A program made the position numbers and the translations under genes. Below the pieces are notes generated by a model. The model was given only the letters and a program-made list of their open reading frames with translations. It was not told the DNA's origin and searched no databases. This document shows positions 1 through 64,000 of a stretch of DNA of 64,000 bases, in pieces. Position 1 is the stretch's first letter; each line of letters begins with the position of its first letter. The stretch lies in the NCBI GenBank assembly GCA_965112155.1, contig OZ218098.1; one strand, written 5' to 3'. This DNA comes from Podarcis liolepis (lineage: Eukaryota).

Positions 1-1120
1 TGTAATGGTTTGTCTTAATCCTAATTACACTGCTCCAAACAAAAAACTGGTGTCTCTTGTGTGTGCTGAATTCTTCAGCAGAGACCAGGGTGCTACAGGA
101 AGGAAGGCACCCATGGTGAAGTCCTCTGTAGGTATCTAGAGCACATAGGGAAGGAAGCAAGGCTAGACTCCAGAAATAAATGGCAAGTTACATCAAACAG
201 GATGTTTCCATTTTGCTCTTTGCAAAATCCCGAGTTTTCCAGACTGGCTGTGCTCTCATTGTATTTCTTCAACCATGGGAATAGAAACACTCCTTAAACA
301 CACACTGTCTGTCTCACGTGTGCATGACCCCTGGCCTACAAGGTGCAATGGCTGTGGATGTACAAACCACGCATACTTTACTCTGCATTCGGCCTCTTTT
401 GCACACAGCTGCCACATGTGCATTCTATTAGGCAAGAAGAACAAACACCATCCCTACCAGTAAATCCATCATTTGTCTTAAGGTTCAGATCTTCCACCCC
501 AGGTCTGCACATGGGGCTCCTTTTGCAATCAGTACTTTGGACTAGGCACTCACGGTTAAGATCCCTCTAAACTTAGGCTCCCTATTCATTTTGTACTCTT
601 TGCCCATCTCTACTTTTTAATTCAGCACAAATGGCTGGGAAGTGTGTGTCCAGCCAGCTTCCTAAAATCCTTCTGCTAGGATATCAAGTGTTCTACCCAT
701 TCTCTTTAGGCAACCCACCTTCTGTTGCAGGCAACTCCCTTCAGGAAACAGAACCCTTAAAGCAGGGGTGGGGAAAGCTTTTCAGCTTGAGGGCCACATA
801 CCCTCATAAACTGTCTTCTGGGGGCCACATACCAATGATTGGTGGAACCAGAGGCCAAAGTAGATGAAGCAATTGAGTTGTAACCTTCTGCACACTTAAA
901 TTGGAAGTAAGCCAAAGTGGGACTTATTTAAGGTTACTTTTAAGCTCTCAATATCATGTAGGTTAGCCGCACCCTACCCTTTTCTAACAGTTATATTGCA
1001 TGCTGTTTTCTAATAAAGAACCTATTGAAGCTACTGCTACTACTGGGAAAATATGAACGGTTGTGTCCTATATATAAGAGCTCCAGCTTCATTTGTCTGC
1101 CTTATTCAGTTCATGGCAAC

Positions 1121-1372
1121 CAGCGCCTGTCCAATAAATTTTGCTGCCTGAGGCAAAGAACCAAATGGTGTCCCAAGTATAAAACCCAACTGGAGTAGTC
1201 TTTGGATTTTACTTCAGTAATGGCAACAGGGCAGGGTCCTCTACCATGTCTGAGGACAGCAGGCTAGCTCAGAAGATGCAGGACAGCTTGAGTGGTACAC
1301 AAACATCTTGCTGCTGCTCCCTACCACCCAGCATCCACTGCCTCAGTCTGCCTAATAGCAGGACCAGGCCTG
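1121..1372. mobile_element. hAT-type MITE
   Basis: Imperfect CAG...CTG termini flanked by ATGGCAAC (1113-1120) and GTGGCAAC (1373-1380), an 8-bp TSD with one mismatch. Confidence 0.6.
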
Positions 1373-1676
1373 GTGGCAACTTGCATCCTGCTAGTGAAGA
1401 CTACCCACCTTCAGTGGAAGGCAGAAAGGGATTCATTAGTCAATCCCAAGGTTGCCTTTTCCCAGTGTTGCTGCCATTCCAGATTTTATCAGTGGTAAGA
1501 CTGGGAAGGTGCATGTTTGGGGACACTCACAATCTACTTAGGTGATGACACAATGTCTGGATGGGCCAACTGTCCCCCTCACCAAAGGTTTACAAACCAC
1601 TAACTTAACTTGACAGGTTCCCTATCATTTTGAATGGGGCTACTCCCATTACAACCATCACGTTCTGTCTCCTTAC

Positions 1677-1850
1677 CTTTGAACAATCTCTTTAGTGGGT
1701 AAACAGACTGGATGTATATAGTTGCTGAACTCAACAGGCTTCTTCAGTAGTAACAGTGCAATGTCCCGGTCTAGATTCTCCTTCCAATTGTACTTGGGGT
1801 GAATGATGACTTTCTCTATCAACATAATTTTCTCCATGGTCCTCTCATAG
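1677..1850 (-). CDS. F2: F2 exon 11 (catalytic Asp102)
   Basis: tttcag|C...AG|gtaagg; [57 protein letters not shown]; 174 nt. Confidence 0.97.
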
Positions 1851-2603
1851 CTGAAACATTTCCCAAAAAAAGAGAGGGAAGCAATTGACATATTTAAATA
1901 TTGTCATCAGGATGCCTTCAACTTGACTACAGTTTACAATAAGCCCAAGCCAAGTAGATGGTGAAATAGGACTTCTGGAGGCTCCTTAATTGTGGCAAGG
2001 GGAAAAAAATACAGGTTGTATGTTCAGGTAATGTGTCTCCATGGGAACTAATTGCTAGGGAATTACTTTTTGATACAGGAACACTCTGGGATGTACTGGA
2101 TAGGCATGAAAGATCATAGAAGTGGGGGCATAAGCATAACCCCCTCCCCTAAGTAAGAATGATGTAATCTAGGTCTGTTTTTTTTTTTCTGGGCAAGGGA
2201 ACGAAGGAGACTACAGTTTTCAGTCAGAAAGAGCTGACTTTATGGGCTATTCAAGTTCAGAGAAATTGCCTTCATTAGAGTTGCCTCTCTCTGGAGGTCA
2301 GGCAATCAAACTGGCTTTCTGTTAGTGTGTTTACCCTAAATCTATGCTCAACCTGTATATTTGTCAATACACTTTAAAAATGCCATAACCTTCCAGAGAC
2401 CTCCATACAAAGGAAACCAAAGCTGGGTAAATGCTAAGCCCCTGGGACTTCTGACCATTTGGCATAGTGGGGCAAGCCTAAGAATGATATTTAAAATGCG
2501 CATACTTTGAATTTAGTGTGTGGATATATGACACCATGGATCCTGGAAGATTTCCCTTAACACCAAGAAGCATGGTTAGTGTTCTGCATGCCCAGAATCA
2601 ATT

Positions 2604-2808
2604 CTGACTAAACGTCAGGAAGAACTTTCTGATGGCAAGAGCTGTTTGGCAGTGGAACAGACTCCCACAAGAGGCGGTGGACTCTTTCCCTGGAGGTTTT
2701 TAAGCAGAGGTTGGATGGCCATCTGTCACAGATGCTGAGATTCCTGCATTGCAGGGGGTTGAACTAGATGACCCTCAAGGTCCCTTCCAACTCTACAATT
2801 CTAGGATT
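2604..2808 (+). mobile_element. CR1 LINE 3' end
   Basis: Typical CR1 tail ...gcagggggttgaactagatgaccctcaaggtcccttccaactctacaattct. Confidence 0.75.
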
Positions 2809-2932
2809 TTTGTCTGCGTCCCCAAATGGTTTCCCTTTTCCCATATAGAAAAGAGGCATTTATATAGAGCTCTTATGGACTATGGTCAGTATGTAATTTG
2901 AAAGATTTATAATTTCCTTTCCAATCTCTTAC

Positions 2933-3100
2933 ACCTTCCGGTCGTGTTTGCCAATCCGTACAATGATGTCGTCTTTAGTGAAATTCTTGTCCCATGGTGG
3001 GTAGAAGATGCAGTGGGCAGCAGTTAGGATCCAGCGATTACTGATGAGACTGGCTCCACATAGCAGCTCCTGGGGGCTCTTCCTGAAGAGCATCACTTGC
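2933..3100 (-). CDS. F2: F2 exon 10 (catalytic His57, 60-loop)
   Basis: ttctag|G...GT|gtaaga; [55 protein letters not shown]; 168 nt. Confidence 0.97.
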
Positions 3101-3382
3101 CTAGAACAAAATAGGCAGGGAAAGAGGGGCAAGGCTCAGCGTCTTAGCCGAAACAGCACATGACCAGAGCACAGGCTGCAGAGAACAAAACAGACTAGCA
3201 TCTTTCTACTGCACTGACAGGCCATTCTTGTGCTTCAAAGGAAGAGCGAGGCAGAAACACAAATTGCAAAAGTCTCTTCCTAGGGTTCCTGGTGCCATTT
3301 ACGGAGTTCCGAAAGGTCACCCGTCCATGCAAAAGAGTAGACAGGCATGGGAACATAAGCAAACCTCAGTTATGATGCTTAC

Positions 3383-3509
3383 CACGGGGAGCTGCCTTTT
3401 TCAGCATCGGATCCCTTCACAATTCGGCCTGCCAGATAGGAGTCCAGCAGCTCCTGCTCAGTCTTATCAGATACGTGCAGCTTCTCAAACAGAGGACGGG
3501 AACCACAGT
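3383..3509 (-). CDS. F2: F2 exon 9 (A chain, second FXa site, B-chain N-terminus)
   Basis: ttccag|AC...TG|gtaagc; [29 protein letters not shown]|[14 protein letters not shown]; 127 nt. Confidence 0.96.
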
Positions 3510-4182
3510 CTGGAAATACAGATCCATTCTTCTGTAACTACCCAGTTCTCAAATATGAACATATCTTTCATAAGCTAGCATTTCTGCTACAAGAAGATAA
3601 TAATTGGTGGTGACTAAGACATTGACCCGGAGCTGGAATTTTATCTCATCTTGTTGGAAAAGTGAATAATGGGAATTGATTTGGAGCATAGGTTCAGTCC
3701 TGGACAGTCTATATAAAATGCTGTTTTTATTCCTTTCAAAAGGTTTACATGAGTGCCAGCTAGATTATCGGACTTATGCTATTCCACCCTTAAGTTAAGG
3801 GATGCTAAACTCTGGCTGGATAGGACCATGTCTGAATGGATGGGGAGAGCATCCCCTTGTAGCCCACCTCCTGAACATTCTGGGGGATCTTCTGGTTAGA
3901 TGCTTCTGTTACAGCTCTGATCTCGCTGGGGAATGGACAGGGTCATCAACAGTATCACCCCTAAGTGCCCACTCTGGCACTGCGGAGCCTGAAACACACT
4001 TGGTTCTCCAGTGAGCTTTGGACAACGAAACAGGTCATGTGACCGCAACAGTACAAGTGGCATCTTGCACCAAGGCCAACCAAGTACAGGTCAGAGCATG
4101 TGACACCATTGTGCCCTTGGGTAGCCGTCTGGCAGAGGTGTTTTTTTGGGGTTTTTTGAGCTAGTGAATGTTGGCTGCTGTT

Positions 4183-4375
4183 AGTTAGTTAGTTAGTATA
4201 CCGTCCTTCGTTCACAATATAAAAATACAAAATGAGAACACAAAATACATAATAAACAAACCAATAAGTCCCCTCCCACAAAAACACTTAAAAGGATATA
4301 GGATGTTAATCAGCCATAGGCCTGGTTGAAAAGGAATGTTTTCGCCTGGCATCTAAAGGTGTACAAGGAAGGCTG
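4183..4375 (-). mobile_element. LINE (L2-like) 3' fragment
   Basis: (TTAG)n tail followed by ...ggaatgttttcgcctggcatctaaaggt; family assigned from recalled similarity. Confidence 0.45.
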
Positions 4376-4422
4376 TGAGTGCTTGGAAAGTTTCTGATCA
4401 ATTAAAAAGGTGCCACTGATTA

Positions 4423-6583
4423 CCGTATTTTTCGCCCCATAAGACGCACTTTTTCCTCTCCAAAAATGAAGAGGAAATCGGGGGTGCGTCTTATGGGGCG
4501 AATGCCTGCAAGCCTCGCGCCCTCGGCAGGAGGTCCCACCGGGTGTGCGAGGCTTGGGGCGGCAGCCTGTCGCCCGAAGCACGGGGAGCCCTCGGGAGGG
4601 CTCCCCCTGCTTCGGGCGAGTGTCTGCAAGCCTCGCGCACCCGGCAGGAGGTCCCACTGGGTGCGCGAGGCTTGGGGCGGCAGCGGACTTCTAGCTTCTA
4701 GGTGCGCGCAAGCAGTCCGCTGCCGCCCCAAGCCTGGCGCACCCGGCAGGGGGTGCGCGAGGCTTGGGGCGGCAGCGGACTGCTTGCGCGCACCTAGAAG
4801 CTAGCAGTCCGCTGCCGCCCCAAGCCTGGTGCACCCGCAGGAGGTCCCACCGGGTGCGCCAGGCTTGGGGCGGCAGCGGACTGCTAGCTTCTAGGTGCGC
4901 GCAAGCAGTCCGCTGCCGTCCCAAGCCTGGTGCACCCGGCAGGGGGTGCGCGAGGCTTGGGGCGGCAGCGGACTGCTTGCGCGCACCTAGAAGCTAGCAG
5001 TCCGCTGCCGCCCCAAGCCTGGCGCACCCGGTGGGACCTCCTGCCGGGTGCGCCAGGCTTGGGGCGGCAGCGGACTGCTAGCTTCTAGGTGCGCGCAAGC
5101 AGTCCGCTGCCGCCCCAAGCCTCGCGCACCGCCAGGCTTGGGGCGGCAGCGGACTGCTTGCGCACCCCCTGCCGGGTGCACCAGGCTTGGGACGGCAGCG
5201 GACTGCTTGCGCGCACCTAGAAGCTAGCAGTCCGCTGCCGCCCCAAGCCTGGCGCACCCGGTGGGACCTCCTGCGGGTGCACCAGGCTTGGGGCGGCAGC
5301 GGACTGCTAGCTTCTAGGTGCGCGCAAGCAGTCCGCTGCCGCCCCAAGCCTCGCGCACCCCCTGCCGGGTGCGCGAGGCTTGGGGCGGCAGCGGACTGCT
5401 TGCGCGCACCTAGAAGCTAGCAGTCCGCTGCCGCCCCAAGCCTGGCGCACCCGGTGGGAGGTCAGTGCCGGGTGCGCCAGGCTTGGGGCGGCAGCGGACT
5501 GCTTGCGCGCACCTAGAAGCTAGCAGTCCGCTGCCGCCCCAAGCCTGGCGCACCCGCAGGAGGTCCCACTGGGTGCGCCAGGCTTGGGGCGGCAGCGGAC
5601 TGCTTGCGCGCACCTAGAAGCTAGCAGTCCGCTGCCGCCCCAAGCCTGGCGCACCCGCAGGAGGTCCCACCGGGTGCGCCAGGCTTGGGGCGGCAGCGGA
5701 CTGCTAGCTTCTAGGTGCGCGCAAGCAGTCCGCTGCCGCCCCAAGCCTGGCGGTGCGCGAGGCTTGGGGCGGCAGCGGACTGCTTGCGCGCACCTAGAAG
5801 CTAGCAGTCCGCTGCCGCCCCAAGCCTGGCGCACCCGGCAGGAGGTCCCACCGGGTGCGCCAGGCTTGGGGCGGCAGCGGACTGCTAGCTTCTAGGTGCG
5901 CGCAAGCAGTCCCCTGCCGCCCCAAGCCTGGCGCACCCGGCAGGGGGTGCGCGAGGCTTGGGGCGGCAGCGGACTGCTTGCGCGCACCTAGAAGCTAGCA
6001 GTCCGCTGCCGCCCCAAGCCTGGCGCACCCGGCAGGAGGTCCCACCGGGTGCGCCAGGCTTGGGGCGGCAGCGGACTGCTAGCTTCTAGGTGCGCGCAAG
6101 CAGTCCCCTGCCGCCCCAAGCCTGGCGCAACCGGTGGGACCTGCTGCCGGGTGCGCCAGGCTTGGGGCGGCAGCGGACTGCTTGCGCGCACCTAGAAGCT
6201 TGGGGCGCACTGAGCTCAGCACGCCCCAAGCTCCTGGTATAGCGCAGCGATCCGCTAGCCCTGGGAGAGCCCCGCGGCTCTCCCAGGGCTAGCGGACTGC
6301 TTGCCGGCACGCAGAAGCTTGGGGCGCACTGACCTCAGCTTGCCCCAAGCTTCTGGATTAGCGCAGGAGTCCGCTAGCCCTGGGAGAGGCGCCCCGCTCT
6401 CCCACGCTAGCGGAGACCTTGCCTGCACGCAGAAGCTTGGGGCGCGCTGAGCTCCGCACGCCCCAAGCTCCTGGTGTAGCGCAGCGCACCTGGGGGGGAA
6501 ATAAATTTTTTTCCCTTTATTTCCCCCCAAAAAATCTAGGTGCGTCTTATGGGCCGGTGCGTCTTATGGGGCGAAAAATACGG
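4423..6583. mobile_element. Non-autonomous Tc2/pogo-type DNA transposon with expanded foldback interior
   Basis: Perfect 27-bp TIR CCGTATTTTTCGCCCCATAAGACGCAC (4423-4449 and 6557-6583), TA on both flanks, subterminal GTGCGTCTTATGGG copies, no transposase ORF. Confidence 0.9.
4620..6200. repeat. GC-rich array of about 32 units in alternating orientation
   Basis: Core AGCAGTCCGCTGCCGCCCCAAGCCTGGCGCACC and its reverse complement alternate almost strictly (copies counted by eye). Confidence 0.95.
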
Positions 6584-6996
6584 TATATATTCCTAATACC
6601 CCCTCCTACACACTGTGGTTAGCAGCCACTGTCTGAAAAGAGACATTTCCCTCCCCCCATTCACTCTGGAGGAATTGCCTCCTCAAAAATTATAGTCTGC
6701 TTCTTGCTTCAGCAGAACCGGGTTGAGCCATTCTCAGGCAGTGTGTGCTTGAGAAGCAGCTGGCACTGAATTGACATCAGGTTCTTTCATCAGACGGCAT
6801 CTCCCTCACCGAGGCAAGTCAGGGCCACAGGAGAAATGGGATTTCATCAGGTCCAACCCATGCCATAATTTTCCAAAAATGAGATAAACAGGAACATTCA
6901 CACCAAGTAGGAAAAAATTAGCCTGAGGAGAGTTTGGAGAGCTAACCGCTAACGGCTGCTTCAATGAAGGCAGGAAAGCAAACTGGATTCTAGAAG

Positions 6997-7151
6997 TAGA
7001 TAGGTAGCCGTGTTGGTCTGCCATAGTCAAAATAAAAAAAATTCCTTCCAGTAGCACCTTAAAGACCAACTAAGTTAGTTCTTGGTATGAGCTTTCGTGT
7101 GCATGCACACTTCTTCAGATACACGGTGCTACTGGAAGGAATTTTTTTATT
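6997..7151. mobile_element. Penelope-like retroelement terminal fragment with partial inversion
   Basis: Flanked by a 13-bp direct repeat TGGATTCTAGAAG (6984-6996 and 7152-7164); internal inverted copy of aaattccttccagtagcacc; motif gagctttcgtgtgcatgcacacttcttcaga. Confidence 0.7.
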
Positions 7152-7349
7152 TGGATTCTAGAAGACCCTGTTTGCTTTTCTGCCTTTGACCACAAGGTGG
7201 AGCCAGTAACCACAATCAGCAAGAAGAGAAACCATTCCAGCCCCAGTATTAAAAAAGGGTCCTATTATTCAGCAATGTGTTGTACCAAGAAGTTGTGGCT
7301 TAATTAATTGTTATTTTTATTTCTTTTGACTTTATCTTGGCCCTCTCAC

Positions 7350-7460
7350 CTGCTTCGCCTTGACCAAACGTCTTAGGATCAAAGAAGGTTTTGTGTTCTT
7401 GGACAGTAGTCCGGCCTGCTCTTTGCTCATCCTCATAATCGAAATCATCCACAAAACTTT
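7350..7460 (-). CDS. F2: F2 exon 8 (linker with first FXa site, start of A chain)
   Basis: tttcag|AA...G|gtgaga; SFVDDFDYEDEQRAGR|TTVQEHKTFFDPKTFGQGEA; 111 nt. Confidence 0.94.
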
Positions 7461-7920
7461 CTGAAAGAGAAGACCAGGGCGGAGAAGAACTTAATTCACA
7501 GAAGAGTCAGTCTCCTCATTCCTGCTAAATCTACTTTCTACAATGGCCAGATACAAGCAGGGGCAGGGGGCTATCTTCAGGATACTTATGTGTGTGTGTG
7601 GGGGGGGTGTTCAGCAGGTGTTGACTCTATGGCCATCTCCTGTTCTACAACAGGGGTAGGCAGAAGAAAGATTGGGATCTGTGGGGAGGTCTTGGGGTGA
7701 TTCGCAATCTCACTCCCAGTTGTCTAACAATAGCAATAACTTAAGCTTCCCATGCCATGTTCTAAAAGGATGAAAAAGAGTGATTGGGTGAAAACCCAGA
7801 GCAGGTTTTGGGTTCTGTTTACTGATCACGACTTCCTAGGCTCAGCATGCGTTCTTAGCATATGTCTGCCTGGCTGGGACATTATTTTGCACTTGGCTCT
7901 GGCTGGTGGACCTCAGGGTT

Positions 7921-7924
<4 letters not shown>

Positions 7925-7950
<26 letters not shown>
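7925..7950. repeat. (CA)n microsatellite
   Basis: Direct read. Confidence 0.9.
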
Positions 7951-7951
<1 letters not shown>

Positions 7952-8251
7952 TGGTAGATCCTGCAAGCCTGCAATCTGCCCATCGCAGCTCTACATAACC
8001 ATGAAAAGGCACAAGAGCCCTGCCTTCTGCTCTTCCTGGCCACCCTATCTACTTCCTACCTGCAGGCCACCAGAGAAAGCGATTAAGTGAGTGGAAGCCC
8101 ATCAAATCCACGTGAAGCTCTCAACACGTGCACACCAATACCAGCATGCATACATGACTCCCAGCATGCACCTGGCTCTCCCACATAAACCATCCTCCCG
8201 TCTCATCTTAAGAAACTCCTCTTTACCACCCGTCTCTTTCAGGCTCCTTAC

Positions 8252-8557
8252 CGCAGTAGTTCAAGTCACAATAGTCAAAGGTCACGTTAGGATGGTTGAT
8301 GTAGCACCAGACGCCTTCGTCGTCCTCATCAGGGTTGCGGCAATAATTCTGCACCAGGTTAGGGTTGCCATGGAAGGGTTTCCCGTGGCTCATCGCTCTC
8401 GCTTGTTCAGAGGCCCATGGCAAGCACTGGGCCCCGGAAAGGGTGACGGAGAGGGTCCCCGTATACTGCAGCCCCTTGTTCGGCACACAAGGCCCTTGCT
8501 TCTTCTGCTCTTGCCCTGGGGTCCTTGGGGAAATTGGAACCGAGGTCCGGTTCTCAC
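8252..8557 (-). CDS. F2: F2 exon 7 (linker and kringle 2)
   Basis: tttcag|GT...G|gtaagg; ENRTSVPISPR|T...CVPNKGLQYTG...NYCRNPDEDDEGVWCY...CDLNYC; 306 nt. Confidence 0.96.
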
Positions 8558-8779
8558 CTGAAAAACGAGGAGCAAGGGAACCATGACCATCGTTTTGTTT
8601 AAGAAGTTCTCCTTCACCGTATCTAAAGTGGTTTTAGAAGGGAAGCTGTGCACATATGCCTGGAATTGAAAGGAGGGACCTAATCAAACTCTACTTCAGA
8701 CATCTTTAGGCAGCCCTGTTTAAGGAAGTTTTTAATGTTGGATGCTTTATCGTGTTGGGAGCCGCCCAGAGTGGCTGGG

Positions 8780-9285
8780 TGTCAGGGACTGTGCTGAGGA
8801 AGGCTGCACTGAGGAGGAATGGTGGGAGCCTCCCCCTCCCCCTGCTCCTGGATCATCCCAGGAGCAGGAGGAGAGTATAGATTTGGAACAGTGGTTTGCA
8901 GAGGGACATAGTTCAGAAGGCAGAAGCTGGGAAATACTGGATGGGGAACAGCTAGGAGAGGAAACACTGAAAGAGAGAGAGTTAACAGACTCCCTTTCAC
9001 TGGAAAGCGTCCATCCACTCAGCCCAAGGTCAAGGAGAGCAGATAAGGTGGCTGCTCAGAAAGCACAGTGTTTGCAAGATCAGGTTGCGAGATGCGTTGA
9101 CGTGGGTGACTGGGGGGAAGTGGGTAGAACCCTTAATTGGGAGCACCTTATTTCCTGGAAATGGATTCTTTGTTCTCTCACTGTGATCATTAAAAATTAT
9201 AACTGGCAAGCGACTCCTTTCGCTTTGTTCCGCTTATCTACTGCCAAAGGGGGGGAGGGGGAAGCTGAGTCCCTGAAGCCTGACA
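8780..9285 (+). mobile_element. Solo LTR (Gypsy-like), 506 bp, inserted into a LINE 3' tail
   Basis: TGTCAGG...CCTGACA termini, 5-bp TSD CTGGG (8775-8779 and 9286-9290); removing it restores gccgcccagagtggctggggaaacccagccagatggg. Confidence 0.85.
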
Positions 9286-9402
9286 CTGGGGAAACCCAGC
9301 CAGATGGGCAGAGTATAAATAATAAATTATTATTGTTACCACTACTACTACTTTTACTATTATTATTATTATTAAACCTGGAGCATCAGCACTGAGACTC
9401 AC

Positions 9403-9539
9403 CACACACAGGCACAGCACACTCTTCTGCACGCACGACTGGGTTTCGGGTGTAGCACCAGGGACCCCTTGTGTTGTTGTTTGGATTCCTGCAGTAGTTT
9501 TCAGTGAGGTTGGCACCTGGATGGCTTGTCGTGTTGAAG
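9403..9539 (-). CDS. F2: F2 exon 6 (kringle 1, second half)
   Basis: ttttag|C...G|gtgagt; [45 protein letters not shown]; 137 nt. Confidence 0.96.
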
Positions 9540-10533
9540 CTAAAAGAAAGCACGATACATTAGAGCAATACAGGGAAACAGAAAACCCCTCCTCTTCTAG
9601 TTGGGCTTGCAGTAAGGGAACTCTGGATCTTGCGTCCAAAAGGGCTGCACTGCAGTTTATGGCATGTTCTACATGAAAAGCACTCCCTTGGAAGAAGAAA
9701 AAGAGGTGAAGCTCAGACCCAGAGAGTCACGTACAGCAATCACATGTCTGCATTTCACTGTGCACGTCCATCAAGAACAGCTATGACTGGCTATGGCTTC
9801 CCGCCCAGCATGTGCACACCGCATGTTCATGTACACCAAAATGCACATATGCGTGTTCACAGATTTCAGATTCCAGCCCCCCTTCCCCTGATGCAATTGG
9901 CTGGGCATGTCCTCCATTGGCTATCTTGCAGCTCACGGCTATTGGGAAGGGCCGCTGTGCTTATCTGAAGACATTCAAGCTTTTACTCAATTGTCCCTGT
10001 CGTCCGCATTGTTTTCATTCCCCTCAAACCACATTGCTTACAATTCCCCCTACCAAGGGTAACTGAGGATAACACTTCATGTGTTTGATGACGCGGATGC
10101 TAGTCCTTGAAAGTTTTGTTTACGTGGTTAACTCAGTGATTCTCAAAGCTTTCGTCTCCTTTCCTCAATAATTTATCTTCCCAGGAACTGCCATAGAAAT
10201 CCTACATATTTCAAAGGGTTGTTTTTTTTGGGGAGGGGGAGGTTTCACATTGTCATGCTACTCGCGCCTGCAGACCCCCCTTTTCCCTAGAGCACACCAA
10301 TATTCCCCTGTACAATACTCCCTTGCACTTTGTGCTTCCAGTTAAAACCCAAGATGCACAAGATTCAATGGGCAGGCGAATGGATCCTTATTCTCTGCTC
10401 AGTCTCTCCATCCAGTGTTGTGTGAAGGCAAGTGGAAGTCAGGCTTGAGTTGCCTCGAGTTCAGAGGCTGGCCCTGCAAGCAAAGGGTGGCACAGAAATG
10501 TTTTTTTCCAAACAAACAAGCAAGCAAACTTAC

Positions 10534-10639
10534 TCAGGCTTATGAGGAAATTTGCTTGACCAGTACTGGCATTCAATTCCTGACTTGGTGAACGAAATGG
10601 ATCCCCTATAATTCTGCCCCTCATCTTTGACACAGTCAC
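10534..10639 (-). CDS. F2: F2 exon 5 (kringle 1, first half)
   Basis: caacag|GT...GA|gtaagt; DCVKDEGQNYRGSISFTKSGIECQYWSSKFPHKP; 106 nt. Confidence 0.95.
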
Positions 10640-12138
10640 CTGTTGGAATAAAAAATACAGGATGCAGTGAAACGGAACAGCCAGCAGCATATTCAGAGAG
10701 TCAAGCCATCTCAGGGGCTTGGATGTAGGCTGATACACACAACAAGCGCTAGTTCAGAGGTGCTTCTATGTCCCCTGGTTTAGCTACACTTGATTGCTCT
10801 ACACTTCAGAAGGGGCAGCTGAATCTGGGAACTGACTCCATTGAAAAGCATTGTGTTTAAAGTTTCAGTAGAAAGAACACAGAGAAAACAGTGTGCTTGA
10901 AAATACATGTTCTATCAGTGGTGAGAGTTTGGGATAGACCATTCATATAGGCAATAGTTCATTCATCAAGACACATTTGGCACCCAAGCGAAACACAGGC
11001 CTTTATATTATTGTATTTATATTTGTTTATATATATTTTAGGTCACCTTTCAGGGTACAACTCCTTCTGAATATTATATCAACATGGAAAACCACTGAAC
11101 TATGTTCAATGTACAACATTTGCTCCTAGGCTGCCCTTGGTGCTGAAAAGAAAATGAAGAAAGTGCTGGGCAATTTTTATTTTGTTTACATTTTTCTATT
11201 TCATATGGGGGGAGGGCTGGATCCATGCTATACTCTGGAACAGCTAAGATGCCCCATAGAAGGACCCCAACTAACTTCTTAGGCCAGCACAAGGATTTCC
11301 ATGTGCACAGTGGAGCATCCCCTCTTCTCCTTTCCCCACCTTCCTCAAATCCCCCTCCCTCCCCAAATTGCTCTGGAAGGATGGGGGAAACCCCAGAACA
11401 GGTTCAGGAGTGGGGTGGAGAGAGGAGAGGAAGGGAAAGCTGTTGAATGAACAGGAATCCTTGTACTGGTGAAATTGGTTAGATATCCCTGCAATGGGTT
11501 TGTTACAGACTATAATAATGTTATGCATTTATTATATTTGCTAATTGGTTTTCTTGACAGATAACCCAAAGTGATATTTGGGCACATCACACATTGCAGG
11601 AGACAAACATGATTTTGTTTTTAGAGATACACATGTGCAGCAAGGAACCAGGCTCCGGCTTCATCTCTTTTATACTACATTTGAGAATTTAAAAACCCAT
11701 CCTGTCTCTCTCACAAGTACAGTTTTGGTAGTGTCTACATTAGGCATCAGGTCTCCCCCATGCCCCGCTCTGCCACCAGCTGCCCTATGGGCAAGAATCC
11801 TGATGACTTGTTCTATCTTCATATTGTTTATTGTGAAGTTATGAGTGTAGTTCAATGTTCCTTTAAGACACCTTGCAAGGATTTGTATCCTGAAAGCGGG
11901 GGGTGCAAGTAGCTGCAATGCATATAATAAATGGTATATAAATCATGCACATCTGCTAAAATGTGACTTGCAGCAGTGTCCCTCTGCGAGTTTAGGAAAG
12001 AGACAGGGACTCTCCTGAGAGGAATGCTTCTCAGTGATCTTGCCTTATTTAGAATTTGCCTCCAGTCTCTTAAGAGAAAGCAGATTCCTTGCACTCACCA
12101 TCACCAGGGCATCACAGATTCACTGTTAAGCTGCTTAC

Positions 12139-12189
12139 CTTTCAGGCACTCATCGAGAGCTGCTCTGGGCTGCTTCTGAGACTTGCATA
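12139..12189 (-). CDS. F2: F2 exon 4 (VCKSQKQPRAALDECLK)
   Basis: ccccag|...AAAG|gtaagc; 51 nt; two-Cys linker loop. Confidence 0.93.
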
Positions 12190-13433
12190 CTGGGGAGAGA
12201 ATAATACAATTCAGCTTAAAGGGATCTTCAGCTCATAAGAACAGCTCAACAGGATTGATCATGGGAAGCTTGCAAGGGGGACTGAATGCAACAGCTCTCT
12301 CTGCACTTGTGATTTCCAGCAACTGGTACTCAGAGGCATGCTGCCTCTCTGATACTGAGAGCAGCACACAGCCATTGGGAGATAGGAAAGCAACTCTCAT
12401 TTTCCTGGCTCCAAAAGCCCCCAAGGGGTGAAATCCAACTGTGCCTGTCTGCCAGTGTAATCAACTTCCGTTTGTGCAGCAGGAGATCTCCTTCCTCTCT
12501 TCTCCACTCCCAATCCCACAAATCTGATATGGAGGATTAGGAGACCACTCACATCAGATTTATGGGGGCTTCAGGGGGAAACAGAAGCAAAAATTCCCAT
12601 TGCACAGATGTCACGTGACACTGGATTCCACCCAAACATTGGGCAAGGATGAATTAGGAAGAAGTTTCTGTTTCTCCATTTTTAAAACAGATGAACGGTC
12701 CAGCCTTGCCAGTAAGAAACCTTTGGCAGCTGCTGTCAGTGCCATCTTAATGAATATGATGTGTTGCTTAGGGATAGGCAAATAGGAAGGGAGAGAGCGC
12801 TAGTGAAAGGATCAATCCTATGCCGAAAGGGGGATCTAGCCAATGGGTGGGAGGACATTGGCAGCAGCAGGAGATGCAAGTTGACCAAGTCCAGTTGACC
12901 AAGAACTAAACATGAATGGATGAAGAGCAGCAACATGAAAAACTTTGAAGCTTGGTGTGGCGATAGTAGTTACTGAAGGGACAGGAAAAGAGAGGAAACT
13001 GGAGGACACGGCTGGAGGAAATTAATTGACACAACTGTGGGGAAAGTGTGTGTATGTATGTTATGGCCAAAGTAGCCCTTAATAGTTGGGTCAATTTAAA
13101 TGGTATGACTGGTTTAGTTTGTGCAATTGGACTTCCACAGCAAGAGCTCCAAGATCAAGTATGGTAATAGAAGAAGGAAGAATTAAGATATGCAACTATT
13201 ATGCTTGCAACTTTATCATCCTATGCATGTTTACTTGGAGATGTTCTGCTGATTTCAAAGGATTTAACACCAAATAAGTATTTGCAGGAACTGCTGCTCT
13301 GGGATATGCAAGGCCATTGATGTAGAGACATAATTATCCAGAGCCTGTGAAAGCCAGATCTTGGAATAAGGTTCAGTGGTAAATAATATACAAAATAGCA
13401 AGGGTATTTGACAGGAGCTTTAGACATGCATAC

Positions 13434-13458
13434 CTGAATATTGTGCCCAGAATATATC
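13434..13458 (-). CDS. F2: F2 exon 3 (aromatic stack, DIFWAQYS)
   Basis: tttgcag|GATATATTCTGGGCACAATATTCAG|gtatgc; 25 nt; matches the DVFWAKYT-type exon. Confidence 0.93.
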
Positions 13459-13968
13459 CTGCAAAACAAAAGTGCTCACTTAGAAAGAAATACCCAAGAA
13501 TGAGTAAGTCAACTGATGCAGTTCTACAGTACTGCTGATGCTAGAAAGGTCTTACCCTGTAAGCTGTCAGGATGAGACACCACTCTGAGCTCTTTGGAGG
13601 CAGCATGAGATATGATTGTCATGACTCAGCAAGAGAGAGGACACATCTGATTTTGCTTCTGCCATCAAATTAAATCTACTGCAATTATGAGATGCATATA
13701 GCTCAAGGGTAACTACTGCATGAATTAAACAAGCCCTCCGCCAGCCTTCCATATGCTGTTAGACTCCAGTTCCCATCAGCCTCAGCTAGTGTGGCCAGTG
13801 GACAAGCGATGATGGGCGCAGTAGTCCAACAACATCCACCCATTTTAGAAGTACAAATTTAGATCTTTGACATGGCTAGCCAGTATATTTTAATATAACA
13901 ACCTTTAAGGTTTGGCTGAATAGGGTGGTGGCATCTGCACCGAGCCTGTCCCCACTTACATCCTACAG

Positions 13969-14104
13969 CAGGCTTCCTCAACCTCGGCCCTCCAGATGTT
14001 TTTGGCCCACAACTCCCATGATCCCTAGCTAGCAGGACCAGTGGTCAGGGATGATGGGAATTGTAGTCTCAAAACATCTGGAGTGCCAAGGTTGAGAAAG
14101 CCTG
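13969..14104. mobile_element. hAT-type MITE (about 135 bp family)
   Basis: TIR CAGGCTTCCTCAACCT / AGGTTGAGAAAGCCTG; TSD TCCTACAG / TCCTATAG. Confidence 0.85.
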
Positions 14105-14454
14105 TCCTATAGTATCACCCAGTCTTTAGGAACAAGGGGAAGTCTTACGATAATGTCCTGTCAACTATATTGCTTAATGGATTATTATTTACAGAAACCA
14201 TTCCTGTTGTCTATAGCATATATAAAAACATGTATGGGGATAAACGCTTTCCCTGGTTATTGGGCTTCCAGTGGAGGTCATTTCTCATCTGTTCCTCTAA
14301 GAGAAGAGATGCTACCAGACAACGGACTCCTGTTGAACGACTGGTCAAAGATCCGACACATTACGTAAAGGGACTGGTTTCTATATTATACAAATTTATT
14401 ATTAATGCCTCACCTCATTTGGGGCCCACAGTCAAAAATCATGATGGGAATTTA

Positions 14455-14712
14455 CCGTATTTTTCGCTCTATAAGACACACCAGACCATAAGACACACCT
14501 AATTTGTGGAGGAGGAAAATATGAAAAAAATATTCTGAATTTCAGAAGCTAGAACAAGAAGAGGGATTGCTGTGCAGTGAAAGCAGCGATCCCTCTTGCT
14601 GTTCTGGCTTCTGGGATAGCTGTGCAGCCTGCATTCACTCCATAAGACCCACACACATTTCCCCTTACTTTTTAGGAGGGAAAAAGTGAGTCTTATAGAG
14701 CAAAAAATACGG
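14455..14712. mobile_element. Tc2/pogo-type MITE, short relative of the 4423-6583 element
   Basis: TIR CCGTATTTTTCGCTCTATAAGAC / GTCTTATAGAGCAAAAAATACGG; TA TSD. Confidence 0.88.
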
Positions 14713-15255
14713 TAATTGGGACATACAGATAGATGATGAGAAATGTAGTGGTGTAGGAGAGCTGGAAAAAAATGTCACATCTGGCTACCAATGTGCCCCT
14801 TTGATTTCAGATAGTACCTGGGTAGATGAGTCTAAAAAGCTCAGGACACATTTTTTTCACAGCCCTCTAGCAGCTATGGTGGCTAATTTACCAGAAGTAA
14901 CTTATTTAGTGTTAACTCTGGAAGTGTATAATTGATTCTAACCAAACTAAGCCTATTTTTATAAATCTTTATTATTTGTAAAGGGTATCTTTGTTTGAAC
15001 AATTTATTATCCCTTTAGAGCTGCACTGGGTCTTTGTACTTTGTCCTTCCAAGCTGTGATGCATTGTGGTTTAAATCCCTTATTATTTGTTTCTTTTCTT
15101 TTTGCTATGTTTGCACTTTTGGTTGTTATTAAATTAATACATTTTATTATAAAATAAAATAAAATTACAACATCTGGAAGGAGACTGGGGAATTAAAGAA
15201 GAAATCCACTGTGAAATCCTCACAATGGTTGCTGGGCCCTTGAATATGTGACTTA

Positions 15256-15486
<231 letters not shown>

Positions 15487-17073
15487 TCAGTCCTTAGTGT
15501 GGAGGCTCATTCACTGGGGCAATTGTAATTCTGAAGGACCATTGAGTGGGAAGAACCCTACAGCCAGCCCTCTCCTCCAAGACATGATTAACCACCACAA
15601 CACAAACACAGACAGATCAGATGACACAGTCTGGATATCAGTGGTCAGAAGCAGAACTGGGCACCTGCAGAAAGCTGCTACGAATAAAATTTCCAGATGA
15701 TTCAGCCCACGGAGGTACACCACACATGGTGGAGAAGGGCAAGCCATTGTCATGTTTTCAGTATAATGTTGCATATTTCAGGATATCAGCTCTGCATTCC
15801 TACAATGCTCTCCCCTTTGTAGGCTCTAGCTGCCTGATTACAGATGTAATGCATTGCCCAACCACTGACAGTCTTGTGTTACAACAGACCAAACAGGAAA
15901 TTATGTCAAATGCCCAGTTTTCACTTCTAGATCTCAATGGGGCTGATCCAACACTACTGTCAGTGGAACTCCATGTGTGCAGCGCTGGATACAACCCAGT
16001 GTGGATTTCTCACCTAATCTTCACCTTTATGGCATTTGTTTATTTCAACCATTTGCATGCCTCTTGACTGCAGTCATTTCTAAGCAGCATGTAGGAGACC
16101 CAATACAATAGGAATAAACATGAGTTTAAACTATAGAATCAGAATTCAATAAAAAAAAGACTGCTGGAATAAGAAAAAAAGTATTCACAAAGCACCAAAT
16201 AGAAAATAGTATTTCTAGTGTATTCTGGTCTTATGGTGGTAGAACCAAGACTCTTGTTCAGTTTAGTATCAAGGTTGTGCCCAGAACTGACCACTTCCAA
16301 ATGGCAGGTCTCTTTCTGCTCTCTGGACACTTACCCTATTCCTGTTTGCACAGAAAAACATATTTACTCAGCCCTCGTCCTGTGTGCCTCTTTGCTGGCA
16401 CGTGCGCTGGCCTCTGTTTGCCCACCCCAGAATCTGAACCTTTGTAGTCCTCTCATTTCCCTTTTTCACATTCAGACATTAGAACTTTCAGTCTCGTTCA
16501 TGGGTGGGGAATGTCTGGCCTATGAGGCTAAATAATTAGGCCATGTTGGTCAAGCCATGCCTACCTGCCAGTCACCTGGTGATACCAGGCTTTGATACTA
16601 GGTGATACTAGGTTTGAGCAGGTAACAAGGAAGCTAGGCTGGAACAAAAGAGGGTCCTTAAGATGATTGTTCAATGTTTCTGAAGTCCTGCCAACCAGCT
16701 GATTGGTGGCGCTTCAGAAGAGTTGCACACTTGTCTTCTGAAGCACCAACAATCAGCTGTTTGCTGGGACCTCAAAGCATAGGGCATGGCTCTTTGCAAG
16801 CTCCTTTCAGAGGCCTGCATGAAGCTTTGAACACCCAACAACCAGCTGATTACAGGGAGTTAAAAGCACCATGTCACCTGACATAATTGTAACATCAGCT
16901 GATTGGCAGGTATGTCCCCTACCCACCCATCAAATTTGGTCTGTGGGATGGGTAGGGGTATAAATCCCCCCTCCATCTGATTAAGGTCTAGCAATGGTTG
17001 CTGAAGGATGAGGAGAATCACAGAGCTACCCCACAACGGAAAGCGTCAAGCTAGGGGTTGGGTTGGAACAGAA

Positions 17074-17213
17074 GCAGCCTTCTCCAATCTGGTGCCCTCC
17101 AATATTGTCAGACTCCTACTCCCATCAGCCTAACAACAAGTATAGCCAATGGTCAGGGATGATGGGAACTGTAGTCCAGCAAGATCTGAATGGTATCAGG
17201 TTAGGAAAAGGCG
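17074..17213. mobile_element. hAT-type MITE (decayed; boundaries approximate)
   Basis: Same ...actcccatcagcc...ggtcagggatgatgggaactgtagtcc... core as other copies. Confidence 0.65.
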
Positions 17214-18042
17214 AGACAGGGTTTCTGACCAGGTCTCCTCTATTGGAGAGAGAAACAACAGGGTGCCCTGTGGCAGCTTGAAGGCCAACAATTTAGCAGA
17301 AGCTTTCATGGACTAGAGTCCACTGTGTCATTTTTTTAAAATGCCACAAGACTCTGTTGCTTTGCCTGCTGCAATAGACTAATACAACTGCTCCTCAGGA
17401 AGCTGCCATTGCAGGCAGAAGGCTGTATCCAATGCAAACCACTGAAATTGATGGACGTGAGCAACATAAGTCAATTCTTTTCAATGCATTACTTAATGTA
17501 TTGCTTAGTTGGATATAACTCAGAGAGCACACCCTGTTTCTGAAGTGGTTAAACTGCATACACATGCCCCTCCTCAAAAAGGTACTTGAGGAGTACATTT
17601 TAATCTTTTGGTAAGTGCCATGTTCCTGCTAACTCTATTAAGAGTAAAGAAGAACCTTCCTGTTAAGATAAAGAACTCCAACAAAGAGGCGTCCATTGGA
17701 GAACCTCCCCCCCTCCCCCCCCCGTCCCATCAATCTTCCAGCAAGAAGCATGGAAAAAGACACACTATCATGTGATGTGACTCCTGTGTGTTCTGTTATT
17801 CAGGTGTGCATTCACAAATACAAAAGCTAAACGATAACTGGTCTGGAGAGAGAGAGTTCTGGCACAGCGCTGCCCTACCTCCACCATCTTTCCTCAATTA
17901 TCACTCGAGATCCTTCCTGCTCCAAAGCTGGGAGTCTCTGAAACATGGAGTGACATGCCTGCCTCTCTATACAGCTGCCACATCCTCTACATCTCAGCCA
18001 TGCCATGATAGTCTCTTTCAATGGGGCTGCTGCTGGGATTCA

Positions 18043-18210
18043 GGGCTGTAGCTCAGTTGTAGAGCCTCCCTTAGCATGAAGAAGGTCCTGGGTTCAACTG
18101 CTGGCATCTCCAGATAGGGCTGGGAGAGACCCTGGAGAGCCACTGCTAGTGAATGTAGACAATAAGAGATAGATGGACCAACGGCCTCAGTATAATAAAG
18201 CTTCCTATTT
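18043..18210 (+). mobile_element. tRNA-derived SINE (Squam3-like) in F2 intron 1
   Basis: A-box TAGCTCAGTTG, B-box-like GGTTCAACT, body ...ccctggagagccactgc...gatggaccaa..., tail gcttcctat. Confidence 0.75.
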
Positions 18211-18408
18211 TCCCTGGATGCTTGATCTGCCACACTGAACTTCCAATGTAGGAGGCCAACAGAATGAGTATTGCTAATCTGCTCTACTAGTCAATTGCAG
18301 CACAAGCCTACACGTTTTCTCAGAAACCCCAGAGTTCAACATTCATCCCCTTCGCACATGTTCTTAGGATTGCTGCCTGTTCACTGCTGAGCAGGCTGAT
18401 TTCCTTAC

Positions 18409-18487
18409 CCTGGTTGTAGCTCAGTGAGAGGTCCAGAAGAATGGCAAGGAGAAGGGTCCTCAGCATTCTGGTTCTGCTCTGTCCCAT
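18409..18487 (-). CDS. F2: F2 exon 1 (signal peptide MGQSRTRMLRTLLLAILLDLSLSYNQ)
   Basis: ATG at 18487, hydrophobic core, 79 nt ending CAG G|gtaagg; phase 1 matches exon 2. Confidence 0.9.
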
Positions 18488-18554
18488 TGCGTGTGCGCCT
18501 GACTGCAGGAAGATTGCAGAGGAAATGGATGAAGAATGATTGCAGCCCAGCCTG

Positions 18555-18778
18555 GGTTAATGTTGAACCAGGATGAAGAAACAGGAACCAGGTCACAGTA
18601 TGTCAGGGACAGTAAGTTTGAAGATCTCACTATCTCACCCATCCTGGTTTTCCTCTCCCTCTCTCCCTCCCTTGCATTTTTGCTTTCAGGTGCCTTGGTG
18701 GCACAAGCAACCAATGGAACAAGAACAATTCCATCCATACATTTAGATTGCTTGTGGTCTCAGAACACCAAATAAACA
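18555..18778 (-). promoter_or_regulatory. Putative liver-type F2 proximal promoter: HNF1-like site (18555-18568) and FOXA/HNF3-like site (18769-18778)
   Basis: GGTTAATGTTGAAC about 70 nt upstream of the ATG, and CAAATAAACA (TGTTTATTTG). Motif match only. Confidence 0.5.
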
Positions 18779-19795
18779 TAGACTGACATTAGGAAACAAT
18801 ATGCACGTCTTATTATTACGTCATTATTTCATAAAGCAGAGGACATTTGGCTATCCTGGCTTAAAATAAGGGAACTGCCATTTGTTTAGAAAATCCTCCT
18901 GTTGCAGATATTTAATCCAGATGCCAAAAGGTCTATTCCCTGTCTTTACTTCTGTGATCCTGTTCTAGAATACATTGAGAGACTGAATTTCTTCTCCCTT
19001 CCACAATTTATAATTATTTGATTATTGGATGTCTCTCAGCAAAAATTCAATGAGATCCCCATGACTTCTTTCTGAATGCCCAAAGAGATGTGCTTGATTA
19101 TATGTGTGTTGGAAAGGAGTCCAATAAGTCAGCACAGATGGAAGACACCAAGGAGTCAATTCATTAAATATTTGCATCCTGTTTCTTTTCATTTGTATCT
19201 TTTAAATTTTCCCCGTTTAATTGTGGTTTGGACATAAATGAATTTAAAACAAATATTTGGTATATTGACCAGCCACTTTTAATGGGTAAATGTAATTTTC
19301 AAACAGATGCATGTCATAAACTCTTCAAGATTGTAGTGCAAGTCCTGTAAGGTGAATACAGATGAATAATTATTGTATTCACTGAACACGATATTCGATA
19401 CTCATTGAATACAATATACAAAATTGAATACAAAAGCTTCATTGGGTTCAAATGGGTATGGAAAGGCAGCTAAACTCAAAGGCCCAGAGCACCTTTCAAA
19501 TGAAGAAAGGCTTGAGAACATGGGGTTTTACTTTATGAAGGAACACAAAAGTTTGTAAAATCATGATTGCTTGGAGCGAGCAGCTAGAGCGAAATGTCTT
19601 CTGTTTTCATAACACTTATGTACACTCAGTGTAGCTGACTGTAACCTAAGTCCAGGACTTAAAAAGGAAGCACTTCTTCACACATAATGTAAGACAATAA
19701 GATGTGGGGATAGTCACTAGCAGCTTGGCAACTTCTTAAAAGGATTACGCAAATTAATAAAGGCAAGGTTCATCAAAGTCTATTTTAGTTAAACG

Positions 19796-19930
19796 CAGTG
19801 CTATTTTTTGAGAAAAAGATGTGCCGGAACTCACCATGAAAGCCTCCCTCATTCTCTTAGTATGGCAAAGGCACCCACCTGACAGGTGCCAGAACTAAGT
19901 TCGAGTGAGTTCCCCCTGAAAATAGCCCTG
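19796..19930. mobile_element. hAT-type MITE (CAGTGCTATTTT...AAATAGCCCTG family)
   Basis: TIRs; second copy at 49898-50013, partial copy at 37386-37433. Confidence 0.75.
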
Positions 19931-20866
19931 GCTAAATCAAACCTCCATTTTCAGGGGCAGCGCAGCTCTATCAGATGAACAAAACACCACAGAGTGACTA
20001 CTACCTTGCTTATGAGCTTCTAGAGACATCTGACTGGCTACTAGAAACAGAATGCTGGACTTGATAAATCCAGCAAAGCAATTCTTATCTTCAAATTTAT
20101 TGAGATGAGTCTCACTGATAAAATAATTAAATTAGGAGTCAGTACAGTTAGATCTTGAAGTTCTAAGGCCATAATCTGAGCCATATACTCTTGATCAAAA
20201 TAAATTAGCAACATCAAATTCATCACTTGGAATTTAGGTCTTTGGAGATTCCAAATTAGTCCACCGTTTAGTAAAACAGGTCCCTACCCCGTCCTCATCT
20301 GAGACAAACTGTAAGTGTAGGAGGAGCTTAGAGAACGATCAATCTCAGGCCCCTTTCTCTTGCTCTTCTCTGTCTCTCTTCTGTAATGGTCTTCTAGTCA
20401 GTATTTGTTATCTCCATTGTACGCAAGTAAATATTAGCATTAGGGTAGCTGGGAAGTGACTCTTTGGCCACTTGTACAAAGAGCAATTGCACAGTCCCCA
20501 CCTCCAACAGATTGCAGAGTTTGAAGAACACAGAGTCTCTTTCTAACACACAATAAAGCAGAGAGATTTGAGAAATGCCCAGTTCTGGGTCTAGCTTACT
20601 GGGATATTTAGGCAGAGCCTGAGTTCAACCACAGGAGAACATCCAGACAAAGAGTTCTGGCCCATGTATGAAGGGAAACGTTTGAAGAACATTCACAAGC
20701 TGTCAAGACTACAACACTGCTTCCTGTAACATCTTCTCAAACCTGAACCTTTGTGAAGGCTGAGATCAGACTAGTAGCCCTCGTTAGTTCAGCATTTCTA
20801 ACTTCCTGAACAACTCCCCTTTTCACCTTATAACATCTGCTACAATCTCTTTCCCATCCCTACATA

Positions 20867-21113
20867 CAGTGTTACCTCGGGTTACGAACGCTTCAGGTTA
20901 CATACGCTTCAGGTTACAGACTCCGCTAACCCAGAAATATTACCTCTGGTTAAGAACTTTGCTTCAGGATGAGAACAGAAATCGTGCTCCGGCGGCGCGG
21001 CAGCAGCAGGAGGCCCCATTAGCTAAAGTGGTGCTTCAGGTTAAGAACAGTTTCAGGTTAAGAATGGACCTCCGGAATGAATTACCGTAAGTACTTAACC
21101 CAAGGTACCACTG
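20867..21113. mobile_element. Tigger/pogo-type MITE
   Basis: TIR CAGTGTTACCTCGGGTTA / TAACCCAAGGTACCACTG; TA TSD. Confidence 0.85.
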
Positions 21114-23738
21114 TACAGATCTAGTAAATATTAATAACTGCCAATCCATCAGGTTGCAGCAGATGGAAAGATGGGAAGCAGGGCCACTCAATTATCTCAG
21201 CTGAGAGGCTATCTTCATTTGGCTCCACCTATCCTTGACTTGTTTACGTTCCGGCTGGTCTTTGCAATAACTTTGTAACTTAAAAACTGGTACCCAAGTC
21301 TGCTTAATTCTCGCCACCTTTTAAACATGACACAAAAGATAGTAAACTATCTTGTGTGTTCGAGCCCTTACATAAGTGGCTCAGAGAGTTTTTTTATCTG
21401 AGGCATTATCACAGGACCCCCAACCCCTTGTTTTCAAACCATGTGCATCATGCAAACAAGTGCATATGCTTAAAAGACTGGCATAAGACATCTCCCTCCA
21501 ATCCGTGATTGGTTGGGATCAGCGCAACCAACAAACGTGCTTGACACCACATCAGCAATGATAGAAGATTGATATTTTGACTCATGCGTGGATTTCTTGG
21601 GTTTTGGCATCAGAAAGTCACTTTGCAGCTGTGTCAATATTGATACATGGAAAAGCTGCACCACTCTCTTGGAAAAGACAAAAAACATACATGCCAGCCA
21701 TTCTAGATCACTGCTCCAAATCCTACTGCCTCAAAAGACTGCTTCCTTTGTGACTGCTTGTAAATGTACCACTGGGTGAGCCCAACAGTAGGAAGTCAGT
21801 ACTGTAATCTCAAGCATCTGTTTACTTTATCTAAACAGTTTGGAAATGTGGGGGTAGCAGAGACATAGGAAAAGCAACAAGTGTAGTTATGTGACCTATT
21901 GCTACCAGCACCAAATGACAGCTGGCCCATCCTAAGTATTCAAGAAGGAAGCATGTGGTAAATGAACACCACTTTGCAGAGGCTGTGACTATGTAATAAA
22001 TTATGTTGTTGACAATGCAAGCCACCTAGCGAATGAATAAACCCAAGTGCGTTAAACCTCAATGTATTTTCTGGAAATAGCAAAGCACTAAGGAAGAACT
22101 GTTAAAATGTCATATTGGACCACAGACACTCGCGATCCAATTTCTACCCAGCCGTGAAGTTTTGATTTGGCTTTGGGCAATTCAGACTCTCTTGGCTCAG
22201 TTTCCTATGTGTTAAAATACCCGACTGGCCTATCACCACAGGATGCTGGGAAGAAGAAAATGACTCTCAAGTAGTGAATACAACCGCATAAAGTGATACA
22301 AAAATGGAAAATAAAAAAATTCCCATCCAACATTAATTCAAATTAGCTTGGACCAAAACTACTAACTATACATTGCAACACTATGGTGCAACATGACCTC
22401 CTGACAGGAAGTCTGTGATACTCACCATCAAGGAAAAGCTAAACAAAACAAAAGTAGCAAATTTGGCAAAGTACTATGTTAAAACGAGACAATGTAATTA
22501 AGCATCATTTTCATTTGTCAGTTTTTATATAATGTAATGAAATGCATTACAGGCATAGCAAAGATCTTCCTCATTGATTTACTTCCGTGTGAATGAAAAC
22601 TGTCACCATTTGAATCTTGCTCCTGCAGTATGAAGTGGTCTAATCCAGCAACACAGGTATCATATGCAACTGCTGAGATGATATTTACCAGATCCAATGA
22701 ATTGGTTTTATTTTAAAAGCAAACCTTTGGATTACAGTTGCAGCCACTCTGAGATCTACAATTCTCACTCAGACTGCAATGTGCTGACTTGGGCAAAACC
22801 CAAACACCATCTTGGTAGGTATCAAACAAATGTCTCTGGGACTCCACATCATGGTAATAATATACATAACCAACAACCACACTGTGGCTAAATTGCATGG
22901 TGACTATCACAGCATCACCAGCACAAGCCCATGGAGAGGTAGAACTGGCAAAAGAAACACCTATATGTTCTGTCTGAGTCACACGATTGACTGCATGTGC
23001 TACCACAATGTTTTTGAGAGCTGCTTACATCACCAACCTAATGTGGGAGTTGGATCTTCGCCAATGTTGTCGTTAGCTGTTATTAAAGCAGGCATCTGAT
23101 GGCTTCATCCCCTACTCAGATGCAGCAAGTATCAAGTTAAAGCACATCTAAGCACAGTTTGGGCAAATGAGTCAGGAGCAGTAGCTTCCTGTTATTTATA
23201 CCTTTGAAGCTAAAGAACTTTGAACCCTCACTGGTGTTGACATAATCCTTGCACACCTCAGAAAATTGTTGGAAGTTCCTGCTCTTTTACTTTAAAAAAG
23301 ATATACTTCCATACTTTCTATTGCATTAATTTTTGGACCATTTGTGCATAACCATCTGGAAATCTGCAGACGCTTCACCACTCAGTCAGTTTTGCCACGT
23401 TTTCACTAAACATATGTAACACACAAGCAGAACCGGTGCAATTCCTGACACTGGTTCAATTTGAAACAAATTCTGTTAGTATAGAAGAGATCCATAGTGA
23501 AGACTTTCTTCTAGGCATAACCTCATCTATCAGGCAGACCCTTTTGCCCAGGCTTACGGGCTTTGGAAATGATGGTGGGAATCCAGCCACAGCCTTGGCC
23601 AAACTGAAGTCACCTATTCCCTTCTAAACATCCCAGTATATATTTCATAACCCGCATGCTGTTTTCTTGCAAACACAGAGAAAGAGCACACTCACACTTC
23701 CAAAGATGTTTTAATGCTATCTGCAAAAAGACTGACAG

Positions 23739-25444
23739 TCATGTCCCTACCTCCACCTCCACCACCTCCGCCACTGTGCTAAAACTGACACCCTCTTGAA
23801 TAATGAACATGTCACTGGCGGAGCCCTGCTCCTGCACAATGATGCATTCTTTCTCCGTGTCCGAGACAGCAATCTCAATGACGTTCTTGTGCTTGGCAGA
23901 GCTCTGTGGTGCGGTAACATAGTGCCCATCATTGGTGATAAGGAGCTCTGTGTGGTTTCCAGGCCCTGCCGTGTCCACAGAGTGCACTACCAGCACAGGT
24001 GGCTGCTCTGAAGCTGGCAGCTCCTGGGGGGCTTTTGTGTCCCTTTTGGATGGATCCCCATCTAGGTTTCCTTTGTGCTCAAGCTGGTGACGTCGCAGGC
24101 TCTGGGGGAGGGCGTAGCCCATGCCACAAATTTGGCACTGGTGCGGCTTGTCAGCGTGGTGGGCTTTCTGGTGGCGTCGCAATTTTGTGGCCAGAGGATA
24201 GGATTTAGGGCACAGATGGCAGCGGAAAGGGCGCTCGCCTGTGTGCAAACGTTCGTGAGCCCGTAACGTGTGGGGATCACGCAGTGCTTTCCCACACACT
24301 GTGCACAGGTGAGCCTCACCTGTGTGGGAGATCAGGTGACGGCGCAGCTCAGGGCGCTGTGGGAAGGCATCTCCACAGAAGTGGCAGCGGTAAGGGCGCT
24401 CCCCTGTATGCAACCGAAGGTGCCCACGGAGATTGCCCTGCTGGCGGAAAGACTTGGGGCAGTAGGGGCAGGTATATGGGCGTTCCCCTGTGTGCAGCCG
24501 CATATGGTTGCGCAACGACCCAGGGTTGGCCAGCTGCCGCTCACATATCACACACTGGCAGGCGGCAGCAGCAGCAGATGGCCTTGGCTCCTTAACCTGG
24601 TGGGTTTTGCGATGGATCCGAAGAGAGGGCCGGCGGGCAAAGGATTTCCCACAGTCAGGGCATACAAAAGGGCGCTGGCCCGTGTGCAGCACCTGGTGTT
24701 CTTGAAGGTCCCGTTTGGTGCCGTAACTCTTGTGGCACTGTGGGCAGGGGAATGGCCGCACCCCTCGGTGGCCCAGTGTGTGCGCTTTAAAGCTTTCTTC
24801 CGAGCTATAGCTCTTGCCACACTCTGTGCACAGGAACGGTTTGTGATCAGTGTGCACAAAGTGGTGCTTCTTCAGGTGGCAAAGCTGCAGGAAGGCTTTC
24901 CCACACTCTTCGCACCGGTATCGTCGCTCGTGGTCTGCCTCCTTGAGCTGTGGAGCACCACCCATGTTGCTTGGAGACACTTCCTCCTGCTTGGGATTTT
25001 CACTCTGCTCCTCCGCCCTGTCCCTGGGTGTAGACATGGCACATCCACTGGGGGCTCCTTCTGCACAAGATTGGCCCCTCAACACCTCCACCTTCTCAGC
25101 CAAGTGAGCCCTGGGTTGAATTGCACTGGATGGGGGCGGCCGTGAACAAATGTCAGTTGGTTTTACCTTGGATAGTGTCTCATTCACTTGCTCTGTTTGT
25201 GGATGCAGCACACCATCCTCTTTACTTCCACCCTCCTCAGCCACAGAGCAGCTCACAACGGGCTGCTTCTCTCCATGCTGCTCCTTGAAGTCCCTGAGCT
25301 CAAGTTGCAGGAACCCATCTTCATTCCTTTTCTTGTGATCATTTTCCAGGCCAGGAGGTTGCTTGACTGGCAGCTTCTTATCCAGCAAAGGAAGACAATG
25401 GGCTCTGGCTTTCTGCTCCACAACCTTGGGGATATCAAGAGCAC
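23739..25444 (-). CDS. ZNF408: ZNF408 last exon, 10 C2H2 zinc fingers
   Basis: ttgcag|GT acceptor in frame with the 560-aa ORF; fingers from [23 protein letters not shown] to [23 protein letters not shown]; C-terminal [10 protein letters not shown]; syntenic position. Confidence 0.96.
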
Positions 25445-26198
25445 CTGCAATTTGAACCAGTAACCATTAGCTCCCTTAACAAAGAAAACAAAGTAATTAT
25501 TGACACTTCAAGGTGAGACTTCTGTTTCTATGCACTGCTCTACTCCCCACCCACTGCCTCAATCATGCTGAACAGAGATCTTTTGCTGAGCACAGAGGCT
25601 CAAGAAGTCCCACTAGTTATCAAAGCAGTGCTTCTGAGAATTGAAACATAGCTGGGTTTAGCTAGGGAACTCTGCTTGAATTTAAATATCCTAAAAGTTT
25701 AGACTTTGGGGAGGAATATTTTAGTATATTCTGTAAGGCTCACTTTGGAAACACAGCTTCCTTAATCTTTTTGACGCAAATTGGATTTCTCTGAAGTGCT
25801 TTACTACATAACTTAGAATGAGGTTACAGAAATGTGTAGAAACAGCAAATTTCAACACTCTTATCATTTGTAATCTTTGCTGTTTTCTTTAGAAAGCAAG
25901 AATTGCAAACTAAAACAGCTTATCCACACAGTCACAATACCAGGGACTTGTGTTTCTCCCTTATTTACAACAAGCAGAGTTACCTTGAGCAGTTTAATTC
26001 ACCTAAGAAAATTCTTAAGGAAAAGACATGGATATAGAATGTCACAGGAAAATGAAGTTCTGTGTGTGAGAAAACCAAGAGAGAGTAAGGAGCTTGACTG
26101 ATTCCAGCATTATGGACAGGAGTTGCCCACATTATTAGTGGGTGCCCATTATTGTTAAAATGGTATAAAACTAACATAAGCTTCTAGCGCAGACATAC

Positions 26199-26285
26199 CC
26201 TCAGATATTTGATCAAATGTACTCTGGCATGATAAACATTCTGATTCACCATGTGCACTTCTCAAAGAAATCGCCTCCTCCAGCA
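26199..26285 (-). CDS. ZNF408: Candidate additional ZNF408 exon (87 nt, phase 1-1)
   Basis: tttattgcag|TGCTGGAG...GAGG|gtatgt; open in the required frame (VLEEAISLRSAHGESECLSCQSTFDQISE). Confidence 0.55.
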
Positions 26286-26868
26286 CTGCAATAAAATAGC
26301 AAAGCACTGTTTGCAAGGGTGGGGCTGGCCAGTGCTGTTGAGCAAAATAAAGGTCACTGGCTAGAGGAGTGGACATTGGCCTGAGTTCCACTTCTGCCTG
26401 GCTGTAAGCTGATTGAATTGTCCTGGGCAAGAATATGCTTCCACACTTGGTTCCCAATCAGCACTGCTGAAATATTCCTTATTCACAGCAAGAGAGTGTA
26501 TACATTCTGAACAAGTTGCCTCCCACAGTATCATTTGAAGGAAAACAGGAACCCCTAACTTTCAAGTTAAAATATTATTATCAGTCTGAGTTTGTTCACA
26601 GACAGATGACAATTTAGGTCTGTGAAAATCAAATAATGTACTATAAACTCTTTTTGTGAAAGGAAGGACAAAACACAGGGTGCTTCAACTACAGCTGCCT
26701 GCGTGTGCAGTTTGGCAGTGGAGTTCTTTACTTAAGGAACATGCTTTCTATTACCAAGTATGTTAGGTCAATTTTTTAAAGAATAAAAACCCTTCCTGTC
26801 TCTGATGCTGCTTAAATCACCTGTGACAACCCTTTCTGACTAAGTTGCTAGGAATTCAGGTACAGTAC

Positions 26869-27170
26869 CTGCAAAGGAATCTATTGCATCGCCATCTAGG
26901 GAAGTATCTCCTTTCTGTGTCAAAGTCTCTGCTTCCACATTGGTGGTCTTAGCTAGCTGCTCCTCTACCGTTTTCCTCTCTGTGACAAAAACCCCATCCG
27001 ATATATTTGCTGGTGCATTCTTTTCCAGGCAAGCAGGACTAGCCTCTGCTATCCAGTACAGCAGTTCACTGCCAGCAGCAATGGGACAGCATACTCGGAT
27101 GTGGAGCTCCGCATTGATCCATACTAATGCCACATTTGCCTCATCTTTATCCTGGCTTTGCTTCACCAAG
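26869..27170 (-). CDS. ZNF408: ZNF408 exon 4 (PR/SET-like C-terminal part)
   Basis: tttacag|C...G|gtactg; LVKQSQDKDEANVALVWINAELHIRVCCPIAAGSELLYW resembles the PR/SET ELLxWY motif; 302 nt. Confidence 0.85.
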
Positions 27171-30102
27171 CTGTAAAACACATGCCAAGCATCAGTATCC
27201 AATATGGGCTTTATCCGAAGCACAGGGGCATGACAAGGCTCTAGACAGGCAGTGCAGGTGGGTGTTATGCGAGACTTAAGGGGGCCTCAGTCAGGTCTAT
27301 CAACTACGATGTCTATAGATCCTGATGGTATTTTTGAGCAGACTCCTAGGAAAAGTCAATTCAGAATACTTTTTCTGAAGTTACCTTTTGTTGAGACAGA
27401 TTTTTTTAGTCCATCTAACTCAGGATTGCTCACATACACTGACTGGTAGTAGTTCTCCAGAGTTTTAGGCAGGGATCCTCCTTGGAGGTGCGGTGATTGA
27501 ACCTTTAAACTTTCCTGAAAGCAGTTTATGAAACCATACAGGTACCAAAACACCTAGTTCAAACAAAATGGATTCTTGATAGTGGCCATGCAAGAGTACT
27601 GATTAAGGGTACAAAAGACTTGTGGCTGCTTCAACGTTTGTTATATTTAAAGTCACATATAGGACGTTTCATCAGCACAAAATTGCTGGCTCATGACCGA
27701 TTGGTTAAATTGCCCTCTCTGAAGGCTAAATGAATATATTTAGCTTTACCATCCTATTTTTTAGGGAGATGAATAATTATTTAAGAGATCTTTGTTAAAC
27801 TGGATAGAAATTTATTGCTAGCTGCAAAATATTGAGTTGTATTCAATTAAGTCCAGGCAGAATAGAGCCAATGAAATTAATGAGCCCAAGTGAGTCAAGT
27901 CCATTAATGTAAACAGGTCTACTCAAAATAGGACTAGCACCGAATATCACTTACTGATTTCATTTATGTTTTTAAGGGTGGAATTCATCATAGAGATATT
28001 ATAATCCTATCAGCAAAGGGATTTCAGTTGCTGGACGGAACAATCTCCCCTCTCCTTCCCCTGAACACTCTTCTGGGGATTCTGGCATGAGAATTTGGCA
28101 TGAGAGAAGGGAGGAAGTTCCAGTGCACTGGCTCTTATTAGAACACCTGCTTAGTTGAATATGTCCCCATTTTTCTTCTCAATTTTTATGAATTTAAGTT
28201 TTTTTTCTATGTAAATGGAGTTCATTTTTTAAAAAGCTGTAATCCACTTAGTTTCCTTTCCAGAGGAAAACATGGAATGCATGTATCATAATTATTGATA
28301 AGCGGCAACTTAGATGGATTAACATAGAGGTTTTTTGACAATACAGCCTAAGAGACCAATAAGCCTGACATTTCAACTCGCCCAAGAATTCTCTAAGGAA
28401 AACTTGACCATCCTTCAGGGAGGGTTCATGTTTCTGATTCTGCTCCAAGAAAACACAAAGCATATACTTGTTTATTTTGCATAAATGTATTACATTTGTA
28501 ATATTTCTTTGCCAATATTTTAAAGGAAGTTGAACAGGATGGGAAGAAAAGTGAGATCCTGGGTGTGGGCAGGGAGTACCAGTGAGGAAGAGAAAAAAGG
28601 AAACCACAAAAGGAACTGAAACTTACAGTGCAGTCTATGTATCAGGAGTAGCCAACATTGCACTTGGTAGGTGCTGCTGGACTCTAATGCCTACCATCCC
28701 TGATCTGGGGGGAGTTGCAGTCCAATTTTGGGAGGGATTATTCCTTTGCTTTTAGATCAGGGGTGGGGAACCTCCAGGCTGAAGACTAGATTTTGACTGC
28801 CAAGGGTTCCAGTTTGGCCCAGAAGGCAGTTCTCCCCAAATTACACCCACCTGCCCCATGACATCATATGTGGGGCAGGTAGAGACACAGACACCAATGC
28901 ACATTGGGAGCCTTAAAGTGCATTCCTGACTGTGCATTGGTTAGGGAAAGCAGGCTTCAGCTCTACTGCCCAGATAGGTGAGAGCCAATGCTTCCCCTAG
29001 AGTTCCCTGCAAGGAACTTGTTCATGCAGCTGATGCCTGCAAAAAGTAGGATTCAGCTCTCCTGCCCATCAGCTGACTGGTGGAAGAATGGAAGCCTGCT
29101 TGTTGCAGGAATCAGCTGCCTGCTGCATTGCCGTGGGGGGCTTATAGAGCTGCTTGCAAGCCCCGCACAGCAATCCAATTTCTGCTTTCCTGCCTATCAG
29201 AACCACATTACAGCTTCTGTGACACAAGATAACCCAAGGAGAAAGGACAGTGACTCTGCTGAGTTTCTTCCTCATTCTGTTGGTTGACCTGCCTGCCTAC
29301 CCCGTAGCTGATTTCCTTCAACATTAGGGAAAAGTTGCAAGATGAGAAGAGAGACAGCAGAGGAGCTGCTCAGCTCCTAGGGGTGACAGAGGAAAAGAGC
29401 AGAGCTAGTTGCTATTAAACAGGCCAGTTTCTACATCTGCAGCAAAAACATTTATTGATCACACATTTATCACCCATTCTTCAGTGGCTAACATACCAGA
29501 ACCTATATATCCACAATATCACTAGTTACTTTTGGATTTACAGAGGCATACAGTCACCTGTATTCCAGGATCATATCTGATTTTGGCTCACTTGACTACA
29601 AGTTGGTCCCAGCCGTGGAGCAAAATTTATCATCTCATTGCTCTGTTATATGTCTGGACTGATTTATGAGATGTGGGAGAATAAAGTCCTTCACATCATC
29701 ATATGCTGAAAATTCATCTGGCTGCTTGAAGAAACCATCAAGTGATCATTGCACTACAGTTTGTGATAACAAACATTGAGCTTGTGGTGCAGCCACAAGC
29801 TTTTCAACAGAAATGGTCCCATGCTGGTTGCCGGAAAAATGTTAAGTGCTGTTGGTGAGATAAATACTAAAGTCTGATTCTCACAACTTACATAATTTTC
29901 AGCCTGACTCAAGCAGGATTGATAGTAAAACATCTATGTGGTTTACACACAAGTTAAAAAACAGTTTGCGTGAATTGACCCTAACTTGTTCATTATGGTT
30001 TGAATGATCGTAGCCAACAAACCACTTCATTAGATGTATGAAGTTTGCTGAGAAAGTTGTAAAGCAGAACACAAGTTACCCACATAGTTTTGCTGTTCTC
30101 AC

Positions 30103-30164
30103 CTTTTCCAGCTTGCTATCCTGTTGCAAGCAGAAGCCTCTTTCCAGCAAGCTGGTGGAAGTTC
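30103..30164 (-). CDS. ZNF408: ZNF408 exon 3 (ELPPACWKEASACNRIASWK)
   Basis: tttcag|...AG|gtgaga; 62 nt, phase 0 to 2, bridges exons 2 and 4 in frame. Confidence 0.85.
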
Positions 30165-30861
30165 CTGAAACGTGAGAGTAAGGGGAGTCCCAGTTAGAGA
30201 GGTATTGTAATTCCCACAGGCAGATCTTAAGCCCAGAACTAATGGGCTAGCTGTCCTTTTCACCTGAGGGTCAATTCAACAATCAAGCTGGCATATTAAG
30301 AATGAGTGTGGTGGCCTATGCCCTCAGGGCCAACATACATATAATGTAGGCAATATGCTGTGAGGTCTTCCAATGTCTTTTTATTTACTTGAGAGCAGCT
30401 AGCTATGCACTCTCATCTGGATCACAGCCTTCACACTGTTTCCTCTGTTGAAATTAACATCCTAAGTTTAAATGCACAGCTCACATCCTCTAGCAGCTGT
30501 GCCTTCAGTACTGTGGGCCCAATTTTATGGAACTCCCTTCTGTTTGAGGTCAGACAATCTTCCTCCCTGTTGAACATTGGGTGCCTACTGAGGAGTTTTT
30601 ATTCTGGCAGACATTTAAATGAAATTGACTGATTTATGGTTTCAACTGATTTTTATCTTTATTGTATTACACTATTGTACTTTATTTAAGAGACTACCGT
30701 AATTAAGCAATACATAAATTGTCAAAATAAAAATAAATGAATGAGCTGTTGTTTGCCCTCCAGGAGGTGGGGAGGAAGTCAGGTAATGTCATGGGCCCCT
30801 CGGTCCTATCAGGATTGGGCACCTGGAGGTGGAGGGTGTGGGTCGTCTCCATGCAACTTTA

Positions 30862-31180
30862 CAGTGGTGCCTCGCAAGACGAAAATAATCTGTTCCGCAA
30901 GTCTCTTCATCTAGTGGTTTTTTCGTCTTGCGAAGCAACCCTATTAGCGGCTTAGCGCTATTAGCGGTTTAGCGGCTTAGCGGCTAAAAGTCTATTAGCG
31001 GCTTAGCGGCTTAGAAAAAGGGGGGGGAGCGAAAAAAAATCGGAACACGCGCAAGACGTTTTCGTCTTGCGAAGCAAGCCCATAGGGAAATTCGTCTTGC
31101 GAAGCAGCTCAAAAACGGAAAACCCTTTTGTCTAGCGGGTTTTCCGTCTTGCGAGGCATTCGTCTTGTGGGGCACCACTG
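30862..31180. mobile_element. Tigger/pogo-type MITE with internal TTAGCGGC tandem repeat
   Basis: TIR CAGTGGTGCCTCGCAAGACGAA / TTCGTCTTGTGGGGCACCACTG; TA TSD; multiple internal TTCGTCTTGCGA sites. Confidence 0.88.
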
Positions 31181-31511
31181 TATATGTCAGAAAAGGGGAA
31201 ACAAAGCTACATCCTCTTAGCTCTTGCCAACTCTCCTCTTGAGAGGTGCAGATAATCATTAGGGAGGGAGGACGACTCTGACTAGCCAGTGGGAGGAGCT
31301 GAGCAAGAGCAGCTCGAGGGACAGGGGCAGGACAGTCTTGTGGCCACTTTTGTAGGTGGGATCAGCTGCATCTGCCCCAGAGAAGCACACGTGTGCACGC
31401 GCAGCTGGCTAGTGAGGCAAGACAGTCTCGTGAGTGAACATACTCCACCTAGTCTTTTTAAAACTTGGTGGGAGGGGTGTGACAACCATTGGGACATTTT
31501 CTAGCATCATT

Positions 31512-31657
31512 CATAGAATCAAGAATTGTAGAGCTAGAAGGGAACTCGAGGGCCATCTGGTCCACCTCTCTGCAATGCAGGAATCTTTTGTCCAGTGTGG
31601 GGCTCGAACCCACAACCCTGAGATTAAGAGTCTCATGCTCTACCAACTCAGTTATTC
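31512..31657 (-). mobile_element. tRNA-Lys(CTT)-derived SINE with CR1 tail (POM/Squam1-like)
   Basis: Minus strand ...gagttggtagagcatgagactcttaatctcagggttgtgggttcgagccccac followed by a CR1-type tail ending gattctatg. Confidence 0.85.
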
Positions 31658-33297
31658 AGTTCTAAATCACTTATCTTGCTCTTGTAACTTGAACTCTTTA
31701 CGACTGAACCTGTGCTTGCTGCTAGCCTGAGTAAAGATCGCTTCCTTACTATGAAGTAAGCACTGTGTGATTTCAATCATGGAAATAAGGGGAAAGAGTT
31801 AATCATCTTCCCTAAGCACTGCTTCACCATCCCATTATCCTCCCTCTGCAGTATGTTTTTTAAGCTATTAAAAAAATAATCCCAAGATACAGTGATTGCT
31901 ACTATATCACATACAGTTCAGCCATCAGATCTACAGTAACAATTATTGGTAACTACTGTAATTCAACACATGTTCAACTGAGTTGTCAGAAATGGGATGA
32001 GCTTAGATTATTATTTGTAATACTACTACTACTTGTAAAGTCACTTTGGGGAAATATAGCCAGGTGGTGAACTGTTTGCCTATAGAGCTTCAGCAGCTAC
32101 AAACTATCCCCCCATTTTCATTCAGTTGTAGTAAATACTTGCCTCGCTAGATGGCCTGATACTACAGATGACCAACTCTCCCTACACAGTTGCGGTCACT
32201 CTGCAGTGACCTTTTAAGCAGCTGGGGGTAGTGCGCAGTAGTGGCTAGACTATGTAGGAGACCAAATGTTAAAACTGCTCAGATAATAGAGGAGTAAGTG
32301 GCCTTGAGCAACAATAACTTTCAGTGCCCCTTCACAGAATTGTTGAGTGGATAAAAATGTGTCTGACTGTAAGTTGTCTTGAGTACTTACTAGTAAAGTG
32401 GAATATAAACTAAGCAGACATCATGCCACATTCAGTCAGTTTCAACCCATGCAAGGAGCAGGGATATGCCAAGTGAGGGCTGAGTTGTGTGCATGATGGA
32501 GCAGATACATGAATGCTTCATGAAGAAGGGAGAGAGAAACTTCACCTTTGAAGCACATTCTCAATGGGACAACTAAGTAACATGAAGTGACTACAGTTCA
32601 GACTTCTATAGACAGAAAGAGGAAACTGTGGCACCAGAGCTAGATGTGTGTGCAGTTACCTTATAACATGAAAAACCTTGCTAGTTTGGACAAAAGGTCC
32701 CTCTAGCTCAGCATTCTAACAAGTCTGATATGAGGGCAATAGCCCACTCTGTGATGGTATTCAGTGGCATTCGGAAGCCGAAACACTGTGGCTAATAACC
32801 ATTGGTATTTATTCCCCATGAACTTTTTAAATCATCTTTTAATGTCATCTAAGCTAGTGGTCACCATATAGTGTGACAATGAATTCTGCATATTAATTAT
32901 GTAAGTACAGTACTTCCTTTTCTATCCCGTTTTGTTAGCTTACTGGGAAGCTCTAGCATCATGAGAGAGGGGGAAATGCCTTCTATCCCCTTTCTCCCAC
33001 CCATGCGCAGGTGTCAAGGATACCAGAAACCAATAAAAACTATTTTTTTGGCCACCCAAAAGTGACTAGATAACACTAAGACCAGGACAGCTGCACTTTG
33101 AAGAGAGAAATTGGGCAAGCAAGCTGCTTTCTTAACTGGTGGATAGAACAAGCTGCGCCTGCCAGAATCCCTTCTCCCGGCAACCGAGAAGGGTCGGGCG
33201 TCTAGATGTGGTTGGCCGGGCAGGGGGTCGCGAGAGGGCGCCCCCACCGGCCTGAGGGCTCTGACTGGAGGCCCAAACTTGCCCGCCCATCGCTCAC

Positions 33298-33500
33298 CGC
33301 CGGGCAGGCGCCCGCCTCCTGCTCCTCTTCCTCCGGACCAAGCAGGAGCAGCAGCGCCCCCGGCTGCAAGGGGCTCCCCACACACCACACACCAAGGCCC
33401 CTCTCGGCGGACAGGGAAGGGCCCAGGGCTAAGCCCCGCGGAAGGCTCCACACTGGGCAGCAGGACCAGCCGCCGCCGCCGCGCGCGTCCGGGGGCCGAC
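33298..33500 (-). CDS. ZNF408: ZNF408 exon 2 (PR/SET-like region start)
   Basis: ctttcag|GT...GCG|gtgagc; contains [30 protein letters not shown], recognisable ZNF408 N-terminal motif. Confidence 0.9.
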
Positions 33501-33610
33501 CTGAAAGGGAAGCAGAGACACGAAAGGGACGGTGAGAGCAGTCAAGGACGCGGGGCGGCAAGCGCTCTCCGCTCCCTCCCGTCTCCCGAAAGACACCCGC
33601 TCGCCCTCAC

Positions 33611-33632
33611 TCTGGCCGGGGCTCTGCTCCAT
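33611..33632 (-). CDS. ZNF408: ZNF408 exon 1 coding part (MEQSPGQ)
   Basis: gttATGG Kozak context; 22 nt ending A|gtgagg; phase 1 fits the next exon. Confidence 0.7.
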
Positions 33633-33789
33633 AACGGCTCCTGGGCGGAACGTTCCGCGCAGCGCGCCGTGTTTGCGCCCGGACGGCTTTTCCCTTTCTC
33701 TCGCCGGCCTTTCCCCGAGGAGGCGGGAGCGTGTTGCCACGGAGACTCGTCCTTTTTCCGGTTCGGAGGCGGATGTTTGTGAAAGGGGG

Positions 33790-33938
33790 GTTTGACAGGC
33801 GGGAGTGGCGGCTGCTGGCGAGCGGAGGAGCGCTCAGGGAGCGCGCAGCGCAGGAACTCCGTACTGGGCGCGCGTCGTCGGCGTCGGGGCTGCATCTCTT
33901 CCCTTCCCCCCACCGTGCACACCTTCATGAGATAAACA
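33790..33938 (+). other. ARHGAP1: Putative ARHGAP1 non-coding exon 1 (5' boundary approximate)
   Basis: Donor AACA|gtgagt at 33938/33939 inside the CpG island; next acceptor ttttag| at 41206 precedes the ATG. Confidence 0.55.
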
Positions 33939-36900
33939 GTGAGTGGAGGCCCAGGCGCCGCTTCGAGGGCGGGGCTCCTTCTGGGTTTATTCTCTTGCTT
34001 ATTGGGGGTGGGGGGAAGCGGGGGGCTGGGGACGAAGTTGAGGGAGGGCGCATGCGTCGACTCCAGCCTCAGCGTGACTTTCGGTGGGAAGGAGGGAGGT
34101 CTCTTGTCAAGCAGGGGCCGCTGCCAGGCTTCTGGGCTGGGCTTCTGTCTCGACCCTCCCACCATCTCCGTGGGTGTCGTCGTTCTCAGGGCTGCCAGGT
34201 TCAGATCTATGTCAGATTTTGGAAGACGCCCCCCCCCGTTCCCTCAGCAACCCAAGGGGCCCCCATGCCTTTGTTGTTAAGGAGCCCCCCTCCCCCGCCC
34301 TCGGTCCTTTCCTGGAGATCTTTTTTGGTGCTGGAGGTGGAGGTACCTACACTGGGGAGGCTTTTAGGAGTGTGCGCGTGCGTACAGGTGCTTAAAGGCG
34401 GCGGGGGTGGGGAGAGATAGGAAACGTTCGTTTACGTTAAAGTGAACTGATTTTAGGATCCAAACCCTTGCCACCTGTGCACACTGTTTTTTTGGGGGGG
34501 ATACTTGCAATTTGGGAAATACTTGCAACTGAGTTAAGCAGGGGTAGTAAGGTCAAGGGGTTGTGGGTTGCTTAAAAGTAAACATATAAAGACTTTCCCG
34601 CTGCAAAAATAGTGACAGAACTCCCCATTTCTATTGAATGGGGCTTGTCAGAGTAGTGTTGGATGACTGCGTGTTGGCCTCCTGTCCCTTACGCAGAAGG
34701 GTGCTGGAGTGAATTGTGATGTCTCCACTGCCATCTGTATGAAGGTGTTGGGTTCCACTAGGGATCCCATTTGTCCCATGGAGTTAAGCATATGTTGATG
34801 GTACTCCGTTTCTCTGTTACACCTGAATCAAGTGTGACTGTGCAAGCCCTGGACGAGTATGTGGTATGCACAGGAAGTGGGGATGAATCCTGTTAAGACC
34901 AAGGCCCTGTAAGTGACTAGCTCTGTGCATGGATTTTTTCTGGACCAGGGTTCTACTCCCTCTGCTGGAACTGGAATGTCATATGGGGGTGCTCCTTGAT
35001 CATTCTTTGTTTCTGGGGAAACAAATGACCTCAGTGGCTAAGGGTTACTTTTGCCACCTTGTACTCTTGCACTAGCTGTGACCATTCTTGGACCAGTGCA
35101 GCCAAGCTACAGTGACCCATGCATTGGTAAGCTCAAGACTGCATTATGGCAGTTTGGTCCATGTGGGACTGGCCTTAAGGCTGGTTTGGAAGCTGCAGCA
35201 TATAACATCTGTGTTGAGGGACTTGTGCTGCTGAGCGAAGTTGAAGGTTTATTATACCTACATATTCCTAAACTTAAGGGGAAGAAGTTTGAGAGACTGC
35301 CTTCTCACATATAGATGTGTCTGTTTGCTAAGGTCTTCAGAGAAGGCCCTATCACTTATGCTGTGGCCCACAGAGACTTACCTCATGTTAAGCTGGAAGA
35401 GGGCTTTCCCCTTTTTGGCCTCCAGCCTGTGAGATGTACCTACTGTGGTGAGCTTTCATCTGCTGTTAAAAACACAGCTACCTTATTTGAGGCTTCCCTG
35501 GCCTCTGATACAATGACGTGTTTGTGTTATGTTTCTTTTATTGGACTGTTTCTGTTGTATATAGAATTGCTTTGTTACACTGAATTATTTTGTTGCACTC
35601 CATCTTGATATTTTAAAGAGGTGGTATGTAACTATTTTAATTTAAACTTTCAAAGTTTCTGGAGCCCTTTTGGGGTTTTAATCTGGTAATTCTAAATGTA
35701 TGCTTTGCTAGTTTCAATAAATCATCTCACAGAAACTGCTTTCTCCTGCTTTTATCAGGATTCTTACATCATGCTTCTGTGGTAAATGTAACCCCACAAA
35801 TACTTGAGTCTACTTTGTGGCCCATCACAAGATTGTCACTAGGGCTTTGTGGTTTACGTATTTGAGCTGGAAAGAAAGGGGGAGTTGTATAGTTCTGTAA
35901 AGGAGAAAGAGTGGGAAGTGTGGGGTGTGGTAGGGGCTCAGTAAAACTAGAGAGGTGTGATAGCACTTGTTTAAGGAGAAATCATTATTTATTGTGTTTT
36001 GGTTCATGCATGTCCATAAACAGAGCATTGAACTAGGATGAAGCCACATATAGGATTATTATGTCTGACTTGTGAAGAGCATTCTGAAGAAGGAAATATG
36101 ACAGGAATGCCCACTTTCATGACAAATTTTTGCTTTGAGATAATGAGTGAAAGAAATTAGAGGGATTATATAGCCTGCTTGGAAGTCTTTGATGTTCAGC
36201 TGTTCCTGCTGAACAAAAGCAGTCAAATTTAAAGTTCTTTGGTTTAAATGAAATGTTTGAGATTATTCTATGCATCTATGTTTTCATGTCCTTTGAGCTT
36301 GCAGTAAAAACCTTAAAGCAAATAGACAGAATTATCCTGGAAGCAGGGTAAGTATGTGCGTTAAACATGTGGCACAATTCTTCCCCATCCCCCACCCCAT
36401 GATTGAATTTGTGTAACATTTCCAGAGTCTCAGTGTAAGCTCAGCAGCTGGAAAAGGTTGGCTGAGGCACGGCTGAGTAGTCAGGTTTATGATCTGACCG
36501 GAAAGGTGTGGTGTCTTTTTAGTTCTGTCACCTAACTCAGTTCTGGGACTTCAGCAGATTGCATTGTTCAGTGAGTGTATCCTGTTTGATTTAAGCTGGT
36601 AGCTTCTGAGGGGAGAGAGGATCTGAGGGAGGGACTACCTTGGCTTAACTCTTCTGCTCCCTCCCCTTGAGGCTGACAACAGTGTTGGCTAGGTAAACGT
36701 AATGGCTGCCTTTCTTTACCGTACTAAAATATGGATAAAATTAAGTGGATTTCACAATCAATGCAGCACTGGAGGCCCAAACAGCTGTAGTGGACACTTC
36801 TATATTGAGTCAGCAGGGTTGTTGATAATATGAAAGAAATAGGGTGTGATGTTCCCATGACCTAAAAGCAGGAATCTTAACTCACCAGCTGTTAAAACTA

Positions 36901-36949
36901 TGATTAGTTGAAAACCTCTCTTGCAGTTAATGTCTTCAGAGAGATCCCT

Positions 36950-37900
36950 TTTCCAGTTATCATTTAAGGAAATTTGGTTTATGGAAGTATGGAACAAGTT
37001 GTTATAACACTGCATCTATGGAATAGTTTCCCTGTGGAGATTTGCTGTACAGCAACACATAAATGAGGGTCAGAGTAGGTTTAAATGGTGGTGTGACTGA
37101 TGCTTTTAGAATGTTGCGAGGAGTGAAGCAAGGTTGCATTATGGCTCCCACTCCTTTTAGCATTTATATGAATGATTTGGTGCCGTATTGAGCCAATGCA
37201 AATGCCCCTCTCCAGTAAGGAACAATCTCAATCTTGATGTATGCAGATGATTTAGTGCTCCTCTCTCATTGCCGATTGGGTCTCAAAAAGCTCCTGGAGG
37301 TGTTCAGCTCATAGAATAAATTGGGAAGCCTATCCATAAAACACTCTAAGACCAAGATTATGCTTTTGGCAAACACAGTCCTAGGCAGTGCTATTCAGAA
37401 AAAGAGGTGCCAGAATTCACTATGAACACCTCCGTTGAACACACTTGCTCATTTAGATACCATACCTGGGCCTACTCTTTAGTGAAACCCTCTTTTGGAA
37501 GTGCCATATGGAGGCAGTGGAAGCCAAAGCACAAAAAACCATAGCGGCATTGATGAAGTTCTGTTACAATAAGGGAGGGAAACTGATTGAACCTGCCGTA
37601 AAAATATTTGGTAACAAACCACTTATTCAAATCCTCTTTGTAGCATTGAAATATGTGGCTTTGATTCAACTCCATTACAGTTTTGGAAATTGCACAGAAT
37701 GTTCTCCCCCCCCCCCAAGCTATACTCTCTACAAACAGGAATATCAGCAGCTCGTCCTCATAAAGAACCAGTTAAGGCAAGAGTGGGTAGTTAAAGTATA
37801 TTTTTAAAAATACTACTATGCCTGTTGAGAGGTCTCCTGTACTGTGCTGTATGGAATTGGGTGAAAACCAACTCTGGAAAGCAGCTTGTCAAGAAGTTTT
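36950..37900 (+). mobile_element. Decayed LINE reverse transcriptase remnant (RTE-like; boundaries approximate)
   Basis: GVKQGCIMAPTPFSIYMNDL (about 37120-37180) and LMYADDLVLL (YADD at 37240), with stops and frameshifts. Confidence 0.75.
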
Positions 37901-38535
37901 AGATCATTATTGTTTTCTAGAACTGAGCTCTGCTTTGACCTTGAATAAGTGTCAACTAAGGGATTGGCTCTGCTGGATAGAATCCAGAAAGGACCTGCAG
38001 CTAATTAGAAATACCACATTCTCTCCCCGCACCCCCCGGTATCCACTCTTGATAACTATTGTGAAGCATAGATTGGAAAAAGCCTACTGCTAAATAATAC
38101 AACAAATGAATGACCATGGAATATGAAGCTTAGGGTGCTTCAAATGTAACACCAACCATAATTTGGTGTTATGAGAACGCAGTATCATTTTCAGGCAAAT
38201 GGAAATAATGGTTTTCCAGTTTGGATGAGAAAGCAAGCCAGCTAAGTTTCAGTCCTGATTTTCAGTAATCAGTTACTGATTTTCAGGAATCAGTAATGTA
38301 CAAGGGGAGGAGAATGTGCAAGTCAAAGACTCCTCAGGCATTCTTACATTCCTGAATGTAAACCCATGGTTGAATAACCCATTAAAGTTGTTCAGATCTC
38401 AGTGATGTTTGTCACATGGGGCAAAAATGAAGTAGAAACACCACAAAGTCTATATGGCAAGGCTGTGGAATTTTCAACACAATATTCAGCAGTCAGATTC
38501 AACCATAATCTAAAGTCCTTTAACATCTCATGCCT

Positions 38536-38670
38536 CAGGAATGGTGAGCCTGTGACCTTTCAGACGTTGTTGGACTCTAACCTTCATCTTATCCAGCCAG
38601 CATTGTCAATGATCAGGGATGATAGGAACTGTAATCCTACAACTGAAGGGTCACAGGTTCACCATTCCTA
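38536..38670. mobile_element. hAT-type MITE at the centre of an older inverted repeat
   Basis: TIR CAGGAATGGTGAGCCTGTGACC / GGTCACAGGTTCACCATTCCTA. Confidence 0.75.
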
Positions 38671-41230
38671 GAGCATGGGATGTTAAAGGAGTCTAGATTA
38701 TGGTTGAGTCTGAACGCTGAATATTGTGAGTAGGTGGAGTCTTGCGCAACTCTTTTATTTTGCTGACTTTTGTGTAAAAGCATTTAGATCTGGATCAGAT
38801 TTTTAAATGAATAGGCATATTTAGCTACAACACAACCTGACACTAGGGAAAATGAGATTTCAAAAAATATTTTCACTGTGTCTGCCTCCAAATTGAGAAC
38901 AGACCTAGCTGAAAGGTCCAGAGTAAGAGGAGTTATTTCATAATATGATAGGAAGAATTAAGATATACTTAACTCTCTGCTAGAAGTAGGATCAGTCTCC
39001 ACTGAACACTCAAGTTTTTTAGGTGGTATGAAATTTGACTATAGTGTTTGGTCTGTGGTGGTCATTTCAGTAAGCTTCTCAGTCTAGTGATACCAACCTT
39101 TTTTTGGACCTGTGGGTACACATAAATTGGATAAACTGTTGAGAGTGTCACACACCTCATCCAAATGCACACCGCATGTTCTGTTAGCTACAATCAGAGT
39201 CCTTTTTTAAAGCTTAACTTAGCAGGGTAAGGTGCTCCAGGGAAGGCTTCTGTAGGTGTATGTGCACACCCAGGAACCACATTGGTGATCCCAGTTCTAA
39301 GTCATCAAGTGAGGAAAATGTATATGTAAATTCGTCCATAAAGCTGTATAAACAAATACCACATGAGTTTTGTCCACCAGAATCCCAAATACCCAGTACT
39401 CCAAATTCTTTCCCATCCACTAGTTTGGCAATGTCTACATTCAACAACCAGTTTTCCATGTTCAGCAAGAGTCTTCTTTCTGTACATGGGATGTAAAAAT
39501 AATAAATTCTCCTGCTAAAAAGAATATCAGTAGCATATCTGCCTCATAGAGCCCATAACTTATTCTTAAGTGCTTTGCTAGTGCAGATCTGGCAAAAATG
39601 TAGCCCCCCAACACTGCAGTGATCCAGTTGCGCACCACAAGTTGAGAATATTCAGAATCCCTTGGTAGAAGAAAGCTTGGGGCTGTCTGCATCCTGCTGC
39701 CAGGGTAGGTTTTTTTTGGACAATTTCAGATAACTGTGAGAGTAAGTTGCTGGAGCTAGAGTTGTTTCCAAACGAATGAGTCACGGCAAATGCTGGTTAG
39801 AGTTTCCATAGAAACTGAGTACATTGCTAAGGGCAGATGGTTGACTGCAATGTAAGCATGGTTACAGCATTAGCTAATAGCTCAGAGGAGCAAAGTGTCT
39901 TGCTCTTTACCCCCACTGAGGTCAAGCATCTCCTCCAGCCTGGAGAGACTATCAAAGAATAGCTGTGGCTGACTTTGCTGATCTGCTGTGCCCTGAATAC
40001 TTCCTGATCTGCCTTGAAGATCATCTGCCCATATATGTCGTTGTTTTGTCTGGTTACAGGAATGCGATTTGACTTGCTGCGCAATAAGCTTACAGCCATC
40101 TGGAAAATAAGGACAATGAAATAATTGTGTAAGCATTGAAGGAGAAGGGAAGAGGTTTTGTGCAAATCGCAGCTCCCTTCAACACTCAGAATTTGGACAA
40201 ACACTGGTGAATTTTTTGGGAAATGTCCAGAGATTCCCTTAACGAAGCATGAGTGACATTCATTTGACCTTCTCTGACCATATATTTATTGAAATGCTAA
40301 TATTGATCTCTGATCTTAGCTGTAGCATTAGCTTTGGTCACAGTAACTTAACTTCTGTTTGAGGGCTGATGTTTTAGACTGGTTGTTTTCGGAGGCACTT
40401 TCTGTTTCTTCTTGTTTCATGATAGAACTGTGTTCATGTCCTACCTCTTGAGAACAATGATTAACCTTTCTAGTGATCTCATATATGCGGTTATTTATTG
40501 ACCAGTGGTGTGCCTCCTTTGGTGGTGACTCTAATCAGGAGTCCATTAATGTTTTAGTGAACATCTAAAATTCCAAAACTGTTGTCTTTCTCAAGCTAAG
40601 AATGACATTTCTTCGTGGAGAAGGTCCAAAAGTACTAGGAACTGAATTCTTCTCAAACTCCATAACTCTTTGGCTGCTTTTTCAACATGTGCCACTCAAG
40701 GACAACCTGTCTATTGTTGAATCTGCCCCCTCACAGTTCTGCTTGTAGCACTGTGAAGAATCCTCATGTGTGTCTCTGTTGTTGGTTTGATAGGCCAGTG
40801 GGGGAAGGAGTATTTGGGCACCCTTCCAGTGCAACACCTTGCTGTGCAAGCTGTTTGGCTATATGCCAACTCTGCCAATGGAGCGCAGGAAATGGGAGCC
40901 TTTAGAATCAATGCGTCAGGCAGGGGGTTGGTGTAATCTGTTGCATTTCCCTGCCGTTTTGGCTTGTATGCTACAAACAGAAAGCAACCAGGCCGTATTT
41001 GCACAGGAGGGGGAAATGGATGGAGTACAGCCAGTGGTGTTCCCCTAGCCAGCCCCCTCTCACCTTTGATATGAGGAAAGGTTCTTCTGGACAAGACATC
41101 TGTGGCAATATATAAAGGAGCAGCTTTGGGAGATGATATTGAAGATTGCTATGTATTTGCTTGCTTGATCTGTGAATCCCTGTGCTCTTCCTTCTGGGGT
41201 TTTTAGGAGAGCAGTTAAAGCTTGGAAAAC

Positions 41231-41363
41231 ATGGAGCAATACCCAGATCTACAGGAAGACCTGAGTTTGGAGGATACCAATGAATCCCTTAATCAGCTCA
41301 AATTGGCCTCTCTAGATGATAAGAACTGGCCACCAGATGAAGTGCCTGTTTTTCCCAAGTCAG
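41231..41363 (+). CDS. ARHGAP1: ARHGAP1 first coding exon
   Basis: MEQYPDLQEDLSLEDTNESLNQLKLASLDDKNWPPDEVPVFPKS; G|gtgagt; exon acceptor at 41206/41207. Confidence 0.94.
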
Positions 41364-42137
41364 GTGAGTACTTTTACTAGCAGTGAAGTGACTAGAAAGG
41401 AATCTATATGCTGCAGCACTAATCTTAAAATATACCTTTAATAGCTTTTTATTTATTAGATTTATTTATATCCAGACTTTCAGGATAAGCAGCATCCAAA
41501 TGATATCAAAATAATTAATAACATAATAAATAAGTGGAAAAATAACAAGATTCAGGGTTCAGCAGGTTCTTTTTGTGTTATATTCTTGCATGATAGTTGT
41601 ATACAGTATAGCCCTGTGGGGGCAAGGGTAGTCTAGTGGAGCACTCTCTGAGGTCTTTGCCTGTCTGCATCTCTTTCCTCTTTAAGATGCTGCAGAAGTA
41701 CTAGTTAGCCCCTGTATCTAAACTGGGATGTAGATCTTATCTAAATGGGGTGGTGAGAGCATGGAATGCTACAGACCTTATATGCCAGAGAAGTATCTGT
41801 CTCTCTGTGCAGTGTAAATAGTTTATTCTAGTGGATGAATGTGGAATTCTGTAGTGGAGAATTTTAGATCATTGATTACTTTCCACTTATAGTGTGTTTA
41901 TACATTTGAGGCAAATATTGACAAATGAGCTAGCCCAATTGGTCTGAATGCATGCAATGTTTTGTATTGAACATAAAATGAACAATTGCACAAAACTAAT
42001 GCTATTCATCACAGTTCCTTCTGGTTCCGTGATATACCTGATCCCTTCTCTGTGTTTTTTTATCTTCGTATAGCTGTGCTGGTTTTTATGTTCTCTGCAT
42101 TTTCCTCTCACCCCATCCCCTTTATTTTAAAATGTAG

Positions 42138-42230
42138 ATGACTTCAAGGGCTCCCCTGACCCTGTCACTCACTTACGATGGGATGACCCATACTACGACA
42201 TTGCTAGACACCAGATTGTGGAAGTGGCAG
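42138..42230 (+). CDS. ARHGAP1: ARHGAP1 coding exon 2
   Basis: tgtag|AT...G|gtaatg; DFKGSPDPVTHLRWDDPYYDIARHQIVEVA. Confidence 0.96.
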
Positions 42231-43879
42231 GTAATGGGTTCTTTTCATTTCTTTGTCTTCTACTTCAGAAAGCATTTTGATACGGCATAATGACTTGGGA
42301 TATAGGGTCTATTTTATTGTTTTGCTGTTTTGTTTTATTTATTTTCATGTTTTTATCCTGTATTTTATTCTGTGAACTGCCCTGAGATCTTATGATGAAG
42401 GGCAGTATATAAATCTAATAAAAAAGTAAAAAATAAAATAAAATAAAATAAACCAGCCCAGCAGTGGCCCAACAATAGGTTGGATCCCAAGTTGTCTTTT
42501 AGTGAATGATAGGATTCCTTCTGTTTATAGAAGGAGCCAAGATCCAGCAGAGGCTCCTGCTGGAGGAAGCAAGCAGGGAGGAAGCTGTTTTTGCCTGTTC
42601 CCCTTGCAGGTCATGGCACAACTGTCCATGCTGTCCTGGAAGATTCTTTGACTCGTAGGTGCAGTTCTGCCCATGGGTAGTCTGGATCCAGCCAAATAGC
42701 TTGATTCACATAGTGGTCATTGTCGTTGTGAAAATAGCAATTGTACAGAGGAAGAGAACTTTGAGAACCATGGGCCCATTAGAGTTATTTGATAGACACT
42801 TGAAGCAGCAATCTGACCCCAGACTTACAAACTACGTTATGAACTCCTCAGTCAGATGTTGCATTGGTTGATAGTACCATGAGTTACTGAGGTTTGGTTG
42901 GCTGGGGTCTGGAGAAGGGCCTTTTCTATTGTAGCATCTGCTCAATGGGATGCATTCCAGGGTGGATGGGTTCCAAAAGTGGGGTGTTTCCACCAATTGT
43001 TGAAGACCTGTCTCTTTCCCCTGGCATTTCCTGACAATCACCAGTTTGTTGCTCCAGTTACTGTGGTTATTGCAATAATGTTTTTACTTTTACTTTAATT
43101 GTTTGTTTTACTTGATTTTAATGGGTTTTGTGTATTGTGAACTGCATCAATATTTTTGCTAATGAAAAGTATCACATAAGCTTTGAGAATACATGCTGAT
43201 AAATAGTGACTATAGCATACTGGACTTAGAAGAGTTCAAATCCATGGTCTGCCATGAAGTCTACTAGATGACCTTGGGTCATTCATTGGCTTGTATCCGA
43301 CTGAGTCATACTCAGAATAATTTAATTTAATTCCATTGATTGCAGTGTGTCCACTGTCAGTATGACATAATCAGATAGAACCCATTATCCCTCATCCTGG
43401 CCTACCACATAGAGTTGTTATGAGAATAAATAGCAGGAAGGGAGGACCACGAACACGTACTGTACCTCACCTTGAGTTCTTTGGAGAGAAGAAGGTGGGT
43501 GAAAAATAGTACGTGCAAACCTGAAAACTCATTCTCCCGAAGAAAAACTGTTTTAACTTGTTTGCAGGCTAGAAGAGACTCTGCATGTGTGCCTCTAATT
43601 TTCCTGAGCCATGGCAAATCCCTCAACTGTCTAAACAAATCAGTCAACTTTAGGTGACTGCCAAGTCACACTTGAGTCCAGGGCATCAGTGGGCAACCTG
43701 TGAACTTCCCTATGTTGCTGGACTCCAGCCCCAACCAGAATTGCCAATGGTAATGGAATATGAGAAATGTAGTCCAGTATCACCTGGAATGCCACAGGTT
43801 CTCCACTTCTCCTGTGGAGCATCCTGGAGTGTGGAATTGTGCCACAGCTGCAAGGAAAGAGTTAAATCTTAATTATTTT

Positions 43880-45050
43880 TTAAAAAAACTTATTGATAAA
43901 TGCAATACTTACAAACACAAAACAGAACACTAAACAAACTTATTATACATAGATACACACACCTCTCAATTTAGATCACAAAAAAAGAAAACAAACAAAC
44001 AAAACATACAAACATAAATCTTGACTTCCCTCCACCTATGTGTGGCTTCCTTTATTTCTTTTCTTCTTTTCGCTGTGCTATCACTATTATTTTTGACTAT
44101 CTCATCTTATACCCATTTCTTCTTAATTTTTTACTCTATAAGTTTCATTCATTGCATATTGATATATTAATACCAGAACAATGTTTTTTGATGTATTCCT
44201 TCACACAAGTCCACTCCTCTATCAGTTTTTGGTCTGTTTGGCCTCTTACCACTGCTGTAAGTCTTGCTGAATCTATATATTCACAAAATCTTATTTGCCA
44301 TTCTCTTATTGAGGGAGTTTTTTCTCCCTTCCAATTTTTTGCTATAATCATTCTGGCCGCAGCGGTTGCATATAAGAAAACTTTTTGCCTAGTGGCAGGA
44401 ATGTCAGTCGATATAATTCCCAAGAGGAACGCCTCGGGGGTTTTTTACATGATATTTTAAGCATTTTTTAAAGTTCCTCTTGAATGTCACTCCAAATTTT
44501 TTAATATACACACACTCCCACCACATATGATACATGGTTCCTATCTCTGTTTTATATCTCCAGCACAAATTAGATTCTGATTTATAAATTTTCGCCAATT
44601 TGACCGCGGTTAAATACCATTGATATATCATTTTCATTATGTTTTCTCTGATTGTGACACAGGCTGTGAATTTGATATCATATTTCCATAATTTCTCCCA
44701 TTGATCTAAACAAATCATGTGGCCTATATCTTTGGCCCACTTAATCATAACTTCCTTCACCTCTTCATCTTTTAATTCCTATTCTAATAATAGATTATAC
44801 ATTTTAGATAATATCTTTTTAGGATTTTTTAATAACTCTGTTTGTAGTTTTGATTCTTCTTTGCCAAATCTGAAAATCTTATCCTGCCTGAATAGGTGAT
44901 CAGTTTGATAATATTGTAGCCATGTATTACAATATTGGCCAAGTTCTTCATAAGATCTTAACCTTAATTGGCCTTGATCTTCTTTTACTAATTGCTGATA
45001 TGTGACCCATTTGCCTTCCGTATTTTTCTTTTTTCTTTTTTCCTTACATT
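43880..45050 (-). mobile_element. 5'-truncated, frameshifted L1-clade LINE (ORF2 C-terminus and 3' UTR)
   Basis: Three broken frames including CWRYKTEIGTMYHMWWEC (degenerate CCHC) and ARMIIAKNWK...WQ. Confidence 0.85.
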
Positions 45051-46919
45051 TCACTGACATTCCTGGGTTGTCCTGTATGGCTGCTTCACTTACATTGTCT
45101 GCAGTTCAGTTACTGATTTTAGCAAACTTGGTTTCCTGCAAAGAGGAAATTTGCTGTGTAAATGATTGCTGGCAGATTGCTGGCAGTGCTGTTCAGAAAC
45201 TGGAGGCAGGAATAAATGCTGGGAGTTTATTTATCACCAGCTTTTGCTATTGACCATTATGCCAGGTATTGCAGCAGTACATCCTCTTGGCTATACAGAC
45301 CATTATTCCTTATGCACATTGATAGCTACTGCCAACCAATGCAATATAAAAGTGAAGACTGGTTAATTTATAGCAAGCAATTGATCGTTAGAAAAGGGAA
45401 GAAATTGAAATGGCAAATTATCTGGAAGAAGTAGGAGCTGTGCTTAGCTTTTACTTACGCTTTTACTTACATTTTACTAACATCTGCGTGGAGTTCATCT
45501 CCTCCCTTCTTGGTAGCAATGTTTGTTTTGGGCTCTAAAATTACTGAATTCTCTGGAGTTTCTCTCCTCCAGACATTCTGGCTGCTCAGGATAGTTCAAG
45601 GAATGGTTATTTCCTCTGAGACAAAACACATCTTAACAGTTTTTGAATTTAGTTTTGATTTTCAGTGTGTGACCTGAGAAATCCTCAGGATGGGATAGTT
45701 CTCTAATCCCATTGCAGATACATTGAGGATATCTTTCTATTCCCTGGGATGGTGAATTGACATTAAACAATTTAATCAAACAAAGATCCACAGTGTTAAG
45801 TGACTAGATGAGTTCAAACAAGATATTTTCTGATACGCATTGTATTCAAATGTATAAGAATACCTCTATTGCTGACATTCCAGGATTTCAGCCAATTGAA
45901 TGAGCTTCACTAACATCATGCCCAAGTCTGGCAGTATTGCACATTCAGATACTTTGATAAATAAAGAATTCCCTAACAACTGACATATCCTTTTCCATTA
46001 TTGATAACATTAGTTATTTCTTTGTTTGTATAGATGTATTTTGAAGTGCTTTCCCCTGTAGGACTATGTATTACTGAAGATTCATTTCACTTAATATTTT
46101 TTTAACTGGCAACCACATGCCTTAGATTCCTCTAACATCTATCACCCAGAGCGCTAGCACTGTGTTGGCTTCTGACGTATTGAATGATGGAAAAAATCTC
46201 TTCACTGTGGGCTCCCTTAGCTCTCAACATGTTTCTGTGAATTTTCAGTGCCAATAAGGCTTGTGGGTGGAGTTGCAGTGTGAGCAAAGAGCAAGCTGTA
46301 ATTTAACTAATAGCTATGTTTCTTTAAAATGTGTATTGCATAGATGCATTTCTAGCACCACTAGTATACTCAATATTTAGAGAATCATCTCAGAAAGTAA
46401 AAGCTTTGAATACACATAAATGTGTAGGCTCTTTATTACTATACTTACAATAGAGGGTTGTGTGGGATTGTATATCCTGCCATAGCCTCCATTTACTGAA
46501 ATTCCCTGTTCAGAGTTCTTGTCCTAATTAAGAAAGGTTAATTTGTCCACCTTTTGCCAAAAAAAAAAGCACAACTAAACAAAATGACTGCAAAGAAATA
46601 GTTTGACTAGATGCTGTATCTGTTAGCAGCTATCAATGTCTTGAAGGCATTTCAAGGCTGATTTTGTTTCTTCTATCTCCATGTGACAACCTGAACCACT
46701 GCTGCTACTGATTGATAGCTTGCACAATGGAAGCAGGAGGCTCTTTTTAATCCTCTAACCTGTGCCCTTTCAGATGTTGTTGGACTCCCACCCCAGCCAA
46801 CAATGCCTGTGGTCACAAATGATGGGAGCTGTAGTTGTAGCTAAATATTAGGCTGGTCTAGGTAGATATGCAACTTCCTTGTTGAACTAGGGATGGTTGT
46901 CTGAGGCAGAGACGCAACC

Positions 46920-47550
46920 TCAACTTTGTTTTTTTAAAAAAATAATATTTATTGAAACACAAAAAATTTTTAAATTACACAGAAAAAAGACAATGTTACA
47001 AAAAAGAGAAAAAAAAGACAGAAACACAAAAAGAAAAAGAGAAAATAAAACCATCACTTTCAAATTCTCCAATTTCCGTTACCTTCTTTCCATGACCTCC
47101 TCCTCCTCCCATCTCTTGTATCTTAATTAATAATTGTCACAGCAAATCCTTTCCATAATTCATAATATTTTATCATTACGTTACCTTACTCTATTATCAT
47201 CTTGTCTTATAAAATCGACCTTAGAGCTTAAAACTTAAATTTTTTTTTGCCAACTTCTCATAACCATTACCTTTTTGCCAGATTCTTTAGATATTTTTAC
47301 AAGAGCCAAGTAATTTCATCTCAACATTTTCCCAAAATTCATAAAATATTTCTAGTTGTAATATAAAAAAGATACAATAAAATAAAAGCAATCCAATCTT
47401 CTTCCAGCGTCCCCTCCCCCCGGTCCCGGGATTGTCAGTCTTTTTTTGTCCCATTAGTCTGGCACATTAACCTGGTGCTCTTACATCCGAGGCCTTTAAA
47501 TCTCTTCCATGTCCCTTTTGCAGTTCTTCTTCATATTTTCCTTTCACTCG
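46920..47550 (-). mobile_element. Probable L1-related 3' fragment
   Basis: Minus-strand AATAAA plus A-tail near 46930-46952, with a T-rich 3' UTR like the 43.9-kb copy. Confidence 0.45.
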
Positions 47551-48106
47551 CGGGAACTCCAGCTTAATAGTGTTTTTGACCCTTTTCAGCAACCTCAACT
47601 TTGGGGAAATGTGGTCATTTCTGATACCAGGCAGTGTTGTAACTTTGGTTTCAAAGACAATGGAAATGCCATGTCCTTATCCCAAGTGATCATCCAGATT
47701 ACATGCCATAGGCTATTCTGAATTTAACCTTTGAGACGCCAATCTTTTATTACTGTGGGCTTGGGGCCCTTGATATGCCTTGACAATTTTGGGGTTCTCT
47801 GGAGTCTAGAAGTATGAAAGTTGCTGGAATAGCTTGTGATGGGGAGCATTGATTAGTAAATCTTTTGGTTTCCTTTCTTTGTTTGATTCTGCTTTAGGCT
47901 GAATTATTAGAAATGATTGTTAATACTTTTGAATTCAGTTACTTCAGTGTCTGATGAGCAATTATCATGCTGTACTCCAGTGATTGATTTGGGGAAAGCC
48001 TCTTAAGGCTATCTTTCTGTGTTCTTGCAGCAGCATTTTTAAAACTGGGAGACTGCCATTGAGCATGTGTCTATGTGTTGTAGTGGGACTTTGGGACACT
48101 CTAGGT

Positions 48107-48244
48107 AAAGGATAGGGAACCTGTGGCCCTCTAAATGTTGTTGGTCTACATCACCCATCAGTCCTGGCCAGCATGGCCAGTGGTCAGGGATGATTAGAGT
48201 TGTAGTCCCAACAACATCTGAAAGACCCAGGTTCAGCATGGTTG
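48107..48244. mobile_element. hAT-type MITE
   Basis: TSD CTCTAGGT / CTCTAGGA; family core sequence. Confidence 0.75.
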
Positions 48245-48913
48245 CTCTAGGATCTGGCCTAGGGTTGTCCTTTTGCAATGTACATCCTTTCGCCTCAAAT
48301 GGAGCATGCTTACTTTCCTGTAATCTACAGGAACTTCTCTTCCTGCTTCTGCCTATGTATGTTTGCTGGCTTTTCAGAGGTATTGACCAAGTAATGAGGG
48401 ATTTGATTTCCTGAATTATTGTTTTGTTTTGTTTAGTTCTGCCAAGCAAGAAGCAGTCCTTGATCCCAGAAGTGTTAGGAACTGAAGTTACTTCTTAAAC
48501 TCCCCTGTGACTGGCTACTCTTGGGTCTCAAAACTTGTGTGAAAGAGGAGTGGAGCAGGTGGTGGATCTGAGTTCTTAAATCCTAGAGCATTCTATTTTC
48601 TGTATATCAGGACCAATATTAAGGACCCTGAAATGGACATGGGAACATTCAGTTTTGTAACTGAAAATGGGTTCACTGACTTTTCAGTATTAGCAATATC
48701 CTGTTGTTTAAATGTCTGGTAGTATGAAAAAGCTACTGTTTACCTTTTCATGCATACCTTGTATGGGAAACCTGACATATAAAAAAGCAATAGTTCATCC
48801 AGATTGTAGCAGAGTCTAGAAAGGGAGGAGGGGGAAAAATCAACTTCTAGATTTATCTAGTTAACAACTAGGTAATAATGTTTTTGAGCTCGTTGTAGTT
48901 TTGAGTGTATGCA

Positions 48914-48917
<4 letters not shown>

Positions 48918-48945
<28 letters not shown>
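48918..48945. repeat. (TG)n microsatellite
   Basis: Direct read. Confidence 0.9.
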
Positions 48946-48948
<3 letters not shown>

Positions 48949-49049
48949 GAACTTTTCTGTCCAGCCCTTTCAGCTCGGTCCTTAAGATTATTCTGGTTAA
49001 AGGACTTCGGTTATTATGGTATAATGTAACTTTGTTTCTGTTCCTCCAG

Positions 49050-49079
49050 GGCAGGGTGCACTTCATGGGGTCCAGCCAG
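49050..49079 (+). CDS. ARHGAP1: Candidate ARHGAP1 30-nt alternative microexon (GQGALHGVQP)
   Basis: tttgtttctgttcctccag|GGCAGGGTGCACTTCATGGGGTCCAGCCAG|gtaggt; phase 1-1, no stop codon. Confidence 0.55.
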
Positions 49080-49897
49080 GTAGGTGGAATACCTGGTGTC
49101 ATTGGCATTTAAAGAATGTGGCATTCTTTAGCATGACTGTGGCCTGTGGCTGGGTTATCTCAGGGGAGCCCAAATTCTGCAAAGCTGAGGGTGGCATCCC
49201 AGAACCTCAAAGTTGCACTTGATGTGCATTATGTCAAGTAGATTGCAGCCATGCTTCTCTAAGCTGGTGGTATAGACATCTTGGTAGCTTTCCAAACTGG
49301 ATATGTGGCTTGGAATTTCCCTGGCAGAGCTCTTTGTGGACTTCAGCTTGCGGTCTTCACTTTGGGTGCCGCAGTTCTCATTTGATGCTTCAGCCTGCCT
49401 TCTTTTTTTTCTTGGATGGTGATGGGTGTACTATCCATCAGGACATGTCTCCCAGGCAGTCATTACTGCTAACTTTCCCAATCAGAAATCTTTTGCGGGT
49501 GATTTCTTCTGCAGCTAAGAGTTTGCAGGATATTGCATGACAGTGATGTGTGATTTATCTTATTTGGAATCTATGCAGGATGGAGCTGTTGTTGCTTTAT
49601 TCCCACTATGGCATCATTCAGACACAAATATTTGGCCGAACTTGGCCTTCTTTATCCCCTGTGACTCAGCGGTAGGCTGAACCCATTGTTTGCTGAGCAG
49701 CCTATGCAAGTACATTTGCCTGCCATTCTCTGTTTATTCCGTAGTAGGTCTTCCATTCTTCATCATCTCTTCTTGCAAGTGGTCACTGGCTTGCTGTATC
49801 TGCAGATCATGTCTCTGATTCTATGCTAATCATTTCTCCACCAATTTTGATGCAAGTAAATGGTTACTTTGAAACACTGACTAGTGTCAGTTCTCCA

Positions 49898-50013
49898 CTG
49901 TGCTATTTTTCTAGAAGAAGAGGTGCCAGAACTCATCATGAACACCTCCCTCGTTCTCTTATAATGGCAACCTGAGAGGTGCTAGAACTGAGTTGTGGCT
50001 GAAAAATGCCCCA
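49898..50013. mobile_element. hAT-type MITE
   Basis: Perfect 8-bp TSD GTTCTCCA (49890-49897 and 50014-50021); homologous to 19796-19930. Confidence 0.8.
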
Positions 50014-53000
50014 GTTCTCCATCTCTAAATGTAGCCATTGACTTTTGGCTTCCTCAGGCATCTCTACATATATCTAGAAGCTCCATGAAGGTCACTTTGA
50101 TCACAGAAGTGGTGTAGGGGAAGCACCTTGAACTGCCACAAACCCTGAAAATTGTCAGCCTTGTTTATGATGACAAGACTGTTTCCGCTTTTGTATTTTT
50201 TATAATGCTTTTGTACCTTCAGAAATATAAATACCCTAGACAAAGAGGTGCTAGCTCTTAACTATACCACGATTGCTTTAATTTCTTTGCCTGCGTTATG
50301 TCTCAAGCCATTTCCCTGATCACTTTAAGGGCTGTGTCATCAACTTGATAGTGCAGGAAAAGGAGCAGCTTCCTGTTTAATCAAGAGCTGTGACAACTCA
50401 CTGTGTTATTTGCAACATGCAGTTCTCCACATTCTGCATTCTGAGAACTTCTCTGAGGCTTTTTAAACAATCTGTTGTTTCCTTACTCACTTAGGTTAAT
50501 TTAGATGTATTTCCCCCCGCTACATGGAAAGAATCCCTGCTATGGGAAGTGCGGTTGTTATCCAGAGTATTCTCAGAGGAATAAAAGAACTGCTGCATGT
50601 CCAACAATGTGACGTGGACATGTTTTCCTAGATGGGGAGAATGTCAGTGTGTATGTGTGTGTCTGTGTGAATTATAAAATGGTGCTGTGTTATAACCTAG
50701 GGTATTTTACACTTTTTATTACAATAGCAGAACATTTCTAATTAAATGGGCTGCCATGTGCAGATGAGTACTGTAATTCCACACCTGAGGCATTAATCAG
50801 GTCATTAAAAAATATCTTTTCTCATTTGATTTGCATAGAAACTTGACACATGGGTTATTGTTTCATAGAGTTCCTGAAGTTTATCACACTTTGGACTTGT
50901 TGCTCAAATTTCAAATGGCCTGGGCATTTTTCTAGATAATGGAATGAAACATGGAAGTGCTTTAGTTTATTTGAAGATAGTCTTGTAGAAGTTGTTGTTA
51001 TTGTTAGCTTTGCAGCTGTACCTGGTAACAACAGGGCCACACACCACAACTGTGCAATGGAATTTCTAATGCATACAATATTTTTATGGTTCAACCCCAG
51101 CAGGGGCTTTATTTCAGATTTAAGCAGGAGCTTTTATGATAATTACAGCAAACCCGTTTGGGACAAAGGCAGTTGAATAATTGCTTACTGTTGGGTGCAT
51201 GCTGAATGCTCCCTGCATGGACTGATGGGACTCTATCTGGTTGTGTCATACAAGAATAGTGTTAGGGTGCATATTTGCATTTAATGGAATGTTATGCTAC
51301 CTTGACTAGAGCTTGGTCTAGAAGTAGACGCCTATAGAAATAAGCCTTGCTTAGTCTATGAAAAACAAATAGAACAATCAGGAGATGAGCTAGAAAGAAT
51401 CAGTGACTATTAAGAGGCTTCATCACTTGATTTGAGATTTCATATGGGATGCTTACTTCAGGTAACCAGAAGCTTGTGGGGCAAGTGTAACCATAAACTG
51501 GTTTTTAATTGTCCGGGTCCTGAGGAGCTAGGTTTGACCTGAAGTTGTAGTCTTTCCCAACTTTAAGACCTTGAAGTGGAACCATAGTTATATGTGTTCC
51601 TTTCTCTTGACACTTACAGCTGGCAATTTGAAGATCCATCCTAAATACCCCATCTGCCTGATGTTGTTTTCTGACCCACCAGTTGGAAAATGCTGCTCTA
51701 AAGCAGTAGATGTCAATATAGTTTGATCTTGCATTGTGTTCTATTTATACACTGCCAAGTTTTAAAAATCAATTTCTCAAAAACATCTGCACAGGACTAA
51801 TTATCATAAAATGTTGCATTGGTGAAAATGACTACTATAATTCCACACCTGAGTTATTAATCTATTCAGGTTCTTTTCCCATTTCCCATTACAGAAATTC
51901 ACATTGTCTGAAACTACCTCTTTGTCAAAGGAAGATTCTCCATTTCTTAATAGAACAGCTGTGGTTTGCAGAGTCAACAGATACTACCATTCAGGTCTTG
52001 CCACTCAGACTTCTTTGGGCAGGAGCATTTCTTCTTCCAACTTAATAGGGTTTCTTTTCATGATATATTGCACCATCATGCGTACCGGGAATTATTTTTG
52101 TTCTCATCAAAAAGGGGTGCAAGGCTGCAAAATATCTCATAGGAGCACCATTTTACTACATTGGTCACAAGATTGTGGCACCATTCAATGTACTGCTAGG
52201 AGCATCTGCAATCTACTCCAGTGCATACACTGGATGTGCGTACACACAGTTTGTGGCCATTGAATATATGGGAAGCTGTTTGGAAGTCCCTTGGTTAGGT
52301 ACTCTATTTTTGGGCAACCGTGGGATAAACTGTTGGACATTGGTCTTGTGATCTGGCTGTAGTTTTGTACGGTCGTTCCAGATGACCTCAGCATTGCTCT
52401 TCTTTTTTTTTCTGTCTCTGGTGGGTGCCATGTTGTCCTGCAATGTCTTCTACCTTCGCATGCTTCACATGTGTTCATGTGATGGTATATCATCCTTGCA
52501 TCCCCATGGCATTTACCTGGTGCTCCCCCTCTACCTTAAGCATGTCCTTGACTTCCCATGCTGCAGCTGTTTGCATATATTTTTTTGGGGGGGGGTGGAG
52601 TAAGTTTTATAGCTACATAATCTCTGTTTATGTGTTGAAGGAAGTCAAATGAGAAGAGGAAAATAGGCAGGATGAAGGGAAATCTCTTATTATGGTTAGG
52701 GTTTTAGGTGGGTAGAGTAGCATACTAGATACATAGCTTAATTGACTCTTTCTGTTCCTGTGATATGCAGGCTGTCATTCCTTTTGTGTATATACAACAT
52801 ACTAGAGACTGCCACTCCTACTTTCTCTGTTCTGTGAAGCAAAACACTGAAAGATGTATCCATGACTTTTAGTTACTTCCCTCTCATGAAGGCATTTGAT
52901 TTGTTTGGATCATGGGTTGTAGTTGGTATATTTAAAGCTTTTCTACCTTGCTTTTTAGTATAAAAAAAAGGTACTAGAGCAGCTTACCCTAGAGATCAAT

Positions 53001-54933
53001 AAAAACAAGACTGTCCCGACTGTCCCTGCTGACTTTCTTAAAAACACAGAGAAAGGGAGAGAGAAAGTGATAAGGAAGGAAGAGGAAAACATGTAAAGTC
53101 TGGCACCAGTTTGTAAAATTACAAAGCTATTATGAAGACCAACTTGGGATAGCAAGGGTCCAGGGAGAAGAAGAGCCAAAAGGAGCTAGTTCCTTAGAGT
53201 TTATGGAATGGTCCTGCTTATCTCCCTCATTTGTAACTTAATGGAATGGTTGCTGCTAAGTGACAATTGAGGGTAGAGGGAAGACCAAAGGGTTGCCTTC
53301 TAAATTAGATAAATCTTTATCACCCATGAATGAGTTTTATTTACCATCCAGTATGTGTACTGAACAGACTTCATGCTTTTTGTTCTTTTGAGTATGTAGA
53401 ACTCACAGAATCCTGAGGCCATCTTCCTTATTTTATTTTACTTTTTAAAAAACAAAACTCTATTCCCTTCTGAGCCTGGATTAAGTATAAAGTGGGCTGG
53501 TAGTGGTAATAAATGTGAGGTAAAGGTAATAAATGATGGTGGCCGACTCTGCAGCATGGAAGGTGTACATTTTTAACATCTTCAGTGTTATGATAGTGAA
53601 AGCCCCAAAGAGCTTTGTGGCACAATCTAGTCCCTCCTCATATGCAGAAATGTGTACCTTTGCACACATAGGAGATGGTCATTGGTATACAATTTCTTCC
53701 TCATGGGTACAGGTTTGTGTGCGTGAAGAGATTGATCCTGAGAGAGGGTGATTCAGACCAAAATTTATTGTAGCATGAATGTTCTTAGAATAGAGCTAAC
53801 ATTGTCAAATGCAACCAGCTGCTGATGAGGTAACTTCTAGTGAGAAGTCCATGATCAACCAGAGCATTTAATGGCCATTCATTAATATGACCCGCTTCCT
53901 TCTACAATTTTGTCTTACTTATCAAATGCTTTTAGCTCCGCTCATTGTAAGTAGACAGAGAGGCAAGACCTGTGTTTATTCGTTGTTCTACTGATAAGTC
54001 ATTATTACTGCTCTCAGCCATAGATTATTGCAAAGGCTTTTACTGTTGTCATAAATTTCACATTAGTGGTAATTTCACTGTCACGAAATAACCAGAAAAA
54101 ACCCATGGTAAGGCATTTATTGGACTTTCATGTGACAAGAGCTATATATCACCCCCAGGCCTAGTTTGTAACACTGCTGAAGCAGACTTACTAGGTCATC
54201 TGCCTCATTTGGGACTGGGGAAGAAGTTAAAGATTATTTTACAGAGTATTTGTTCCAGGCTGATAGCACAAAATCTTGTGCTTCTGCAGTTTGCTGGTGG
54301 CTTCTTCTCACAGCTGATTCGCTTTCTGATCCATAGTGTTTTAGGCCAATTCGTCATTGTGCAGTCCTTGATTTGTTTGTGTTCTAGTTCTTTCCTTATC
54401 TACTAGGACAGCAGGTGGTATGGAACTGTGGATACACTGGGGGGAAATGATGGACAAGGCCAATACTTTGTAACGGATCAGTGACCTTTTATCTGAATGT
54501 TTGTGGGGGAAGTGTTCTCTTTCCTCCCCTCTCCACCTTGGAATCACAAACCTCAGCAATGCTTACTAGAATAACCCTGTGGATACTCTGCTCCTCTGGG
54601 GGTATTTTAGGCTGTTTCCTGCTTGAGAATCATTTCAAATTGTCTGCTCGTGATCCAAGAGTATGTGCCCCTCATAATTTCTTTTCATCATGCCTTGCTC
54701 TATTCCACTTCTCACCCTTGGGTCCTCTCAAAATGCAGCCTTCTCTCCATACTGGTGAAGTTTCATGTTGCATTGTTAACTTTTTTGACAAAGCAGAGCC
54801 TTTGAACTTTCCACTAGTATCACCTTGGAATAGTTGAGTACTCCACAAGCAGTGCTCCATTATTTGCCTATTGTGGTGTCTTCATGCTTTGTCTTTCAAC
54901 CTGCTGTGATGTGTGGCATTTTTTTGTCCTCAG

Positions 54934-55021
54934 GTGATGACAAGTATGGGCGGAAAGTAATTCTGTTCAGTGCCTGCCGGATGCCTCCCAGTTATCAGCT
55001 TGATCATGTGAAACTGCTGAG
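54934..55021 (+). CDS. ARHGAP1: ARHGAP1 coding exon 3 (BCH/Sec14-like domain start)
   Basis: ctcag|GT...AG|gtgagt; DDKYGRKVILFSACRMPPSYQLDHVKLL. Confidence 0.96.
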
Positions 55022-55341
55022 GTGAGTGCTGCTGGAGCGAACCACCTGCTTTGGTGAAGATTAGACCTGAGACTTTCCCCTGATCATTCAAACCTGTAAT
55101 GATTTTGACTACATGAATTTGGGTACCAATTAACCCCCAACTAAGATATAAGTCAAAATTCCTTAAGCACTTGGTTAGGAGTGCCCTTCATCAATCTGAC
55201 CCCACCCTCTGGCTGTATATTCACTACCTCTGTGCCTGTGTTACCTATATTACTTTCCTTATGCTGTGGCTGCAGGAGGCAAAGAAGCAAATACATATTT
55301 TTTAAAAACTCTGGAGCTTAGGTATGTCCATCTCTCCTTAG

Positions 55342-55473
55342 CTATTTGAAGTATACATTGGACCAGTATGTTGAGAGTGATTACACCTTAGTCTATTTGC
55401 ACCATGGCCTGACCAGTGAGAACAAGCCATCCCTGAGCTGGCTGCGGGATGCCTACCGGGAATTTGACCGCAA
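55342..55473 (+). CDS. ARHGAP1: ARHGAP1 coding exon 4
   Basis: cttag|C...AA|gtaagt; [43 protein letters not shown]. Confidence 0.96.
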
Positions 55474-55576
55474 GTAAGTGTGTGTGGCTGTGGATTTTGC
55501 AAGGGTCAAATTGCTGTGCGGGAACTTTTTGGGGTGAAAGGGTTGGCTTGGCTTCTCATCTTTCTCTCATTATTAG

Positions 55577-55663
55577 ATACAAGAAGAACATCAAAGCATT
55601 GTACATTGTGCACCCAACGATGTTCATCAAGACACTGCTGATTCTCTTCAAGCCCTTGATCAG
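55577..55663 (+). CDS. ARHGAP1: ARHGAP1 coding exon 5
   Basis: attag|A...AG|gtagga; YKKNIKALYIVHPTMFIKTLLILFKPLI. Confidence 0.96.
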
Positions 55664-56826
55664 GTAGGAAAGTGCAAAGGTACTTTGCTCTGTGGTGGAA
55701 CTCGCTTTGGTATGAGGAGGAGTGGCTTCCTTAGGAGCCAAGTGGGGTTTTATCATCAGAATCCTGAGACTTTTTTGTTAAGTAGGTTGCTGGTAACTTG
55801 TGTATTTGTAAACACTTACTGTGATGACAGCATCTGATAACACCTTTCATTTAATTTTACATTTTTATCCATGTCCTTCCTCCATGAAGCTTGAGGGCAG
55901 CATGCATTGTTACCCACAGTTTTATCCTCGTAACAACTCTATGAGATAGATTAGATTGAGAGAGAGAGAGAGAAAGTGACTCACAGTTGCAGGTTCAGAT
56001 CCCCACTTTGCATCTCCGTGGCTTGTCAGTACACAAAATATTGCCTCTAATTTCTATAAGCTATAATTTCTATAATGTGGGGCTCCTAGAGTGTTTGTTC
56101 ATGGCAAGAATATGCATAGATGGCTCATCTTGTATATTCCATATCATTTTTAGACAGCTGTTGCTCACTCATGTCAGCTATATCCTGTCATAGTTGCAAG
56201 ATCCCCTCCATTTTCTGTCCAAAGCTTTCAGTGTGTGCCTTGAATTGCATTATATAGTCCTATGAGGTCAGAGGAAAGTGGGTATCATGTTCCTGCATAC
56301 TCTTGATCTCTATCTGAGAGTGTGGAAATTGTCCTGCAGAATAGTACTTCACTGGAGCTTGTTGCTTCCTCTTTTCTGTCTAACTGAAGAATTAGGTTTG
56401 ATAAACTTTGTTTCTGACTTCTGCTGAGTGACTGACCCTGGCATGCAGGCCCCTGCTTGCATTGTTGTCCTTTAGTTGGCTAATAGCCCAGACTTGCTTC
56501 AGATATTTCCTGGCCTCTACCAGAGAATGAGGAGGAAATAACAAAGGACATAACTTGTATTGTCAGCAAAATCCCCAGGTTGAGGCACCAGAGAAGTACC
56601 TTTTAGCACATTGTCAGGCCTAGCTGGGGTATTTCAGTAATGGACAAATCCCTGCCTATGTGTTGGGGAACTGCAGAGTGGTGCAACTGGTACACAAGCA
56701 TTGCGTCACAGTTCTCGGTACCATTTTTACCTCTTCATCTCATCTCTACAAGCCACCCACAGATGTACTAGTGCTGCTACTCTGTACCCTAATTTCTTTC
56801 TTACTGGTTTGTCACCTGTCTTGCAG

Positions 56827-56925
56827 CTTTAAGTTTGGACGGAAGATTTTCTATGCAAACTACCTGAGTGACCTGGAGGAGCATGTGAAACTGGAGCAGC
56901 TGGGTATCCCAAGCCAGGTGCTAAA
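56827..56925 (+). CDS. ARHGAP1: ARHGAP1 coding exon 6
   Basis: tgcag|C...AA|gtgaga; FKFGRKIFYANYLSDLEEHVKLEQLGIPSQVL. Confidence 0.96.
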
Positions 56926-57562
56926 GTGAGAGCATGTTTAATTATTTGCTGATGTTTAATTTTACTGTTTACTATTAGATTCTGATGGATTGTATAATGT
57001 TGCTTTGTTTGACATAAGTTGTTTGTTTTAAAGTTATTGTGACTTTTTATATTGTATTAGATTGTTATTGTTTGATGTTTCATTATGCTTTTATACCTGT
57101 TGTTGTTGTTGTTGTTATTATCAACATCATCATCATTATCCACTTTGCCTACTAGCTTACCTTTTGTTTCTGTAGAGGAGGCTGTAACAGGGAGGAGAAC
57201 AGGGTGAGCAGAGAGGGAGTGGGGTGGCGAAGGGACACTGGGAGTCTGACTTGTTGGCACATACAGTATGATGTTGTGAGCTGCTGAGATGGCTCTCTCC
57301 TCTGCATGGCTTGCTCTTTATTGTCATGTGACCCTCAGAAGGTTTTTCAAGAGGGAGTGTGGCTTCGGGCTAAAAAAGGATCCTCGCAACTGATGTAGCA
57401 GAAGTAGCTTGTAAGTACTTCTTACAAGAAGTAGCTTGTAACTAGCGTAGTGCCAGGGCTTGTGTTTACAGGATAATGGGACACTGGACACCAGCTTAGC
57501 ACTTTTTGGTGTAGTTTAGAATGATTCCATACATACATGTTTGTGTCTGTCTCTCACTGTAG

Positions 57563-57670
57563 GTATGATGAATATCTGAGATCCCTGCAGAAGCCCTCCC
57601 AAGTGCCTCAGAAAGTAACCCCACCACGCCCACCTCTGCCAAACCAACAGTTTGGAGTTTCTCTCCAGCA
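57563..57670 (+). CDS. ARHGAP1: ARHGAP1 coding exon 7 (proline-rich SH3-binding segment)
   Basis: tgtag|G...CA|gtgagt; YDEYLRSLQKPSQVPQKVTPPRPPLPNQQFGVSLQ. Confidence 0.96.
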
Positions 57671-57908
57671 GTGAGTATCCTCATCTTTTTTCTTTTCTTG
57701 GTGGACCAGTGATACCTATAGTCTATCTGTGGGTAGTTCTGGAAATGCTTTCCAATCATCTTGAATCGGCACCTGTGGTTAGCTTGACTTTTGCCAGCCT
57801 TGAGCTTTCTAGATCAGGGCCAGTGATACACTGGATATTATGTCTGATTCAAAGATGTTTCTTTGGGGGAAGTGACAGGAAGAGTCTAAGCTTCTCCTTT
57901 CTCAACAG

Positions 57909-57985
57909 CTTACGGGAGAAGAGCTTGGATCAGAATCCCATTCCACTTGTGGTAAGGGAGACCATTGCCTATCTGCAGCAGCATG
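57909..57985 (+). CDS. ARHGAP1: ARHGAP1 coding exon 8
   Basis: aacag|C...G|gtgagt; LREKSLDQNPIPLVVRETIAYLQQH. Confidence 0.95.
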
Positions 57986-58372
57986 GTGAGTGAGCTAGGA
58001 AGAACCCTCTTCTGACTTGTCTTGTTGCTACATCCACTGTCCTTTGTCTCCCAACAGCACCCTTCTGTTGCATCAGCCTAGCCTTTTTAAGATGCCTTAG
58101 CACAGACTCATTCTTTTTCTACTGCCCATCTTACTATCTTTCTTGTCATTTGATTCTGGTCTTCAGAAAGACACAACAAAATTGAACACTAGGGAGCTGA
58201 GGGATTCTACTTACCCAATTCCCCAAGTGCCTTCTGCATAGCTGTTCCCATGCAAGTGTCCCTGTGCATGTGGCTTTCAGGATGTCCTTGTCCTGTGATA
58301 CTGGAAAGACTTGCTGTTATGTGTGGTAGGTCTTCCCTGAGACTGTGCTCTTCTGTTTCTCTTTGTCCCCAG

Positions 58373-58450
58373 CTCTTAACACAGAGGGGATTTTCCGACG
58401 ATCAGCAAACACCCAGACAGTCAGAGAAGTTCAGCAGAAATATAATATGG
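58373..58450 (+). CDS. ARHGAP1: ARHGAP1 coding exon 9 (arginine finger, EGIFRRS)
   Basis: cccag|CT...G|gtaagt; [25 protein letters not shown]. Confidence 0.96.
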
Positions 58451-59023
58451 GTAAGTGCCTGCATTAGGTTCCAGAAGTCTGCTTAAGCTACTCCACTGCC
58501 CCTTACCACCATTCTTTTTGTCTAGGCCCCAAATCTGCCCTTAGCACTTTGGACTTGTGCCCTCCCACAACGTGCTTTAACTTCTGAATAGATCTCTGTT
58601 TGAAACTTGGCTGGAATCCAAGGAGTTTATTCCTTTTGACATAAACCTATTCCAGTCTAAATCTATACCCCCTGGATAAAGGAGGTGCTTAACCTTCCAC
58701 AGCAATTATGTTTGATCAATGTATAATGTGTTTCCTCTGTTTCATCCTCTGGGGTGTGTGTGTCTCCATTTCCCTAATATTTGCTGGAATCCTGTTGCTG
58801 GTATTTTTGAAGCAATTCTTCCAGTGCTCCTAATGATTGCTGCTTTGGAGGAGGATTGAGTACCACTGATCCTTTTGGTTTTTTTGACAGTGTGTTTACC
58901 TGCTCCTGCCATGCTTCTGCCTCTAGTTCCCGGTCTTTGGATAAGTTCCTTATTCTGCCAGGTGGAGGGGGTTCAGCCCTGGTGCTCTAGTTATGGCTTT
59001 GAACCTATCCACTTTCTTACCAG

Positions 59024-59152
59024 GGCTGCCTGTGGACTTTGTGCAATATGAGGACGTGCACCTGCCAGCTGTGATTCTCAAGACCTTCTTGCGGGAGCTG
59101 CCTGAGCCTCTCCTCACCTATGGTCTCTACAATGACGTCGTCAATTTCTACA
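59024..59152 (+). CDS. ARHGAP1: ARHGAP1 coding exon 10
   Basis: accag|GG...A|gtgagt; [42 protein letters not shown]. Confidence 0.96.
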
Positions 59153-59295
59153 GTGAGTTGCTACCAAGAGTGTCCTGATCCCAAAGCAGAAAACTCCTCT
59201 AAATATGCTCTACCCAGAGTTGTGCTGTACTCTCACAGCAGATTGGCTGTATTACGCTTTCCCAGGGCAGCATAGTAAAAGTCCTAATTCTAGTA

Positions 59296-59502
59296 CAGTC
59301 ATACCTTGGAAGTTGAACGGAATCCATTCCAGAAGTCTGTTCAACTTCCAAGCTCCTGCAGCCAATTGGAAGCTGCGGAAGCCCCATCGGACGTTCGGGT
59401 TCCAAAGAACATTCACAAACCGGAACACTTGCTTCCGGGTTTGCGGCGTTCAGGAGTCAAAACGTTTGACTTGCAAGGCGTTTGGGATCCTAGGTATGAC
59501 TT
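59296..59502. mobile_element. Tigger/pogo-type MITE
   Basis: TA|CAGTCATACCTTGG ... CCTAGGTATGACT termini. Confidence 0.75.
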
Positions 59503-59593
59503 TTTGAGGGCTTTTCATCTGCAATCCACCTTTCCACATGAAAGCTAGGACTTTGCTTGCTGGTATAAATGCCCCACTTGCTTTCCTTTCCAG

Positions 59594-59697
59594 GTGTAGA
59601 GGAAGAAAAGCGTGTAGATATTGTTCGCAAAACCCTCCAGAGTCTCCCGGAAGAAAATTACCAAGTTCTGTGTTCACTGATGTCCTTCCTTGTGCAG
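59594..59697 (+). CDS. ARHGAP1: ARHGAP1 coding exon 11
   Basis: tccag|GT...CAG|gtgagc; VEEEKRVDIVRKTLQSLPEENYQVLCSLMSFLVQ. Confidence 0.95.
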
Positions 59698-60297
59698 GTG
59701 AGCTGTCCCAAAGCATTTCTTTGCACAGCATGTATGCAGTATCTGAAATTTGCTGCCACAATATACGATGATAGGAATAGGCTTAAATGGCTTGCAGGGT
59801 GAATTAGGTTTTTCTCTCTTGTGAATTTGCGAACTATAGTAACTAAATGGCGCGTGTGTGTTCAGAAGCAGAGTACATCTGGATACTTGATGCTGGGGAC
59901 AGCCAATGGGGTGGGGTTGTTGCTGTTACACCCCGCAAAAGGCTATGATTTACAACATCTGTTTTGCCATTTAAGTAATCTGTTAATGCTTCTCTCTGAA
60001 AGCTTGAAGCCTAAATGATTAAAGGAGGAGTTGATGCAAAAGTAGGTTTTATTTCCATTAATCAATAGAAGAAAAGAGTTTCAGGCTAAAATTTCCAGCC
60101 AGTGAAGGAGCAAGAATTATTGCAGCCACATTTTAGTGTCTCGTCTGCAAGTTATCTCTTCATGCATGCTTTCCATTGGCTGTTCCTTTGTTTATAAGCT
60201 AGAGGCTTCTAGAGGCAGATGGTGAGGAACTAGGGAAGACAGAGTCAAAATATATTTGTCTCTAAAGTGAAGTATTTTCTTCCTCCCTCCTATGTAG

Positions 60298-60477
60298 GTC
60301 TCTGCTAACAGCGACATCAACAAGATGACCAACACTAACCTGGCCGTCGTTTTTGGCCCAAACCTGCTGTGGGCCAAAGATGCAGCCATTACCCTCAAAG
60401 CCATTAATCCTATCAATACGTTCAGCAAATTCCTACTGGACAACCAGAGGGAGCTTTTCCAGAGCTTGGAGGCTTGA
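60298..60477 (+). CDS. ARHGAP1: ARHGAP1 last coding exon
   Basis: tgtag|GTC...TGA; VSANSDINKMTNTNLAVVFGPNLLWAKDAAITLKAINPINTFSKFLLDNQRELFQSLEA*. Total CDS 1308 nt, 435 aa. Confidence 0.97.
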   Translation, partial: VSANSDINKMTNTNLAVVFGPNLLWAKDAAITLKAINPINTFSKFLLDNQRELFQSLEA

Positions 60478-60645
60478 TTGCGAGCCTCTTTGTGCTGACA
60501 CACCATGTGTCCACTGTGACCACTTCCTTCCTTCTTCCCTCCCCCTCCCCTTTTCCTTTCTACTTTATCTTGGAACCGTGGCCAAGCTTAGGAAAGCATA
60601 AGGTGATGAGTGGAGTGAAAGAGGAGTAGGAGATGGTATTGAGAG

Positions 60646-60674
60646 TGTGTGTGTGTGTGCACATGTGCATGAAA

Positions 60675-60713
<39 letters not shown>
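60646..60713. repeat. Compound (GT)n/(GA)n microsatellite in the ARHGAP1 3' UTR
   Basis: Direct read. Confidence 0.9.
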
Positions 60714-60715
<2 letters not shown>

Positions 60716-63628
60716 GAGTGGTCAAGTGGGCTGGGAAGCTGGCCTCCCCATCTCTAGAAGTGGAGTGTCCAGATTACTCTTAATTCCTTCAGTTCCCTTC
60801 AAGTAGCTCTTCTTGTACCCCAGCAGAATCCCTACCTCTTGGTGCCTGTGTGATCTGGACTAATACGTGTTGCTGCAGTGGCCCTTTGGCTGAGAGGAAT
60901 CTATTTCTACTTCTCTTCTTTGGCTCACATTAGTTCTCCACATGCACCCAAGTCAGTTCTGAGCATTCCCATTTTGGAAGGCTACGGCCGCTACTGAACA
61001 CAACCAGCTTGCTACCCTTGATGGAAAAGCTGACCCCCTAAGCCCTATGGAAAACATGGGGTATAAAAGAAGATTGCTTTGTCCTGGAAGTGCCCGTGTT
61101 TCTGAATAGAGAGCTATTTGTACATTTCAAGGAACTCTAGCACTTGTGGTAGGTGCTGTTACAATTTCCCTGCCATGATTTAAAGGTTAGTGCCCTCAGA
61201 TATTGTGGAGCCCACTCTTATCTTTTTGTAATGCCCTTCTGAAGAGAGTGTCTCTGCGAAACTGGCCTTGCTATTAAGGTTTTCCATTGGGGGGGGGATA
61301 GTGATTTTGTGTGTGTTTTGCTCTCCCCCCTGCCAGACGGTAGGAGTCATGCAGGGGGTGTCTGCTGTGGTGGTATTAGCTCTTCAAAATGCCAAAGGCC
61401 AGATTAAAACACTGCCCATTCCTGTAACTGAAGCACAGACATCTGTGCCTCTGGTTGCTGCTGCCTTACCATTGTGATGAGAGCATACTCAAGCAAATGA
61501 CAGATCACTGAGGCCAAACTCAAGAACCTTATGCAGAAACCTCCTTGCCCCAATCTACTGGGCAATCTTGTGCCAAAATTAGGGGAAGGTGAGTTTTCTC
61601 ATTGAAGGACCACTGCCATTGTGTCCTTGTTGAGCTGAAATATAGTTGTTTTACAAATACCAGAATGGCTCTGATGGACCCTTGGTTTCCTTGGCACATG
61701 GAGATAGGAAGCATTGCTGCTCTTTTCTCTGACCTGAGAAAGGTTATACAGCCATGCAGTATGGTTATTCCATAGATTCTTGCCTATGTGAGTCGTTCCC
61801 CCTTTCAGATCAGAAAGCTGAGTTATTCTAAACTCTAAACTAGGCTAAGCCATTGGCCCAAGCACAATAAGTTTTAAGCCAAATGTTTTCTCTCAAAAAT
61901 AGCAGTTTTCTGCTGGGCCTATAGAAGCTTTTGCTTTTTAATAGTGTTGTAAAAGTGCATTTTCACAATGTATTACTGCCAACTGTCGTAAGGCTATTTT
62001 GTCCACACCCAACCCATTAGTTGGCCCTGTAAAATGGCAAGCTTGGAGTTCACAGGATTAGAGATGTTGGGGGTACTTTTCTCCGCCTTCCCAGAACCTG
62101 TGGCTTCCTGTCACAAGACAGTTAGAGGGAAGCTGGCAAGGTGAGTTTTGTAAATGCACAATAGGCTACTGTTTAAAATTGAATAAAAGAAGGACTGTGC
62201 TATGGTTTAAAATCGACAAAGTGAGCACTAAAATCTGCATGTGAATTATCAGTGCCCGTGGCCCAGCCAGATCCTGTGAACTGGATTCCACATCTGTCAC
62301 AGATGGCTGGAAATGGTGAACTGAAGTGCTTGACACTATTATGAGGAGCTGACGAATGTGTTGGTCAGAGTTCATCATCCTACGTAAGTTACAGGATCAG
62401 TCAGCATATAGGAAGTGTTCAGTCTGATAACATATAAACTTAGTTAGAATTTTGGAACAACACAGCAGTTGGGAACATTGATTTTTCTGTTTAGCTGAGA
62501 CATGGAGAGGCTTTCACCAAGAACACTAACAAGTGACCGGCTATGGGAGGAGCAAGAGCCTTTTGCCTTCTAGTATCTCTTGTATAGAATAGTTTAGCAT
62601 GGTTAACTTGCTCACTCCTGTTCAAAGTTCCCAGGTTGGAAGGAAAAGCAGCTGGTTTCCATGGGAATCATTGCCTCGGAAATGGAAGGCCCAGGCACTT
62701 TAGGACACAAGGCTGCAGGTTCAGCCACTGCACTGTAACATTAATTCCTCATCTTCTTTTAGGATTAGGAGCAAGATCAGGCAGGAGGGAGAAAGTGCTG
62801 TCATAGCTGCCCAGTAACACTTTTATGAAGTCCGCAGATTCCCAATTTGTGTGCATGTGTGATTTCCCCCACCCCCAAACACATTGCAAATCTTTGTATT
62901 GCTAGCTACTGCACACAGTTAAAAGTGCACTCACAAAGCCCTGCAAGTAAGCCAGTGTAAAATAGCTCTGTTGCTTTCCCTACTTTGTGGGAGCTTCCAG
63001 GACACCTGGAGTACATACATGGCAGCAATGTCTGCTTTGCCTCATTGCCCTCTCCCCTCACCATTTTTTTTCCATTTTCAAATCTCTTACCATTGTGGGC
63101 GATTGGTGGAGCTGCACGCTAGGCCTGACTGCACCCTACGAATTAAGTTTGCATCTTTGGCCAGTTAACTCCGAACTTCCTTCCCCTTCCCTTTTTTTGA
63201 TTGCTGCCATGTGTGCTGTCTGAATTAGGATGGTAGGCATCCAAGCAAGTGGTTGGAATTACTAGAAGACCAGCATCTCAAAGGGCCAAATATGTCCTTC
63301 CATGCTCCTCTTGTAATAGAGGCCAAGAGCTGGTTAGATCGCCATGGCTGCACATTGTTTTCTGTCCTCCTGCAAACTTCCAGTGCTACACCTGCTTGGC
63401 TGCCCCCTTGTCATGTAGCTTCCATGTTAGATATTGGCCACGGTGCTTCTGTTGGGTGGAGCGCTCCATCTCTATTGTATCCTTTGCTTGCCTAATAAAG
63501 CCCATCAGTGTCTTGGTACCCCCTGAATACACTCTGTGCTCTCACCTCTAGCAGTCAGTCGTGTATCTGTAGTGAGAACAGCTTATGGGTGGTGCTGCTT
63601 ATGCTGAAGCTAATTGGATGCCTTGTGG

Positions 63629-63763
63629 TAGGAGTGGGAAACCTGTGGTCCTCCAGATGTTGGACTCCAGTGCCCATTAGCCATAGCCAGCCTGGCCAGT
63701 TTTCAAGGATGATGGGAATTGTGATCCAGCAACATCTGGAAGGCCACCGGTTTTCCACCTTTG
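63629..63763. mobile_element. hAT-type MITE
   Basis: TSD CCTTGTGG / CCTTATGG; family core sequence. Confidence 0.8.
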
Positions 63764-64000
63764 CCTTATGGCAAGTCTCTTTGCTGACTCAGCAGAGGTC
63801 TTTGATGGCCAAGTGACCCCTGGTTGTGTGTTCTCCACCAGGGTCTGTATGCAGAGTTTACAGCTTTGCTTTTTGTTGCTGTTATCTTGCATTTTTGTTC
63901 TCATTGATGTTTATTGGGAGCAGGGCTGGGGTTTTTTATTTTTATTTTTACTGTGACATTAATTTACACACCCATGTTTATTTCCTTCTAATGGTACCAA

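Follow-up and report, generated by a model that had tools for sequence, protein, structure and literature searches.

The inverted-repeat array examined here forms the interior of a 2,161-bp non-autonomous DNA transposon (positions 4423–6583 of the window, by which we mean the whole stretch of 64,000 nucleotides that was analysed). Comparison of this copy with its paralogues supports, with fairly good confidence, the following history: a young TA-targeting transposon acquired an array that was likely founded by a single hairpin-primed fold-back, likely lengthened mainly by direct duplication and likely reshaped by a minority of template switches. The initial annotation of this DNA had placed the array at 4680–6200, close to the limits of the array proper (4669–6181), and did not include the transposon ends at 4423–4449 and 6557–6583.

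The two ends of the element are terminal inverted repeats (TIRs) of 27 bp without a single mismatch between them, where no such match is expected by chance, and a TA dinucleotide is found on each side. No transposase frame was detected inside 4423–6583, the longest stop-free frame being 126 aa. The 48-nt left end had 109 exact matches in the 1.57-Gb genome, compared with none for the reversed control. We analyzed 112 loci, namely the window, 39 loci chosen by array likeness, 20 chosen by their right end and 52 taken from the left-end matches listed; the sample is therefore biased by the 39 loci selected for resemblance to the window array. Both TIRs were present in 107 of the 112 loci, with TA on both sides in all 107. 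The other five (L040, L119, L158, L189, and L195) had one TIR absent and were excluded from all counts. No outer flanks common to any pair of the 107 copies were found, and neither a second haplotype nor a segmental duplicate was seen among them. The median divergence of the ends from the majority sequence was 0.74% (n = 105 copies). With their TIRs, TA duplication, unrelated flanks at dispersed sites and lack of a transposase frame, the copies resemble MITEs, but they are not short and uniform in length as a strict definition demands, since they range from 422 to 2,466 bp (median 1,358 bp, n = 107). In the left module, the number of 118-bp hairpin units differs among paralogues (left-part lengths of 127, 245, 363, and 481).

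An element-free version of the window locus was found in contigs of three public runs (X1, X2, and X4, labelled as other organisms), in which the left flank, ending at 4422, is connected to the right flank, starting at 6585. In these records the flanks meet at places 430/442, 1217/1229, and 394/406, with 11 unread letters in between, hence the 2.16-kb element is missing there. The 11 extra letters may be polymorphic, represent a footprint or stem from a small deletion when the element inserted. In run X16, one contig diverges from the window at 4422 before any TIR sequence and a second begins at 6585; these contigs fit an element-free allele and are only a hint of it, as they do not show the absence itself. 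Because of the TIRs, the TA dinucleotides, the low divergence of the ends, the many copies and the element-free contigs at the window locus, the element is a young, TA-targeting, non-autonomous cut-and-paste transposon of the Tc1/mariner-pogo group.

The family assignment was left at the Tc1/mariner-pogo level because an autonomous partner was not found in the loci searched. A DDE_1 search returned 150 scored matches, of which the best 30 loci contained neither a TIR match nor a BLAST match to the element within 1.5-kb flanks. Two BrkDBD matches had surroundings without these TIRs and were not elements of this kind. We presume that the TIR of the element resembles those of Tc2-type MITEs such as MER104. 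According to the available portions of two reports (PMC7386202; PMC9976928), several Passer elements have TIRs of 27–28 bp, and the pogo superfamily and its Passer family share with our element a TA duplication and TIRs under 30 bp; unlike in that family, no transposase is tied to the ends of the element here. A pogo/Passer placement would be a lead only; an autonomous member of that group would be expected to share these TIRs and to carry a DD35D transposase with Brk/HTH domains. Related TIRs with TA also bound a 259-bp element elsewhere in the window (14455–14713), and several other short families (169–727 bp) with these TIRs were present in the loci retrieved. These families with shared TIRs point to one transposase lineage that would have spawned many non-autonomous families. 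One locus (L156, G000:C1:136698400-136703400) carries a 467-bp element, an older relative whose TIRs are of the same type and whose left-module hairpins have diverged, adjoining a truncated copy of the array-bearing family. This relative indicates that hairpin-rich interiors would be older than the array.

The element is intronic in the prothrombin (F2) gene, which lies on the minus strand with exons within 2962–8540. The exon at 2962–3096 matches thrombin (serine-protease exon, E = 1.8e-24), an activation-site exon is located near 3390–3525, and a kringle exon near 8240–8540 was read by eye. Farther along the window, a 575-codon frame with many C2H2 zinc fingers occupies 23739–25466 on the minus strand, which we take to be probably ZNF408 from its synteny with F2. 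A CpG-rich stretch at 33200–34400 looks like a two-way promoter, and a short nested tandem repeat with periods of 8, 26, and 34 is located at 30940–31014.

Table 1. Features of the transposon and of the array in the window copy.
Feature	Position	Strand	Basis or remark
Left TA of target-site duplication	4421–4422	+	Sequence; TA on both sides in 107/107 complete copies
Whole non-autonomous DNA transposon, 2,161 bp	4423–6583	+	TIRs; no transposase frame; genome matches of left end
Left terminal inverted repeat, 27 bp	4423–4449	+	0 mismatches to right TIR
Left module	4450–4668	+	Subterminal repeat and ~2 copies of the 118-bp hairpin unit with ancestral B loop
Variable array with 31 loops (a, B, C, d) between 32 alternating inverted arms of 23 bp; 73% G+C	4669–6181	.	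Arm parse
Block X (loops 1–6), template of inverted copy 5160–5420	4669–4951	+	300-nt complementarity
Inverted copy of block Y (reversed B, a, reversed d)	4997–5163	-	220-nt complementarity; d loop private
Out-of-register junction of the two inverted blocks	5158–5183	.	Only R-R spacer of its kind; ~6 nt microhomology (5158–5163)
Inverted copy of block X	5160–5420	-	X arm/stem substitutions in reverse: 5174, 5186, 5275 versus 4926, 4915, 4825
11-nt patch inside B loop	5458–5468	-	Reverse complement of own right module 6326–6336; variant in 2/107 copies
Block Y (a, d, a, B, a), template of inverted copy	5719–5938	+	Family's usual orientation
Direct duplication	5906–6112	+	Private arm substitution at 5906 and 6100, offset 194, same strand, 1/107 copies
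Right module	6182–6556	+	Ancestral reversed a, small G hairpin, 2.7 copies of the 119-bp hairpin unit
Right terminal inverted repeat, 27 bp	6557–6583	-	Match to left TIR
Right TA of target-site duplication	6584–6585	+	Sequence

The array of the window copy was parsed using a 23-bp arm drawn from the window (R, reverse; F, forward), and R and F arms alternate. Each R-F gap holds the 20-nt loop a, and each F-R gap holds loop B (35 or 36 nt), C (26 nt, a deletion form of B) or d (a 13-nt deletion loop). Loop a was found seven times forward and eight times reversed, loop B five times forward and three times reversed in addition to one patched loop (5443–5479), and loop C three times forward and once reversed in addition to a partial reversed C at the out-of-register junction. 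Loop d occurs once per orientation (5122–5134 and 5748–5760) and only in the window among the 107 copies. The loop classes thus occur as both complements, as previously noted for this DNA: all three pairs quoted then are present, and the private d loop, which was not named there, behaves likewise. With 222 inverted pairs of at least 20 nt in the region (the longest of 329 nt) and a fold of 4627–4900 that reaches z = -22.35 (0 of 200 shuffles as good), this structure is far beyond chance. Only short repetitive frames were seen in the array of the window copy, and no host function is indicated for the array of this intronic element.

Variation among paralogues is extensive. Among the 93 arrays of at least three loops, no two have the same loop string, and 23 of 23 pairs of copies with identical ends carry different arrays. 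Six of the 107 copies have no F arm and hence no inverse arm; L163 and L117, for example, read B, R, reversed a and then G, a small hairpin whose stem is 9 bp long. Copies of this kind would represent the first step of the history, with one arm and one a before G and no array. By contrast, 14 of the 107 copies (including L159 and L175) hold within the array the order R, reversed a, G, forward a, F, reversed B, R. The G stem, 9 bp long at its home position, reaches 42–89 bp at the internal position in the four copies measured, while the internal G loop is unflipped and keeps its ancestral orientation. An unflipped loop with a lengthened stem is what intrastrand fold-back predicts, and an a-G-a' fold-back, or small inverted triplication, likely founded the inverted arms. 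In this second step, synthesis would have folded back at G and recopied a, the arm (R) and B backwards before the strand returned to its template by way of the stem of B itself; the product would be arm-a-G-a'-arm'-B'-arm. The minimal unit R, a, F, B, with the a-G half missing, is found in copies such as L176, L199, and L118, suggesting as a third step that this half was lost to leave a unit of arm, a, inverse arm and B. For the reversed internal a, a mirror-image deletion of the a-G-a' spacer is an alternative to a flip, and the short copies without an array may have arisen by deletion instead of being ancestral. One array-less copy (L185) seemingly contains an independent fold-back inside the right module.

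The order of these stages is inferred from co-existing copies and is unproven by the tree of ends, in which 12 of 93 inner branches were supported, two of the 107 copies were omitted and two rows were long because of rearranged right ends. Labels were more clustered on this tree than after shuffling (34 changes versus 50.4), although it is too poorly resolved to order the stages. The founder layout (direct, inverted, direct copies of one short segment around a short spacer), met in 14 of the 107 copies, resembles the small inverted triplications (DUP/IN/DUP) described by Lei et al. (2026), for which fold-back of a 3' end followed by a second switch is one of two routes according to the portions of that article available (PMC13334657). 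Segments of tens to about 150 bp, a short spacer, short homology at the junction and slippage on the product are shared features. The triplications reported in those portions are rare, somatic or found in FEN1-deficient yeast, and usually removed (PMC13334657), whereas here one was fixed in a transposon, multiplied in head-to-tail fashion and carried to over 100 loci of the germline. That published class is further characterized by an origin at Okazaki junctions and a dependence on FEN1.

After the founder, array growth was likely mostly by direct head-to-tail duplication. Loop C, which we infer to have arisen once from B by deletion, was forward in 163 cases and reversed in six among the 107 copies, a count that omits the partial reversed C at three odd junctions (window, L157, and L190). 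Marker B35 was forward 151 times and reversed 11 times, two other markers gave ratios of 33/2 and 32/4, and 43 of the 46 arrays with two or more C loops had them in a single orientation. In a greedy parse for blocks of at least three loops already seen, 93 repeated blocks were direct and seven inverted, with one tie. Rare variants (present in at most two copies) that were repeated within a copy lay on the same strand in 16 cases (15 copies) and on both strands in two cases, both in the window copy. An earlier k-mer marker test on 58 copies agrees with this result, as private repeats were direct in eight copies and inverted in two. Runs of units in the same orientation reach five in L165 and seven in L188. 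The commonest repeat is a two-unit, 193-bp block (a+, C+, a-, B+) that already contains both orientations of a. In 56 of 76 cases the direct source was separated by an even number of units, as expected if misalignment favours the longer perfect match. Head-to-tail duplication of the unit, and later of the 193-bp repeat, would constitute a fourth step and may have occurred by slippage or unequal sister exchange, which in a single assembly leave patterns indistinguishable from each other and from those of gap repair.

These counts do not favour the mechanism proposed in the initial annotation, namely growth by iterative fold-back, in which each step recopies the preceding stretch backwards as in rolling-hairpin replication, rather than by slippage or unequal crossover. 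Such growth would be in keeping with the founding fold-back preserved in some copies, with the two long inverted blocks and the inverted patch of the window copy, and with the alternation of successive a loops in C-carrying copies (494 alternating versus 71 not). However, this alternation is absent from copies without C (45 versus 40), and it is carried by the direct 193-bp unit. We also ran a toy simulation with a fixed seed, in which arrays were grown to the observed lengths and shared ancestry, deletions and length-neutral flips were ignored. Under pure fold-back growth, about 43% of C loops were reversed and about 92% of the multi-C arrays contained the two orientations, against the 3.2% (5/155) and 6.5% (3/46) observed. 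A 5% share of inverted events fitted all three statistics, shares of 2% and 10% were borderline, and shares of 0% and of at least 20% did not fit, suggesting under this toy model about one inverted growth event in 20. Iterative fold-back is already contradicted at the family level, also by the 93 direct versus seven inverted blocks, and we regard it as very improbable. Fold-back likely founded the array and reshuffles it, but did not build it. A fixed direct higher-order unit with invariant orientation, which had been named as the observation that would overturn the fold-back reading, was half borne out: much of the family can be explained by the direct 193-bp unit with its two a orientations, yet the complete string of the window copy cannot, and orientation does vary.

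The analogy with parvoviral rolling-hairpin replication drawn for these loops fails the test published for it. In the available part of a study on AAV (PMC11575299), concatemers produced by rolling-hairpin replication have ITRs in random orientation within the molecule, while head-to-tail concatemers have a single orientation. The flip and flop ITRs of AAV, with complementary loop forms between palindromic arms and hairpin-primed synthesis, are indeed similar to what is seen here (PMC11575299). Unlike AAV, the element has no terminal hairpin, Rep, nick site or long frame; its hairpins are internal and its ends consist of a TIR and TA. Moreover, the loops of one array mostly share a single orientation, which the same text links to head-to-tail copying and not to the rolling hairpin (PMC11575299).

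Template switching between inverted arms, the other process invoked in the initial annotation, is nevertheless needed, given the founder layout in 14 of 107 copies, the reversed markers in 15 of 70 copies and the two inverted blocks of the window. Those 15 copies have a marker in the minority orientation among the 70 that carry markers, and some of them may share an origin. Single loops were flipped between unswapped flanks in L046 and L167, where a reversed B35 keeps its length and its flanking stems. Inverted blocks of several units were found in L066, L108, L179, and the window copy. One substitution in loop a was seen ten times forward and 26 times reversed, mostly beside unflipped loops, which fits arm-to-arm copying within a long a-F-loop-R-a' hairpin. 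L157 and L190 have in common a fold-back junction inside a loop, hence such junctions are inherited through transposition. As a fifth step, the nascent end would re-anneal on the wrong strand or on itself, which is possible because every loop sits between perfect arms; the outcome would be a flipped loop, a substitution moved to the opposite arm or an inserted inverted block. In a sixth step, a trans-acting Tc1/mariner-pogo transposase would have spread the successive versions. Additional rearrangements were observed in single copies. Almost the whole array of L179 is reversed and continues into an inverted left-module piece before rejoining the right end, and pieces of the left module were copied mid-array in L067 (loop 9) and L061 (loop 3). 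In the last loop of L103, a B loop folds back around 9–10 nt identical to a TIR/subterminal motif, apparently a templated patch.

Monttinen and Löytynoja (2022) described loops inverted between intact stems through interstrand switches, with substitutions copied from arm to arm (PMC8794818), and both in-place turning of loops with intact stems and arm-to-arm copying of substitutions are seen here. Their events, in the portions of the article available, are rare and mostly affect rRNA loops of 4–8 nt (PMC8794818), whereas ours involve loops of 20–36 nt and blocks of 200–300 nt in 15 of 70 copies. The median stem measured 77 bp where a alternates and 24 bp where it does not. A bolder reading, which we find rather doubtful, is that the array is a self-renewing substrate for template switching: once a small inverted triplication had set every loop between perfect arms, hairpin-primed recopying would convert neighbouring loops to their complements and actively maintain long palindromes, at rates that make every copy different within less than 1% end divergence, and possibly driven by the repair of transposase excision gaps.

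The window copy is an outlier, as it is the only one of the 107 with rare variants in both orientations. Its loops 11–16 are the reverse complement of loops 1–6 (block X; 4652–4951 versus 5160–5459, 300 nt with four mismatches, three of them outside X), and its loops 7–10 are the reverse complement of loops 22–26 (block Y; 4944–5163 versus 5719–5938, 220 nt with two mismatches). Two of the X markers are not private, being found in seven and nine of the 107 copies, and are weaker evidence; they may be recurrent CpG changes. The inverted copy of Y lies upstream of its template and that of X downstream, thus a single pass of simple self-fold-back cannot yield both. The simplest history takes two steps, either an interstrand switch that inserted the inverse of X..Y with its middle skipped, or two fold-backs in opposite directions. 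The arms, the reversed loops and, in the window copy, about 0.45 kb out of 1.5 kb (one or two inverted insertions) all require template switching.

Two other explanations of the window copy were weighed. In the first, direct duplication alone supplied length, inversion was length-neutral and due to recombination between arms, and the window segment was reversed in place, the founder being followed by no further inverted synthesis. In favour of this explanation, the two reversed blocks lie side by side and line up with a single inversion, individual loops turned between intact stems do occur (L046 and L167), and direct events predominate. However, in-place inversion of earlier direct duplicates requires four steps for the window copy (two direct duplications, a deletion and an inversion) compared with two events (an inverted insertion and a microhomology jump). 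It also leaves unexplained the 11-nt inverted patch, whose source in the right module is 870 bp from the patched B loop, and the fold-back junctions inside loops in L157, L190, and L103. In addition, arms of 23–77 bp are short for crossover. We consider in-place inversion improbable. In the second, the rearrangement is an assembly or read artefact, that is, a fold-back chimera in a G+C-rich palindrome. The outlier position of the window copy could be read in this way, but the inverted blocks differ from their templates at 4/300 and 2/220 positions, similar inverted junctions occur in other copies, with one common to two loci, and both TIRs and flanks are intact in the window copy. An artefact is scarcely credible, and the family-level result is independent of this copy. 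Inverted insertion by template switching is the reading we retain for the window copy.

Tandem repeats borne by MITEs are known in Xenopus, where, as outlined in the available sections of two reviews (PMC9659126; PMC6947457), Xstir is found in Xmix and miDNA4 in a Tc1/mariner MITE. As in those cases, a non-autonomous DNA transposon bears and spreads an internal tandem repeat of variable copy number. Here, unlike in Xstir and miDNA4, the repeat is a chain of alternating inverted arms, its loops switch orientation and its birth by fold-back is preserved, and the descriptions in those sections contain no orientation changes (PMC9659126; PMC6947457). In Galileo, restructuring and tandem repeats of non-autonomous copies, a likeness to our family, were credited to gap repair with slippage or a switch of template in the sections available (PMC4168063). 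Galileo belongs to the P superfamily, with 7–8 bp duplications and repeats inside long TIRs (PMC4168063), whereas our element has 27-bp TIRs and its inverted structure is internal. The literature searched, in sources other than subscription papers, Repbase and Dfam, listed no report of a DNA transposon of vertebrates that has such a chain of inverted arms inside it and preserves all stages; Repbase or Dfam may already contain the family. The mechanisms are each known; it is the architecture and the replicate series that are unusual.

As a rule, template switching at short inverted repeats has been deduced from isolated, scattered events, whereas here one substrate is present at more than 100 loci. 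Among its paralogues are copies without an array, copies that keep the founding fold-back, purely direct runs, higher-order units, single-loop flips and inverted blocks, and with all these stages at hand the relative rates of direct duplication, flipping and inverted insertion become measurable in a vertebrate germline. The family also brings a caution, as both loop orientations in an array do not prove that it grew by fold-back. If the array were indeed a self-renewing substrate, it would serve as a mobile record of fold-back synthesis, kept in the germline of a vertebrate and replicated a hundred-fold, and would offer a route for transposons to seed palindromic minisatellites. A single small inverted triplication can become a palindromic minisatellite and be spread by transposition.

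Follow-up and report, generated by a model that had tools for sequence, protein, structure and literature searches.

MITEs with central tandem arrays include DTC84 of Donax trunculus, pearl/CvA of oysters, DINE-1, SGM, and mini-me (PMC3879986). Their arrays usually comprise no more than about six units, the repeat number varies between copies, and it has been suggested that palindromes inside the repeats act as hotspots at which the arrays change (PMC3879986). In the foldback elements FB and Tetris of Drosophila, tandem repeats lie inside long terminal inverted repeats (TIRs), and Tetris shares its ends with the short MITE DAIBAM (PMC4079207). In Anolis carolinensis, TcMar-N4_AC and TcMar-N6_AC are TA-flanked, non-autonomous elements that are said to resemble the Tc2-related DNA5_Xt (PMC3014272, Table 2). 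The element described here, which was identified in a 64,000-nucleotide stretch of a Podarcis liolepis contig (OZ218098.1; hereafter the window), fits the tandem-repeat MITEs and resembles the foldback elements. Different from the described kinds, however, it possesses a fully palindromic higher-order unit, its array grew in inverted blocks, and an array of about 16 units was still mobilized.

The element occupied positions 4423–6583 (2161 bp) and was bounded by perfect 27-bp TIRs. The sequence CCGTATTTTTCGCCCCATAAGACGCAC, which begins CCGTATTTTTCG, was found at 4423–4449 on the plus strand and at 6557–6583 on the minus strand with 0 mismatches (27/27 identity; chance expectation, 0). The TIR core GGTGCGTCTTATGGGGCGAA was also present as an inner inverted copy at 4483–4502 (minus strand), where it forms a local hairpin with the 5′ TIR, and as an inner direct copy at 6539–6558 (plus strand). 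Immediately outside the two ends were TA dinucleotides at 4421–4422 and 6584–6585, the putative target-site duplication (TSD). The longest open reading frame (ORF) in the element was 115 amino acid residues, and none of the seven ORFs of at least 80 residues matched a Pfam family. A preliminary description of this locus had claimed perfect 27-bp TIRs, a TA at both borders and the absence of a transposase gene. All three were confirmed, although the empty alleles described below hold 11 letters at this site that were not predicted.

The GC content was 0.70–0.73 for the element and its array, and the CpG observed/expected ratios were 0.76 and 0.75, respectively. In the flanking kilobases, the GC content was 0.44 and the CpG ratio was 0.27. 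Thus, the CpGs of the array are mostly intact, as had been proposed before. With a GC content of 0.70, a CpG ratio of 0.76 and a length of 2161 bp, the element also falls within the sequence definition of a CpG island (GC > 0.5, ratio > 0.6, length > 200 bp). The youth of the element alone can account for its high CpG ratio.

The host gene F2 (prothrombin) is encoded on the minus strand, with the Gla exon near 15369, those for the kringles near 9499 and 8348, and that for His57 near 3024. Upstream of the host intron lies an exon (7350–7460, minus strand) that covers the linker between kringle 2 and the light chain, encodes ...TFFDPKTFGQGEA and is bordered by an AG acceptor and a GT donor. The downstream exon (3383–3509, minus strand) encodes the thrombin light chain and the beginning of the heavy chain (10 protein letters not shown, followed by ...IVKGSDAE). 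The host intron is 3840 nt long, and the element makes up 56% of it. By homology with the exon numbering of human F2, we take this intron to be intron 8, between F2 exons 8 and 9.

Logan contigs of four sequencing runs (X1, X3, X8, and X17) were placed on positions 3600–7400, and word depths were obtained from them. In contigs of all four runs, 4422 was joined directly to 6585 with the element skipped. The bridging contigs were record 16 of X3 (185 nt to the left of the joint and 399 nt to its right), record 11 of X17 (134 and 399 nt), record 26 of X8 (84 and 399 nt), and record 2 of X1 (134 and 30 nt). Given that only a handful of differences from the window were listed for X1 in the unique flanks, X1 is from the same species or a very close relative. 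X3, X8, and X17 represent three related species whose flanks were about 1.3–2.8% different, of which X17 was about 2.8% different. The depth of the empty-allele contig of X1 was 73.8, similar to that of its flanks (54–106). The element is thus not fixed, being missing from another individual or from the other haplotype. As it is absent from a conspecific sample, it is not an essential part of F2. The empty site, the perfect TIRs and the intact CpGs together point to a very recent transposition. The preliminary description had regarded the locus as a young mobile element carrying an inverted-repeat array and had suggested an empty-site comparison with related species. The joint between 4422 and 6585 was recovered in X3, X8, and X17 as well as in X1, array words were found in the other species, and that reading is retained here.

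Each of the four bridging contigs held exactly 11 letters between 4422 and 6585, whereas a clean insertion at TA predicts 0. Therefore, the filled haplotype lacks about 11–12 bp beside the element. No filled allele was found in the runs examined, in which the best share of the words of the window was 0.56, and the insertion and the exact layout of the array are thus known from the assembly only. The window also differed from the runs elsewhere. At 7243 it lacks 11 bp that were found in all four runs (CTGTTCCAATA or CTGTGCCAATA), and substitutions private to the window were found at 3877, 7171, and 7286. This missing segment and the three private substitutions indicate that the assembled haplotype is distinct from that of X1.

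The interior of the element contains three repeated regions. A double-hairpin unit of about 118 bp, present in 1.6 copies with 92% identity, was found at 4496–4684 (copies 4496–4566 and 4614–4684). It is followed by the main palindromic array (4627–6200), which contains 32 alternating arms of 33 nt and has periods of about 101 and 193/194 bp. A 119-bp double-hairpin tandem array of 2.7 copies was found at 6172–6486, the linker of which shares homology with the P loops of the main array. The 23-nt arm core GGCTTGGGGCGGCAGCGGACTGC had 32 matches with no more than one mismatch, all of which were within 4669–6181 (expected, 0), and the cores differed at only 5 of 736 bases. Extended to 33 nt, the arms are near-identical and read GGGTGCGC[C/G]AGGCTTGGGGCGGCAGCGGACTGC. 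Their number and their GC-rich sequence agree with the roughly 32 copies of an arm of about 33 bp that had been noted before. The orientation of the arms alternates strictly between plus and minus. The sole exception is the pair 5135(+)/5184(+), where one arm was lost by deletion. A GC-box-like motif, GGGGCGG, was present in every arm (4669–6181).

TRF detected direct periods of about 101 bp (77–83% matches) and 193/194 bp (86–93% matches) across 4627–6200. The main array therefore has two aspects. The earlier statement that the repeats are not in tandem holds for the 33-nt arms, which alternate, but not for the array, which is a direct tandem repeat at about 101 and 193/194 bp. The array contains about 16 units of about 101 bp, each of which is a double palindrome that can be drawn as a double hairpin. 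The loop of the P hairpin is 20 nt long and was found both as TAGCTTCTAGGTGCGCGCAA and as the reverse complement of this sequence, and the tip of the Q hairpin occurs in versions of 36, 26, or 13 nt, also in both orientations. When compared by eye, the 26-nt Q spacer CCGGCAGGGGGTGCG may bear a loose resemblance to the CTCF core. The 194-bp higher-order unit consists of a half-unit and its inverted copy. Among the 25-mers of the array, 81% had a reverse-complement copy inside the array and 74% had a direct copy.

The array grew by direct tandem duplication, with periods of 101 and 194 bp, and by inverted duplication of blocks of at least 300 bp. Two inverted pairs were found, one of 303 nt that was 98% complementary and one of 329 nt that was 95% complementary. 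Inside the 303-nt pair, GGGACGG is common to arms 4905(−) and 5184(+), and GCACC is common to arms 4804(−) and 5285(+). Inside the 329-nt pair, the marker CGCACCGCC is common to arms 5135(+) and 5725(−), and the 13-nt spacer at 5122–5134 is the exact reverse complement of 5748–5760. Moreover, the marker CAGGGGAC is common to arms 5906(−) and 6100(−), in direct orientation and 194 bp apart. Given that each inverted block retains both copies, these events were inverted duplications and not in-place inversions. The inverted blocks are centered differently, at about 5055, 5345, and 5441. The 36/26/13-nt series of Q spacers represents deletions that are symmetric about the hairpin center. By analogy with the known behavior of palindromes during revision, such deletions would match nuclease trimming of an extruded hairpin tip. 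The stems also contain paired changes (CTCGCG/CGCGAG versus CTGGCG/CGCCAG), which are accounted for by inverted duplication, so that selection on structure is not needed to explain them. At extruded hairpins, template switching or fold-back repair may have generated the inverted duplications, for example in the course of replication or of gap repair after excision.

A second member of the same family was found at 14455–14712 on the minus strand, in the opposite orientation. This 258-bp MITE sits in an upstream F2 intron, is flanked by TA at either end, has one hairpin at its center and represents the family in its basic form. With the element it has about 92 nt of the 5′ end and about 86 nt of the 3′ end in common. 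Its TIRs had 3 and 5 mismatches at the two ends, mostly resulting from CpG decay. Its CpGs have gone to TG/CA, and its CpG ratio was 0.35.

In three runs, the summed word depth in the bins at the ends of the element was about 1.4–1.7 million, compared with about 54–136 for the single-copy flanks. In X3, the corresponding values were about 0.14–0.17 million and 11–15. Depths at the ends of about 10^4 times the single-copy value in four runs suggest that the copies are very numerous, word depth being a different quantity from copy number. The bins of the array were tens to hundreds of times the single-copy depth in four runs, including X17, whose flanks were the most diverged. Logan contigs cannot span the array, and the presence of arrays of exactly this type elsewhere is thus deduced from short fragments. 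The TIR had no match in the metagenome, viral and prokaryote collections that were scanned. The 23-mer of the arm was found in two bacterial contigs, which had the same sequence around the match and contained no array, and these were dismissed as chance matches.

The TA at the borders of both copies, their shared TIRs, the lack of a transposase and the empty site are all as expected of the Tc1/mariner-pogo superfamily. From its TSD and TIRs, the element is classified as a putative non-autonomous, MITE-derived member of that superfamily. A Tc2 affiliation is tentative at most and is suggested by the CCGTAT...ATAA pattern that the element has in common with the TIRs of TcMar-N4/N6 (CCGTATATACTCGAGTATAA) in a comparison by eye, in which both share the CCGTAT start and ATAA at positions 17–20, N4 having been related by its authors to a Tc2-like frog element (PMC3014272). 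Similar to the element, TcMar-N4/N6 have a lizard host, a TA TSD, more than 1000 copies and no autonomous partner, and their TIRs are about 23–25 bp long (PMC3014272). However, just 11 of the first 20 TIR positions agree, and a hairpin array is not described for TcMar-N4/N6. No autonomous partner of the family of the element was seen either.

Similar to the tandem-repeat MITEs, the element is non-autonomous, with short inverted-repeat ends and a central tandem array. TRF gave periods of 101, 193/194, and 119 bp in its interior, and the end modules of the element are common with those of the 258-bp copy. The length of 2161 bp, however, is beyond the miniature size (under about 600–800 bp); the copy in the window that has the basic form of the family measures 258 bp. 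Moreover, the arrays of tandem-repeat MITEs have a single orientation, whereas that of the element is built of about 16 double-palindrome units with inverted block duplications. Different from DTC84, whose TSD is AA, the TSD of the element is TA and its host is a lizard. Like the element, foldback elements are non-autonomous and modular, contain internal tandem repeats, are strongly self-complementary and exist in many rearranged forms, and the sharing of ends between DAIBAM and Tetris is paralleled by the 258-bp copy and the element. Foldback elements, however, have long TIRs built of repeats and fold about one center, whereas the element has 27-bp TIRs and many pairing registers. Its short TIRs, the dissimilarity of its 5′ and 3′ subterminal regions and the lack of a single symmetry center place it outside the definition of a foldback element.

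In the part of the lizard literature that was covered, no description of such an element was found. The literature on lizard MITEs, minisatellites and Tc2 provided nothing specific beyond the work of Novick et al. on Anolis, and a literature search for the TIR string returned only coincidences with C. elegans primers. The preliminary description had nominated the locus as the best candidate for an undescribed system, and this was not borne out: the family of which the element is a copy is very abundant, MITEs with arrays and foldback elements have been described (PMC3879986, PMC4079207), and the array is a direct tandem of a palindromic unit. No new kind of genetic system is revealed. The palindromic higher-order array is a variation on the theme of tandem-repeat MITEs and foldback elements.

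Given that F2 is on the minus strand, this strand is the sense of the pre-mRNA. A 951-nt piece of it (6200 down to 5250) had a predicted folding energy of −1057 kcal/mol, compared with −541 kcal/mol for shuffled sequences (z = −74), and its predicted fold consists of nested long-range duplexes. When one 196-nt higher-order unit was folded as DNA, a single stem of about 88 bp was predicted (−132 kcal/mol, z = −22). A row of short independent hairpins was considered as the preferred fold and was rejected, as the minimum-energy structures were long-range, near-perfect duplexes. Serial hairpins are thus predicted to be just one among many possible registers. According to these predictions, the pre-mRNA would gain a very stable long duplex from the element. 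The dsRNA and the cruciforms named in the preliminary description are likewise structures predicted from folding. No known RNA family was found in the element above the Rfam gathering score. There were 131 matches at E ≤ 1, and these were rejected as RNA genes because nearly all of them were to miRNA-precursor models, were sub-threshold and lay on both strands, as generic hairpins would.

We consider it highly probable that the locus represents a recent, not-yet-fixed insertion of an abundant TA-targeting, non-autonomous DNA transposon family that carried its array as cargo. A different order of events is improbable, in which the insertion was that of a short family member and slippage and fold-back events built the 1.6-kb array at this site afterwards. 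Palindromic arrays are unstable, and the youngest inverted block, at 98% identity, shows that some of the growth was recent. However, the insertion is very young, yet its units are 7–14% different at the higher-order period, and array-like words were present at tens to hundreds of times the single-copy depth in four runs, including that of the species with about 2.8% divergence. As the depth of the array was high in four runs and the period-193 units are only 86–93% alike, the array is older than the insertion. Similarly, the presence of this type of array in diverged species and the 7–14% difference among its units make it most likely that the array traveled as cargo. The finding of the empty allele alone in every run, in X1 at a flank-like depth (73.8), would also be expected if the assembly had misplaced or misbuilt the element or had given its array a wrong length or order. 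No run had more than 0.56 of the words of the window, the 11-letter mismatch at the site is odd, and palindromic arrays are difficult to assemble. An artefact, however, would not put a complete element with perfect TIRs exactly at a TA in collinear single-copy sequence, nor would it leave coherent markers of block-level history inside the array. We therefore regard such an origin as quite improbable.

Besides a recent insertion of a cargo-carrying transposon, the features of the array also bring to mind a functional system, in which it would serve as a regulatory CpG island or GC-box cluster, as a source of dsRNA or small RNAs, or as a transposase-binding array that promotes its own spread. 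Every arm carries GGGGCGG, the composition is that of a CpG island, and the predicted RNA duplex is extremely stable (−1057 kcal/mol for 951 nt, z = −74). Nevertheless, we find this very unlikely, because the locus is empty in the conspecific sample and in related species, the Rfam matches are sub-threshold generic hairpins on both strands, and complementary stem changes are expected from inverted duplication without selection. When the arms were compared with the TIR core as possible copies of a transposase-binding site, 179 of 2000 shuffles reached the observed alignment score. The similarity between arms and TIR is thus no better than that of shuffled sequences, and this candidate was rejected. 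Nothing in the results points to a host benefit of the element. Most likely, it is a passenger with a neutral or mildly deleterious effect, and its CpG-rich block has yet to decay.

For the recent insertion of an array-carrying transposon, the following course of events is proposed. The basic family member is about 260 bp long, with one hairpin between two TIR-bearing ends. Within the sublineage of the element, GC-rich double-hairpin units of about 118/119 bp would have taken over the interior, and the 1.6-kb palindromic array would have grown from one derivative of them. The whole 2.16-kb unit, including the array, was presumably mobilized in trans by a transposase encoded elsewhere and would have landed at a TA in the F2 intron between exons 8 and 9.

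If so, this lizard lineage has very recently had an active TA-targeting DNA transposon family, which is able to mobilize highly palindromic cargo longer than 2 kb. The array can also be read as a record of the growth and trimming of palindromes in the vertebrate germ line, by direct and inverted duplication and by deletion at the tips. Moreover, the presence/absence polymorphism in a strongly expressed liver gene would be a natural test case, in which a comparison of carriers with non-carriers could show how a 1.6-kb intronic duplex affects splicing, RNA editing and methylation. A broader proposal is that the family is currently active and that its interior is a self-propagating palindromic minisatellite, with fold-back making the arrays and transposition seeding kilobase-sized, CpG-rich, dsRNA-forming blocks into genes. 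We put this forward as a speculation that is unlikely to hold. If it were true, it would represent a route from MITE to inverted-repeat satellite that is undescribed in vertebrates and that might affect ADAR editing, small RNAs and genome stability.

Other repeats were found in the vicinity. Just left of the insertion site, about 4108–4361, is a high-copy repeat with an A-rich, imperfectly repeated tail, of which there are two copies (AAAATACAAAATGAGAACAC). Its word depth was about 10^5 in three runs and about 10^4 in X3, which had lower coverage. A 155-bp element at 6997–7151 is flanked by a perfect 13-bp target duplication, TGGATTCTAGAAG (region 6984–7164), and contains an internal 24-bp perfect inverted repeat. 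It had the highest word depth in the region, about 3–5 million in three runs. Contigs of the three related species skipped exactly 168 nt at this element, and no such contig was found in X1. Since it is skipped in three other species but not in X1, the 155-bp insertion is likely older than the 2.16-kb one. It is probably a species-specific young insertion in the F2 intron and is likely a SINE-like retroelement. A hammerhead-like CTGAAGA...GAAA motif in the 155-bp element was dropped, as it had no Rfam support. Farther away, a partial tRNA match was found at 31597–31654 on the minus strand (Rfam RF00005, 36.1 bits, model positions 8–63), which could be a tRNA-derived SINE head or a pseudogene.
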